This document shows, in pieces, positions 1 through 48,954 of a DNA stretch of 48,954 nt (position 1 is its first letter; every line of letters starts with the position of its first letter). The notes under the pieces were generated by a model. It was not told the DNA's origin. It saw only the letters and a program-made list of their open reading frames with translations, and did not search any database. The stretch is taken from positions 1 to 48,954 of the forward strand of contig CAZQFQ010000003.1 in NCBI GenBank assembly GCA_964592725.1. The letters are read 5' to 3'. A program made the translations under genes and the position numbers. This DNA is from an uncultured Candidatus Saccharibacteria bacterium. Lineage in GTDB: Bacteria; Patescibacteriota; Doudnabacteria; UBA920.

Positions 1-20
1 AAAAATTAGAAAGGAAATAA

Positions 21-212
21 AGTTTTTCAAAAAAATTGGAGGAAATTTTAAGCGGTTTGCCTAAAATTTACGAAACAGTGGTTGCCCTGCACCTGCAGCA
101 CGATTTAACTTTTCAGGAAATTTCCGAAATCTTAAACGAATCCATCAATACAGTTAAAAGCCGTTATAGGCGGGCATTGCTTATGATCCGCCAAGGCTTT
201 GAACGGCCTTAA
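21..212 (+). CDS. sigma-70 family (ECF-type) sigma factor, C-terminal region 4 only; 5' part off-window and frame broken
   Basis: Frame ending at TAA 210-212 reads ..KKLEEILSGLPKIYETVVALHLQHDLTFQEISEILNESINTVKSRYRRALLMIRQGFERP*, a typical region-4 HTH. There is an in-frame TAA at 18-20. The upstream reading continues in another frame across the A7 run at 29-35. Confidence 0.6.
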   Translation, partial: SFSKKLEEILSGLPKIYETVVALHLQHDLTFQEISEILNESINTVKSRYRRALLMIRQGFERP

Positions 213-257
213 GCTTAAATTGCACCAAAAAGCCTAATATATCGTATAATTAACACT

Positions 258-740
258 ATGGAAGAAACCAACCCAAAACAAATTAAAGGCCAAACGGCCT
301 TGGAGCAGGCTTTAAAAAGCCACTTTGAACAAAACCAATTGCCGGATTTTGGCAATTACCTTTTGAATAAAATCTTAAGCCGCGTAAATTATCAACGCCA
401 GCTTAAAATTTTAAAACCCAAACTTTGGACCGCCATCGGAGTTTTTTTAACCGGTTTGGGGCTTTTGGTCTTAGCCGCTGACGTTTCCTTTAGAGCTTTT
501 GCCCAAACACCGACCTCACATTATTTTGCTTTAATATTTACCGATTTTAGCTTAATAATGGCCAACTGGCAGGATTACTCTTTGGGAATTTTGGAAAACC
601 TGCCCCTGGGAGCCATGGCTTTGCTTCTTTCGTGTTTGCTCGGCAGTATTTTGCTGGTGGATTTTTCAACGCACCGCTTTTTAAATTTTCGCAAAACATT
701 AAACTCTCTGCATTACGAGCCCCGCCACAAATTAGTTTAA
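258..740 (+). CDS. membrane protein downstream of the sigma factor, possible anti-sigma factor
   Basis: 160-aa ORF with a soluble N-terminus followed by 3-4 hydrophobic helices. The anti-sigma idea rests on position next to the ECF sigma gene only; no zf-HC2 motif was seen. Confidence 0.35.
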   Translation: MEETNPKQIKGQTALEQALKSHFEQNQLPDFGNYLLNKILSRVNYQRQLKILKPKLWTAIGVFLTGLGLLVLAADVSFRAFAQTPTSHYFALIFTDFSLIMANWQDYSLGILENLPLGAMALLLSCLLGSILLVDFSTHRFLNFRKTLNSLHYEPRHKLV

Positions 741-780
741 ACCAGAACCTATCTTAAAATTATAAATATCCCATACCCAT

Positions 781-1287
781 ATGGAAACTATCAATGAGAC
801 AAAAAATAATCGGCCGGAAAACAAAACCTCAAAACCGGACGCAAGTCCTAAATCTTCCCAAACCCCGCATTCCCGAATTTTTAAAATTGTAGTGACGCTA
901 TTGGCGGAACTCATCCTTTTAATCGGAGTTTTTTCCCTCGGCATGAACGTGGGCTTTAAAAAGGCCGGCTTTACCTACGACTGGAGCCAAAATTATTCCA
1001 ATAATTTTGGCGGTCGTCTTACGCCGATTCAGGCGCCTCCTAACAGCCAACTTTTTAATGCGCACGGACTGGACGGCACGATATTAACGATTGATAAGGG
1101 CTCTATAATATTAAAAGACGAAGACGGAAACGAAAAAACGGTGGATGTTTCGGCCCAGACAACCATACGGCAAAATTTTAAAAATATAACCGCCGCGGAT
1201 TTAAAAACGGGCGAAGAAATTGTTGTTATCGGCGAACCAAACCCGCGGGGCCAAATTGAAGCAAAATTAATCAGAGCTTTAAATTAA
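781..1287 (+). CDS. membrane-anchored protein with a C-terminal beta-rich domain (DUF5666-like)
   Basis: 168-aa ORF with one TM helix (IVVTLLAELILLIGVFSLGM). The C-terminus ILKDEDGNEKTVDVSAQTTIRQ..GEEIVVIG resembles the protein at 5239-5664. Confidence 0.45.
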   Translation: METINETKNNRPENKTSKPDASPKSSQTPHSRIFKIVVTLLAELILLIGVFSLGMNVGFKKAGFTYDWSQNYSNNFGGRLTPIQAPPNSQLFNAHGLDGTILTIDKGSIILKDEDGNEKTVDVSAQTTIRQNFKNITAADLKTGEEIVVIGEPNPRGQIEAKLIRALN

Positions 1288-1316
1288 CACCGGGCTTAGA
1301 CAGCCCTTTAAAAAAT

Positions 1317-3083
1317 ATGACAACCGATATTCCCGCCCAAAGCGGAAACAAACTTTTTAAATCATTGGCAAATAACAAAAAAAAACTCGCGGCAATTATT
1401 ATTGCCGTTTTAATCATCGGCTGGTTTGTTTACCGTCACTATAATACTTCCGCCGCCCCCACGACCTATCTGACGGCAACTGTCCAAAAACAAACGGTTA
1501 TCTCCACGGTTACGGGAACGGGGCAGGTGTCTAATAACCAAAGCGTGAATATTACTCCCCAGTCCAGCGGAAAACTCACCGCGGTCAATTTTAAACAAAA
1601 CGATACGGTAAAAGCGGGGGATATAATTGCCATTGTTGATGAGACCGATAACACCATCGCCTTAAATCAGGCCCAAGCCGGATTGGCCAACGCCCAGGCC
1701 AGCTATGACGAAGTTATGGCCGGCTCTACGCCCCAGGACATCCAGCTGGCGGAATTAACCGTCGCTTCCGACCAGGAAGCTTTGGCTAACGCCACCTCCA
1801 GTTTGGCAACCGTCATCAAACAGCAAAACCAGGCCGTAGCAAACGCGCTGAGCAACTATTTAAACGGCGGTCTTGAGGCCGTGCCCAACACCAATAACGT
1901 CGGCACCGGCGCTATCACAATCAGCGGGACATACTCCCAAACGGTCCAGGGATCATACACAATTACCGCTTACAGCACGGGCGGCGGCTTGCAATTTAAT
2001 TACACCGGACTGGAGTCGGGAAGCGGCCAGATAAGTAAAACAACGCCGATCGCTTTGGGGACAAGCGGGCTGTATATACTATTTTCCGGAAATATTAATA
2101 ACAATGATTCGTGGACCATATCCATTCCAAACCCGATGGCGTCAAGCTACTCAAGCAACAGCAACGCTTACCAAAGCGCGCTTACAAACCAGCAGTCGGC
2201 CATAACCAACGCGCAAAATCAGGTCCAAAGCGCCCAAAACAAACTTCAGCAAGATCAGATAAACCTGGAGGTCAAGGAGGAACCGCCGACCCAACAACAG
2301 GTGGAAAGCGCCCAGGCCCAGCTGACCCAGGCGCAATCCCAGCTGCAAAACGCCCAAATCAACTACAACAACAATATTTTAAAAGCGCCCTTTGACGGCG
2401 TGATTGCGCAGTTAAACAACCAAGTAGGGGATCAGGTTACCGGCTCAACCGTAGTCGCGACAGTTGTGGACAATCAGCCGCTCGCGATAGTCACCTTAAA
2501 CGAGGACGACGTGGCCCAAATCGCGCTTGGCGACAAGGCGACCATGACCTTTAACGCGATTGACGGGTTGACTATAACCGGCAAGGTGGCGGAAATAGAC
2601 AACATCGGCACGGTCAGCCAGGGCGTGGTCAGCTACAACGTCAAAATTTCTTTTGACACTCCGGATCCGCGCATTAAGGCCGGCATGAGCGTTTCCGCCT
2701 CTATAATCACTCAAATTGCGGCCGACGTGTTAACGGTACCCGACTCCGCGGTACAAACCCAAGGATCAACTAACTACGTACTCACTTTGGATCCCAAACA
2801 GACGCAAAGCGTGGCCGGCCAGACCGGGGTAACTTCCAGCGCTCAACCCAAGGAGGTGGCGGTGGGGGTCGGCATTTCCGACGACACCAACACCGAAATT
2901 ACCAGCGGCTTAAATGAAGGGGATACCGTAGTGACTCAAACCATAAACGCAAGCGCCGCCAAATCGGCGGCAGCTTCAGCCACCAGCGCGTTGCGTTTGG
3001 GCGGGGGCGGCTTTGGCGGGGGCGGAGGCGCGGTAAGAACTACAACGTCCGCGACACCGGCAGCCAGAGCAACGGTACCGTAA
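1317..3083 (+). CDS. HlyD/MacA-family periplasmic adaptor (membrane fusion protein) with a large insert and Gly-rich tail
   Basis: N-terminal TM helix, a lipoyl-like motif (VKAGDIIAIVD), coiled-coil halves and a beta-barrel domain (ILKAPFDGVIAQL). It sits directly upstream of the MacB-type ATPase and permease. Confidence 0.8.
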   Translation: MTTDIPAQSGNKLFKSLANNKKKLAAIIIAVLIIGWFVYRHYNTSAAPTTYLTATVQKQTVISTVTGTGQVSNNQSVNITPQSSGKLTAVNFKQNDTVKAGDIIAIVDETDNTIALNQAQAGLANAQASYDEVMAGSTPQDIQLAELTVASDQEALANATSSLATVIKQQNQAVANALSNYLNGGLEAVPNTNNVGTGAITISGTYSQTVQGSYTITAYSTGGGLQFNYTGLESGSGQISKTTPIALGTSGLYILFSGNINNNDSWTISIPNPMASSYSSNSNAYQSALTNQQSAITNAQNQVQSAQNKLQQDQINLEVKEEPPTQQQVESAQAQLTQAQSQLQNAQINYNNNILKAPFDGVIAQLNNQVGDQVTGSTVVATVVDNQPLAIVTLNEDDVAQIALGDKATMTFNAIDGLTITGKVAEIDNIGTVSQGVVSYNVKISFDTPDPRIKAGMSVSASIITQIAADVLTVPDSAVQTQGSTNYVLTLDPKQTQSVAGQTGVTSSAQPKEVAVGVGISDDTNTEITSGLNEGDTVVTQTINASAAKSAAASATSALRLGGGGFGGGGGAVRTTTSATPAARATVP

Positions 3084-3108
3084 ACTTTAAAAAGCATCCT
3101 AAATTATA

Positions 3109-3831
3109 ATGATAGAAATTCAACACATTTCCAAAACCTACAAAAGCGGCGACAATGAAACCCAGGCCCTAAAAGACGTAAGCTTCACCATCAAAGACGG
3201 CGAATTTGTAGCCATTATGGGTCCGTCCGGCAGCGGCAAATCCACGCTGATGCATATTATCGGCGCGCTTGATATTCCGACCAGCGGCAAATATTTTTTG
3301 GACGGGAAAGACGTTTCCACGCTTTCGGAAGACGAGCTCGGCGAGATCCGCAAAAAACACATCGGCTTTGTTTTTCAGGCGTTCAACCTTCTTCCTAGGA
3401 CAACAGTGTTAAGGAATGTTGAATTGCCGCTGATGTACGCCGAAGTCCCCAAGGCTGAACGCGAGACGCTGGCTAAAAATGCGCTCCTTGCCGCGGGCAT
3501 GAGCGAAGACCGCTTTTCGCATTTTTCCAACCAGCTTTCCGGCGGGCAAATGCAACGGGTGGCCATTGCCCGGGCATTGGTAAACAACCCATCGCTTATT
3601 TTAGCCGACGAGCCTACGGGAAACTTGGACACAAAAACCGGAGAAATAGTTTTGGGTACTTTTCAAAAACTAAACAAAGAAGGGCATACAGTGGTTTTAA
3701 TTACCCACGAACGCGACGTGGCCGAACACGCCCAAAAAATAATTCTGCTTCGAGACGGGGAAATCGTGACCGAAGAAAAAAATCATGAACAAAAAATAGC
3801 TAAACAGGACCAGGTCAATGATCTAACTTAA
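3109..3831 (+). CDS. ABC transporter ATP-binding protein, MacB/LolD type
   Basis: Walker [10 protein letters not shown], signature LSGGQMQR, Walker [14 protein letters not shown]-loop ITHE. Confidence 0.9.
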
Positions 3832-3918
3832 ACCCCGGCTAAGGTTATCGAAAAAAAGAGACTCGCGCCGTCAATTTGCTTATTTTTTCCAGGTGGAAAA
3901 TTCAATTTCAATTAATTT

Positions 3919-5148
3919 ATGCTGACAAGAGATTTATTTGAAGAAACTTACTGGGCGCTTTCCGCCAACAAAGTCAGGAGCTTTCTGACGATTTTGGGTA
4001 TTGTCATAGGCGTCGGCTCAGTCGTAGCTATGATAGCCGTTGGCCAGGGCTCCCAGGCCAGCATTCAATCCAGCATCCAGGCCTCGGGAGCCAACCTGCT
4101 GACCGTTATTCCGGGCGCGGCGGCGGGGGTGGGAGTGCAAGTCAGCGCCGGCCGCGGCAGCGCGCAAACCCTGACCCAAGATGACGCCGCGGCCATTTCA
4201 CAGCAAGTTTCCCTCATAAAAGCAATTTCGCCGGAATTTACCAAGCGCTCCCAAGTTACGGCCAAAGGAACCAATACCAACACTTCAGTAATCGGAGCGG
4301 AACCCGCTTACATGACCGTGCATAACGTAGCAATTGACCTGGGCGCCTTTATTACCGACCAACAGCAGTCTACCGCCGCGCGCGTAGCCGTACTTGGCCC
4401 GACGGCGCGCGACGACCTGTTTGGTACGGGAGCCAATGCTGTAGGAAGTACTATTGTTATCAACAGTCAGGAATTTAAAGTCATTGGCGTGACCGTGTCC
4501 AAAGGAGGCACCGGCTTTAACAACCCCGACGATTATATCTATGTTCCGTTATCGACCATGGAGCACTTTTTGGCCGGCGACACCACCGGTTATTTAAGCT
4601 CCATAGCCGTAAGCGTTTCCAACCAGTCCGCCATGAATGAAGTCCAAAACCAAATTACCTCGTTACTTTTAGCCAGGCACAAAATTTCCGACCCGACGCA
4701 AGCGGACTTTAGTATTGTTAACCAGGCCGATATTGTGGCCAGCGCTTCCACAGTCACCAATACTTTTACCGTGCTTTTGGCCTCGGTTGCGGGAATATCA
4801 TTATTAGTCGGGGGCATCGGCATTATGAATATGATGCTTACCACCGTAACCGAACGCACCCGCGAAATCGGTTTGCGCAAGGCCATCGGCGCGCACAAAA
4901 CCGACATCACCAAACAATTTTTGGCGGAAGCCATTATGCTGACATTGCTTGGCGGCATTATCGGAGTAATTTTAGGGTGGCTGATGTCCCTAGCGGTGAC
5001 TTATTTTGCCAACATTGCCACCCAAATTTCCGGTTCTTCCATTATTTTAGCTTTTGGCGTTTCGGCCGGCATCGGCATAATTTTTGGATACTACCCGGCC
5101 CGCCGCGCCGCGGGGCTAAGCCCGATTGAGGCTTTAAGGTACGAGTAA
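3919..5148 (+). CDS. ABC transporter permease, MacB/FtsX-like fold
   Basis: 409 aa with an N-terminal TM helix, a large extracytoplasmic domain and three C-terminal TM helices. Conserved TERTREIGLRKAIGA motif. Confidence 0.9.
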   Translation: MLTRDLFEETYWALSANKVRSFLTILGIVIGVGSVVAMIAVGQGSQASIQSSIQASGANLLTVIPGAAAGVGVQVSAGRGSAQTLTQDDAAAISQQVSLIKAISPEFTKRSQVTAKGTNTNTSVIGAEPAYMTVHNVAIDLGAFITDQQQSTAARVAVLGPTARDDLFGTGANAVGSTIVINSQEFKVIGVTVSKGGTGFNNPDDYIYVPLSTMEHFLAGDTTGYLSSIAVSVSNQSAMNEVQNQITSLLLARHKISDPTQADFSIVNQADIVASASTVTNTFTVLLASVAGISLLVGGIGIMNMMLTTVTERTREIGLRKAIGAHKTDITKQFLAEAIMLTLLGGIIGVILGWLMSLAVTYFANIATQISGSSIILAFGVSAGIGIIFGYYPARRAAGLSPIEALRYE

Positions 5149-5238
5149 AAAAATCGAATTTACGAATTCGTAGGCCTTCGTAGATTCGTCTAATTCGTTG
5201 ATTCGATTTCTTTATAAAATAATTAACTAAGGACAAAT

Positions 5239-5664
5239 ATGAACACCAAACAATGGGTAGTCTTGATCGTTGTCGCCGTAGTTTTTGCCGGCGGCGGATT
5301 CTTTGGGGGGATAAAGTATCAGCAAAGCAAAACGCCGGCGGCCGCTGTAAGGACAGCGGGTGCGGCCGGATTTGCCGGAAGAAGGGGAGGGGCCGGCGGT
5401 TCCAATATGGGCTTCACCAACGGCCAGGTTTTGAGCGTTGATCAAAACACTATCACCGTAAAGCTACAAACCGGCGGCAGCCAAAATGTGATTTTGGCGC
5501 CTTCCACCACGTACCGCAAAGCGGTTGACGGCACAAGTTCCGACGTTACTGTCGGCAGTCAGGTAACCGTAACCGGAACAACCAATTCCGACGGCAGTTT
5601 AACGGCGCAAAGCGTGCAAATCCGCGCGGCGAGCTCCACGCCGACGGGCATTCCCGGGCAGTAA
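5239..5664 (+). CDS. secreted or membrane-anchored DUF5666-like protein
   Basis: 141 aa with an N-terminal TM/signal helix, a Gly/Ala-rich linker and a beta-rich C-terminus (TVKLQTGGSQNVILAPSTTYRK..VTVTG). Paralogous in style to 781-1287. Confidence 0.5.
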   Translation: MNTKQWVVLIVVAVVFAGGGFFGGIKYQQSKTPAAAVRTAGAAGFAGRRGGAGGSNMGFTNGQVLSVDQNTITVKLQTGGSQNVILAPSTTYRKAVDGTSSDVTVGSQVTVTGTTNSDGSLTAQSVQIRAASSTPTGIPGQ

Positions 5665-5674
5665 CAATTTTTAC

Positions 5675-5709
5675 AAATCCCCGTTCAAGCTTTGGCTGGA
5701 CGGGGATTT
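5675..5709 (+). terminator. stem-loop terminator after 5239-5664
   Basis: AAATCCCCGT..ACGGGGATTT inverted repeat located 10 nt after the stop codon. Confidence 0.5.
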
Positions 5710-5723
5710 ATGATATAATAATA

Positions 5724-5885
5724 AGAACCTATTTTAAAAATAATTTGTAGGCGAAATTACAGGATTTTGAGCGGATTGGCCCTTAACAAATTTTGACGTT
5801 TAGCCGAAGCTAAGCGGAAAAATTTTTAAGGCCAAGACGCCAAAATCCTGGAATTGCAGCCCGAAGGATTTTTAAAATAGGTTCT
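5724..5885 (+). mobile_element. MITE-like full-length palindromic element, copy 1
   Basis: 18-bp perfect termini (AGAACCTATTTTAAAAAT / ATTTTTAAAATAGGTTCT). The conserved core GGATTTTGAGCGGATTGGCCCTTAACAAATTTTGACGTTTAGCCGAAGCTAAGCGGAAAAATTTTTAAGGCCAAGACGCCAAAATCC recurs at 13641-13804 and 14419-14580. Confidence 0.75.
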
Positions 5886-5903
5886 AAGCTAAACTCGACA
5901 AAA

Positions 5904-6551
5904 ATGAGCAAACTTACCCAAAGATATAACTCCATTAGATCGCACAAATTTTTTTACATCCAACTGGCTATAGGGGTTTTATTTTTATCCCTCAGCCTGT
6001 TTTTTAATTATTACGCGCAAGCCTTTACCGCAACCCATGCCAGTAATTCCGTAACCGATATAATTTTAGACCATTTGCCAGCCAAAAATGTCGACGATGT
6101 TTTTCTGGAAGGCATGTTGATTTTTATTGCTTTTGTCACCTTGCTGGCTTTGCATAAACCCAGCCGCATTCCTTTTATTCTTAAAGCCTCCGCCTTATTT
6201 ATCTTTACAAGGGCGATTTTTATCACCTTAACCCATTTAGCGCCCCCCGCCCATATGACCACCGTCCATTCGGTAAGCTTTTTGGAAAGGTTGATCTCCG
6301 GTTCCGGGGATGATTTATTTTTTTCCGCTCATACCGGCTTTCCGTATTTAATGGCATTGATATTTTGGGAGACAAAATATCTGCGCTGGCTGTTTCTGGC
6401 GACATCCATATTTTTTGCCGGAGCAGTGCTTTTGGGGCATTTGCACTACTCAATAGACGTCTTCTCCGCTTTCTTTATAACCTACGGCATTTTCAACATC
6501 GCTAAGCGCTGGTTCAAAAAAGATTACGAATTTTTTTACTACCACAAATGA
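5904..6551 (+). CDS. integral membrane protein, PAP2_C / sphingomyelin-synthase-like phosphatase fold
   Basis: 215 aa with about 6 TM helices. Motifs SAHTGFP and GHLHYSIDVF match the C2/C3 motifs of the PAP2 superfamily. Confidence 0.5.
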   Translation: MSKLTQRYNSIRSHKFFYIQLAIGVLFLSLSLFFNYYAQAFTATHASNSVTDIILDHLPAKNVDDVFLEGMLIFIAFVTLLALHKPSRIPFILKASALFIFTRAIFITLTHLAPPAHMTTVHSVSFLERLISGSGDDLFFSAHTGFPYLMALIFWETKYLRWLFLATSIFFAGAVLLGHLHYSIDVFSAFFITYGIFNIAKRWFKKDYEFFYYHK

Positions 6552-6637
6552 CAAACTTTTAAAAAATTTAAGGCTTGCCCAGTTGATTTTTTTTTGGATT
6601 TTTGATAAAATAGCTTAAGTTAAACAAGCAAATATCC

Positions 6638-6723
6638 GGGCAGGTGGTAGAGCGGTCAATTACAACAGACTGTAAATCTGTCGCCTTCGGGCTACGCAGG
6701 TTCGAATCCTGCCCTGCCCACCA
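6638..6723 (+). tRNA. tRNA-Tyr (GUA), type II with long variable arm, CCA encoded
   Basis: Acceptor GGGCAGG/CCTGCCC, anticodon loop CTGTAAA, variable arm CGCCTTCGGGCTAC, T arm GCAGG-TTCGAAT-CCTGC, then A-CCA. Confidence 0.9.
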
Positions 6724-6822
6724 GTAAAATCCACCAAATAATTTGGTGGCTTTTACTTTAAGTGTGATTTTGACTTTTATATAATAAAGTGCAAAAATAA
6801 GGGTAGTTTTCCAAATATATAT

Positions 6823-7287
6823 ATGGACGCAAACGACCCATTTAAAAAGTTACTTTCGGAAGCAAAAGAGTTTTATCAAAGCATTGATAAAACAAGATGC
6901 CCTGCTTTAAATGCTGAGGTGCATTTTACATCAGAGGGTTTTCATCACCTCCGTTACGACCGCTCTCTCAAAGAAAGAAGCAAACTGGAACGCAGAAATA
7001 AACTATCCCATATCGCCGCTGCGGTTGAGACAATAAAGTTATCATCGACTATCCAGGAATACCGAGTTACTTTAGAAGCCGCGGGCTTAAAAGATGCTCA
7101 AGGACTGCGTTCGGCAGTTAAAGTTAATTACTATGCATTTTGGGCCGTCTTGAATAAAAAAACTAGAGTGAAAGCGATTGTAAGGCAGGTTGAAAATGGC
7201 CAATATAACTTTTGGAGTGTAATGCCTTACTGGACCGAGATCAATGGACATAAAGTATTTGGTTCCGTTCGGATGACCGACGAATAG
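6823..7287 (+). CDS. hypothetical protein (weak resemblance to BECR-fold phage/toxin nucleases)
   Basis: 154-aa ORF, the first gene of the AT-rich segment after tRNA-Tyr. The pattern HFTSEGFHHLRY...VKAIVRQVENGQYNFWSVMP is reminiscent of Barnase/EndoU/RelE-like toxin domains. This is pattern resemblance only. Confidence 0.3.
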   Translation: MDANDPFKKLLSEAKEFYQSIDKTRCPALNAEVHFTSEGFHHLRYDRSLKERSKLERRNKLSHIAAAVETIKLSSTIQEYRVTLEAAGLKDAQGLRSAVKVNYYAFWAVLNKKTRVKAIVRQVENGQYNFWSVMPYWTEINGHKVFGSVRMTDE

Positions 7288-7295
7288 AAAATATA

Positions 7296-7318
7296 AAAAC
7301 GACCAACACGGTCGTTTT
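7296..7318 (+). terminator. rho-independent terminator
   Basis: AAAACGACC-aacac-GGTCGTTTT located 9 nt after the stop at 7287. Confidence 0.7.
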
Positions 7319-7421
7319 AAAACTATTCTATTGTGTGCTTGCTTTTCGGCTTACTGGCTATTGCCTTAGCCGAACAGGACTAAGTCCACAAGCACAGAAC
7401 CATTATACCTTAACTAATTAG

Positions 7422-8084
7422 ATGTGTCAAAAGATTTATCCACCTGTTATTTTAAACCAAAATCTGCTATATTTTAGGCATATGGGATTATTTACAAAAC
7501 AACCAAATGCTGTGGAAAAAACAGCAATAATTTTTCTTGATGAATTCCCCGCTTGGGCTGTAAAACACTCAATATCTCTTATTTCCGAGCTAAAAAACTC
7601 AAGTGAAGCTTGGAGAGATATATTAAATAAGGGTGGCGAGACGGAAGCAATGCTGACTGATTGCCTGACTGGCGCACATATTATGTATCTTAAATTATCG
7701 ATGCCGCAAAGTCTTTTGACTTTGCTGGGTGGTGAGAAGAAAATTTTTAAAACAATTTCTTTTTGGCCAAAAACAGCTCAAAATTTTATACAACTTTCTT
7801 CTAAGTATTTAGAAAAAGAACACGAGTTGAGAGCCCGTGGAGAACGCACATTTTTAGATGCGTTAAATGATTTTTATAAAAATGACAGCGGCAAACCAGC
7901 TGAACCTTTATCGGCAAATTTTGCAACAGTCGCAACTAATTTTTGTGCGGAACAATCAAAAAAATTTGAAGGTAGCCCCTTTTTAGTTGCAGATTTGTAT
8001 AAAATATTTTTTAGTTTGGATAATGAGCAAATTAATTGGATTTCTAAATACGTTCTAGCAAAAGCCAAAACTCAACCTGTATAA
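7422..8084 (+). CDS. hypothetical protein, predicted all-alpha
   Basis: 220-aa ORF in the AT-rich island. A more likely start is Met21 at 7482 (MGLFTKQ..). No recognisable motif. Confidence 0.5.
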   Translation: MCQKIYPPVILNQNLLYFRHMGLFTKQPNAVEKTAIIFLDEFPAWAVKHSISLISELKNSSEAWRDILNKGGETEAMLTDCLTGAHIMYLKLSMPQSLLTLLGGEKKIFKTISFWPKTAQNFIQLSSKYLEKEHELRARGERTFLDALNDFYKNDSGKPAEPLSANFATVATNFCAEQSKKFEGSPFLVADLYKIFFSLDNEQINWISKYVLAKAKTQPV

Positions 8085-8090
8085 TATTTC

Positions 8091-8564
8091 GTGAATAAAA
8101 AAGATTTTATAATCAATTACATCTGTAATCAGCCGCAAAAAATCAGAGCTCATTTTAATTACGATTTATTTCTTAAGGACGCCAATATTTTAATCAGTTC
8201 AAAAAAAATTAAATTAAAAGAGTTTGAAAAATTTTATACTCCTTGGCACCAAAAGAATGGTAAGATTTGTGGGACAATAGAAACAGTTGAAACTGACCCC
8301 GAATACCGCACAATAAAAATTTTGGAAGTTGTTAACTACCCAGAAAAAAAGCCAACAGGAAAATTACCAACAGTATTTGAGCCTATACCGTTGCTTACCG
8401 ATAAATCAACAAAAAAAACTTTGGTTTTAGACAGCAATCATCTACTTGGGGAAGCAATCCAAAAATTGCCAAAAAATAAATTATTTGATGTTTTTGAAAT
8501 AGTTAGCGAGAATGCCGAACTCTTGGTAAAGGATTTTAAAATAATAAACCGAGATGTAGTTTAA
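8091..8564 (+). CDS. hypothetical protein
   Basis: 157-aa ORF with a GTG start, 6 nt after the previous stop. AT-rich and Lys-rich, with no recognisable motif. Confidence 0.5.
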   Translation: MNKKDFIINYICNQPQKIRAHFNYDLFLKDANILISSKKIKLKEFEKFYTPWHQKNGKICGTIETVETDPEYRTIKILEVVNYPEKKPTGKLPTVFEPIPLLTDKSTKKTLVLDSNHLLGEAIQKLPKNKLFDVFEIVSENAELLVKDFKIINRDVV

Positions 8565-8591
8565 TTTTTTAAAATAATTAATTTATATTTT

Positions 8592-8777
8592 ATGTGGTTA
8601 TTGGTTATAATTGCCATCATCTTGTTTGTTCTTTACGAGTGGAGAAAAGAGAAAGCTTCTGAAAAACACGCTGACTGGATGATGAAGAATGACCCGGAAA
8701 TTCAAAAAGATAACGCCACCTTGAGAGGGCTTGGGTTTGATGAATATGGAAACCCCCTTTCAAAAAAATCCAAATAG
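8592..8777 (+). CDS. small single-pass membrane protein
   Basis: 61 aa with N-terminal TM helix MWLLVIIAIILFVLY. Last ORF of the AT-rich island. Confidence 0.4.
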   Translation: MWLLVIIAIILFVLYEWRKEKASEKHADWMMKNDPEIQKDNATLRGLGFDEYGNPLSKKSK

Positions 8778-8858
8778 TTTGCCTGATTCGTGGTTATAAT
8801 GGACTTTTGATATTTGCAATTTCCATTCCAACTTTGTCAAACAGTGCCCACCAAAATT

Positions 8859-8886
8859 AAAAAGCCAAGCGTTAGCTTGGCTTTTT
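8859..8886. terminator. bidirectional rho-independent terminator
   Basis: AAAAAGCCAAGC-gtta-GCTTGGCTTTTT, with A and T tracts on both sides. Lies between convergent genes. Confidence 0.7.
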
Positions 8887-8998
8887 AATTTTGTACCGAG
8901 CGAACATGAGCTTGTCGAAGGAGAATCGAGGGGCATAAAAACACAACCACGCACCGAGGACGATGCGTGGTTTTTACATTAATGCATTATTACGGGTA

Positions 8999-9436
8999 CT
9001 ACAATATCTCCACGGAAATTTCGGGCAGGCCTTTTGGGGGTTGGGGACCGATGGCGACAAAGGCTAGCTTAACCTGAATTTGCGGATTGGTTTTGGCCAG
9101 CTTGGCCTTGGCTTTGTGCAAAGATTCCACAATTACGGCTTTTTCTTCGGCCGGAACCTGTGGTGCGCCTTTTAACGCAAACCCGCCGCATTCCGCGTGG
9201 CCGACAATGCCGAATTTCGTAACATGGTGGGCATTGATTGAAACCTTTTCAAACAGCCACATGAATGTATCCTTATGCTCCGGCTCGTGGGGCTCTGTCA
9301 TCCACAAAGGCGGACCGGCGTAGTTCAAACAATCGTAATCGCCTGGCTCAAAGCCAAAGGCGTTGGCGATCTTTATCGAGTTTTCGCCCTGCAACCTGCA
9401 ATCCATGCAGTTGATAAGCAATGAGTTACAATGCAT
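8999..9436 (-). CDS. beta-class carbonic-anhydrase-like protein (short form)
   Basis: 145 aa with CMDCR (CxDxR) and HAECGG (HxxC) zinc-ligand motifs in the order expected for beta-CA. Shorter than typical beta-CAs. Confidence 0.5.
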   Translation of the reverse strand: MHCNSLLINCMDCRLQGENSIKIANAFGFEPGDYDCLNYAGPPLWMTEPHEPEHKDTFMWLFEKVSINAHHVTKFGIVGHAECGGFALKGAPQVPAEEKAVIVESLHKAKAKLAKTNPQIQVKLAFVAIGPQPPKGLPEISVEIL

Positions 9437-9536
9437 CTTTTTCTATTTTTCCTTCTTTGGGATTTTGCAACCCCAAAAGTTTAGCTTATTTTTTGCTTAA
9501 TGTCAATGAAATTACAATAATTTTCAGAAAAATTTT

Positions 9537-9583
9537 ACCCTCTCTGCCGCCCTTTCGGCGGCATCTCCCCCAGAGGGGGAGAG
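9537..9583 (+). repeat. CTCTCCC/GGGGGAGA hairpin repeat, copy a
   Basis: ACCCTCTCTGCCGCCCTTTCGGCGGCATCTCCCCCAGAGGGGGAGAG. An inverted copy lies at 42949-42994 and a related insert lies in prfB at 34937-35002. Confidence 0.7.
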
Positions 9584-9601
9584 CTCCGCGGTTATCCTTA
9601 A

Positions 9602-10882
9602 TTAAGTGCCCTCTTGCCAACTCGCCAAATACTTTTTTTGCGCTGGGGTTAATACATCAATTTTTACCCCAAGCGCCGCCAACTTTAATCGCGACACTTT
9701 TTGGTCTATTTCTTTGGGCACTTCGTAAACCTTATTTTCCAATTGCCGATGATGTTTAACCAGCCACTCGCAGGTCAGCGCCTGGTCCGCAAAAGACATA
9801 TCCATAACCGCCGACGGGTGCCCTTCGGCCGCGCCCAAATTCATCAATCTTCCTTCGGCGATTAAATACAGTTTACGTCCGTCCTTCATCGTAAATTCTT
9901 CCAGAGAATTCCTGACCTGCCTTTTGCCTTTTGCCTCTTTTGCTAATTGCTCCCCATTAATCTCCACATTAAAGTGCCCGCTGTTGCCCAAAATCGCGCC
10001 GTCCTTCATCAGTTCAAAATGCGCCGCTGTTAAAACGTCTTTATCGCCGGTAGCCGTTAAAAATATATCGCCGATTTTTGCGGCCTGCGCCATTGGCATA
10101 ACACCAAAACCGTCCATAGCCGCCTGCAACGCCGGCAGGGGATCCACCTCGGTAACGATTACCCTCGCACCCAAACCTTTAGCGCGCAAAGCTATACCCT
10201 TGCCGCAATACCCGTATCCGGCCACAACCAAAATTTTTCCGGCCAACAAAATATTGGTGGCGCGCAACAAGCCGTCCATTGTCGACTGTCCGGTGCCGTA
10301 GTAATTGTCAAACATATGCTTAGTCGGGGTATCGTTTACGGCCACAACCGGATATTTTAAGGCGCCGTCTTTGGCCATGGCTTTTAATCTGATAACTCCG
10401 GTGGTGGTCTCTTCCTGGCCGGCCCAAACGGTTTTTAACAGCTCTTTGCGCCCGGAATGGATAAGCGAAATTACGTCGGCGCCGTCGTCTATGGTAATTT
10501 GCGGTTTGAAATCTAAAACCTGATTCAGTGCCCAATAATAATCTTTATTGGAAATATGCTTCCAGGCAAACACGTTAATGCCGCTCTCGGCCAAAGCCGC
10601 GGCAACGTCGTCCTGCGTAGACAGGGGATTGCTGCCGCACAAAGCCACTTTCGCCCCGCCGGCTTTTAAGGCGTGCATCAGCACCGCGGTTTCTTTGGTT
10701 ACGTGGAGGCACGCGGCAATTGTTATGCCTTCAAATGGTCGGCGCTTTTTTCCGCCGGAGGCGGGTCCGCCTTTGGCGGAAAAATCTTTGGCGATAATCC
10801 GCAAAACCGGCATTTCCCGTTCGGCTAAAGCGATATTTATATGCCCTTGTTTAGCAAGCTTGATGTCTTTTACTTTGTGCAT
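9602..10882 (-). CDS. ahcY: adenosylhomocysteinase
   Basis: 426 aa with family-typical blocks: ITIDDGAD, EETTTG, AVNDTPTKHMFDNYYGTGQS, NAD-binding VAGYGYCGKG, GHFNVEI. Contains a repeat-derived insert, SAKGGPASGGKKR. Confidence 0.95.
   Translation of the reverse strand: MHKVKDIKLAKQGHINIALAEREMPVLRIIAKDFSAKGGPASGGKKRRPFEGITIAACLHVTKETAVLMHALKAGGAKVALCGSNPLSTQDDVAAALAESGINVFAWKHISNKDYYWALNQVLDFKPQITIDDGADVISLIHSGRKELLKTVWAGQEETTTGVIRLKAMAKDGALKYPVVAVNDTPTKHMFDNYYGTGQSTMDGLLRATNILLAGKILVVAGYGYCGKGIALRAKGLGARVIVTEVDPLPALQAAMDGFGVMPMAQAAKIGDIFLTATGDKDVLTAAHFELMKDGAILGNSGHFNVEINGEQLAKEAKGKRQVRNSLEEFTMKDGRKLYLIAEGRLMNLGAAEGHPSAVMDMSFADQALTCEWLVKHHRQLENKVYEVPKEIDQKVSRLKLAALGVKIDVLTPAQKKYLASWQEGT
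10746..10784. repeat. TTTTCCGCC..GGCGGAAAA double-hairpin repeat inserted in frame in ahcY
   Basis: TTTTTTCCGCCGGAGGCGGGTCCGCCTTTGGCGGAAAAA. Other copies at 27291-27325, 30698-30734 and 47804-47838. Confidence 0.75.
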
Positions 10883-10959
10883 TTTGTGGTTGATTATTTA
10901 TTAAGCTTTAAAAGTATAACAAAAATTCGCGATTGTAGCGAGAAAAAAATCTCTAAACT

Positions 10960-11072
10960 CCGGCATCATCCTGATCCTGTCATCCGTAAAACCAAGCGAG
11001 CGAAGGATCTCTTCTTCTTCGAGATTCTTCGGCCTTCAAAAGTATGCTATTAGGGCCTCAGAATGACGCCGG
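10960..11072. repeat. GTCATCCTGAG...CGAAGGATCTC palindromic element
   Basis: Termini CCGGCATCATCCTGA / CTCAGAATGACGCCGG and centre CGAAGGATCTC..GAGATTCTTCG. Same family as 17351-17452, 30767-30891 and 40048-40148. Confidence 0.7.
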
Positions 11073-11082
11073 ACGCAAAATA

Positions 11083-11592
11083 TCATTTTGCCAGTTTCCT
11101 GGTTAAATAATTATACTCGTGCCAAATTATGATTACGAACACGGCATCAAATATAGTAAGCGCCGAAAGCAAAAGTGAATGGTCAAGCGCAATCCTAAAA
11201 ATCTGGTACAGCATAAACGAGCACAAAACGCCGATGGCAACCAAATAAGCCCAAGTTTTTTCTTTTATCAGTCCTAAAACCAGGAGTAAATTTATAATGC
11301 CGTGGGCTAAAATGTAAAGACCGGCGAAATCTTTTGTTCCGGCTGTCAAATGGTTAAGATACTGATGCGCGTAAGCCAGAAAAAAATCCTGCGGGTCCTC
11401 AAGTTGTTCGCCGCGCGACAACCTGTTTAAAATCACGGTTAAAGCACTCGGGCTTAAATAAACAAGCAAAAAACCGCTGACAGTTTCCACTAAGCCAGTG
11501 AGGGTTTTTATGCAGATGCTGATAATAAAGAATTCGTGCCAGTATTTTTCTTTTAACCTCATATTTTTAAAAATATTTAGGGATGTTCTCAC
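11083..11592 (-). CDS. DUF2127-like integral membrane protein
   Basis: 169 aa with 4 TM helices. The start may be Met11 (MRLKEKYWHEFF..). Pattern typical of DUF2127. Confidence 0.5.
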   Translation of the reverse strand: MRTSLNIFKNMRLKEKYWHEFFIISICIKTLTGLVETVSGFLLVYLSPSALTVILNRLSRGEQLEDPQDFFLAYAHQYLNHLTAGTKDFAGLYILAHGIINLLLVLGLIKEKTWAYLVAIGVLCSFMLYQIFRIALDHSLLLSALTIFDAVFVIIIWHEYNYLTRKLAK

Positions 11593-11826
11593 ATCACACC
11601 CTCTAATATGAATTATATCAAAAAACCTCCTTATTAGCGACGTAGAGCGAGCGAAAGTTATCCGCCTCAGGCGGATAACTTTCCGAGCCCAAGGAGTCTT
11701 AATACAGGTTCAATACCTCAGAGCTCTGCTCCGAGGAACCTTTATTTAAAAGTCTTTTAAAACCGATAATTTAACAAAAAATGAAACAATTTTTTAGGAA
11801 GTTACGTAATAATAAATATAAAGGAC

Positions 11827-12765
11827 TTGAACGATATGAAATTTAAACCAAGTATTTATAATATCGCCTTAGGCATAAGTTTAATTTTAACGGCGTCGTT
11901 AACGCTGAGCCAAAATACGGCTTTTGCCCAAACCGTGCCTACGCCTGCGCCAAATTCCGGTGCCGGAGCGAACGCCTCTTATAACTGGGCGGGGTATGTT
12001 TCTTCCGGCGGCGGTTTTTCTTCCGTTACCGGCACCTGGACAATCCCGCAAATCCCCACGGCATCGGGTTTAACAGGCGACGCGACCTGGGTAGGCATCG
12101 GCGGCGTGACCGGCACGGATTTAATCCAAGCCGGAACCCAAGCTCTTACTAATATCAATAATTCTTCCGTAACTTACCAGGCTTGGTACGAAACTTTACC
12201 CGGCTATTCCCAACCTATATCCATCACGGTAAATCCGGGAGACTCTATTACAGCCACCTTAACCGAACAGACGCAAAACCAATGGGTTATTGCTCTAAGG
12301 GATAATACCAACGGACAAAATTTCCAGACAATGGTACCTTACGATTCTTCCTTGTCCAGCGCCGAATGGATAGAGGAAATGCCCACGCAGGTCGGCGGAG
12401 GGTTTATTCCCTTGGATAATTTTGGCACGATGCAGTTTAGCGGCGGGACAACGGTAAAAAACGGGCAAACGCTGACCATAGCGCAATCCGGCGCCCAATC
12501 TATGACAATGCTTAATTCCGGCCAGCAGGCTTTAGCCACACCGTCGGGGCTTGGTTATGATGGAGCAAGTTTTAACGTGAGCCGGTCAAGCGCGGCCGCA
12601 ACTTCGCCGAGCGCAACTCCGGGCATCCGCCGCGGCTGGACAAGAACCGGCGTGGGAGTCCAAGGTTTTGGAGGATTTTCGCGGGGATCGCAAAGCATAC
12701 GCCAGTCTTACCGAGGCCAATTTTTTAGATTTCGGACAAGGCTATCTGCGCGTAAATCTTTTTAG
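11827..12765 (+). CDS. secreted peptidase, family G1 (eqolisin / Peptidase_A4-like)
   Basis: Signal peptide, then NWAGY, WVGIGG, LIQAGTQ, YQAWYETLP and AEWIEEMP blocks characteristic of glutamic peptidases. Basic C-terminal tail. ATG at 11836 is the likelier start. Confidence 0.75.
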   Translation: MNDMKFKPSIYNIALGISLILTASLTLSQNTAFAQTVPTPAPNSGAGANASYNWAGYVSSGGGFSSVTGTWTIPQIPTASGLTGDATWVGIGGVTGTDLIQAGTQALTNINNSSVTYQAWYETLPGYSQPISITVNPGDSITATLTEQTQNQWVIALRDNTNGQNFQTMVPYDSSLSSAEWIEEMPTQVGGGFIPLDNFGTMQFSGGTTVKNGQTLTIAQSGAQSMTMLNSGQQALATPSGLGYDGASFNVSRSSAAATSPSATPGIRRGWTRTGVGVQGFGGFSRGSQSIRQSYRGQFFRFRTRLSARKSF

Positions 12766-12975
12766 AAAATTGCCTCTCTTTTAAATGGAGTTAGGGGGCT
12801 AGGCCGGAGTGAGTTAGAAACAAGCAGCTTTGTTTCCGCTCGGCCTAACCCGCTTACTCCAACTAAGGCCTAAAACGCCGAAACAAAGACGGACGTAAGC
12901 GTAAAATTTTTGTTTCTCACAAAAACATCCTTACGAAGTTAAGGGTGCTTTTGTTAACCCTAAATTTACAAATCC

Positions 12976-13004
12976 TGGACAATTTAGCTTGTTTATAGTA
13001 GAAT
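12976..13004 (+). promoter_or_regulatory. sigma70-type promoter upstream of tRNA-Thr
   Basis: TGGACA, 17-nt spacer, TAGAAT, about 80 nt upstream of the tRNA. Confidence 0.5.
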
Positions 13005-13082
13005 ATATAGAGCTTGCCGTAGCTTCCGCCTTCGTTTAAAACTTCGGTGGACAGGCAGTTGGCAGACCCACTTTCGCTTTTG

Positions 13083-13158
13083 GCCAGCGTAGCTCAGTTG
13101 GCAGAGCAGCTGTTTTGTAAACAGCAGGTCATCGGTTCAAATCCGATCGCTGGCTCCA
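13083..13158 (+). tRNA. tRNA-Thr (UGU), CCA encoded
   Basis: Acceptor GCCAGCG/CGCTGGC, D arm GCTC-AGTTGGCA-GAGC, anticodon loop TTTGTAA, T arm ATCGG-TTCAAAT-CCGAT. Confidence 0.9.
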
Positions 13159-13190
13159 CAAGAAGCTTCGGCGGGCAAGGCAACGGTTTT

Positions 13191-13275
13191 GCCGAAGGTC
13201 CGACGTAGTCCCGACTAGTCGGGACGAAGTTGGATAAACCGTAGGTCGTCGGTTCAAACCCGACCATCGGCTCCA
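13191..13275 (+). pseudogene. tRNA-like remnant (intact T arm and acceptor 3' strand, non-canonical body)
   Basis: GTCGTCGGTTCAAACCCGACCATCGGCTCCA is a good T arm plus acceptor end that can pair with GCCGAAG at 13191. The interior is an 18-nt perfect palindrome (GTCCCGACTAGTCGGGAC) and does not fold as D or anticodon arms. Confidence 0.4.
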
Positions 13276-13458
13276 GATTTAACGGGGTGAAAATCCGACA
13301 GCTGGCTCCACATTTTGCGCAACAAAATGTGCCCGACGAAGCCTTGGCGAAGCCGGGCTTTAAACGTCATTGATGGATCGATGGCGTTAACAGATTTTCC
13401 TGACGCCCAGGACAATCACAATTCATAACTCCTAATTCTTAATTCATAATTCCATCAT

Positions 13459-13614
13459 ATGTCCCAGGACCATCTCATAAACATGGAGTGCACGGTTTGC
13501 CATAATTTAAATTATCAAACCCAAAAGAACAAAAAAAATACCGCCAAGCGTTTGGAACTGCAAAAATTCTGCAAATTCTGCAAAAAGAAAACCTTGCACA
13601 AGGAAACCAAATAG
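13459..13614 (+). CDS. rpmG: 50S ribosomal protein L33
   Basis: 51-aa ORF absent from the ORF track: [51 protein letters not shown]. Has the CxxC..CxxC zinc ribbon and KNKKN signature. Confidence 0.9.
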
Positions 13615-13640
13615 GTTAATATAACTGATAATTTATAATT

Positions 13641-13804
13641 AGAAGCTATCTCAAAATTAGCTTTTGAGGAAAAATTGAGGAATTTTGAGCGGATTGGCCT
13701 TTAACAAATTTTGACGTTTAGCCGGAGCTAAGCGGAAAAATTTTTAAGGACAAGACGCCAAAATTACTCGATTTTAACCAAAATGGAATTTTGAGATAGC
13801 TTCT
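13641..13804 (+). mobile_element. MITE-like palindromic element, copy 2 (diverged arms, conserved core)
   Basis: Termini AGAAGCTATCTCAAAATT / AATTTTGAGATAGCTTCT are perfectly complementary. The core is about 90% identical to copy 1. Confidence 0.75.
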
Positions 13805-13878
13805 AATAACAAATAACTAAGACGCGCGTTATTAGTTATTATCGTTATTAGTTATTATTATGGTTATCAGTTATCCCT

Positions 13879-13952
13879 GGGGGGTTCGTATAACGGTAGT
13901 ACAACGGTCTCCAAAACCGTATGCGAAGGTCCGACTCCTTCACCCCCTGCCA
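13879..13952 (+). tRNA. tRNA-Trp (CCA), CCA end encoded
   Basis: Acceptor GGGGGGT/ACCCCCT (G1-U72 wobble), anticodon stem ACGGT/ACCGT, loop CTCCAAA, T arm GAAGG-TCCGACT-CCTTC. Confidence 0.85.
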
Positions 13953-14003
13953 TAGAAAGTTTTTTTATTTCCACCACCTTGCGTTTAGTCTGACCTGAAT
14001 CAT

Positions 14004-14327
14004 TTGCATTTAATGTATTCTTTTATGGAAACACACAAACACAATGACGGTTTTTTGCTGATTTCGCTGATGATTGTGTTGGCGATTATGGCTATATTGT
14101 TTGTGGTAATGTACGGCAAGTCACGTAATGGCGGGCCTAGTACGGCGCAAACATACCAAAACGATATTCAGGCGGCCAAGCAGGTTACAAATTTGCAAAA
14201 CCAACAAACCCTGGACATTCAAAACCAGCTTAATTCCCCGGGCGGCGCTCCGGCGAGCATCGGACACAGGGCAATACAGCAGGCCAAGGGGTTGCAATCA
14301 CAAAGTTCCTCCGGACAGCAATACTAA
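14004..14327 (+). CDS. small prepilin-like protein (type IV pilin-type N-terminal helix, Ser instead of Glu at +5)
   Basis: ..NDGFLLISLMIVLAIMAILFVV resembles the G|F(T/L)L(I/L)E prepilin cleavage/methylation segment. The rest is Gln/Asn-rich. Likely start is Met8 at 14025. Confidence 0.45.
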   Translation: MHLMYSFMETHKHNDGFLLISLMIVLAIMAILFVVMYGKSRNGGPSTAQTYQNDIQAAKQVTNLQNQQTLDIQNQLNSPGGAPASIGHRAIQQAKGLQSQSSSGQQY

Positions 14328-14358
14328 AAATTCATCAATAACCTTGTTTTACGATAAA

Positions 14359-14387
14359 AAACCGCAACTAAGATGCTGCGGTTTTTT
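14359..14387 (+). terminator. rho-independent terminator
   Basis: AACCGCA-actaagatgc-TGCGGTT followed by TTTTT. Confidence 0.75.
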
Positions 14388-14418
14388 ATATATATCCATC
14401 AATCTCCCAATATCAACT

Positions 14419-14580
14419 AGAAGCTATCTTAAAAATCCTTCGGGCTGCAATTCCAGGATTTTGGCGTCTTGGCCTTAAAAATTTTTCCGCTTAGCTTCGG
14501 CTAAACGTCAAAATTTGTTAAGGGCCAATCCGCTCAAAATCCTGTAATTTCGCCTACAAATTATTTTTAAGACAGCTTCT
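14419..14580 (-). mobile_element. MITE-like palindromic element, copy 3 (inverted relative to copies 1 and 2)
   Basis: Its reverse complement is identical to copy 1 except for about 12 bp at each terminus. There is one terminal mismatch, which is a G-T pair only in the orientation of copies 1 and 2. Confidence 0.75.
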
Positions 14581-14584
14581 AATA

Positions 14585-15523
14585 TCATTCTAACGAACTC
14601 CCTACAAAGTCCCTGTACCCATTTAAAAAATCGTTAACGGCAACTTCAGACTTCCCCTCGAGCTGAAGTTGTTTTATTTGCAAAAAAGTATTATTGCCGC
14701 ACGCCACAACCCCTCCTTCAAGAACTTTACCGAATCCGTAGGCATCCGTAGATTCGTGTTCAATCCGTAGATCCGTGTTAACTACACAATCAGTAATCTT
14801 TAATATCTTCCCGTTCCAAGTTGTCCAAATCCCCGGCCAAATATAAAACGCGCGGAATTGGTTGTAAATTTCAGCGGCCGATTTTGCCCAGTCAACTTTG
14901 CCGTCAGCCTTGGTGATAATTTTCGTAAAAGACGCCGCGGCTTCATCCTGGGGCAGGGGAGTAGTCTTGCCGCCGGCATAATCAGCGATAACCTGATTAA
15001 TAATTCCCGCAGAAACCTTGGCCAATTTGTCCGATAATGTAAAATAATTATCCCAAGGTTCTATGCCGGCGGCTTCTTGCGCGAGCAAAGGACCGTCGTC
15101 AATTTTTTTGTCCAGCAAAAATATGGATGTGCCGGTTTGCTCGTCGCCGTTAAGCAAAGTGAACTGAATGGGCGATGGGCCGCGATACTTTGGCAATACG
15201 GAAAAATGGACGTTAACGGTTTTATATTTCGGCAGATTGATAATTTCCATCGGTAAAATTTTCCCATAGGCGACCACCACAAAAATATCAGCTCCCAAAA
15301 CCTGTAACTCCTTATAAAAATTTTCATCTTTGATTTTTTCAGGTTTGAAAATTTTTAGCTTTAAATCATTAGCCAAAGCCGAAACCGGGCTTTCCTGCAA
15401 CTCCTGCGACCGTCCCGCTTCCGCGTCCGGTTTTGTTACCACAGCCAAAATCTCATGCTGTTTTTTTAAAGCTTCTAATATGGGCAAAGCCGCGTTGGCC
15501 GTGCCAAAAAAAACAATTTTCAT
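14585..15523 (-). CDS. fmt: methionyl-tRNA formyltransferase
   Basis: 312 aa: MKIVFFGT.., formyltransferase core NVHFSLLPKYRGPSPIQ and a C-terminal Fmt domain. Carries a repeat-like insert NTDLRIEHESTDAYGF (14731-14782). Confidence 0.9.
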   Translation of the reverse strand: MKIVFFGTANAALPILEALKKQHEILAVVTKPDAEAGRSQELQESPVSALANDLKLKIFKPEKIKDENFYKELQVLGADIFVVVAYGKILPMEIINLPKYKTVNVHFSVLPKYRGPSPIQFTLLNGDEQTGTSIFLLDKKIDDGPLLAQEAAGIEPWDNYFTLSDKLAKVSAGIINQVIADYAGGKTTPLPQDEAAASFTKIITKADGKVDWAKSAAEIYNQFRAFYIWPGIWTTWNGKILKITDCVVNTDLRIEHESTDAYGFGKVLEGGVVACGNNTFLQIKQLQLEGKSEVAVNDFLNGYRDFVGSSLE

Positions 15524-15610
15524 ATTCCGCTGATCTGTTGCCGATTGGTGCGCCGATAAGTCGCTGAGCGCTGCTGTCGGCGTCTACTCAGCGTACATAT
15601 CGGCGACCAA

Positions 15611-16177
15611 TCAGCGGGTTTTAAGAATTTTTCTTAGAACATCCGCCTCAATCCTGCAATCCACCAAAGCATTATGCATTTGCTTTTTGTCGATTTTAAT
15701 CTTCAACTTTTTTATTAAATATTCCAACCCGAAACCGGCAAAATCTTTTTTGGATTTTAGTTGGTTATTTTTGGCCAGTACGCCATAAAATAACGCCCAC
15801 AAATCAAAATAGTGGTAATCAAACGGCCACTTTATTTTTGCCTGTCGATAGGCCTCAAGCAAAATGCGTTTATCATTATACCCGACATAAAAGGCCTGCA
15901 TCACATTGTGGGGGAAAGCTCGGTTGAATTTTATCACGGCCTCAGCGACAGTCGGAGCGTCTTTAACCATATCCCAGCTGATTTTATTGACCTTCATGGA
16001 CTCTCTGTCCCTATTTTTCCAATGGTTAGGTCTGACATAGCTGGAAAAATATTTTTTTTCTTTTAAAGTTTTCCTGTCCAAAAGCACGGCCGCGATTTGC
16101 AGTAAATCGTGCTTTTTGGGAAAATCAAAACCGGAAAACTCCGTATCGATTAACAAAATATCTCTTTTGAAGTTCAT
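15611..16177 (-). CDS. DEDDh 3'-5' exonuclease (DnaQ/epsilon-like domain)
   Basis: Exo I motif LLIDTEFSG, Exo III motif HNALVDCRIEADV. 188 aa. Confidence 0.65.
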   Translation of the reverse strand: MNFKRDILLIDTEFSGFDFPKKHDLLQIAAVLLDRKTLKEKKYFSSYVRPNHWKNRDRESMKVNKISWDMVKDAPTVAEAVIKFNRAFPHNVMQAFYVGYNDKRILLEAYRQAKIKWPFDYHYFDLWALFYGVLAKNNQLKSKKDFAGFGLEYLIKKLKIKIDKKQMHNALVDCRIEADVLRKILKTR

Positions 16178-16213
16178 AATCTATAAATTTCTTTATTTCC
16201 CAATTTCTTAATA

Positions 16214-16750
16214 TCAAACCTCTCGTATTATTCTCCTAAATATCTCCGCCGCAAGCCTGACTTTCTCCATCATATCGTAGGGATTTTTTTGCTTCAACCT
16301 GAAATAGTCCAGAAGAGTTTGGAAGGTCGGCATTTTATTGAGCCCATAATTTAAGGTGTAGATATAACCTAACGTCCATAGCTGAATAACGTGGTAGTCG
16401 TAGTCGTAAGTTACGGCCGCTTTCTTAAAGGCATTTTTTAAAAACCACAAATTATTGGAACTGTGCGTTGCCAGCAATAAATCCGCGCCGAATTTTTTAT
16501 GAAAATTTTTGATAGCATCGTAAACTTTCGGGCTCTTGCGGAGTGTCTCGTAATCAGTATGCAAAATTTTGGCGTGCTCGTTAATGACGCTGTCCAAATA
16601 ACTAATCCTGATAAAAGTGTTAAAATTATTTTTTTCCAGCAAATTGTCCTTGTCCAGCAAAACCGCGGAGAGTTGGATTATGGAATCCTTATCCGCGTCG
16701 TGTCCGGTGGTCTGGATTTCAAAAAATAGAATGTCTTTGATAAACTTCAT
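16214..16750 (-). CDS. exonuclease-like paralog with a degenerate active site
   Basis: 178 aa, same length class and architecture as 15611-16177. Exo I reads FFEIQTTG (first Asp lost) and no H-x4-D Exo III motif is evident. Confidence 0.45.
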   Translation of the reverse strand: MKFIKDILFFEIQTTGHDADKDSIIQLSAVLLDKDNLLEKNNFNTFIRISYLDSVINEHAKILHTDYETLRKSPKVYDAIKNFHKKFGADLLLATHSSNNLWFLKNAFKKAAVTYDYDYHVIQLWTLGYIYTLNYGLNKMPTFQTLLDYFRLKQKNPYDMMEKVRLAAEIFRRIIREV

Positions 16751-16832
16751 AGATCACTGATTTATCACAGATTGCGCGGATGCCGCTGATGCGATTTGCG
16801 ACATCTGCGTCATTTGCGTTTATATCTGTGAT

Positions 16833-17336
16833 CTATAATAATTTTTTCTTTTTCCACTCCTTAACAATTTCCGCACCCTGAGTGTATTTTTTTATAAAAT
16901 CGATAATAAGACGGCCGTTGATGTGATCGATTTCGTGCTGGGTAACACGGGCAACCCAGCCGTCATCCATAAATTGCACGGTTTTGCCTTCCGCGGTCTG
17001 CGCTTCCACAGTGACTTTTTTGGGACGCTTGACCATACCGAACACTTCGGGAATGGACAAACACCCTTCTTCAATTTCGGTTTTGGCAAAACTTTTGGAA
17101 ACTATTTTGGGATTATAAAGCACCACAAGCGGGACGCCGCTTTTCTCTAAATTGACAATAATCAGCTTAACCGATTTTCCAACTTGCGGCGCGGCCAAAC
17201 CGATGCCGTCGGCCTTGCGCACCGTGTCTATCATATCCTCGGTTAATTTCCTGATTTCCTTGGTCAACGGAAAAACCACCGGCTCGGTCGGGTTTCTTAA
17301 AACAGGATCGGGATAAGTTTTAATTGGTAATACCAT
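16833..17336 (-). CDS. def: peptide deformylase
   Basis: Motifs GIGLAAPQVG, EGCLSIP and HEIDHINGRL. Confidence 0.95.
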   Translation of the reverse strand: MVLPIKTYPDPVLRNPTEPVVFPLTKEIRKLTEDMIDTVRKADGIGLAAPQVGKSVKLIIVNLEKSGVPLVVLYNPKIVSKSFAKTEIEEGCLSIPEVFGMVKRPKKVTVEAQTAEGKTVQFMDDGWVARVTQHEIDHINGRLIIDFIKKYTQGAEIVKEWKKKKLL

Positions 17337-17350
17337 ACGGCTCTGGTGAT

Positions 17351-17452
17351 GGCGTCATTCTGAGTCCCGAATGCATCTGAGGGGCGAAGAATCTCTTCCT
17401 TTACCTAAGATGAGATCCTTCGCATCGGATGCACTCCGCTCAGGATGACGCC
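17351..17452. repeat. GTCATCCTGAG...CGAAGGATCTC palindromic element
   Basis: GGCGTCATTCTGAG..CGAAGAATCTC..GAGATCCTTCG..CTCAGGATGACGCC. A half copy lies at 17732-17773. These repeats supply the first and last codons of the ORF-track call 17440-17754. Confidence 0.75.
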
Positions 17453-17754
17453 GACTGTGATTGCTGGTTATTCTTTTTAATTAAATAGGCAAACAGCTTG
17501 CCCGGGCTCTTTACATCTTTCCCTTCCAAAACCTGGCCCATCAGGCTCCTTAAAAAATTGTGGTCATACAAAGTGGCCATTTTTAAATAAAAGCCAAAAT
17601 GCTTTTTATCGTTCAGCTTTACCGACAGCTCATCGGCCAGCAAATGAGCGGGGGAGTGGAGGTGGGTATCCTTCTTCGGTTTTGCCGATGAAAATTTGGC
17701 AATTTTTCCTATGGATTCCATAAACCTCTCCGGCGTCATTCTGAGGCCTTGCAT
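17440..17754 (-). CDS. hypothetical protein
   Basis: 104-aa ORF. Residues 1-11 and the last 4 residues are encoded by flanking repeat copies, so the likely true start is MESIGK at 17721. Confidence 0.5.
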   Translation of the reverse strand: MQGLRMTPERFMESIGKIAKFSSAKPKKDTHLHSPAHLLADELSVKLNDKKHFGFYLKMATLYDHNFLRSLMGQVLEGKDVKSPGKLFAYLIKKNNQQSQSASS

Positions 17755-17833
17755 TCCGGCCGAAGAATCTCTTAATTAAGCTTATTCAAATTATACAGTA
17801 TTTCAACTAATTTGGCTATCAAATAAGGCTAAA

Positions 17834-19177
17834 ATGCGATATAATTTAAGTATGACGAAATTTGACATCGCCGGATTAAAAGTTGATTCCATTACTAAAA
17901 AAGAGCTGATTGACGGAATTATCAGCCGGATAAAAAACGGACAAAAGACGTTCGTTATAACGCCTTATTCCGAATTTCTTTACCATGGTTTTCAGGATCC
18001 AAAACTTTTGGAAATTTTTAACCAGGCCGACTTTTCCGTGGCCGACGGGATTGGTTTGTTTTGGGCCAAACGGTTTTTGGATATACCGCTCACGGCTAAA
18101 AGCTATTGGGGAAAAGTTTTCCAATCCGCGTGGCAAATAGCATATTCGCTTGCCGCGATAATATTTAACCCGCGATGGATTAAATCGGCTTTGCCGGAAA
18201 AAATAGTGGGCGCGGATTTGATTTGGGACTTGGCGGAGATAGCCGCGAAAAATAATCTATCAATTTTTCTTTTAGGCGGATTTAACGACACAGCCCAAAA
18301 AACCGCCCTGCAGCTAAATATCTATGCTAGTAAAAAATGCGGCCGCATTTTAAACCAACAATGGTCAAATAAAAATCCGGATGATTTATCAGTAATTGAG
18401 GACATAAACAAATCAAACTCCGATATATTGTTCGTTGCCTATGGACCGACGCGCCAGGAAAAATGGATCGCGGAAAATTTGCCGAAGCTGAATGTCAAAT
18501 TGGCCATTGGCCTTGGCGGAACCTTTGATTACATAGCCGGCAAAAAATCGACGCCTCCCGAATTTATCCGCTACTCCGGCCTGGAATGGCTCTGGCGCCT
18601 GATAACCCAACCCTACCGCGCAAAAAGAATTTTTCACGCGACTTTTGGTTTAGCTTCCGGGCTTTGGCATTATAAAGTTTTTATGAGTCTGCCTTACCGA
18701 CCAAATGCAATTTCTATAATTTTAAATGCCCAGAACGAACTTCTTGTTGCTTTAAGAAATCCACACGACAAAGACCTAAAAGATATCGGCGATTTAGATA
18801 CAGTAAAATTTCAGAATTATTGGCAATTTTCCCAAGGCGGTATTGAACGGGGAGAAAACTTGGAGGGAAGTGCCAGACGTGAGATTTTTGAAGAACTTGG
18901 CATCAAAAACTTGAAGTTTTTGTTCATCTCAAATAGAACTTCGAATTACGTTTGGAAAAACGCGCTACGTCCATTTTTCAACATCTATCATTACAAAGGC
19001 CAAGAGCAACAAATACTTTATTTCAAATTTACCGGAGGTGAAAGCGAAATAAAAGTCGATAATCAGGAATTTATACAATACAAATGGGTTGATCTTTGGG
19101 ATTTAAATAAAATAGTGCATCCCGAAAAATTCAATATAGTAAAAATTGTCCAAGAAGACTTGAAAAATCTGCTTTAA
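17834..19177 (+). CDS. fusion protein: WecG/TagA/CpsF-family glycosyltransferase (GT26) plus C-terminal Nudix hydrolase
   Basis: The N-terminal ~270 aa have GT26 blocks (VADGIGL, FLLGG, YGPTRQEKW, GLEWLWRLITQPYRAKR). The C-terminus has a complete Nudix box GGIERGENLEGSARREIFEELGI. Confidence 0.75.
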   Translation: MRYNLSMTKFDIAGLKVDSITKKELIDGIISRIKNGQKTFVITPYSEFLYHGFQDPKLLEIFNQADFSVADGIGLFWAKRFLDIPLTAKSYWGKVFQSAWQIAYSLAAIIFNPRWIKSALPEKIVGADLIWDLAEIAAKNNLSIFLLGGFNDTAQKTALQLNIYASKKCGRILNQQWSNKNPDDLSVIEDINKSNSDILFVAYGPTRQEKWIAENLPKLNVKLAIGLGGTFDYIAGKKSTPPEFIRYSGLEWLWRLITQPYRAKRIFHATFGLASGLWHYKVFMSLPYRPNAISIILNAQNELLVALRNPHDKDLKDIGDLDTVKFQNYWQFSQGGIERGENLEGSARREIFEELGIKNLKFLFISNRTSNYVWKNALRPFFNIYHYKGQEQQILYFKFTGGESEIKVDNQEFIQYKWVDLWDLNKIVHPEKFNIVKIVQEDLKNLL

Positions 19178-19209
19178 ATTGCTAGAATAATAGGACAAAT
19201 AGGAATTAT

Positions 19210-20733
19210 TTGACATATATGGCCGAAAAAAAACCATCGATTAGAACCCGCTTTGCCCCCAGCCCCACCGGGTTTGTTCATATTGGCAGTTTGCGAACCG
19301 CGCTGTTTGCTTTTTTATTCGCCCGCCACAACGGCGGCACAAATTTATTGCGGATTGAAGACACTGACCAAAACCGGCTAGTTGAAGGATCTTTGGAAAA
19401 TATGCTTTCGGTTTTTCAAAAAATGGGCATAACATTTGATGAAGGCCCTTATGTTGAAAACGGCTCTATAAGGCAAAAAGGTGGATTCGGCCCCTATATC
19501 CAGTCCGAGAGAAAAGCCAAGGGGATATACCAAAAATACGCCGAACAGCTCGTAGCAGAAAAAAAGGCTTACTACTGTTTTTGCAGTGAAGAGCGTCTGG
19601 ATGAAATGCGCAAAGAGCAGACCGCTTTAAAAAAGCCGCCGATGTATGACCGCCGATGCAGGAATTTATCCGCCGATGAAGTGCAAAAACAGCTGGCAGA
19701 ATTTAAGGCGGCCGGAAAAAATCCGGTAATCCGTTTCGCCATTCCTTTGGAAGGCCGTACTGTTATCCGTGATTTGATTTACGGCGACATAACTTACGAA
19801 AATAAAATTTTAGACGATCAGATAATTTTAAAAGCCGACGGTTTTCCTACATATCATTTGGCCGTCGTGGTGGACGACCATTTTATGGAAATTACCCACG
19901 TAATCCGCGGCGAGGAATGGATACCTTCCACACCCAAGCATTTACTGATTTATCAGGCGCTTGGATGGGAGCCAACGCAATTCGCGCATCTGCCTCTGAT
20001 TGTAAATCCAGATAAAACCAAATTAAGCAAACGCCAGGGCGACGTGGCAGTGGAAGATTATTTAAAAGCGGGATATTCCCCCGAAGTGCTCATAAACTTT
20101 ATCGTTCTGCTCGGCTGGAACCCGAAAACCGAACAGGAAATTTTTTCCCTGCAACAGCTTATTGAACAATTTGATTTGGCGAAAGTGAACAATTCCAACG
20201 CGGTGTTTGACAAAAATAAACTGGATTGGATTAGCGGACAATACATTAGGACAAAATCGGAAAAAGAACTTGCCGAATCACTTAAACCATTTTGGCAGGA
20301 GGCGGGGATTGACGTTACAAAATACAGCGAGAAATATTTACAGGCCATTGCCGGCTTGGAAAAAGAACGCCTAAAAAAGCTTTCCGAGATAGGGGAGAGG
20401 ACTAAGTATTTTTTTGAGGCTCCTGATTATGACGCAAATATGTTAATTTGGAAAAAGTCAGAAAAGGTGAAAACCAAACAAGCTTTACAGGATTTGGCAT
20501 ATTTATTTAACTCCATCGGCGATTTTTCTAAAGAGAATCTGGAAACCGAGATTAAAAAATTTATTTCGGAAAAAAAATACGACAACGGCTCAGTTCTTTG
20601 GCCGCTTAGGGTTGCTTTGACCGGACTTGAAAAAAGTCCCGGTCCTTTTGAGGTTTGCGCCACGCTGGCTTTAGGCTTAGGCAAGGATGAAATTTTAGAA
20701 AGACTAAATACGGCTATAATAAAATTAGAGTAG
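19210..20733 (+). CDS. gltX: glutamate--tRNA ligase
   Basis: HIGH motif (PTGFVHIGSLR), KLSKRQG (KMSKS) and class I Glu/Gln blocks. ATG at 19219 is the likelier start. Confidence 0.95.
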   Translation: MTYMAEKKPSIRTRFAPSPTGFVHIGSLRTALFAFLFARHNGGTNLLRIEDTDQNRLVEGSLENMLSVFQKMGITFDEGPYVENGSIRQKGGFGPYIQSERKAKGIYQKYAEQLVAEKKAYYCFCSEERLDEMRKEQTALKKPPMYDRRCRNLSADEVQKQLAEFKAAGKNPVIRFAIPLEGRTVIRDLIYGDITYENKILDDQIILKADGFPTYHLAVVVDDHFMEITHVIRGEEWIPSTPKHLLIYQALGWEPTQFAHLPLIVNPDKTKLSKRQGDVAVEDYLKAGYSPEVLINFIVLLGWNPKTEQEIFSLQQLIEQFDLAKVNNSNAVFDKNKLDWISGQYIRTKSEKELAESLKPFWQEAGIDVTKYSEKYLQAIAGLEKERLKKLSEIGERTKYFFEAPDYDANMLIWKKSEKVKTKQALQDLAYLFNSIGDFSKENLETEIKKFISEKKYDNGSVLWPLRVALTGLEKSPGPFEVCATLALGLGKDEILERLNTAIIKLE

Positions 20734-20830
20734 GGACAGGACTTGCCCGCCCGCTTACCGATGAGAGGTCGGCTGAGGCCGGCCCCTACAAATATGACAT
20801 CAGACCTTTTTGTTGGTATAATAACAGCAA

Positions 20831-22126
20831 ATGGAACGGCTTTATGAGACCAAAAGAAACACAAAAATTGCCTTAGGCCTGATTATTGCCTTATGTTTAG
20901 GCTTGACTTTCAACTTATCGAACGCGGACACCGCATCCGACCAGCTAACCGCCAGCCAGCAAAAATTACTGCAAATCAATCAGCAAATAAGGGGCTATCA
21001 ACAGCAAGTCGCCGACACCCAGGCTAAATCCAGTTCTTTAAAAAATGAGGTTTCAATTTATAACGACCAAATTTCCTCGCTGGAGCTGGAAATTGAGGCT
21101 AATCAAACCCAAATTGAAGATGCCAATTTACAAATTACGCAACTCCAGCAGTTAATCGACGCAAAGAGCCAGGACATTTCGGATAATAAAAACGTACTCG
21201 GACAGTTGATAGTCGAGCTCAACGAAGACGACGACCAATACGCCCTGCAAACCAGCGTAGGCAGTAATAGCCTTTCAGATTTTTTGGACCAAATCCAATA
21301 TACTCAAAGTCTGCAAAATAAAATTTATCAGCTGGTGGAAAAAATCAAAAATCTAAAAACCCAGCTCCAAACACAGCAGAATAATCTGCAAATACAAATA
21401 ACCCAGTTAAACCAATCGCAGGATCAGTTGCAGGTCAGCCAAAATTCTTTAACAACCATACGGGACCAAAAGCAACAGCTGTACAATGAAACGCGCGGCC
21501 TGGAAGTAAATTTCCAAAAACTTTTGGCTTCCAGCCAGCAGGACGCCGTTGATTTGCAAAAAGAAATCCAGCAGCTGGATTCACAGGCCACGGCCAAAGT
21601 AGGTTCAAACGCGATTACAGGAACACCGGGGCTTCTGGCTTGGCCGATAGACGGAATCATTACCCAGGGTTACGGCAACACCGGTTTTACCGCTTTGGGA
21701 TACGATTTCCACAACGGTATTGATATTGCCGGTCCGCCCGGGCAGCCGATTTACGCCGCGGCCGACGGCGACGTTTTATATACCGATGAGAGCGACGCGG
21801 ACTTTGGCAACTGGGTGGCGCTTAAAAGCACAATTACCACCGCCAAAGGTCCGGCAAAAATTGTGACGCTTTACGCGCATATGGAAAGTTTCAAAGTCCA
21901 GGTCGGCCAGCATCTTTCACAGGGGGATTTAATCGGTTACGAAGGCAACACCGGTAATACGACGCGTTTACTTTACGGCCCCGAAAGGGGATACCACCTG
22001 CATTTTGGCGTTTATGATGCCACGGGCTTTGGGGTAAGCCAGGGAGCATATACCAAAGTTTACGGCGATTATAAGGTGCCTTATGGATATACTTACAATC
22101 CTCTTGACTTTTTAAGCCCGGATTAA
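20831..22126 (+). CDS. secreted coiled-coil protein with C-terminal M23 (LytM-type) peptidoglycan endopeptidase domain
   Basis: Signal/TM segment, about 230 aa of Gln-rich coiled coil, then HNGIDIAGPPGQPIYAAADG and HLHFGVY M23 motifs. EnvC-like layout. Confidence 0.85.
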   Translation: MERLYETKRNTKIALGLIIALCLGLTFNLSNADTASDQLTASQQKLLQINQQIRGYQQQVADTQAKSSSLKNEVSIYNDQISSLELEIEANQTQIEDANLQITQLQQLIDAKSQDISDNKNVLGQLIVELNEDDDQYALQTSVGSNSLSDFLDQIQYTQSLQNKIYQLVEKIKNLKTQLQTQQNNLQIQITQLNQSQDQLQVSQNSLTTIRDQKQQLYNETRGLEVNFQKLLASSQQDAVDLQKEIQQLDSQATAKVGSNAITGTPGLLAWPIDGIITQGYGNTGFTALGYDFHNGIDIAGPPGQPIYAAADGDVLYTDESDADFGNWVALKSTITTAKGPAKIVTLYAHMESFKVQVGQHLSQGDLIGYEGNTGNTTRLLYGPERGYHLHFGVYDATGFGVSQGAYTKVYGDYKVPYGYTYNPLDFLSPD

Positions 22127-22154
22127 AATTAAATTCTACTTTTATAAATCACTG

Positions 22155-23006
22155 ATGCCGATCAAATTCAAAACCCTTTTTCTCTCCCTGCTCCTGGTTG
22201 AACTCCTTTTTGCCTATGCTCCGGCCTTTGCCCAAAGCCCGTCGCCGGATTACAGCAAAGCCGGGGTATCCACGCAAATTGAAACCTATCTCTGCAATCC
22301 CACCGATACGACCGGGGGGATCCTGTATAAATGCATTAACCAAATTTACAAATTTGCCATAGTGGTGGCCAGCGTTATGGGCGTGTTCTTTATTGTCATT
22401 GCCGGCTATGTTTATATGTCGGCCGAGGGCAACAGCGAATCCACAACCAAAGCCAAGGACATCTTAGTTAGCACCATCACCGCTTTGGTCATCCTGTTTG
22501 GCGGCTACGCCTTGCTCAACACCATCAACCCCGACCTGGTCCAATTCCACGGCAATACCTTACAGCCGGTGAATATTGCGGCGCCGGCAGTAACAACGGG
22601 AATTACTACGCCTTTAGCAGGTTACAATATTGGTGCATATGATGCCGGTGAGCCCCAACAAGCCGTTGCCGTAACCTCCATATATAATAGACTTTTGGCA
22701 TTAAATCTGTCTACGGCAGATCAAATGACGCAGTATATGAATAGCTCAGCCCAAGGTATCGGAAAAAGCGGGAGTCCAATTACCGGGCAAATGGTTCTAA
22801 GTGCCTCTTCTGCCACAAATGTTGACCCTAAAATGGTTATGGCGATTATGGAAGAAGAAAGCCATTATGGAAGCGATGGGGCAAGCACCGCAGTTGCTAA
22901 TTTTAACCCGGGAAATATACAATCAGGAAATTCTGACATAAATTACGGTAATTGGCAGGCGGGAGTAAATGCGGTAGCTAATTGGCTTAATGGCCATAGG
23001 GCTTGA
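22155..23006 (+). CDS. TrbC/VirB2-type pilin-like N-terminal module fused to a GH73/lysozyme-like C-terminal domain
   Basis: Signal peptide, Cys pair, two TM helices (FAIVVASVMGVFFIVIAGYVYM; TALVILFGGYALL) and NPDLV. The C-terminus VDPKMVMAIMEEESHYG..NFNPGNI..NYGNWQAGVNAVANWL fits a glucosaminidase-type muramidase pattern. Confidence 0.55.
   Translation: MPIKFKTLFLSLLLVELLFAYAPAFAQSPSPDYSKAGVSTQIETYLCNPTDTTGGILYKCINQIYKFAIVVASVMGVFFIVIAGYVYMSAEGNSESTTKAKDILVSTITALVILFGGYALLNTINPDLVQFHGNTLQPVNIAAPAVTTGITTPLAGYNIGAYDAGEPQQAVAVTSIYNRLLALNLSTADQMTQYMNSSAQGIGKSGSPITGQMVLSASSATNVDPKMVMAIMEEESHYGSDGASTAVANFNPGNIQSGNSDINYGNWQAGVNAVANWLNGHRA
22167..22597 (+). repeat. 431-bp exact direct repeat, copy 1 (5' module of the pilin-like genes)
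   Basis: Base-for-base identical to 23438-23868 by direct comparison of the printed sequence. Confidence 0.9.
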
Positions 23007-23419
23007 ATTTTATGACCAACAAATTAAAAATAACAATTATAGCCCTTAGTGTTTTAATATTTTTGGGGATTTTAGGAATCTTCCTTGTTTTGATATCGAA
23101 CAAAAATAACTCTGCGCAGACTGCACAAACTTATTCTTCTTATACTTTTTCGGCCACGGAATTTGACAAAATCGTTACAGAAAAAGTAACGGCCAATGGG
23201 CAAAACATACCGATAAACTCTGATAATTTAAATCAATACGGGATTGTGACCTTTAACACCCCCCATGACATTATGTGGGTTTTGTGCCCTAATGGCTATA
23301 AACAAAGCAATCCGACCAGCTCAACTAACAACAGACCCGACCTGGTCCAGGATGTAGGATCTACTATTGATATCACAGAAGGCGTTCAAAACAATTTAAC
23401 TGTAACTTGCAGCAAATAA
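23003..23419 (+). CDS. small membrane-anchored protein between the two pilin-like genes
   Basis: 138-aa ORF. ATG at 23012 is the likely start (MTNKLKITIIALSVLIFLGILGIFLVLI). Extracytoplasmic domain has 2 Cys and no known motif. Confidence 0.5.
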   Translation: MNFMTNKLKITIIALSVLIFLGILGIFLVLISNKNNSAQTAQTYSSYTFSATEFDKIVTEKVTANGQNIPINSDNLNQYGIVTFNTPHDIMWVLCPNGYKQSNPTSSTNNRPDLVQDVGSTIDITEGVQNNLTVTCSK

Positions 23420-23425
23420 ATCTTT

Positions 23426-24301
23426 ATGCCCCAAACCTTCAAAACCCTTTTTCTCTCCCTGCTCCTGGTTGAACTCCTTTTTGCCTATGCTCCGGCCTTT
23501 GCCCAAAGCCCGTCGCCGGATTACAGCAAAGCCGGGGTATCCACGCAAATTGAAACCTATCTCTGCAATCCCACCGATACGACCGGGGGGATCCTGTATA
23601 AATGCATTAACCAAATTTACAAATTTGCCATAGTGGTGGCCAGCGTTATGGGCGTGTTCTTTATTGTCATTGCCGGCTATGTTTATATGTCGGCCGAGGG
23701 CAACAGCGAATCCACAACCAAAGCCAAGGACATCTTAGTTAGCACCATCACCGCTTTGGTCATCCTGTTTGGCGGCTACGCCTTGCTCAACACCATCAAC
23801 CCCGACCTGGTCCAATTCCACGGCAATACCTTACAGCCGGTGAATATTGCGGCGCCGGCAGTAACAACAGTAACTCCGGTCACAACCGCATGCAACCAAA
23901 CTTTTGGAGGTAGCGCATCTGTGGGATGTAGCGGATCAAGCTGCGTGAATGTATCATCTTATACTTCTAGCCATGACTGCAGTAGTAATGGGGGAGTATG
24001 TCTGCTTTCCCAGCAAGCCGCTCAAAAAGCCCAAAATCTCATCAATAATTTTAACCAAGCGGGGGCCGGTTGTACTTTAAAAATATCAGCAGCAATTGAA
24101 AGCGCCACAGGACCCAGTATTTCTTCTTGTCATAGTAACGGAACTTGCGCTGATTTTAACCTAATACCCTACAATTCCACCTGTGCACAGGCATTTTATA
24201 ATGCGGCTCAAGCCGCTGGCGCAGTTTCACTTTTGGATGAATATGTCCCAGCTTGCGTAGCCGGCTCGACCACAGGGGGAAATATCCACGTAAATTTTTA
24301 A
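23426..24301 (+). CDS. TrbC/VirB2-type pilin-like N-terminal module fused to a Cys-rich LAS/M15-like (D-Ala-D-Ala peptidase fold) C-terminal domain
   Basis: The N-terminal 148 aa are identical to 22155-23006 from residue 5 onward. The C-terminus has SSCHSNGTCADFNL (SxHxxGxAxD) and a terminal GGNIHVNF, consistent with a zinc peptidase of the LAS/M15 type. Confidence 0.5.
   Translation: MPQTFKTLFLSLLLVELLFAYAPAFAQSPSPDYSKAGVSTQIETYLCNPTDTTGGILYKCINQIYKFAIVVASVMGVFFIVIAGYVYMSAEGNSESTTKAKDILVSTITALVILFGGYALLNTINPDLVQFHGNTLQPVNIAAPAVTTVTPVTTACNQTFGGSASVGCSGSSCVNVSSYTSSHDCSSNGGVCLLSQQAAQKAQNLINNFNQAGAGCTLKISAAIESATGPSISSCHSNGTCADFNLIPYNSTCAQAFYNAAQAAGAVSLLDEYVPACVAGSTTGGNIHVNF
23438..23868 (+). 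repeat. 431-bp exact direct repeat, copy 2
   Basis: Identical to 22167-22597. Confidence 0.9.
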
Positions 24302-24470
24302 TTTTATATGCCAAAAAGCAGATCACACAGCCACTTCTTAAAAAAGGAAGCGGTTTTTTTGATTTTAATTAATCAATGCCGCAATTAAAAAGGCTTTATA
24401 AATATATGAAGTCGCATAACCTACATTGAGCGCCCTCATAGATATCTAATTTTCCACAACTCCCTATAAA

Positions 24471-24502
24471 AATAAGCCATCCTTTATAAGGGTGGCTTAT
24501 TT
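24471..24502. terminator. bidirectional stem-loop terminator
   Basis: AATAAGCCATCC-tttataa-GGGTGGCTTATT, flanked by A-rich sequence on the left and T-rich sequence on the right. Lies between convergent genes. Confidence 0.6.
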
Positions 24503-24661
24503 GTTGTTTTTTCCTTATTTATTTGTTTTAACGAAATATTTTATTACGTTATTAGAGTTTTGATAATATTTTCTTTTTGCTCTGGCAATTTTAATCCCCT
24601 GCTTACATACTTTTAACTTCTTAAATTTATCTTGTCGTGTTAAATTGAAAGTTATGCTTAA

Positions 24662-25999
24662 CTAGAAGCTTTTCGATTTCCTTAGTTGGACAATGATTGC
24701 GGGCAAAACTTTTAATACGTAGTCTAAATCCGCTTTGGTCGTTGTTTTGCCCATACTGATCCTTATACTGCTTTTGGCTTCCTTTTTTGACTTACCAATA
24801 GCTAATAGGACATGAGAAGCGTCGCTACTGCCGGTACTGCAGGCACTGCCTGTGGAAACTGCTATGCCATAGCTGTCTAAATATAACATTAGCGCTTCAC
24901 CCTCAACGCCTTTAATAGCAATATTGATGTTATTCGGCAATCTATACGAGGCCGAGGGTAACCCTCGGCTGGAGGGTTGCTTTTGTCCGAGGGTTACCCT
25001 CGGGTCGGGACCATTTAACGTCACCCCATCAATTTCCATCAGTTTTTCTATAAAATACCTCTGCAATTTCCCAATTTCCCAATTTCCCAATTTCTTTTCA
25101 TTTTCTGCAATCTCCAAAGCTTTGGCCAGTCCGACAATCCCCGGAACATTTTCTGTGCCGCTTCTTAAACCCCGCTCCTGCCCGCCGCCGTAAACCAGGG
25201 GCTTTAAATTCACCCCGCTCCTAACATATAAAAAGCCTGTCTGTTTTGGACCATAAATTTTACTCCCGTTTACGGACATTAAATCAACACCCAAACGATT
25301 AACGTTGATATCAAGATACCCTGCGGCTTGACAAGCATCGGTATGCAATACTATCCGTGTTAATCCTTTCCGTTCCCTATCCGTGTTTATCTGTCTCACC
25401 CACTTCCCTATTTTGGCAACAGGTTCTATTGTGCCGATTTCATTATTGGCCAACATTACTGAAATCAAAATTGTTTCGGGTTTGATAGCGGATTTGAGTT
25501 GATCGATTTTTATAAAACCACCTGTCTCAACCCCTATCAAACTTGTCTTATACCCCTCCCCTTCCAGCGCCTTAAAAGAATTTAACACGCAGTGGTGTTC
25601 TATGGCTGAAGTTATAAGATGCGGCGATCCGTGTTTATTCGTTTTAGAATCCGTGTTCATCCGTACCGTACCAAATATTGCAAGATTAACGCTCTCCGTT
25701 CCGCCGGCCGTAAAAATAATTTCCGATGGTTTGGCCCCAATAATATCGGCTATCTTTTTTCTGGATTCTTCAACTGCTTTTTTTGCCTCAATCCCCTGCT
25801 TATACAAACTGGATGGATTGCCAAAAGAACTGCTCCAAAAAGGAGTCATTGCTTTTAAAACCCGCGGATCAACCGGCGTGGACGCCGCGTGGTCCAAATA
25901 AATTAATTTTTTTTGAGGCTTAATTTTTGGTAACATAAAAGTTAAATGAAAGCCGCCGGATAAAATAACCGGCGGCAAAAGAAGGATAGTGTCCACCAA
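24662..25999 (-). CDS. iscS: cysteine desulfurase, IscS/NifS type (class V aminotransferase)
   Basis: YLDHAAST, HTDACQA, SVNGSKIYGPK (PLP Lys) and STGSACSTGS (catalytic Cys loop). The likely true start is MLPKIKPQ at 25936. The CDS carries four repeat-like in-frame inserts. Confidence 0.85.
   Translation of the reverse strand: MVDTILLLPPVILSGGFHLTFMLPKIKPQKKLIYLDHAASTPVDPRVLKAMTPFWSSSFGNPSSLYKQGIEAKKAVEESRKKIADIIGAKPSEIIFTAGGTESVNLAIFGTVRMNTDSKTNKHGSPHLITSAIEHHCVLNSFKALEGEGYKTSLIGVETGGFIKIDQLKSAIKPETILISVMLANNEIGTIEPVAKIGKWVRQINTDRERKGLTRIVLHTDACQAAGYLDINVNRLGVDLMSVNGSKIYGPKQTGFLYVRSGVNLKPLVYGGGQERGLRSGTENVPGIVGLAKALEIAENEKKLGNWEIGKLQRYFIEKLMEIDGVTLNGPDPRVTLGQKQPSSRGLPSASYRLPNNINIAIKGVEGEALMLYLDSYGIAVSTGSACSTGSSDASHVLLAIGKSKKEAKSSIRISMGKTTTKADLDYVLKVLPAIIVQLRKSKSF
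24950..25014. repeat. CCGAGGGT(T/A)ACCCTCGG twin-palindrome element inserted in frame in iscS
   Basis: CCGAGGGTAACCCTCGG, 18-nt spacer, CCGAGGGTTACCCTCGG. Encodes ..PRVTLGQKQPSSRGLPSA.. Same design as 46599-46662 and 47055-47118. Confidence 0.75.
25064..25095. repeat. 8-bp tandem repeat (CAATTTCC x3 plus one imperfect unit) inside iscS
   Basis: Read directly from the sequence. Encodes LGNWEIGKL on the minus strand. Confidence 0.85.
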
Positions 26000-26440
26000 A
26001 AGCTTCGCCCTATAATGGAGAAGCGCCAGAGCTTATCTTTCTGCGGATCAGTTACCTAATCAGCTGGGTGAGCCGAAGATCGCCTGTCTTCGTTTAGTAT
26101 TACTCCCCGTAACACCATCCTCCTTCTTGCCACGTCCCTTGTGTGTTTACCCATTAAGAGTAAAATCGTTGGAATTGCTCCCAAGATCCGGCCGCGCTAT
26201 GCCGGCACAAAAGGCGCTCCGCATGACACCCGCAGAGCAAAGGCTCGGTACTATCTTCCCGGTATTGCATTAGACCTTCGTGAATGTTCCACTTCCCGGA
26301 GCCCCTTTGCCTCCGGTAACCACTAACTAGCTGCAGTTAGTATCACCCTCATCACGAAGAGTAATTATTTCACTTTGGCCTAAGAATACCGATCAAAACT
26401 CCCGATCGATTACAGCTAATAGTACAAAAAGATTAAGAAT
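25990..26440. ncRNA. candidate large structured ncRNA of unknown class
   Basis: About 0.4 kb with stops in all frames and visibly higher GC than the flanks. Many local helices on the minus-strand reading: GCAAAGGGGCUC/GAGCCUUUGC, UUGGGA-GCAA-UUCCAA (GNRA loop), GAAGA-CAGGCGA-UCUUC, CUCUGC-GGGUGUCAU-GCGGAG. Strand and ends not determined. Confidence 0.35.
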
Positions 26441-26443
26441 TTG

Positions 26444-26845
26444 TCAACGGCTGGATTTAATAAACCCGGCGGCCAGGGCTTCGGCTTCGGTGTTAAAGCA
26501 TTGTTCGGGTTTTACGCGCGCGTAAAACGCGCCGCCCTGGACATGGTAAATCTTTTTGCCGGTTGAAGAGATATTTCCTTTTACTATGCACGACGCTGAA
26601 GCCTGGGTGCTGGTTGCCTGCTTGGCAGTCCCCTGTCCTGTTGTGCCGGTTTCCGCGGCCGCTGGTTTTTTAGCCGGAACTGTGGTATAATTTGGATAAG
26701 GTTTACTGCTTTTGTTTGTCTCACGAACATAACTCCCCGCGCCAAAACCGACTATAAAAACCAACACAAAACTAAGCCCCAGCACGAGCTTATCTTTATT
26801 TTCTTTTTGTTTCAGCCAGTCTTTTGCTTTTTCGTAAAACGCCAT
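26444..26845 (-). CDS. membrane-anchored protein with a C-terminal 'sunset'-type small domain
   Basis: N-terminal TM helix, a Thr/Ala-rich linker, then CIVKGNISSTGKKIYHVQGGAFYARVKPEQCFNTEAEALAAGF. This is the KGNI..KIYH..G..Y...CF.[ST]E.EA.AAGF pattern. Confidence 0.5.
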   Translation of the reverse strand: MAFYEKAKDWLKQKENKDKLVLGLSFVLVFIVGFGAGSYVRETNKSSKPYPNYTTVPAKKPAAAETGTTGQGTAKQATSTQASASCIVKGNISSTGKKIYHVQGGAFYARVKPEQCFNTEAEALAAGFIKSSR

Positions 26846-26876
26846 TGGCTTAACTATAGCACATTTTACCTGACTT

Positions 26877-28253
26877 ATGAAATACGCCTTTATTTTAGGG
26901 AGGGTTTATACTTTATCGGTCGCCGAACTTTTGGCTGTTTTGGAAAAAACAGATGCCTCTTTAAATTTAACCGGAGAGCCTGTCAAAATTTTGGAAGCTT
27001 CGGAAGAAGTTTTGATAGTGGAAACTAGCAAACCCCTTAACGCGGAGCGTCTGCAAAAAAAACTGGGCGGAGTAATAAAAATTTTGGAAGTTGTTGATAT
27101 TATAAAAAAACGCGAGCAGGATTCGGTTAACTTTGCCCTAAAGCATTATTTTAAACCGGGAATTTTAAAAAATAAATTCTTTAAAGATTACAAAGGCAAA
27201 GTGCAATTCGGTTTGAGCATTTATGTTTTGGATATGGATTTGCTCAAGCGGCCTCAACCGAATTTCAGAGATAAAGATCGGGGGCAATCTTTTTCCGCCG
27301 GAGGCGGATCGTCCCTTGGCGGAAACTCCATCTTTAGTGAACCAAAGCGCATCGGAATGATGATAAAAAACGGGCTCACCGAAAGCGGCGCGAGCGCAAG
27401 ACTGGTTTTGCCGGAATACAATTCCCTATCTTTGGCTTCCGTAGTCGTTACCAAAAATTTATTGTTGCAAAAAGGCGCGGAAATTTGCATTCTGGCGGCC
27501 AAAGATAACATTTTTACCGCCAAGACTTTAACCGTGCAGGATTTTGAAGACTACGGCAGAAGGGATTACCAACGTCCTGCCCGCAACGAAAAACAGGGAA
27601 TGATTCCGCCGAAAGTGGCGCAAATTATGCTTAACCTTTCGGGTTGTAAATCCGGTAACGGAATTTTGGATCCGTTTTGCGGCATCGGCACAATCATTCA
27701 GGAAGGTTTACTGCTCGGCTTCCGGATGATTGGCAGTGATATTAATAAAATCGCGATAAAGGGTTCGGAGCAAAATTTGGAATGGTTCCGCAACCGCTAC
27801 AAAATCGCCCCGGGGAAATACGGCGTAGAAGTTTCCGACGCGGCAAAAGTCGCCGATCTAATTGAAAAATCTAAAAGCCAAATAGCCGCCATTGTTACCG
27901 AAGGCACACTTGGACCGATTTACGGCCAATACCCCAAAGCCGATGAAATTGCCAAAAATTTTAAAGACCTGGAAAAACTTTACAAAGCCAGTTTTAAAGA
28001 GTTTGCCAAATTCCTGCCAAAACAAGCCAGAATTGTTATGTGTATTCCGGCTTACAGAAAAAACCGCGACCAATACGAAATGTTCCCCTCTCTTGACTTC
28101 GCGACCGAGTTAGGATATAATTTAGTGGATATTATTTCTCCGACCGTAACTAAAAAGCTTAAATTCCTTAAGCTCACAGCCAGAAACACGGCAATTTACG
28201 ATCGAAAGGATCAGGTAGTCGCGAGGGAGATAGTTGTTTTTCAAAAAAATTAA
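26877..28253 (+). CDS. putative SAM-dependent RNA methyltransferase (Trm11/UPF0020-like)
   Basis: C-terminal Rossmann motif I, ILDPFCGIGTIIQEG, and GSDIN. The motif IV position reads TEGTLGP rather than DPPYG. Contains the repeat-derived insert SFSAGGGSSLGGN. Confidence 0.5.
   Translation: MKYAFILGRVYTLSVAELLAVLEKTDASLNLTGEPVKILEASEEVLIVETSKPLNAERLQKKLGGVIKILEVVDIIKKREQDSVNFALKHYFKPGILKNKFFKDYKGKVQFGLSIYVLDMDLLKRPQPNFRDKDRGQSFSAGGGSSLGGNSIFSEPKRIGMMIKNGLTESGASARLVLPEYNSLSLASVVVTKNLLLQKGAEICILAAKDNIFTAKTLTVQDFEDYGRRDYQRPARNEKQGMIPPKVAQIMLNLSGCKSGNGILDPFCGIGTIIQEGLLLGFRMIGSDINKIAIKGSEQNLEWFRNRYKIAPGKYGVEVSDAAKVADLIEKSKSQIAAIVTEGTLGPIYGQYPKADEIAKNFKDLEKLYKASFKEFAKFLPKQARIVMCIPAYRKNRDQYEMFPSLDFATELGYNLVDIISPTVTKKLKFLKLTARNTAIYDRKDQVVAREIVVFQKN
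27291..27325. repeat. TTTTCCGCC..GGCGGAAA double-hairpin repeat inserted in frame in the methyltransferase gene
   Basis: TTTTCCGCCGGAGGCGGATCGTCCCTTGGCGGAAA. Confidence 0.75.
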
Positions 28254-28327
28254 TTTAGCGAATAGGCAATAGTCAATAGGCAACAGTCCTATTCCCTATT
28301 CTCTATTCCCTATTCTCTAGGTAAAAT

Positions 28328-28609
28328 ATGGCTCATAAAAAAGCAGGCGGCAGTACAGCACTAGGCCGCGATTCAGTATCTAAAAGATTAGGCGTTAAAA
28401 TTTTCGGCGACCAGGCCGTAAAAAAAGGCCAAATTATTGTCCGCCAAAAAGGCACCAAATACCACCCCGGCAAGAATGTTGACATGGGCGGCGATTCTAC
28501 TTTGTATTCCCTGGCCGATGGCCTTGTCCAATTCCAGCATAAAATGACAAAAAGATTCCACGGCAATTTACGAAAGACAAAAATAGTAAATGTTGTACCT
28601 GCAAAATAG
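28328..28609 (+). CDS. rpmA: 50S ribosomal protein L27
   Basis: [45 protein letters not shown], a canonical L27 N-terminus. Confidence 0.95.
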
Positions 28610-28636
28610 GTCTTATAGGACTAATTCGACAAATTT

Positions 28637-28665
28637 AAAACCCCGCTACTTAGGCGGGGTTTTTT
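28637..28665. terminator. bidirectional rho-independent terminator
   Basis: AAAACCCCGC-tactta-GGCGGGGTTTTTT. Confidence 0.8.
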
Positions 28666-28987
28666 GTAAATTCTCTAAGGCCCTTTTGAGCGTTGGCATA
28701 GCAACTTCATTCAAATGTTTTGAAACTAATCCTTCGGGCAAATCTAAATTCGGGCTGTCGTTCCAATCTGTTGAACTAAGAATAAAAGCATGAAAAAATT
28801 GACTTTCATCAGCGGCATTACCTCTGCTTCTCCAACCCCTAACAGGAATTGTAATCAAATCTGTTTCCAACTGCTCATAAACATCAACATTTAATTTTAA
28901 TATCTTCCTAAACAAACCGTACATTTCATGAACCTTGCAATTAAAGTCCGCCAAAGCCGCTTCTTTTTTTTCGACTTCAAAATCCAT
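28646..28987 (-). CDS. hypothetical protein
   Basis: 113-aa ORF whose start lies 1 nt from the pyrG stop. No recognisable motif. Its 3' end runs into the terminator hairpin. Confidence 0.45.
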   Translation of the reverse strand: MDFEVEKKEAALADFNCKVHEMYGLFRKILKLNVDVYEQLETDLITIPVRGWRSRGNAADESQFFHAFILSSTDWNDSPNLDLPEGLVSKHLNEVAMPTLKRALENLQKTPPK

Positions 28988-28988
28988 A

Positions 28989-30686
28989 TTATTTCTTTAA
29001 TTTCACCACAGCTTTCATAAACCCGGCAAATAGCGGATGCGGGGAAAGCGGGCGGGATTGGAATTCCGGGTGGAATTGGGAGCCCACAAAGAATGGGTGA
29101 TTTTTTAGCTCGACGATTTCAACAAGTTTGCCGTCCGGAGTTGTTCCGGATATTATAAGGCCGGCTTTTTCCAGGCGCTCGCGATAGGCGTTGTTAAATT
29201 CATAACGGTGGCGGTGGCGTTCGTTAATCTTAGCCTTGCCGGTTTTACCGATTAGTTTAGCTTCGAGATAGCATTTTTCCGTCAGCGTGCCGCGAGTTAT
29301 AACGCAATCCCAGCCTCCCAATCTCATTGTGGCACCGTATTCGCGGTTTAGGAGCTTCTTTTCCTGGTCAGGCATAATGTGGATAACCGGGTGCGGGGTA
29401 TCGTCGTCAACTTCGGTTGTATTGGCCGATTTTAATCCTGCCACGTGGCGGGCAAATTCAATAGTGGCCATTTGCATACCGTAGCACAAACCCAAATATG
29501 GAATGTTATTTTCCCGCGCGTATTCAATAGTTTGAATCATACCTTCAGTTCCTCTTGTGCCAAAGCCGCCAGGCACCACAATCCCGTCAAATTTTTCCAA
29601 AACTTTTTTAGCTCCTTGCTTTTCCACGTCTATGCTGGAAATCCAGTGCAAATTCGCCTTGACGCCGTTATGCCAGGAACCGTGTTTGATGGCCTCCACG
29701 ACGGATATATAAACGTCGGCAAGTTTGTAGGCGCCGGTTTCGTAATATTTTCCCACGACCGCGATGTTAACTTCTTTTTTCGAAGAGTTAATTCGCGTAA
29801 TATTGCCGACAAGCTTTTTCCACTCTTTAAAATCGTTTTTTCTCGGCCTCATACCGAATTCTTCCAAAATTTTGTCCGTCAAATGCTGTTGTTCAAAATT
29901 CATCGGCACTTTATATATGCTGTCCACATTCGGCGCCGCTATAATGTGCTGGACCGGCACGCTGGTGACCCACGCCAAAGTTTCCTTGCGGCGGTCGTCA
30001 ATGGGTTTTTCCGCGCGGCAAATTAAAAAGTCGGGCTGGATGCCGCTGCCGTTTAAAATCCTGACTGAAGTCTGAACGGGCTTGGATTTCATTTCACCGA
30101 CGCTCGGCGGAGTCGGCAAATAACCGACGTGGACATGAATGACATCCCGCCCATCGCGATACTTCATAATGCGGTTGGCTTCCATATACAAAACGTTTTG
30201 ATACTCCCCTACCGTGCCCCCGATTTCCACAATCACAAAATCCGCCTTGCGCTCCTGTGCCGCCTTTTCAAACCGCGCGATAATGGCTTCCGGAACATGC
30301 GGCACAATTTCCACGTCTTCGCCGTCGTATTCAAAATTGCGTTCTTTTTGGATGATGCTCTGGTAAATTTGGCCGTTGGTTACGTAGTTGGAAGATGACA
30401 AATCGGTGTTAATAAAGCGCTCATAATTGCCCAGGTCCTGGTCGGTTTCCACACCGTCCTTGGTTACAAACACTTCGCCGTGCTCCTGCGGACGGATGGT
30501 TCCGGCATCCACGTTTAAATACATATCGCACTTTACCGGCGCCACGCTGTATCCGCGGCTTTCAAGCAACGCGGCAATGGACGCTGTGGTAACTCCTTTA
30601 CCGACCGACGATATAACGCCTCCGGAAACAAAAATAAACTTGGTGTCTAACTTTTTGGCCTTGCGGGCTTTGATGTGATAGGACAT
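28989..30686 (-). CDS. pyrG: CTP synthase
   Basis: 565 aa: KFIFVSGGVISSVGKG, a synthase domain and a GATase domain with LGLCYGMQ (Cys nucleophile) and HRHRYE. Confidence 0.97.
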   Translation of the reverse strand: MSYHIKARKAKKLDTKFIFVSGGVISSVGKGVTTASIAALLESRGYSVAPVKCDMYLNVDAGTIRPQEHGEVFVTKDGVETDQDLGNYERFINTDLSSSNYVTNGQIYQSIIQKERNFEYDGEDVEIVPHVPEAIIARFEKAAQERKADFVIVEIGGTVGEYQNVLYMEANRIMKYRDGRDVIHVHVGYLPTPPSVGEMKSKPVQTSVRILNGSGIQPDFLICRAEKPIDDRRKETLAWVTSVPVQHIIAAPNVDSIYKVPMNFEQQHLTDKILEEFGMRPRKNDFKEWKKLVGNITRINSSKKEVNIAVVGKYYETGAYKLADVYISVVEAIKHGSWHNGVKANLHWISSIDVEKQGAKKVLEKFDGIVVPGGFGTRGTEGMIQTIEYARENNIPYLGLCYGMQMATIEFARHVAGLKSANTTEVDDDTPHPVIHIMPDQEKKLLNREYGATMRLGGWDCVITRGTLTEKCYLEAKLIGKTGKAKINERHRHRYEFNNAYRERLEKAGLIISGTTPDGKLVEIVELKNHPFFVGSQFHPEFQSRPLSPHPLFAGFMKAVVKLKK

Positions 30687-30697
30687 AGGATTGATTA

Positions 30698-30734
30698 TTT
30701 TCCACCGAAGGTGGATCCGCCTCTGGCGGAAAAG
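30698..30734. repeat. TTTTCCACC..GGCGGAAAA double-hairpin repeat (intergenic copy)
   Basis: TTTTCCACCGAAGGTGGATCCGCCTCTGGCGGAAAAG. Confidence 0.7.
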
Positions 30735-30766
30735 ATTAAATGATTTAATGATTGAAAGATTTTACA

Positions 30767-30891
30767 GTGTCATTGTGAGGAGTGCATCCGATTTATCCGC
30801 CAAAGCTTTAGTGAAGGCGGACGAAGCAGTCAATCATTAGCCCTTTGAAGCCCTTTGATTAAGACCGCTTCGGCTGCACTCGCGATGACAC
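30767..30891. repeat. diverged GTCAT(T/C)..GATGAC palindromic element
   Basis: GTGTCATTGTGAGGAGTGCATCCGA....CGGCTGCACTCGCGATGACAC. Termini and the GTGCATCCGA word are shared with the 40048 and 17351 copies. Confidence 0.55.
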
Positions 30892-30895
30892 AATA

Positions 30896-31480
30896 TTAAT
30901 TGGTAAATTTAAAAGTTTTAATAATTTCGGCAAATTCATTACCTATCTGATCGGGAACGAGAGTATCAATTCGATAAGTATTTCCCTTATGGTCAACGAG
31001 TATTTGGAAATCAGGGCTGTCTGTTTCGTAATCGGCCGTTTCGCCGCCAATGGTTATAATTTCGTTCGGCATATTTCTCCTCCTAATAAGTTCAGCGGCA
31101 CTAATACAATTAAAACAACCCTCGTTGGTAGGATATATGCTTATAGCCACACCGCACACAACACCCAAGTTGACTATATACTGTTTACCTGCCTGGCCAA
31201 AACAAAGGTCTCCATTTAACTGCGATTCGGTCCAGCCTTGGGGAATATTCATCTGGAAGCCATACTGTGAATTTTTATAAGTTTTCCAGCTTTCGGTTTG
31301 CGCGGGAGTCGTTGTTGCCGATGGTTTGCTCATCGGCACGGCAGTATAGGCCGCTTCAAGGTCTATTTCAGCTTTTTCCTGGAAATACGCGTCATATTGT
31401 TTATAAACCAACAGCCCGGCGCCGCTGGCGAAGAAAAATACGATTAAACAAAAAAATGCGGATTGTTGTTTGTCGGACAT
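30896..31480 (-). CDS. hypothetical membrane-anchored or secreted protein
   Basis: 194 aa with an N-terminal TM helix (FFCLIVFFFASGAGLLVY). No recognisable motif. Confidence 0.5.
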   Translation of the reverse strand: MSDKQQSAFFCLIVFFFASGAGLLVYKQYDAYFQEKAEIDLEAAYTAVPMSKPSATTTPAQTESWKTYKNSQYGFQMNIPQGWTESQLNGDLCFGQAGKQYIVNLGVVCGVAISIYPTNEGCFNCISAAELIRRRNMPNEIITIGGETADYETDSPDFQILVDHKGNTYRIDTLVPDQIGNEFAEIIKTFKFTN

Positions 31481-31496
31481 ATTACAAGTTATAAAG

Positions 31497-31946
31497 TTAT
31501 AAAACAGCTTCCACTTTAATTTTTACATCAGCAACTATCCCACCGGACAATTTAACTTTTATTTGATGCTCGCCCAGCTGTTTTATGGGGTCGCTTATAT
31601 CAACCTGATTTTTTTCGACCTCAAGGCCGATTTTATCCGAAATTACTTTTGCTACGTCCTTTTCATGCACCCCGCCAAATACCTGGCCTTTATCCCCCAC
31701 TTTAACTTTAACGATGAATGTTCTTTTTTCTAAATCCTGCTTTAAGGCCTGTAATTTCCCAATTTCCTTTAATTTCTTAATTTCCAACTCTTTTGTTTCT
31801 TTGGCAATCCTGGCCTGGATGTCGGCCGTGGCAACCTGCGCAAAACCCTTGGCAATCAAAAAATTCTTGGCGTAACCGTCGTTTACGTCCCTAATTTCGC
31901 CTTTCTTACCGGCTCCGGCCAATTCTTTTATAAAAATTACTTTCAT
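31497..31946 (-). CDS. rplI: 50S ribosomal protein L9
   Basis: [31 protein letters not shown].., a canonical L9 N-domain, long linker helix and C-domain. Confidence 0.93.
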
Positions 31947-32239
31947 ATTACTGCAAACTGATGAACACGGATTCTTTACGGATTAACGCGGATATCCGTG
32001 TTAATCCGTTTGCTTTGATCCGTGTTTATTTGTGTGTTCTAAATAAAAAAGCCCCGAACGCGAGAGTCGCTGTTTAAGGCTCTTTGTTAGTATATAGGAA
32101 TGCGAATATTTGTCAAATATGCCTGGAAAGTTGTTGGTTTTAAGGCATGGTGGCCAGTTTAGTCGGAAGTCATAAGTTATATGGTACCTCCAACTAATAA
32201 CCTACAACCGTACCGGTCGCCATAACCCAAAACTTCTTA

Positions 32240-33157
32240 CTATGTCTTAAGGTATTTTCGAATCGCCAGCATCGACGAAATTACGGACAGCAACAGCGCC
32301 AAAACAAAAAGGATCAAAACCAAATAGCCAAAATGAAACAGGCTATTGGAATAAATATTCAGTTGCGGGTTTATATAGGCAACTACTTTGGGCAAAACTT
32401 TGTAATAAACCGGCACAAACAAAGCGGCCGTAATAATCGTCGAAAAAATGCTGTACAACAGGCTCTCCATTAAAAACGGCCCGCGGATATACCAGTTGGT
32501 GGCGCCCACCAGCCGCATAATTTCCACTTCTTCTTTGCGGTTATAAATTGTCAGGGTGATGGTATTATATATAACCAAAATGGCGATGAGAGCGAAAATC
32601 GCAACCAAAGCCAAGCCAAAAGTCACCACAAATTTTAGAATCGTATTTAAACGTTCAATAACCACGCGGTTGTCTTCAAAATTTACTTTGTCGATAAAAC
32701 TCTTGTATTGGTCCGATTCCAAATTTTGCGCTACTCCCGGATAGTCGCTCAAATTGTATGTTTTTATGTGCAAGGTCGCCGGCAACGGATTTTGGGTCAG
32801 TTCGTTTAAAGATTCCGTTATAAGCGGGTCATTTTGGTGCGCCGCTTTAAAATTATCAAAAGCCTGCTCGGCGGAAACGTAATCTATTTCCTTAATCCTC
32901 GGATCATGGGCTATGTCATCTTTAATTTTTGTGATTTGGTCGTCGGCCAAACCGATTTTAAAGTACACGCTAATGTCCACGGTATTTTGGATGGTGTGGA
33001 TGGAATAGTTGGTTAAAATAAATACCGTAAAAAGCGAGGAAAAAATTACCAGCGTCACGGTCATAACAATGGTCGCGGCCGCAGACAGCCAAAAATTCCG
33101 CCAAAAATTGACGAAACCGATTTTGATAACGCGTAGGAATGAGATTGAGTCCATCAT
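32240..33157 (-). CDS. ftsX: cell-division ABC permease FtsX
   Basis: 305 aa with an N-terminal TM helix, an extracytoplasmic domain and 3 C-terminal TM helices. Conserved EEVEIMRLVGATNWYIRGPF. Directly downstream of ftsE. Confidence 0.9.
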   Translation of the reverse strand: MMDSISFLRVIKIGFVNFWRNFWLSAAATIVMTVTLVIFSSLFTVFILTNYSIHTIQNTVDISVYFKIGLADDQITKIKDDIAHDPRIKEIDYVSAEQAFDNFKAAHQNDPLITESLNELTQNPLPATLHIKTYNLSDYPGVAQNLESDQYKSFIDKVNFEDNRVVIERLNTILKFVVTFGLALVAIFALIAILVIYNTITLTIYNRKEEVEIMRLVGATNWYIRGPFLMESLLYSIFSTIITAALFVPVYYKVLPKVVAYINPQLNIYSNSLFHFGYLVLILFVLALLLSVISSMLAIRKYLKT

Positions 33158-33253
33158 AAGTTAATTGACAAAATTTAAAAAATTTAAATAATTGACAAAA
33201 TTAGGCTGCAGTTTATTTTTGTCAATTTTGTTCAATTATGTCATTTTTGTTCA

Positions 33254-33931
33254 TTACAACTTATATCTTCCCTTCTCCTGTTGCAAAGTAATTTTTCCGT
33301 CCTCGATTGTGACGACCCGCTTGTTAATTTTGTTAACGAGATCGGACGCGTGGGTGGCTAAAATTACCGTGGTGCCGAGCTGGTTGATTTTTAATAAAAG
33401 GTCCAAAACTTCCGCCGCGTTGACCTCGTCCAAATTACCGGTCGGCTCGTCGGCTAAAAGAAGAACCGGGCGATGAGACAGGGCACGGGCAATGGCCACA
33501 CGCTGTTTTTCCCCGCCGGACATTTCTTCCGGGAAACTGTCTCTTTTGTGCAACAGCCCGACCAATTCCAAAATTTTTGGCACCTCGCTTTGGATTTTGT
33601 CGGCATTGTGCCCGCAAACTTCCATGGCAAAAGCCACATTTTCAAAAGCGGTGCGCCGCGGTAAGAGCTTCATATCCTGAAACACTATGCCGATTTTCCG
33701 CCTTAAATAAGGCAAATCCGATTTCCTGACCTGGGAAATATCTATGTCGTCTATCAAAATTTTCCCGCCGTCAATTTGCTCTTCGCCAATAATCAGCTTA
33801 AACAAAGTAGTTTTTCCCGCTCCCGAAAGCCCGACCAAAGAAATAAACTCGCCGTGATGCACCTGCAAATTCACGCCGTCTAGAGCCTTGTTGTCCTGAT
33901 ATTGTTTTACTACGTTTTCGAACTTTATCAT
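33254..33931 (-). CDS. ftsE: cell-division ABC ATPase FtsE
   Basis: Walker A GLSGAGKTT, signature MSGGEKQR, Walker [13 protein letters not shown]. Confidence 0.92.
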   Translation of the reverse strand: MIKFENVVKQYQDNKALDGVNLQVHHGEFISLVGLSGAGKTTLFKLIIGEEQIDGGKILIDDIDISQVRKSDLPYLRRKIGIVFQDMKLLPRRTAFENVAFAMEVCGHNADKIQSEVPKILELVGLLHKRDSFPEEMSGGEKQRVAIARALSHRPVLLLADEPTGNLDEVNAAEVLDLLLKINQLGTTVILATHASDLVNKINKRVVTIEDGKITLQQEKGRYKL

Positions 33932-34103
33932 AGCTTATCAGTCTATCAGCTGATCAGCTGATCAGCGAGTCAGAATTTGTTTCAAAAGGGTCTTTATAAA
34001 TTCATTTTACCAAAAAATAAACAAAAAGGAAAGAAAACCGCCTTGATTCTAGATCCCGGATATCGTTCGGATGCACTCACGATTCCGGGATGACACAACC
34101 TTT

Positions 34104-35255
34104 CTACTTTCTACTTTCTACTGCATTTTGTTCAAGATATTTTTCCACGAATTCATCAAGTTCTCCATTAAGCACGGAGTCGGGGTCGGCGGATTCAAAA
34201 TTTGTACGATGGTCTTTGACGAGTTTGTAGGGATGAACTACGTACGATCTAATCTGATTTCCCCATTCCGCGGATTTAAATTCGCCGCGGATTTCCTGTT
34301 TTTCGGCCTGGAGCTTTTGTTCTTCCAGGGTTTTTAACTTGGCCATTAAAATTTTCATCGCTATCTCGCGATTTTGATGTTGGGATCGCTCGTTCTGGAT
34401 GGAAACTTTGATACCGGACGGGATATGTGTGATTCTTATCGCGGAATAAGTCGTGTTGACGGATTGCCCGCCGTGGCCGGAAGAAGTGTTAGCCTCAATT
34501 TTTAAATCTTTATCATCCACTTTAAATTCTTCCTGCTGTTCCAAAAGCGGCAGCAATTCCAAAAGCGCGAACGAAGTTTCGCGCGTATGCGCGGGGTTAA
34601 AGGGCGATAACCTGACCAAACGGTGGACTCCGGCTTCGCTCTTAAGCAATCCATAAGCGTATGGACCGAAAACTTCCACCACCGCTGTCTTAACTCCGCC
34701 CTGCTCGCCTTTGCTCATTTCAACAACTTCCGTCTGGAACCCCTTAATATCACAATATCTTAATATCATTCTTAGTATCATTCCAGCCCAATCCTGCGCG
34801 TCCACTCCCCCGGCACCGCTATGCACGGAAAAAATCGCGTTGTGGTCGTCGTACTTTTTTGATAAAAGTGCGACAAAACGATTTTTCCTGTATTGCAATT
34901 CCAGTTCGTCCGTGTGCTTTTTAAGATAATTTTCGTCTCCCTCTCCCTTCTTGTCCGCAATAGCTTCAGCGGCGGCGGATGGGAGAGGGTCGGGGTGAGG
35001 GTTTGCCGATTTTACCAACTCCAATGTTTCCAAAACGTCCTTTTCCAGCCCCATCCAAAAATCATAAAACTTTTTTAACTGATTGTATTCTCGGCTGACG
35101 TTTTGCGCGTGCTCGTTGTCCGCCCAAAAATCTTTTCCCTGCATCTGCTCTTCCAATTCCAAAATCCTCTGCTCCTTTTGCGGCAGGTTTAAATGGGATT
35201 TCAGATTTACAATTTCAGATTTAAGATTTTCTAAACGCTTAATAAGTTCGTTCAT
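34104..35255 (-). CDS. prfB: peptide chain release factor 2 (single ORF, no programmed +1 frameshift)
   Basis: SPF tripeptide (RLSPFNP) and GGQ (SSGHGGQSVN). The reading frame is continuous from Met1. An extra segment of about 20 aa (NPHPDPLPSAAAEAIADKKGEGD) is encoded by a palindromic insert. Confidence 0.93.
   Translation of the reverse strand: MNELIKRLENLKSEIVNLKSHLNLPQKEQRILELEEQMQGKDFWADNEHAQNVSREYNQLKKFYDFWMGLEKDVLETLELVKSANPHPDPLPSAAAEAIADKKGEGDENYLKKHTDELELQYRKNRFVALLSKKYDDHNAIFSVHSGAGGVDAQDWAGMILRMILRYCDIKGFQTEVVEMSKGEQGGVKTAVVEVFGPYAYGLLKSEAGVHRLVRLSPFNPAHTRETSFALLELLPLLEQQEEFKVDDKDLKIEANTSSGHGGQSVNTTYSAIRITHIPSGIKVSIQNERSQHQNREIAMKILMAKLKTLEEQKLQAEKQEIRGEFKSAEWGNQIRSYVVHPYKLVKDHRTNFESADPDSVLNGELDEFVEKYLEQNAVESRK
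34937..35002. repeat. CTCCCTCTCCC...GGGAGAGGG palindromic insert within prfB
   Basis: TCTCCCTCTCCC..(33 nt)..GGGAGAGGGTCGGGGTGAGGGT. Related in word content to 9537-9583 and 42949-42994. Confidence 0.55.
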
Positions 35256-35340
35256 ACCTTTATATTATAACATCAAATGATGAAGGCCGCTTCCCCTAAC
35301 CCCGGTTCCAAGAGGATACGAGAACAGCGGCCGTCTTTCG

Positions 35341-35772
35341 CTAATGCACCACGCCCCAGCGCTTGCGGAGACTTTCCACAATAAGCCGGGACAATTCCTC
35401 CTTCCTGAGCAGGCAGCCGTCCCGCTCAAACCTCTCCAAAAACTCCAAAAATGCCCACAGTAGCTGGCAAAGCTGCTGGCACACCGAGAGGTTGGATTCG
35501 TGCGCATACTGCCGAACGAAATCCGCCTCAACCCGCGAGAGCTTAACTTTGTCGTCAACAGGCACCGTATCAAAATCAAACTCTGTTGGCGCGAGCCGAA
35601 AGATTTTCTCGGTTTGGGCAATAGGCAGTAAAATTTCGAAACAGAGCACCATAAACTGGTGAGTGCTCATGCCCCGATGCTCTGCTGCCTTCCGGAGCGC
35701 CTTTGACAGCCGCCGGCTCATCTTAATCGAGAATAAAACAGGCGGCAACTCTTTTTTCGCATCCGTGCTCAT
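35341..35772 (-). CDS. ribbon-helix-helix (CopG/Arc-like) domain protein
   Basis: 143 aa. The N-terminus VLFSIKMSRRLSKALRKAAEHRGMSTHQFMVLCFE fits a beta-strand/helix/helix RHH pattern. The local region is more GC-rich. Confidence 0.45.
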   Translation of the reverse strand: MSTDAKKELPPVLFSIKMSRRLSKALRKAAEHRGMSTHQFMVLCFEILLPIAQTEKIFRLAPTEFDFDTVPVDDKVKLSRVEADFVRQYAHESNLSVCQQLCQLLWAFLEFLERFERDGCLLRKEELSRLIVESLRKRWGVVH

Positions 35773-35892
35773 ACATCGCGCGGAAATAACCAGACCTTCC
35801 CGTTCCCGGAGCAGGAACTGAAGGTTAAAAAATTATATCAAAAAGCCCCGGGAAAATCCAGGGGCTGAAACTAGGGCTAAAAACTCCCACGC

Positions 35893-36516
35893 TTAAGCTT
35901 CTATCTTATCGTATGCGCCCAACAAACCCAAAGTCAGGTTGATTATTTGTTTTATCTCCTTTATCTGGCTTTCAACCATTACCCTAATATCTTCCGGCAC
36001 TTCACCTTCAATCGGAACTCTTGAGTCGCCCTGGCCCAGCGCCACAAAAATAAGGAACTCCTGGCGCAAGTCCTCGTCCATCAGGGTAAGCGATCTGTTA
36101 ACAATTTCTGATTCCGCGGCTCCGGGCAAATCAATCAGCGCCTGGCTTCGGGCTTTCCGGAATGCTTCCCTAAGATGTTCCGGCGCTTTATCCAAATGGT
36201 CGTCGGGCTTGTCTATAAATTGAATTTTTTCCCTGGCGGCCAGCAATTCCCCAATCCTGTGCACCGAATGCAAAAGCAGCTCGCATTTCTGTTTGGAGAT
36301 AATTTTTTTCCTTACGATTTGCAGCAAAATCGTCTGGACCCCGAAAAAAAAAGTGGCGGATAGCTTTGAAGGTTTGTCGGCAGGCTGTTCCCTGTTTGTC
36401 GGTACAACATCGTTATAATTCCTGTTTAACTCCACCAAAGCGTCTATTGCCATTTTTTTAGCAATTTCTTTCTGGGATTCCACATCCTTTTGCTCGGACC
36501 GATGTTCAACCATCAT
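35893..36516 (-). CDS. hypothetical protein, predicted helical
   Basis: 207-aa ORF upstream of the RHH gene on the same strand. No recognisable motif. Confidence 0.5.
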   Translation of the reverse strand: MMVEHRSEQKDVESQKEIAKKMAIDALVELNRNYNDVVPTNREQPADKPSKLSATFFFGVQTILLQIVRKKIISKQKCELLLHSVHRIGELLAAREKIQFIDKPDDHLDKAPEHLREAFRKARSQALIDLPGAAESEIVNRSLTLMDEDLRQEFLIFVALGQGDSRVPIEGEVPEDIRVMVESQIKEIKQIINLTLGLLGAYDKIEA

Positions 36517-36583
36517 AATTTTAAATAATTAGGGTTAATTACAAATTTAAGGACTGCCTTGACCGGTATTAAGGCTGGTCAAA

Positions 36584-37063
36584 TCACTTTTTCTTTTGGT
36601 ATACGGCAAAAGCAAATTTAAAATTTCTTTCTTCCTGGATTTTATCCCACTGGCTCCAATCGATTTTTACAAAATATGCGTCGCCCGGATAATTGCCGTG
36701 GATATGGGTCATATACATTTTTTCGGCATAAGGCAAAGCGAGCTTAAAAATCTGCTCGCCGCCGATAATATATAAATCTTCATTTTTCAAAGCTTCAAAA
36801 GCCTGCTCCAGGCTGCCGAACACCAACACTCCCTGGGGCACTTTATAGTCGGCCTGCCTTGTAATAACCACATTTTTCCGCCCCGGCAGGGGCTTGCCCA
36901 GGCGCTTGACTATGGAATCGTAGGTCTTTCTGCCCATGACCACAGTCTTGCCCAAAGTGATTTCCTTAAACCGCTTGAGGTCTTCGGGAAAATACCAGGG
37001 CAGTTCATTGTCGCTGCCGATAACCAAATTGTCCGCCACTGCCACCGGGCCAAGAATAATCAT
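36584..37063 (-). CDS. folA: dihydrofolate reductase
   Basis: VIGSDNELPWYFPEDLKRFKEITLGKTVVMGRKTYDSI, LYIIGGEQIF. ATGA overlap with the upstream gene. Confidence 0.92.
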   Translation of the reverse strand: MIILGPVAVADNLVIGSDNELPWYFPEDLKRFKEITLGKTVVMGRKTYDSIVKRLGKPLPGRKNVVITRQADYKVPQGVLVFGSLEQAFEALKNEDLYIIGGEQIFKLALPYAEKMYMTHIHGNYPGDAYFVKIDWSQWDKIQEERNFKFAFAVYQKKK

Positions 37064-37443
37064 AAATATTGTTTCAAAAAAATTAAGATATCGCCAACTG
37101 ACGCATAGCGTATGATTTTAAAATTTGGATCTTGTATGCCCAGAATCATACGGGTAACTTTGGCGTCTTTTTGAGCTACTGCCAAAACTTTTTTTCCTAA
37201 ATTTAATCCCGTCGCGATTTCAAATCCCAAACCGGTGGAAGGATATGAGACTTCCGCCAAAAGCAGATCGCAATTTTTTACGCAACCAATGTCATGCCTA
37301 AAAACGGCCTCGGCATTACCATTAATCAAACCCAAATATTCTGAAACTTCGTGATCTTGGCTTAATTTTGACCTAAGCTTTGCCATTTCCGATTTGTATT
37401 CTTCGGGGGCATGGGTTAGGGAGTTTGCCAGATATATTTTCAT
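37060..37443 (-). CDS. nucleoside 2-deoxyribosyltransferase / Rcl(DNPH1)-like protein
   Basis: 127 aa from MKIYLANSL... The ATG at 37443 overlaps the tmk stop as ATGA. ..CDLLLAEVSYPSTGLGFEIATGLNLGKKV fits the family core. The longer ORF-track call (to 37542) overlaps tmk and was not used. Confidence 0.5.
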   Translation of the reverse strand: MKIYLANSLTHAPEEYKSEMAKLRSKLSQDHEVSEYLGLINGNAEAVFRHDIGCVKNCDLLLAEVSYPSTGLGFEIATGLNLGKKVLAVAQKDAKVTRMILGIQDPNFKIIRYASVGDILIFLKQYL

Positions 37444-38186
37444 GTTCTTGGCTTTATATCTTTTAAAGCTATCCTCCTGACCAGCTCCCAGACTTTGTTG
37501 TGGATTTGTTCGGGGGACATCAGCTCCTTGCCGGCCATGCATTCCACCAGTTTGGTGTTGGGGAAAAGTTTGGCGATTTGCAAGTAAACTTTTTCCGCGT
37601 TTTTTAAATGATTGAGGTCGGCCTCATGCAGGTCGCGCTTTTTACCGTTGGCGTATTTTCTTTCATCAGCCGATTTTAAATCCACCAATTTCTGCGCCAC
37701 TTCCGCCGGCACGTGCAAAATGATATTTAAGTCGGGTTTGGGGATGCCAAAAATGTTGTATTCAAGATTGTCCAGCCATTTAAAAAACTTCAGCCGGTCC
37801 AAATCATCGGCAATTTTGCCTCCCTGGTGTCCGGCGTTGGCCGTAACATAGCGATTGGAAATTACGATTTTCCCTTCGTTTAGCCAATTGCGGATTTTAA
37901 AGCTGGCGTCAAACCTGTCAATCGCGTAAAAGATAGACGCGGCTTCGGGTCCAACCTGCCCGTATTTTCCGTTTAAATATTCTTCAATAAGCCCCGCGGA
38001 TTTTGTGCCGTACTGCGGAAAGTCCGTCATCTCCAAAGGATATCCGTTCTTTTTTAACTCTTCTACAAGCAATTTAGTTTGTGTGGCCTTGCCAGTGCCG
38101 TCAGTGCCGTCAATAACTATAAACCTGCCTTTTTGGGGGGAAGATTTGAATTTTTTACTTTTACCAAAGGATAATTTGTTGAGCAT
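37440..38186 (-). CDS. tmk: thymidylate kinase
   Basis: P-loop FIVIDGTDGTGKATQ, a DRF-type motif (AIDRFD) and a lid region. Confidence 0.9.
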   Translation of the reverse strand: MLNKLSFGKSKKFKSSPQKGRFIVIDGTDGTGKATQTKLLVEELKKNGYPLEMTDFPQYGTKSAGLIEEYLNGKYGQVGPEAASIFYAIDRFDASFKIRNWLNEGKIVISNRYVTANAGHQGGKIADDLDRLKFFKWLDNLEYNIFGIPKPDLNIILHVPAEVAQKLVDLKSADERKYANGKKRDLHEADLNHLKNAEKVYLQIAKLFPNTKLVECMAGKELMSPEQIHNKVWELVRRIALKDIKPRT

Positions 38187-38192
38187 ATAAAA

Positions 38193-38975
38193 CTAACCCC
38201 GTTCCTTTTGGGCTTTATTAATGGCGGCTAACTGTTCAATTTCGAATTTTACTATTTCATAGGCCTTATGTTTTCTATAATCAGTTTCATAATGTGCTTC
38301 AAGAATTTGACCCTTGAAATCCATTTGGACATCTCTGTTTAATCGGCCACTCAGCTCTGTAAACAATTTCTGTTCATATTTGTCTGTCACCTGGCCATCA
38401 ACAAATTCAACTTTTTTGGATTCGACTTGGCCCATAATTTCAGCCCTGCGCGAACCCACTATAAAATCCGGAGACGGGACATACAACCCGGGTTTTAGAA
38501 CAACCTTATCTGCAAAATTTGTTTGATTAATGCCATAAGCCAATACAATACCGTTCGCGTTGGCCCACCATCTTAAATTCCTTTCCGCATAGTCTAAGCC
38601 CGAATAGCCGGAATGATATTTTAACCTGGCTTCAGTTGGAACCCACCAATCCACCCCTCCCTCAAAGGGTTGCTCCGAAATAAATTTTTCGTCGGTGACC
38701 ATAACGTCCACGTCTTTATGTGCGTCCAAATCAGCAATAGTATTACGCGGTTTCCATATTGCTTCCGCAACTCCACCGATTAACAATCCAACTGATTTTC
38801 TTTGTTTTAATAATTCGTCCGCTATTTTCATTCCTTGCAAGCCACGGACGGCATTAGGAAATTCACCATGGCGCAATTCCTGCCTAAAAGACAATAAAGT
38901 CTCCAGCGCCAATTTCTGTTTATGGTTAAACTTTTGTTCCAGCCTGTTTTGCTGTCGAAACTCAAATCCCGGCAT
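38193..38975 (-). CDS. hypothetical protein, possible minimal nucleotidyltransferase fold
   Basis: 260 aa. GLLIGGVAEAIW...HKDVDVMV resembles the G[SG]...DxD signature of pol-beta-type NTases. Embedded in the nucleotide operon. Confidence 0.3.
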   Translation of the reverse strand: MPGFEFRQQNRLEQKFNHKQKLALETLLSFRQELRHGEFPNAVRGLQGMKIADELLKQRKSVGLLIGGVAEAIWKPRNTIADLDAHKDVDVMVTDEKFISEQPFEGGVDWWVPTEARLKYHSGYSGLDYAERNLRWWANANGIVLAYGINQTNFADKVVLKPGLYVPSPDFIVGSRRAEIMGQVESKKVEFVDGQVTDKYEQKLFTELSGRLNRDVQMDFKGQILEAHYETDYRKHKAYEIVKFEIEQLAAINKAQKERG

Positions 38976-38976
38976 T

Positions 38977-39528
38977 TTAATTTTGTAGTTTACTTATAAT
39001 TTCATCCACTTTCTTATAAAGCTCCCCTAAACTTCCCGTGTTATCTATTCTAAAATCCGCCTGCTTGCCCAGTTCGGGAATTTCCAGTTCGGTGCGGCAG
39101 GTTTCGTGCTCTTTAAAATGCTCAAAATCCATTTGCGCGTCATCGGTTTTGCCGCTTTTTCCCCCGCGCCGGTTTTTATAGCGCTCAAATCGCGTCTCAA
39201 TCGGCGCCGTAATATAAATAATTTTTGCTCCCCAGGATTTTACAATGTCCAGCTCGTCCATTCGAATGCCGTTAACCACTCTATAGCCGGCCATAGAGCG
39301 TTTTACTCTTGGCTCCAAAGCGTTAATTAAGACGTGCTCGCCAAAAACTTCGCGAAGCCCCAGACCTAAGTCTATTTCATTTTTTCTGGAAATTTCCAAA
39401 TTCAATTCTTCTAAAATCGCGTCTAAAATGTGGCTAAAACGAAAATGCGAGGCGTTATATTTTTCCGCCATATAATCGGCTACCGTGTCTTTTCCCGCAA
39501 GTTTTTCTCCAACCAGACCTATTATCAT
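38977..39528 (-). CDS. P-loop kinase, phage-type dNMP kinase-like
   Basis: MIIGLVGEKLAGKDTVADYM.. (GxxGxxxAGKDT P-loop). 183 aa, 1 nt upstream of the next gene. Confidence 0.5.
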   Translation of the reverse strand: MIIGLVGEKLAGKDTVADYMAEKYNASHFRFSHILDAILEELNLEISRKNEIDLGLGLREVFGEHVLINALEPRVKRSMAGYRVVNGIRMDELDIVKSWGAKIIYITAPIETRFERYKNRRGGKSGKTDDAQMDFEHFKEHETCRTELEIPELGKQADFRIDNTGSLGELYKKVDEIISKLQN

Positions 39529-39593
39529 ATGTTAAACAATAAATTTCTACCAATTTCCTAATTTCGTGAGGCCGCAGGCCGAACAAATATCCA

Positions 39594-40034
39594 TTAATTC
39601 TGATATCCACCGGTGCTCCCAATCCCCCCACGATCGACATCGCGCAAACTGTCCGCCTCTTCCCACCGCGCCTGCTCGGTTCCGATGAATACGCCCTGCG
39701 CCAGACGCTCACCTTTTTTAACTTCTACGGGGCGGGAAGTAAAATTATGGACAATTATATGGACTTCATCATTAGGTCCGGCATAGTCCGGATCCACGAC
39801 TCCAATGCCGTTGGCCATTGCCAAACCTTTTTTTAGCGGCAGGCTGCTGCGAGCCGCTATGAGTAAAAAATGGCCTTTAGGGGCGGCAATTACCAATCCT
39901 GTGGGTATTTTTGCCACTTCACCCGGAGCTATGGTTATATCGATTGATGAAGCAATGTCAAAGCCGGCCGATTCGGAGGTGTGATATTTGGGAAGCTCAA
40001 CGTCTTTGGTTAATCGCTTAATTTTGGCTTTCAT
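39594..40034 (-). CDS. dut: dUTP diphosphatase (trimeric dUTPase)
   Basis: All five motifs: AGFDI, ARSS, GVVDPDYAGP, RLAQ, RGGIGSTG. Confidence 0.92.
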   Translation of the reverse strand: MKAKIKRLTKDVELPKYHTSESAGFDIASSIDITIAPGEVAKIPTGLVIAAPKGHFLLIAARSSLPLKKGLAMANGIGVVDPDYAGPNDEVHIIVHNFTSRPVEVKKGERLAQGVFIGTEQARWEEADSLRDVDRGGIGSTGGYQN

Positions 40035-40047
40035 AGGTATATCTCAC

Positions 40048-40148
40048 GGGCGTCATCCTGAGGAAGTGCATCCGACCGAAGGATCTCTTTACCGATTTGA
40101 GATCCTTCGCCCGCTTAGTTTTGCCGATGACGGGCTCAGGATGACGCC
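40048..40148. repeat. GTCATCCTGAG...CGAAGGATCTC palindromic element
   Basis: GGGCGTCATCCTGAGGAAGTGCATCCGACCGAAGGATCTC..GAGATCCTTCG..CTCAGGATGACGCC. Supplies the last codons of 40136-40696. Confidence 0.75.
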
Positions 40149-40696
40149 AGGTTGGTTAATACTTGATCGATTTTAGTAAACAACTCCTCCCTGCTCCCTT
40201 CGTTCACAATCGTCCAGTCCGCGCGCGCAATCGGTCCGGCCTGGTGGAGATTTTCAATTTGAGAATAATCGCGCGAAGCCAGCTCTCCCGGAGTCAGCGG
40301 CCGCACCGGCCGTTGCTCCATACGGGCGGTCCTGATTTTTGGCGATGCGTAAATTGCCAAAACTTTAAAACTCTCGCCAAATTGCTTTTTTACTTCCAAA
40401 TATTCTTCCCAGCTGTATAAACTTTCCACGATAACATTTGACGATTTAAATAATTCCTTAATCTTCGGCATATTAGCAACAGCCATTGCCCCGAGACCGT
40501 CTTTGTCGCGAAATTCCTCCCGCACTTCCCTCTCTCCGGCTTCCCCGGGTTTTCCCCGCCGCGCGGCCTCGTCTATAACCGCCTGCCCAAAATAAACTTT
40601 CGGCCAGCCGGTCTTTTTTAACAAATATTGCACAACTTCGGTTTTCCCGGCTCCGGGCAGACCGACTACTGCGAGAATAATTTTTTTCATAATCAT
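40136..40696 (-). CDS. P-loop nucleotide kinase (dephospho-CoA-kinase/UPF0200-like)
   Basis: ILAVVGLPGAGKTEVVQYL P-loop. 186 aa. ATGA overlap with the dCMP deaminase stop. Confidence 0.5.
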   Translation of the reverse strand: MIMKKIILAVVGLPGAGKTEVVQYLLKKTGWPKVYFGQAVIDEAARRGKPGEAGEREVREEFRDKDGLGAMAVANMPKIKELFKSSNVIVESLYSWEEYLEVKKQFGESFKVLAIYASPKIRTARMEQRPVRPLTPGELASRDYSQIENLHQAGPIARADWTIVNEGSREELFTKIDQVLTNLASS

Positions 40697-41181
40697 CTAC
40701 TGAATAATTCACTCGCTCCTTCGCACAAATAAACATCCCTAATACCGGCTGACAGCATTTTGTCCCAGCAAGGCTTACAACACCACCAATGGCCGTACAT
40801 ATAAAGATCGGCGCCGGAGATTGCGGCGTTTTTTCGCAAAGCGTCCAAAACCGCCCTGGCTTCCGCGTGATGCCTAAAACTGGCACAGCCCGGGCAAAGC
40901 CAATATTTTTGGCCTGAAGGAATATTTAACAAACGCCGAACGCAAAAATATTTTTTATGCCATCGTTTTAGAGTTTCATTTTTTAAAGCCGACTGGTTAG
41001 CCCCCCTGCCAATTACTACACCGTCTTTGACGACAACGGCTCCGGTCGAATGGGCGGTATCAGTCGAATCCCCTTTACAAACTTTCATGGCCTCCAGCAT
41101 GAATTCATTATTAAAGGGCGCGTATTTTATATCCTTGCCTTGCGGCATATAAGGATAGGGTTTTGATGAAATATATACCAT
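40693..41181 (-). CDS. dCMP deaminase (ComEB-type cytidine/deoxycytidylate deaminase)
   Basis: Zinc motifs HAEARAV and CKPCWDKM. 162 aa. Confidence 0.8.
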   Translation of the reverse strand: MVYISSKPYPYMPQGKDIKYAPFNNEFMLEAMKVCKGDSTDTAHSTGAVVVKDGVVIGRGANQSALKNETLKRWHKKYFCVRRLLNIPSGQKYWLCPGCASFRHHAEARAVLDALRKNAAISGADLYMYGHWWCCKPCWDKMLSAGIRDVYLCEGASELFSR

Positions 41182-41187
41182 CTACTA

Positions 41188-41853
41188 TTATACTTTTTTA
41201 AAAGGGAACTTTGCTTTTAAACCGTCAATATCGCCTTTTTTAATAAACGCAATTTCTTCTTCATTGTCGGTGCGGGCTTCCAAATTTACGGCTGTGGCAT
41301 TATCATACTTCGCGTGATCTACGCCGTGTTTAGCCGCGTCCGCTTCGGAAAGTTCGCTTGCCAAAAAATGGAATAAAAGCTGATAAGCACGTTCGCCCGG
41401 GTACAGCCTTAAACTATGATTTGTGCTGTTCTGCACGGGTATCAGCAAATGGCCTTTATAGCCCACGTCGACTATGCCGCCCTGGGTCACAAAACCTCGG
41501 CGAACAATGGAGCTGCGCGGATAAAGCACGGCTGAAATGTCCCTGGACCTAAATTCGACTTTTTCAAATGAGGAAATTAGCACTGACTCCTGCGGGAGCA
41601 CCTCAAAATATTGCCCGGCCTTTAATTTTATTAACTTTAAATAGTCCTGGTTGAATTCCTTGGTTAAATAGTCCGGCTGTACCGCTACTCTGCCGGCGTC
41701 GGTTAATTTCCAGCTTTCGGGCAAATAAAAACTGGTTCCTATGCGAAGGTCAATGGAATTAGGCTGGATTTGGAACTCGTCAAGTTGGGGGGAAAAGACA
41801 ATTTTGCCCTCTTCAATATATTTTACCAACTCGGTTTTTCCTAACATCGACAT
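41188..41853 (-). CDS. dCTP deaminase-family (dUTPase-fold) protein lacking the canonical catalytic Glu
   Basis: N-terminus ..IQPNSIDLRIG and core YPRSSIVRRG..VDVGYKGHLLIPVQN align by eye to Dcd (..VDVRLG; GRSSLARLG..IDPGWSGCIVLEFYN). The Glu of (V/T)LE is Pro here. Confidence 0.6.
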   Translation of the reverse strand: MSMLGKTELVKYIEEGKIVFSPQLDEFQIQPNSIDLRIGTSFYLPESWKLTDAGRVAVQPDYLTKEFNQDYLKLIKLKAGQYFEVLPQESVLISSFEKVEFRSRDISAVLYPRSSIVRRGFVTQGGIVDVGYKGHLLIPVQNSTNHSLRLYPGERAYQLLFHFLASELSEADAAKHGVDHAKYDNATAVNLEARTDNEEEIAFIKKGDIDGLKAKFPFKKV

Positions 41854-41874
41854 AACTTTGTAATTTTAATAATA

Positions 41875-42717
41875 TTACAAGACTATTTTTAACCCGGCTA
41901 TGGGCGGCATGGGCTCATATTGGGATGTCAGTATCCCCGTAATTTCCTCCACTAATTTTTCATCCCCAAGTTCGGCCCGGCCAAACCAATCCGGCTGGGC
42001 GTCCAATAGGACTTCCGGGTGTTTGTTCTCGCGCTCCAATAATTCCCAGGACTGTTTATAATGAATATCATAAATATGGGCGTTGGAAATGGAATGCGTG
42101 TAAGTCCCGGGCTTTACCCCTAAGCGCGCCGCCAATAAATGCTGCAATAAAGAAAATCCGGCAACATCATGGGGGCAGCCCAATATCATATCGTTTGAAC
42201 GGACCACGTTATGCAAATGTAATTTGTTGCCGATAATATTGACTGTAAATGTAAATGGGCAAGGCACATTTTTTTTCGGCGTGGATTTAAGTCCCGGGCC
42301 GTATAAACCATCGTCGGCCGGATCCCAAGTAACGACCACCGCCTGCCTCGAATGAGGCTCTATTTCCAAATGTTTGACCAACTGGCCAAGCTGATCGCGG
42401 CCAAAATGGTGGCGCCAGCGGTAGCCGTAAGCCGCCGCTACGGTGCCGTCGCTTTCCGTAAAATCTTTCCAAATGCCGGTGTATTTATTTAAAAACTCAT
42501 CCGGCCTTTTAGACCCCATAATATACCAAATCATTTCCGCCACAAATAACTTAATCGGAATTTTTCTTAGAGTCAACAGGGGAAAACCGTTATCCACGCG
42601 AATGGTTACACCGGGTAAAATCTTTATTTTATGCCCGGTTCTTTCATTTAGCTCCTCATAACCCTTGTTCATTATGTCCAAAATGGCTTTTTTGTATTCC
42701 TGATCAAATTGCGTCAT
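41875..42717 (-). CDS. thymidylate-synthase-family pyrimidine C5-modifying enzyme (non-canonical; Asp at the Asn177 position)
   Basis: Gap-free TS blocks: ERTG, AEMIWY, YGYRWR, catalytic VPCPF (Cys153, codon 42259-42261), RSNDMILGCPHDVAGF, AHIY. The canonical PFNIA reads PHDVA (Asp184, codon 42166-42168). Strong SD AAGGAGG lies upstream. Confidence 0.8.
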   Translation of the reverse strand: MTQFDQEYKKAILDIMNKGYEELNERTGHKIKILPGVTIRVDNGFPLLTLRKIPIKLFVAEMIWYIMGSKRPDEFLNKYTGIWKDFTESDGTVAAAYGYRWRHHFGRDQLGQLVKHLEIEPHSRQAVVVTWDPADDGLYGPGLKSTPKKNVPCPFTFTVNIIGNKLHLHNVVRSNDMILGCPHDVAGFSLLQHLLAARLGVKPGTYTHSISNAHIYDIHYKQSWELLERENKHPEVLLDAQPDWFGRAELGDEKLVEEITGILTSQYEPMPPIAGLKIVL

Positions 42718-42739
42718 AATCGTACTTTTTTACCTCCTT

Positions 42740-42768
42740 ATTCTACACCAATTTTTAATGGTTGACAA
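42740..42768 (-). promoter_or_regulatory. sigma70-type promoter of the nucleotide operon
   Basis: Minus strand TTGTCA, 17-nt spacer, TAGAAT. Followed by AAGGAGG and the ATG at 42717. Confidence 0.6.
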
Positions 42769-42790
42769 AGTTTTTCAAATACCCTAAAAT
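42762..42790 (+). promoter_or_regulatory. consensus sigma70-type promoter, divergent, sharing its -35 with the operon promoter
   Basis: TTGACA, 17-nt spacer, TAAAAT. Its -35 (42762-42767) overlaps the minus-strand -35 (42763-42768). Confidence 0.6.
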
Positions 42791-42798
42791 TCAAACAA

Positions 42799-42879
42799 AT
42801 GAGCAAAATCTTCTCTTCCAGCATTATCATTATTATTACTCCGACGCCGCTGGCTGTGGGAAGAGTTTTGTTTAGATAG
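42799..42879 (+). CDS. candidate leaderless 26-aa hydrophobic micro-ORF, or a non-coding sRNA of about 130 nt
   Basis: The ATG lies 8 nt after the -10 box. Encodes MSKIFSSSIIIIITPTPLAVGRVLFR*. The unit ends at the strong terminator 42892-42925. Confidence 0.3.
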   Translation: MSKIFSSSIIIIITPTPLAVGRVLFR

Positions 42880-42891
42880 ATTTAAACTCTT

Positions 42892-42925
42892 AACCCCCTG
42901 GCCCAAGCGGCCAGGGGGTTTTTTG
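42892..42925 (+). terminator. rho-independent terminator
   Basis: AACCCCCTGGCC-caag-CGGCCAGGGGGTT followed by TTTT. Confidence 0.85.
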
Positions 42926-42948
42926 TATAGCGCGAAGCAACTTATTTT

Positions 42949-42994
42949 TCTCCCCCTCTGGGGGAGATGCCGAGGCAGCCGAGGCAGAGAGGGT
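42949..42994 (-). repeat. CTCTCCC/GGGGGAGA hairpin repeat, copy b (inverted)
   Basis: Its reverse complement, ACCCTCTCTGCCTCGGCTGCCTCGGCATCTCCCCCAGAGGGGGAGA, matches 9537-9583 at both ends. Confidence 0.7.
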
Positions 42995-43102
42995 TTAGTA
43001 TTCGGGGATAATCTTTGCTGGCACAAGACTGTCCCAACCAGTCTTGTGCCCACAAGGCACTAAAATCCCAGCCGGCGCCGCCGGCAACAAACAGGAGGAG
43101 AC

Positions 43103-43357
43103 ATGAAAAACTGCATCTATGTGCCGCAAGAACTTCGAGTGGATATCGGCCCAGACAGCCTGGTAAAGGGCAAAAGGATTGAAGGTACCGACCTGACAAT
43201 CCTGGAAATTACAGAGCCAAAAACCCTAAGCCCATCTTATTACCTCATCTGTCGGGCTGATGACGGTCAGGAATTTCTCGGGCTTCGCCCCGAAAACAGT
43301 CCTGCTACAGTATTCACATACCATAAGTTGGTAAATTTGGACGATTCGGCCAATTAA
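43103..43357 (+). CDS. hypothetical protein
   Basis: 84-aa ORF with a strong SD (AGGAGGAGAC-ATG), a structured GC-rich 5' region and its own terminator. No recognisable motif. Confidence 0.55.
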   Translation: MKNCIYVPQELRVDIGPDSLVKGKRIEGTDLTILEITEPKTLSPSYYLICRADDGQEFLGLRPENSPATVFTYHKLVNLDDSAN

Positions 43358-43398
43358 ACCGTCCGTTTAGACGACCGATTGCGGAAGATCGCTAACAC

Positions 43399-43440
43399 GG
43401 CGGGAACAGCCAACCGGCTTGTTCCCGCCTTCACTTTTTT
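43399..43440 (+). terminator. rho-independent terminator
   Basis: GGCGGGAACAGCC-aac-CGGCTTGTTCCCGCC followed by a T tract. Confidence 0.75.
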
Positions 43441-43483
43441 AAAAAAAGCCGCCCAATCAAGGCGGCCTTCAAAAAGATAAAAG

Positions 43484-43924
43484 TTAGCTTAAAGGCTTGG
43501 AAAAATCCACTATCTCGTAATTAGGCGGGGTCTCCCCTTTAAACATTTTTTCCTGCACAACCTTTAAAATTGCTTCCGAATTATTCTGGGATTTTAAAAG
43601 GTAGGCCTCAATGCCCAAAGCCTTGGCCGTCTGAATTTCTTCCTGATTGGAAAAATTGCTTAAGACAATCACCATAGTCTTGGAGATGTTTTCATCCGGA
43701 TATTCGCGCAGCCTTTTTAAAAAATCCAGCCCTTTGACTTTTGGCAACAGCAAATCCAAAACGACCAGTTTAGGCAAATGAAAAAGCAATTTTTCCATGG
43801 CCTCTTCGCCGTCATAGGCTAAAGAAACATCCAGGCCGTGGCCGGAAAGGTAGGCGCTCAAAGTGTTGCGGTAGTCAACGTCATCCTCGACAATCAAAAC
43901 TTTTTTGGACAGGTCATCTGACAT
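43484..43924 (-). CDS. stand-alone response-regulator receiver domain (CheY-like)
   Basis: KVLIVEDDVD, VVLDLLLP (phospho-acceptor Asp), VLSN, AYLLKS (Lys). 146 aa with no output domain. Confidence 0.85.
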   Translation of the reverse strand: MSDDLSKKVLIVEDDVDYRNTLSAYLSGHGLDVSLAYDGEEAMEKLLFHLPKLVVLDLLLPKVKGLDFLKRLREYPDENISKTMVIVLSNFSNQEEIQTAKALGIEAYLLKSQNNSEAILKVVQEKMFKGETPPNYEIVDFSKPLS

Positions 43925-43935
43925 AAAAGAAATTG

Positions 43936-44622
43936 CTATTGGACTTTTACTTTTATTCCCGGGCCCATGGTGGAATTCACGGAAACGGAAGAAATAAATT
44001 GCCCTTTAATTGTGGTCGGCTTGCTTTGCAAAATCGCCTGGTATAATGCTTTTAAATTTTCCAGCAAAGCCTTGCTTTCAAAATTGCTTTTGCCGATTAT
44101 TTGATGGATGTTGCCGCTGTCGTCGTTTTTAAAGTTGACCTTGCCGCCGGCGATTTCTTTAATCAGCGCGCCGACGTTCGGACCCACGGTGCCGGTTTTC
44201 GGGTTGGGCATAAGGCCGCGAGTCCCCAAAATTTTGGCAATTTGGGCCAATTTTGGCATCATAGCGGGTTCCGCCACGGCTACGTCAAAGTCCGTTTTTT
44301 CCGTTTCTTTGATTTTTTTAATCAGTTCCTCGCCACCGACAACAAAAGCTCCGGCGTCTTTGGCTTCCTTCTCTTTGGCTTCCGTAACAAAGGCCGCGAC
44401 CTTCTTGGTTTTGCCCGAGCCATGGGGCAGGCTCACGGTACCGCGCACGGACTGGTCGGTTTTTTTGGCGTCAATCATGGTTTTTACGTGTACCTCAACA
44501 GAACCTACAAATTTTGTATTTGCGGTTTTTTTGGCCAGCTCAATCCCCTCTTCCGGCGTGTAGACTTTGTCTTTATCTACCAACCCGTTATTCGCTTTGA
44601 CTCTCTTGGCAATTTTTGCCAT
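43936..44622 (-). CDS. rplA: 50S ribosomal protein L1
   Basis: 228 aa with typical L1 blocks: VRGTVSLPHGSGK, LMPNPKTGTV, IHQIIGK. Confidence 0.95.
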   Translation of the reverse strand: MAKIAKRVKANNGLVDKDKVYTPEEGIELAKKTANTKFVGSVEVHVKTMIDAKKTDQSVRGTVSLPHGSGKTKKVAAFVTEAKEKEAKDAGAFVVGGEELIKKIKETEKTDFDVAVAEPAMMPKLAQIAKILGTRGLMPNPKTGTVGPNVGALIKEIAGGKVNFKNDDSGNIHQIIGKSNFESKALLENLKALYQAILQSKPTTIKGQFISSVSVNSTMGPGIKVKVQ

Positions 44623-44813
44623 AAACTTTTTCCTTCCTGCCCGCCGAAGCTTTACGCGAAGGCGGGTCGTGGTAATAACGAGTCTACTATATTACTAGAT
44701 AGTAATATAGTGCGTGCTCTCCCACAAATTAATTAAGATTTCACAGATACGCAGATGGCACTGATAACACGGACCAAAGTCTGCGTTGTCTGTGAAATCT
44801 GTGTATCTGTGAA

Positions 44814-45146
44814 CTAAACTTCTTTTTTTGCCAATCTCCAATGGTAATACCAAACCGGCGTGGCTACGATTATCATTGCCAAAGCCTCGGCCGCGGTGTT
44901 TTCCCGTTGGGAAGTTTGCTGGTCTTTGGCTTGCTGAGCTTGAGCGTTTAAGGTTGCCTGATCGCAACCGGCAGATGTGTTGCCTGCGGTTACAGGCTGA
45001 GCGCAGGGCGTGGAATAATAATTCATATCCGCCTTAGTAAACACCCATGCTTTTAGCGCCAAGTTAATTAGCATAATCGCGCCGATTACGGCGATGATTA
45101 AAGAAATTGTGGACACTAGATAAAGATATGCTTTTTTTAAACTCAT
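44814..45146 (-). CDS. small membrane protein (two TM helices)
   Basis: 110 aa with an N-terminal and a C-terminal TM helix and a Cys pair in the loop. Lies downstream of the SPFH gene, possibly as its partner. Confidence 0.5.
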   Translation of the reverse strand: MSLKKAYLYLVSTISLIIAVIGAIMLINLALKAWVFTKADMNYYSTPCAQPVTAGNTSAGCDQATLNAQAQQAKDQQTSQRENTAAEALAMIIVATPVWYYHWRLAKKEV

Positions 45147-45155
45147 ATGATTCGC

Positions 45156-45258
45156 CTTTCTACTAAATACTAAATTTACTAAAAGTACGAAATACGAAAA
45201 TCGGAATTCAAGTTTAGTATTTAGTACCTTTCGTATCCTTTAGTATTTAGTAGAGAAA
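45156..45258. repeat. ACTAAATAC-word long hairpin element, copy 1
   Basis: CTTTCTACTAAATACTAAA..TACGAAATACGAAA..AAGTTTAGTATTTAGTACCTTTCGTATCCTTTAGTATTTAGTAGAGAAA. Second copy at 47741-47871. Confidence 0.75.
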
Positions 45259-45264
45259 TTTGGC

Positions 45265-46026
45265 TTACTTTATGCTCTCATCCGAAATAAATTTCTGTAT
45301 ATCTTTAACCGTGCTCATAAATTGGGCGGGAAAAATTATGGTAGAATTTTTCTCTACCGAAATTTCCGACATAGTCTGGAGGTTGCGGAGCTGCAGGGCG
45401 ATTGGATGTTTGGCAATAACGTCCGCGGCGTCGGCCAGTTTTTGCGCCGATAAAAATTCACCTTCGGCCGCAATAATTTTGGCGCGTTTTTCCCGTTCAG
45501 CCTCGGCCTGCTTGGCCATGGCGCGCTGCATATTTTCCGGCAATTCAATATCTTTAATTTCTACCAGCGAGACTACTACCCCCCACGGTTCGGTGTGCGT
45601 ATCCAAGACATCCCGAATTTCCTGGTTGATTGTGACTCTCTCGGAAAGAATTTCATCAAGCTGAAATTTACCTACGATATTGCGGATAGTAGTTTGGGAA
45701 ATTTGGTTAATGGCGGACATTACGTTTTCTATGGCTACGATGCTTTTGACCGCGTCGGTAACCTGATAGTAAGCCACGGCTGAAATATCAACCGAAACGT
45801 TGTCTTTGGTAATAATTTTTTGCGGCGGAATGGGCAGTGTAATGGTGCGCAAATCCACTTTTCTGACTTTATCAATATACGGAATGACCATGGTCAACCC
45901 CGGCTGTTTAATGCCGACAATTTTCCCAAACCTAAATACTACGCCTTTTTGGTACTGCTGGATTACGCGGAAGGCGGGAAGAATGAGGAAGACAAAGATG
46001 ATGATGAGAAGTGAGAGAATGTCCAT
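45265..46026 (-). CDS. SPFH/band-7 (stomatin/prohibitin-like) protein
   Basis: N-terminal TM helix plus an SPFH core (VDLRTITLPIPPQKIITKDNV..; AEREKRAKIIAAEGE). Confidence 0.88.
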   Translation of the reverse strand: MDILSLLIIIFVFLILPAFRVIQQYQKGVVFRFGKIVGIKQPGLTMVIPYIDKVRKVDLRTITLPIPPQKIITKDNVSVDISAVAYYQVTDAVKSIVAIENVMSAINQISQTTIRNIVGKFQLDEILSERVTINQEIRDVLDTHTEPWGVVVSLVEIKDIELPENMQRAMAKQAEAEREKRAKIIAAEGEFLSAQKLADAADVIAKHPIALQLRNLQTMSEISVEKNSTIIFPAQFMSTVKDIQKFISDESIK

Positions 46027-46144
46027 ATGTTTAAAGTTATTGGCTATAGGTTGTGGCGGCCGGTTTAGTTGTAAGGTTTTAGGTGTAGGTACTTATAACC
46101 TATAACCTGCTACCCTACTGGCCGCTTTGCCCTACAACCCATTA

Positions 46145-46567
46145 CTAATCAACGACTTCCACCCCCATAGACCGACATGTGCCGCGGATAATTTTTTCCG
46201 CCGCTTCAAGAGTGTTGGCATTTAAGTCCTGCATTTTCTTTTCCGCGATTTCCTTAATTTGCTTTTGCGTGATTTTGCCAACTTTGGTGGTTAATGGATT
46301 CGCGGATCCTTTTGCCAGGCCGATTGCCTTCATAATCAAATTGGATGCCGGAGGGGTTTTTAAAATAAAGCTAAACGACCTGTCTTCGTAGATAGTCATT
46401 TGCACCGGGATAATCATATCCCCGCCCGCGGTTTTGTCGTTAAATTCTTTAACGAACGCGGCAATATTTACGCCGTGCGGCCCAAGGGCCGTACCAACCG
46501 GCGGCGCCGGGGTCGCTTTTCCGGCCGGAAGCTGTAATTTAAGCTGTACTTTGACTTTCTTAGCCAT
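46145..46567 (-). CDS. rplK: 50S ribosomal protein L11
   Basis: [35 protein letters not shown].., canonical L11. Confidence 0.96.
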
Positions 46568-46598
46568 ACGTTTTTATGATGGTAGACTGCTGCCACTT

Positions 46599-46662
46599 AT
46601 CTCGTGCCCGAGGGTTACCCTCGGAGCCGGGATTATGCCTGACCGAGGGTAACCCTCGGCTT
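46599..46662 (+). repeat. 64-bp twin-palindrome element, copy A
   Basis: ATCTCGTGCCCGAGGGTTACCCTCGGAGCCGGGATTATGCCTGACCGAGGGTAACCCTCGGCTT. 62/64 identical to 47055-47118. Confidence 0.85.
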
Positions 46663-46726
46663 AAGGCATGGGCTTTTTAGTGCAATCGGGACGGATATTT
46701 CCGCCAACCATTCCTTTCTAAAAAAT

Positions 46727-46993
46727 TTATACAAAACTAAGCCTTAAAACATTTCTAATATATTTTGGCGGTACAGAACGTAATTGGGGAAATTCTTTTA
46801 TTACTTCGTTGTACACGTATTCAATCATTGCCTCTTTGCCTTCAGATCGAGAAGGTCTTTCCATAAATTCATCTCTAATAGCATCTACGTAACCTTTAAT
46901 CTCAGGGTCGTGAAGCCAATCCCAAATACTTTTTTCCATGTCAAAATCATATTCTTCGTTACTCTTACTTCTTTGTTCATGCCCTTCTGACAT
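46727..46993 (-). CDS. hypothetical acidic 88-aa protein, bracketed by the 64-bp direct repeats
   Basis: ORF in an AT-rich segment between nusG and rplK. No recognisable motif. Confidence 0.5.
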   Translation of the reverse strand: MSEGHEQRSKSNEEYDFDMEKSIWDWLHDPEIKGYVDAIRDEFMERPSRSEGKEAMIEYVYNEVIKEFPQLRSVPPKYIRNVLRLSFV

Positions 46994-47054
46994 AAGATTG
47001 CGATATTTATATTTTCTTTACTGCAAAAAGTCCAATTTCGCCGCGGTTTCTCTC

Positions 47055-47118
47055 ATCTCGTACCCGAGGGTTACCCTCGGAGCCGGGATTATGCCTGGCC
47101 GAGGGTAACCCTCGGCTT
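47055..47118 (+). repeat. 64-bp twin-palindrome element, copy B
   Basis: Same sequence as copy A with 2 substitutions, in the same orientation. Confidence 0.85.
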
Positions 47119-47180
47119 TTTAATAATTTATGCACCAAGTTTTGCGTCTTTCCGCATTAAGTTCCGCGTCTTTCCGCGAC

Positions 47181-47726
47181 CTAGATTTTCTTGACCTGCA
47201 AAAAATCCAACTCCACCGGAGTTTCGCGGCCAAAGATGGTGACCATGACTTTGACTTTGCCGTGCTGTTCGTCCAGCGAGCCGACTTTGCCTTCGTATTC
47301 TTTGAACGGGCCGTCCTGGATTTTCACCAGGTCGCCAACGGCGAATTCTACTTTGTACTTGGGTTCGTCCGCGCCCATGCGCTTTTTGAGGTAAATCCAT
47401 TCCGCATCATCAATCGGGGAAGGAATTGTTCCGCTGCCCACGAATCCCGTAACGTTAGGCGTGTTGCGGACTACATACCAGGAGTCATCGGTCACAATCA
47501 TATCTATTAAAACATACCCCGGAAAAATTTTTTCTTCAAACGTGGTGCGTTTGCCGTCCTTAATCTTGATTTTCTTTTCCTTGGGCACCATTGCTTCAAA
47601 AATTTTGTCCTGCATGCCCATGCTTTCAATGCGCTGCTTTAAGTTAAAAGCCACGCTGTCCTCGTAACCGCTGTAGGTGTGCAATACGTACCAATGACGT
47701 TCACCTGTAACTTGCTGTCGAGCCAT
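47181..47726 (-). CDS. nusG: transcription termination/antitermination factor NusG
   Basis: WYVLHTYSGYE NGN domain and a C-terminal KOW (GDLVKIQDGPFKEYEGKV). Confidence 0.95.
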   Translation of the reverse strand: MARQQVTGERHWYVLHTYSGYEDSVAFNLKQRIESMGMQDKIFEAMVPKEKKIKIKDGKRTTFEEKIFPGYVLIDMIVTDDSWYVVRNTPNVTGFVGSGTIPSPIDDAEWIYLKKRMGADEPKYKVEFAVGDLVKIQDGPFKEYEGKVGSLDEQHGKVKVMVTIFGRETPVELDFLQVKKI

Positions 47727-47740
47727 AAATATTCTGAAAA

Positions 47741-47871
47741 CTTTCTACTAAATACTAAAAGGTACTAAATATACGAAATACGAAACTAGATTTAAGTTTA
47801 GTATTTTCCGCCAGCGGCGGATCTGCCTCCGGCATGAAGCACCTTTCGTATCTTTTAGTATTTAGTAGAGA
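47741..47871. repeat. ACTAAATAC-word long hairpin element, copy 2, with a nested TTTTCCGCC repeat at 47804-47838
   Basis: Same arms as 45156-45258. TAGT of copy 1 is replaced by TTCCGCCAGCGGCGGATCTGCCTCCGGCATGAAGC. Confidence 0.75.
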
Positions 47872-47881
47872 TAATTAATGC

Positions 47882-48427
47882 TTAGTGAATAGTAAAAAAT
47901 AATACGGATATGAGTAAAATTATTTCCACGTAAAATGTCCAACGGGTGACGTAAAATTTTAAAAAGTTTAACCAATAACCAAAAAAACTTTCCGCACGGA
48001 TTTTTGGCTCCAGCCCGCGATCCTTTAACGCCCATATTTCTTTGTTAAACGGCCACAGCCACATAACCCCGGCAATATCAATGCTGTCCAAAAGAAAGTG
48101 GCTCCAACTGCACACCCACACAAGCAAACCGAACATTTTGTAGTACGGGCTTTGGGCAAAAAAATAAATAAGCAGTCCCGCGATGAGCCACAAAACCGGC
48201 AGGTGGCTACGGAACCTCCGATGGGTTCTATTGTCCACTCCCGGCTTATACCACCACGCCCGAACCTTGGCAAAAGCCGCGAAGCTATCCAAATCCGGTG
48301 CAAAACCAAAGAACGCCCCCCACCATAGTAAACGCGTTTGCTGGGCTTGGGTTATTTGCGGATGGGCAAAATGTAAAAGGGCTTTGGCGGTTAAAAAACC
48401 CGCGGCTATGTGTCCTGGTGGAAGCAT
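47882..48427 (-). CDS. membrane-bound metal-dependent hydrolase-like protein (DUF457/YdjM-like)
   Basis: 181 aa, polytopic. N-terminal PPGHIAAG and later His-containing loops are typical of DUF457. Confidence 0.5.
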   Translation of the reverse strand: MLPPGHIAAGFLTAKALLHFAHPQITQAQQTRLLWWGAFFGFAPDLDSFAAFAKVRAWWYKPGVDNRTHRRFRSHLPVLWLIAGLLIYFFAQSPYYKMFGLLVWVCSWSHFLLDSIDIAGVMWLWPFNKEIWALKDRGLEPKIRAESFFGYWLNFLKFYVTRWTFYVEIILLISVLFFTIH

Positions 48428-48529
48428 GAAGAAATGACAAAATTTAAAAAAATGACAAGACTGACAAAATTATTACTGCGCGATATTTTTGCTCATTTCC
48501 GTCGTTTTTGTCATTTTTGTCAATATTTT

Positions 48530-48706
48530 CTATCTATTAATTATCGCCTGGAAGATTATAAACAGCAAATAATCAAAAGCCCCCAAAAACGAGGCAATGA
48601 TAATGCTGAAAATAATCACTGTAAAAGTATACTTAAGCGTTTCGTTGCGCGTCGGCCAGACAACCTTGGCTAACTCATTTTTTACTTCAATAAAGAATTG
48701 AAACAT
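48530..48706 (-). CDS. secE: preprotein translocase subunit SecE
   Basis: 58-aa ORF absent from the ORF track: MFQFFIEVKNELAKVVWPTRNETLKYTFTVIIFSIIIASFLGAFDYLLFIIFQAIINR*. Has the E.K.E..KV.WP.R.E signature plus a single TM helix. Confidence 0.9.
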   Translation of the reverse strand: MFQFFIEVKNELAKVVWPTRNETLKYTFTVIIFSIIIASFLGAFDYLLFIIFQAIINR

Positions 48707-48855
48707 ATGAAATACTGTTTTTAACGCCGATCCGCGACCTTCAATATAAATCTGAGGGTTCCCTCGTCCGTAGTGGCGGGACTCGGGACGGCAACTATAT
48801 AATTTAATAATATAGTTTGCCGTTTTTAAAAGGCCCTTGCGGCCTTTGTATAAAT

Positions 48856-48884
48856 ATAATACTAAATCCCGCTATATTTGTCAA
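48856..48884 (-). promoter_or_regulatory. sigma70-type promoter upstream of secE
   Basis: Minus strand TTGACA, 17-nt spacer, TATTAT, about 150 nt upstream of the secE ATG. The leader contains several hairpins. Confidence 0.55.
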
Positions 48885-48954
48885 CCCCGCTAACCCGGGT
48901 GTCATTTAAAATTGAAAACCGGACTCCGTAAAGTTAAAAACCGGACTTTGGTGG

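Follow-up and report, generated by a model that had tools for sequence, protein, structure and literature searches.

Thymidylate synthesis in cells is treated as universally dependent on either ThyX or ThyA, the latter being dUMP-specific with Asn at position 177 (E. coli numbering). Mutagenesis and phage metagenomics support an Asn177-to-Asp rule (PMC8670742 and PMC13326640, citing Liu & Santi 1992 and Hardy & Nalivaika 1992), under which D177 indicates dCMP as the substrate (PMC13326640). So far, ThyA homologues that methylate dCMP are known from phages with 5-methylcytosine (5mC) DNA, and CMP hydroxymethylases are known from antibiotic gene clusters. Other residues mark particular activities. 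Asp or Glu at the Leu143 position, admitting water, is the marker of hydroxymethylases, and D169N is the marker of 5-hydroxy-dCMP synthases of the RB69 gp48 and DLP3 gp80 type (PMC13326640); the ribo-specificity of MilA and BcmA goes with Ala at Ser167 and Lys at Arg126 (PMC5175136). The enzyme of phage Xp12 made 5mdC in E. coli and is published as a 5-methyl-dCMP synthase; in both Xp12 and phage PaMx74, C is reportedly replaced fully by 5mC. Phage deaminases encoded in cis with Asp-type thymidylate synthase (TS) homologues are 5mC-selective and were proposed to convert 5mdCTP to dTTP, and the characterised deaminase mSCD-B5 works on triphosphates, not on 5mdCMP (all bioRxiv 10.1101/2024.12.05.627091). 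In the literature we searched, we found no report of a dCMP-methylating TS homologue in cellular organisms and no relevant report of an Asp-type TS, dCMP methylase, thyX or 5mC in CPR/Patescibacteria.

We analyzed a window of 48,954 nucleotides from contig CAZQFQ010000003.1 of an uncultured Candidatus Saccharibacteria bacterium (GTDB Doudnabacteria). The features of interest are as follows.

42740 to 42768, minus strand: promoter-like site TTGTCA-17-TAGAAT upstream of the TS gene (consensus match only)
41875 to 42717, minus strand: thymidylate-synthase-fold ORF, 280 aa, Pfam PF00303 (Thymidylat_synt), E 6e-50
42256 to 42270, minus strand: codons of Asn150-Val-Pro-Cys153-Pro154 (NVPCP), with Pro for His147 and Asn for Leu143
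42166 to 42168, minus strand: GAT codon of Asp184, at the pyrimidine-specificity position (Asn177 in E. coli)
41188 to 41853, minus strand: dCTP-deaminase-fold protein, Pfam DCD, deaminase Glu missing (Pro139)
40693 to 41181, minus strand: divergent zinc deaminase of the dCMP-deaminase fold, Pfam dCMP_cyt_deam_1
40136 to 40696, minus strand: P-loop nucleotide kinase (AAA_17), its start overlapping the deaminase stop
39594 to 40034, minus strand: classical trimeric dUTPase, by Pfam and by NCBIfam dut above cut-off
38977 to 39528, minus strand: DNMK, a T4 gp1-type deoxynucleotide monophosphate kinase, Pfam PF21448, PHROG 139 E 1e-18
37440 to 38186, minus strand: thymidylate kinase (Tmk), Pfam PF02223, E 1e-22
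37060 to 37542, minus strand: homologue of the DNPH1/Rcl-like 2'-deoxynucleoside 5'-phosphate N-hydrolase, Pfam Nuc_deoxyrib_tr, best PDB matches Rcl/DNPH1
36584 to 37063, minus strand: dihydrofolate reductase (folA, DHFR), Pfam DHFR_1, E 1e-50

The TS-fold ORF begins with ATG and has AAGGAGG upstream; an Rfam search detected neither a riboswitch nor any other RNA close to the operon. We predict that this ORF encodes a 5,10-methylene-THF-dependent dCMP C5-methyltransferase of the Xp12 type. This assignment rests on computation only, without an enzyme assay, and we favor it by a modest margin.

The first-pass annotation of this locus, made from sequence alone, had placed Asp at the Asn177 position (GAT, 42166-42168) and the catalytic Cys in VPCPF (codon 42259-42261), and both claims held. 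Read directly, codon 42270-42268 is AAT (Asn150), 42261-42259 is TGC (Cys153), 42258-42256 is CCA (Pro154), 42171-42169 is CAT (His183), and 42168-42166 is GAT (Asp184). Cys153 is the catalytic nucleophile. HMMER comparison with solved thymidylate synthases sets 'cpHDvagf' over 'vpFNiasy' without a gap, and the register is unchanged when MAFFT aligns the protein with the Xp12 enzyme, E. coli ThyA, and T4 gp42. The further substitutions listed in the first-pass annotation (PCH to PCP, SRR to SRQ, QRS to VRS, and GD.H.Y to SNAHIY) were all borne out by alignment. It had also proposed structural modeling: an AF2 model with a pLDDT of 89.6 has the full TS fold (TM 0.75-0.81), and a PDB sequence search and a Foldseek search with the model found only generic TS structures, which do not discriminate the substrate. 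PDB 1njc, the L. casei N229D variant with dCMP, was among the structure matches.

The protein resembles canonical ThyA (EC 2.1.1.45) in fold, length class, C-terminal tail, and DHFR linkage, and it keeps the ThyA residues Cys146, Glu58, Tyr94, Arg21, Arg126, Arg166, Ser167, Asp169, His207, and Tyr209, among which Arg21, Arg166, Ser167, His207, and Tyr209 are phosphate/ribose ligands. Relative to ThyA, Asn177 is replaced by Asp, His147 by Pro, Leu143 by Asn, Trp83 by Phe, Arg127 by Gln/His, Gln165 by Val/Ile, and Asp205 by Asn. Two features of canonical ThyA are missing, namely Asn177, which hydrogen-bonds uracil O4/N3-H, and the His147 water network. The protein scores below seven of the eight NCBIfam ThyA equivalog cut-offs, and far below them (e.g., 136.5 vs 327); the only model passed was TIGR03284, and that marginally (112.7 vs 108.35).

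This signature recurs throughout the family. Asp occupies the Asn177 position in all of the 120 closest database homologues and in all 80 homologues from GTDB species-level CPR genomes, therefore Asp184 is neither a chance change nor a sequencing error. The accompanying changes at positions 147, 143, 83, 127, and 165 are those given above, with Asn or His at Asp205. Pro147, Asn143, and Cys146 are each present in 80/80 CPR homologues; Asn150 (the Leu143 position) and Asp176 (Asp169) are each found in 120/120 and 80/80, and Asp184 and Pro154 are invariant across the 200 homologues. Position 176 is variable within the CPR clade (His, Phe, others). Among the 150 best 50%-identity representatives out of 1.84 billion proteins, approximately 128 have Asp177, 100 of those also have Pro147, and the canonical set W83/R127/H147/Q165/F176/N177/D205, which first appears at an E value of ~1e-32, accounts for 14. 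In this ultra-small bacterium and some 200 relatives, the gene that carries the annotation "thymidylate synthase" has this signature, which is that of a dCMP-methylating phage enzyme. The family has a housekeeping character and extends across the CPR radiation, a point that the first-pass annotation missed. No biochemical data exist for members of the CPR clade.

Regarding dCMP as the substrate, the first-pass annotation had cited two precedents. The switch of engineered Asn-to-Asp TS variants toward dCMP is supported by PMC8670742 and PMC13326640. The placement of Asp179 of T4 dCMP hydroxymethylase in the same column and a similar context also held: gp42 (NC_000866) reads MRSNDVVFGFRNDYAW, with Asp179 in the Asn177 column, and it shares with the window protein the RSND....G...D.A context and the catalytic Cys. 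In gp42, by contrast, the L143 position is occupied by Asp145, a Thr follows the Cys, the C-terminal tail is not of the TS type, and the reaction is non-reductive. The window protein lacks the hydroxymethylase Asp/Glu at position 143, having Asn150 as in Xp12. It also lacks D169N and, because it keeps this residue as Asp176, is not a 5-hydroxy-dCMP synthase. The MilA Ala/Lys pair is likewise absent, and since Ser174 and Arg124 are kept, the residue rule makes the protein deoxyribo-specific. The first-pass prediction of a dCMP-directed methylase or hydroxymethylase, with folA favoring a reductive methyl transfer, is therefore supported, if only computationally, and we narrow it to methylation because the protein has the Xp12 signature, no hydroxymethylase marker, and a TS-type tail, and because DHFR lies within 3 kb in 32/57 loci. 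Both parts of this prediction are inferred: dCMP is likely the main substrate, and, given dCMP, the group added is likely methyl rather than hydroxymethyl or hydroxyl.

The closest characterized relative is the Xp12 methylase and not T4 gp42, which the first-pass annotation also missed. The Xp12 enzyme (QNN97214.1) shares 37% identity with the window protein over 243 residues (154 bits), compared to 24% and 95 bits for E. coli ThyA and 22% and 40 bits for gp42. The two proteins have F83, N143, P147, and D177 in common along with the loss of D205, and both keep D169, C146, R166, and S167; they also share the motifs AYGYRWRxHFGRDQL, WDPAxDGL..KNVPCP, RSxD..G.PxDV, and AHxY. The window protein scores 265.6 bits against an HMM of Xp12-type enzymes vs 216.8 bits against a canonical model, and Xp12 and PaMx74 were among the best phage tblastn matches. 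The window enzyme is cellular, its gene lying between ribosomal-protein genes of a CPR chromosome, and the family occurs in many CPR lineages, whereas the Xp12 enzyme is phage-borne. Position 176 is mostly His/Phe in CPR and Tyr in the Xp12 type, and position 205 is Asn and His, respectively.

This kinship is a result of direct comparison, but the evidence that the window protein is closer overall to the Xp12 type than to canonical TS is mixed. In neighbor-joining (NJ) analysis, the canonical clade was split from the window protein's clade plus the Xp12-type enzymes in 188/200 bootstraps. When the tree was rooted with gp42, the window protein grouped with the Xp12 type in 99-117/200 bootstraps, with alternatives at ≤23/200; support for this grouping is thus only 50-59%. 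With the eight signature columns removed, the Kimura distance of the window protein was 1.44 to canonical representatives and 1.41 to Xp12-type representatives, and the CPR clade is intermediate in sequence between the two groups. Given these near-equal distances and the low rooted support, the signature common to the CPR clade and the Xp12 type may possibly be convergent or ancestral. The alignment proposed in the first-pass annotation leaves Asp184 at the specificity position; the phylogeny rests on NJ only, and its rooted support is limited.

The linkage of the TS gene to folA had been claimed previously and held, with DHFR at 36584-37063 on the same strand. To count linkage across CPR, we used the 57 loci with enough flanking sequence and a distance of 3 kb from the TS gene: the deaminase was present in 45/57, DHFR in 32/57, and the DCD-fold protein in 29/57. 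Near the TS gene in all 80 CPR loci, the deaminase was found in 66, DNMK in 15, and the N-hydrolase in nine. This conserved linkage parallels the phage module of TS(Asp), deaminase, and DHFR. Linkage to a CDA-fold deaminase and DHFR is common to the window locus and the Xp12 type, but the partner deaminase is of a different lineage in the phages, and the neighboring nucleotide hydrolase has the DCD fold in CPR vs HAD or MazG in phages. We considered whether the window could be a phage or prophage and rejected this; the TS gene is flanked by rplA, rplK, nusG, prf, ftsEX, pyrG, fmt, def, and gltX, and there are three tRNAs. Within the ~20 kb readable per CPR genome, we saw neither another TS nor an ORF with RHR-x7-S.

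The neighboring deaminase suggests onward conversion to thymidylate, which was missing from the first-pass annotation. Its invariant residues are H105-x-E107 and C135-x-x-C138, and H75/C80/C96/C99 likely form a second zinc site. Its top profile matches are dCMP deaminases, and by fold it comes closest to human DCTD, PBCV-1 bi-DCD, and T4 Cd. We predict that it converts a 5-methyl-dC nucleotide to a dT nucleotide; the substrate is inferred, and its phosphorylation level is unknown. The phage 5mdCTP-to-dTTP route resembles this proposal in placing an Asp-type TS in cis with a deaminase of the dCMP_cyt_deam_1/MafB19 family and in methylating C before deaminating it to T. However, that route was described for phages with fully 5mC DNA, and the CPR deaminase is not closely related: we rejected orthology with the phage 5mC-selective deaminases (pairwise E 0.006 to the Xp12 deaminase), and only three weak matches to the CPR deaminase were found among phages.

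In the DCD-fold protein, alignment puts Pro139 at Glu129 of Mtb DCD-DUT, so that the catalytic Glu of G-x-x-T-L-E (E. coli E138) is missing. This Pro is present in at least 90% of an alignment of this DCD-fold protein with 47 homologues from CPR, which also retains the IDxG Asp. We infer from its sequence that the protein is a dNTP pyrophosphatase, predicted to convert dCTP and/or dUTP to the monophosphate. We dropped the idea that the missing Glu is merely a mark of an archaeal-type dUTPase, since the SIRV1 dUTPase keeps this Glu. The Dictyostelium Dcd2/CPR paper does not address a DCD variant without Glu.

In the mechanism we propose, Asp184 would pair with cytosine N3 and N4, so that dCMP and not dUMP would be bound, and Cys153 would attack C6. 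A one-carbon unit from 5,10-methylene-THF would then be reduced to methyl, yielding 5-methyl-dCMP and dihydrofolate, the latter to be recycled by the linked DHFR. The adjacent, co-conserved zinc deaminase would convert the 5-methyl-dC nucleotide, as mono- or triphosphate, to a thymidine nucleotide, followed by Tmk, and the DCD-fold pyrophosphatase may supply dCMP and/or remove dUTP. This would be the usual thymidylate pathway with its order swapped, methylation first and deamination second. In the CPR cell, 5-methyl-dCMP would probably not be an end in itself; in the Xp12 phage the product replaces C in DNA, whereas in CPR it is more likely to be turned into thymidylate. The order of steps is inferred, and we consider the inverted pathway about an even bet.

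Several rival explanations must be weighed against this reading. The most conservative is an ordinary thymidylate synthase converting dUMP to dTMP within a classical dTTP cluster, in which a protonated Asp184 and compensating changes would recognize uracil. Each neighbor could be taken either to supply dUMP or to consume dTMP, and the context of dUTPase, DCD-fold protein, dCMP-deaminase-fold protein, Tmk, and DHFR fits the classical route exactly, which counts against our proposal. In addition, the family is named 'thymidylate synthase' in all sources, thyA is within the core repertoire of groundwater Patescibacteria (PMC12455944), the fold and C-terminal tail are TS-like, and without the signature columns the protein is equally distant from canonical TS and the Xp12 type. 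It is also generally known that Asn229 is not essential for catalysis by L. casei TS. Nevertheless, we consider this explanation unlikely. All Asp-type enzymes of known activity in the literature cited use a cytosine nucleotide: T4 gp42, MilA, BcmA, Xp12, the RB69/DLP3 enzymes, and five metagenomic enzymes (sources including PMC13326640 and bioRxiv 10.1101/2024.12.05.627091). The preference of N177D and N229D variants shifts to dCMP (PMC13326640), the invariant Asp comes with six other active-site changes found in the Xp12 enzyme or typical of its type, and seven of the eight equivalog cut-offs are missed. A dual-substrate enzyme, methylating both dUMP and dCMP and thereby providing two routes to thymidylate, would suit a context with dUMP-forming enzymes and a deaminase able to act after methylation, as well as the intermediate sequence of the CPR clade and its variable position 176. 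This too is improbable, given that the literature searched describes no natural TS with dual specificity and that an Asp so strictly conserved speaks for a defined hydrogen-bonding partner.

The remaining alternatives accept a cytosine nucleotide as substrate but give the product another identity or fate. The product of a dCMP methylase could be phosphorylated by DNMK and NDK and enter DNA, where 5mC would replace C partly or wholly as a shield against host or phage nucleases. The enzyme type is that of Xp12, T4 gp1-type dNMP kinases occur in the cluster, and the DCD-fold pyrophosphatase could, by inference, deplete dCTP as T4 gp56 does. However, the 15/80 loci with DNMK near the TS gene are few beside the 66/80 with the deaminase, and the presence of a deaminase together with Tmk is in keeping with conversion to thymidylate. 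There is no precedent for replacing C throughout a cell, with no report found in the literature searched, and neither a dedicated dCTPase nor a polymerase adaptation has been shown. We therefore regard this fate as unlikely. Least plausible of all, and very unlikely in our view, is a dCMP or CMP hydroxymethylase of the T4 gp42, MilA, or BcmA type, perhaps with a DNPH1/MilB-like N-hydrolase releasing the modified base. It has in its favor the Asp at the specificity position, the gp42-like RSND motif, and a nucleoside-deoxyribosyltransferase-fold hydrolase in the cluster, as MilB adjoins MilA. Against it, position 143 has the Asn of the Xp12 methylase instead of the Asp/Glu of gp42 and MilA, Ser174 and Arg124 are of the deoxyribo type, similarity to gp42 is low, and the TS C-terminal tail is present; moreover, non-reductive transfer needs no linked DHFR, and only 9/80 loci have the N-hydrolase near the TS gene.

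Should the CPR "thyA" prove to be a dCMP methylase, it would represent a third cellular route to thymidine, and automated annotation would have mislabeled a core gene throughout a major bacterial radiation. For CPR, metabolic reconstructions would need revision, as would expectations for antifolates and FdUMP-type inhibitors, and a pool containing 5-methyl-dC nucleotides could influence the mutation spectrum of CPR genomes as well as their DNA modification state. The linked and highly divergent deaminases would offer new candidates for 5mC-selective enzymes, which methylome sequencing already exploits. A bolder reading is that much of CPR/Patescibacteria has no dUMP-dependent TS and makes thymidylate via the inverted route. 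The balance tips slightly against this version, and the genome-wide absence of ThyA(Asn) and ThyX is unchecked. If it were true, 5-methyl-dC nucleotides would be obligatory intermediates of cellular DNA-precursor metabolism, and some 5-methyl-dC might leak, or be deliberately placed, into DNA.

A dCMP-methylating CPR enzyme would also provide a cellular counterpart for the origin of phage 5mC pathways; possibly the Xp12-type pathway was recruited from such cells, or the reverse. Scanning IMG/VR with a single TS sequence detected no relative, whereas an alignment-based scan detected two CPR-type contigs and 20 Xp12-type contigs. Most of the 20 Xp12-type viral contigs examined retain the module HAD-TS(D)-deaminase-DHFR; 18 of them have the deaminase, and 14 have the complete set of four genes. 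Natural fusions also occur among the relatives, joining the deaminase to TS(D) in P0164 and MazG to TS(D) in P0194.

The thymidylate synthase (TS)-fold gene encodes a protein of 280 residues, here called the query, with an ATG start and AAGGAGG upstream. Pfam Thymidylat_synt covers residues 6-242 (E 6e-50). We recomputed the active-site codons by direct reading.

41875-42717, (-), TS-fold ORF
42270-42268, (-), Asn150, codon AAT
42261-42259, (-), Cys153, codon TGC
42258-42256, (-), Pro154, codon CCA
42171-42169, (-), His183, codon CAT
42168-42166, (-), Asp184, codon GAT

The first-pass annotation had claimed that Asp occupies the Asn177 specificity position of E. coli ThyA, whose numbering we use for positions below. 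This held: HMMER alignments place 'cpHDvagf' of the query ungapped over 'vpFNiasy' of solved thymidylate synthases, and the register of the Asp184 column is identical in MAFFT alignments. The other substitutions it had listed (PCH to PCP, SRR to SRQ, QRS to VRS, and GD.H.Y to SNAHIY) are all present in the alignment, and the context it had given for the T4 dCMP hydroxymethylase gp42, MRSNDVVFGFRNDYAW, proved correct when we checked that sequence. Its sequence observation therefore stands in full.

We examined the conservation of these residues in two sets: the 120 best matches from a search of 5.8 billion proteins (64-96% identity to the query), and 80 homologues taken from GTDB species genomes (52-75%). 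Named matches were Doudna-, Falkow-, Uhr-, Kuenen- or Parcubacteria, or Patescibacteria group.

Signature residues by position: canonical residue; 120 closest homologues; 80 species genomes
177: Asn; Asp 120/120; Asp 80/80
147: His; Pro 120/120; Pro 80/80
143: Leu; Asn 120/120; Asn 80/80
83: Trp; Phe 120/120; Phe 80/80
127: Arg; Gln or His; Gln or His
165: Gln; Val or Ile; mostly Val or Ile
205: Asp; Asn 120/120; Asn 68, His 12

Residues that serve catalysis or contact phosphate and ribose are retained: C146, E58, Y94, R126, R166, S167, D169, H207 and Y209. R21 never varies among the 120 closest homologues, and 71 of the 80 sequences from species genomes have it. The Asp signature is thus a property of the whole family and no accident.

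Some records in these searches carry unexpected labels. Several metagenome-assembled genomes (TPA) titled 'uncultured Gammaproteobacteria bacterium' (L009-L011, L013, L018, L027 and others) hold the CPR-type cluster with rplA adjoining, at 67-70% identity, which suggests mistaken record titles. Two contigs listed as viral (L083 and L084; IMG/VR 3300031521_000456 and 3300025858_000007) carry a CPR-type TS (55-58% identity) and a dUTPase, and L084 additionally a CPR-type deaminase; they may be CPR phages with a borrowed module, or pieces of CPR genomes wrongly classed as viral.

Positions 177 and 147 are the two that best discriminate cytosine-modified from unmodified phage contigs (PMC8670742, which also recalls mutagenesis in which Asn to Asp turns TS into a dCMP methylase). 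According to PMC13326640, N177D denotes a dCMP substrate, Leu143 to Asp or Glu hydroxymethylation (gp42 and the CMP hydroxymethylase MilA), and D169N 5-hydroxy-dCMP synthesis. Ser167 to Ala with Arg126' to Lys gives MilA and BcmA, another CMP hydroxymethylase, their ribo-specificity (PMC5175136). The TS homologue of Xanthomonas phage Xp12 (QNN97214.1, a published 5-methyl-dCMP synthase) and five metagenomic Asp-type enzymes yield 5mdC in E. coli with the T4 dNMP kinase gp1 (bioRxiv 10.1101/2024.12.05.627091). By analogy with these rules, and without an assay, D184 probably specifies a cytosine substrate, S174 and R124 would specify a deoxyribonucleotide, and the retained D176 would make the query a one-carbon transferase and no hydroxylase. 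Position 143 is Asn in the query, the Xp12 enzyme and 68 of 76 representatives of its relatives (Xp12-type), whereas gp42 has Asp there. In addition, gp42 lacks the TS-type C-terminal tail that the query retains (...YEPMPPIAGLKIVL, compared to ...YDPHPGIKAPVAI in E. coli). Together with this tail, the complete TS fold of the AF2 model (pLDDT 89.6) and the linkage to DHFR, the residue rules favor reductive methylation of dCMP.

Searched exhaustively with HMMER, 1.84 billion cluster representatives yielded 110 clusters at E <= 1e-30. About 128 of the best 150 representatives have Asp177, 100 of these also Pro147; the canonical W83/R127/H147/Q165/F176/N177/D205 set does not occur before E about 1e-32 and is present in only 14 of the 150. 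By tblastn against 50,697 phage genomes, the top matches were Xp12, PaMx28/PaMx74, Ruegeria Tedan, RDJL Phi1 and Achromobacter siphoviruses (33-40% identity). The motifs AYGYRWRxHFGRDQL, WDPAxDGL...KNVPCP, RSxD..G.PxDV and AHxY are common to the query and the Xp12 enzyme.

Similarity of the query to reference enzymes and profiles
Xp12 enzyme: 37% identity, 154 bits
E. coli ThyA: 24% identity, 95 bits
T4 gp42: 22% identity, 40 bits
HMM of Xp12-type representatives: 265.6 bits
HMM of closest canonical representatives: 216.8 bits

In a rough neighbor-joining (NJ) tree the query clade lies inside the Asp-type assemblage, and the canonical clade is separate from the query clade plus Xp12-type sequences in 188/200 NJ bootstraps. 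Rooted with gp42, the query grouped with Xp12-type sequences in 117/200 bootstraps using all columns and 99/200 without the signature columns (alternatives <= 23/200). Removing the eight signature columns leaves the query equally far from Xp12-type (1.41) and canonical representatives (1.44); the kinship with Xp12, as judged by NJ alone, therefore rests largely on the active-site signature and motifs. Some relatives of the query are natural fusions that join Asp-type TS to a dCMP_cyt_deam_1 deaminase domain (P0164, on a 210-kb contig), to a MazG/PRA-PH-type pyrophosphohydrolase (P0194) and to an HNH endonuclease (P0157).

The TS gene is the first of a tightly packed minus-strand cluster, followed in order by these genes.

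41188-41853, (-), DCD-fold protein, 21-nt gap after TS
40693-41181, (-), zinc deaminase, 6-nt gap after the DCD-fold gene
40136-40696, (-), P-loop kinase, dNMP-kinase-like, 4-nt overlap with the deaminase gene
39594-40034, (-), classical dUTPase
38977-39528, (-), T4 gp1-type dNMP kinase (DNMK, PHROG 139)
38193-38975, (-), unknown protein, 260 aa
Tmk
37060-37542, (-), DNPH1/Rcl-like N-hydrolase (2'-deoxynucleoside 5'-phosphate N-hydrolase homologue)
DHFR

The linked folA noted in the first-pass annotation is confirmed: DHFR lies 4.8 kb downstream of the TS gene on the same strand. Of the 80 CPR loci, 66 have a deaminase homologue, 47 a DCD-fold protein and 42 DHFR within 10 kb of the TS gene; among the 57 that have 3 kb or more on each side, 45, 29 and 32, respectively, have them within 3 kb. 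The genes may be divergent or co-directional, and this variation in order argues for selection on linkage. The cluster lies between prf/ftsEX/pyrG and rplA/rplK/nusG. Also present in the window are fmt, def, gltX, three tRNAs and the CPR-typical DUF5671; this is cellular DNA.

Two P-loop dNMP-kinase-like genes thus occur within one cellular nucleotide cluster; the T4 gp1 type phosphorylates modified dNMPs in phages. The best PDB matches of the N-hydrolase include '5-hydroxymethyl-dUMP N-hydrolase', and it might clear dead-end or aberrant dNMPs. The listed ORF shares 103 nt with tmk and is matched by Pfam only from residue 36 on, so its true start is probably downstream. Neither the 260-aa ORF nor another cluster ORF at 35893-36516 (-) (207 aa) matched Pfam, NCBIfam or PHROGs.

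The deaminase retains HxE and CxxC. A family-specific insert of ~20 residues supplies four more invariant ligands (H75, C80, C96 and C99), a probable second zinc site inferred from sequence alone, and a GHWWC motif is also invariant. By profile and by fold, it matches dCMP deaminases best (S-TIM5, S. mutans, human DCTD, PBCV-1 bi-DCD and T4 Cd). The family is very divergent and CPR-wide (617 database matches at E<=1e-5), and a search for phage relatives found almost none. New deaminases that act on 5mC might come from this family. The DCD-fold protein has Pro139 (codon 41437-41439) where dCTP deaminases carry the catalytic Glu, and this Pro is >=90% conserved across it and 47 CPR homologues; the SIRV1 'dUTPase' homologue keeps Glu. 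Because the dUTPase-like Asp of IDxG and PGER..Q motif are also kept, we predict a pyrophosphatase and no deaminase. Given that a classical dUTPase is also present, it may be directed at dCTP or 5mdCTP.

A parallel exists in phage Xp12, where the gene order is HAD hydrolase, Asp-type TS, 'dCMP deaminase' and DHFR. The deaminase adjoins the TS in 18 of 20 Xp12-type IMG/VR contigs, and 14 contain all four genes. This module has the same three-part logic as the CPR cluster (nucleotide hydrolase, Asp-type TS, deaminase), plus DHFR, but the partner genes are non-orthologous. Deaminases in cis to Asp-type TS can be 5mC-selective and are proposed to make dTTP from 5mdCTP, such that one TS homologue supplies 5mC and T (bioRxiv 10.1101/2024.12.05.627091).

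The analysis shows the signature and that it is invariant, the resemblance of the query to a validated dCMP methylase, and the gene linkage; the following route is inferred. The query would methylate C5 of dCMP, with carbon and hydride both coming from CH2-THF; this would yield 5mdCMP and DHF, from which DHFR would restore THF. The deaminase would convert 5mdCMP to dTMP, or, after phosphorylation by a dNMP kinase, 5mdCTP to dTTP; Tmk would act next. The Glu-less DCD-fold enzyme may provide dCMP from dCTP, remove dUTP, or both. The deamination chemistry needs no exotic adaptation, since 5-methyl-dCMP is accepted by canonical dCMP deaminases such as human DCTD. Without an assay, we consider dCMP the probable main substrate and, if so, a methyl group the probable product. 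Whether this inverted thymidylate route is the physiological role is a closer call, with as much room for doubt as for belief.

Several alternatives remain. A classical dUMP synthase that tolerates Asp would fit the gene context equally well, and every database gives the protein that name; however, this reading contradicts all characterized Asp-type enzymes and the correlated seven-position signature, and we consider it improbable. We also give little weight to a dual-substrate enzyme. A supplier of 5mdCTP for DNA, which would imply nucleotide-level 5mC in CPR DNA, would be remarkable if true, but the linkage to deaminase and Tmk points towards conversion, and no report was found in the literature searched, making this doubtful. 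Least credible is a gp42- or MilA-type hydroxymethylase, which fails on three defining residues.

Returning to the dCMP methylase reading, the flanks of the CPR loci (only ~20 kb per genome) contain no second TS or RHR-x7-S ORF, which is weak evidence for the absence of ThyA(Asn) or ThyX. For phages, both the Xp12-type dCMP methylase and the idea of methylating first and deaminating afterwards are already known (bioRxiv 10.1101/2024.12.05.627091); no mention of an Asp-type ThyA homologue serving cells, CPR included, as their own 'thymidylate synthase' was found in the mainly open-access literature searched. The query family puts the universality of dUMP-based thymidylate synthesis in question, and published assays could test this.

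An ORF-poor spacer of 766 bp (42718-43483) separates the TS gene from a stand-alone response-regulator gene (43484-43924). Rfam gave no match in this spacer, which holds promoter-like sites on both strands around 42740-42790 and, at 42892-42920, a perfect 12-bp GC-rich hairpin followed by a T-run. Elsewhere in the window, paralogous genes with a T4SS-pilin domain (22155-23006 and 23426-24301, both (+)) flank a 138-aa ORF.
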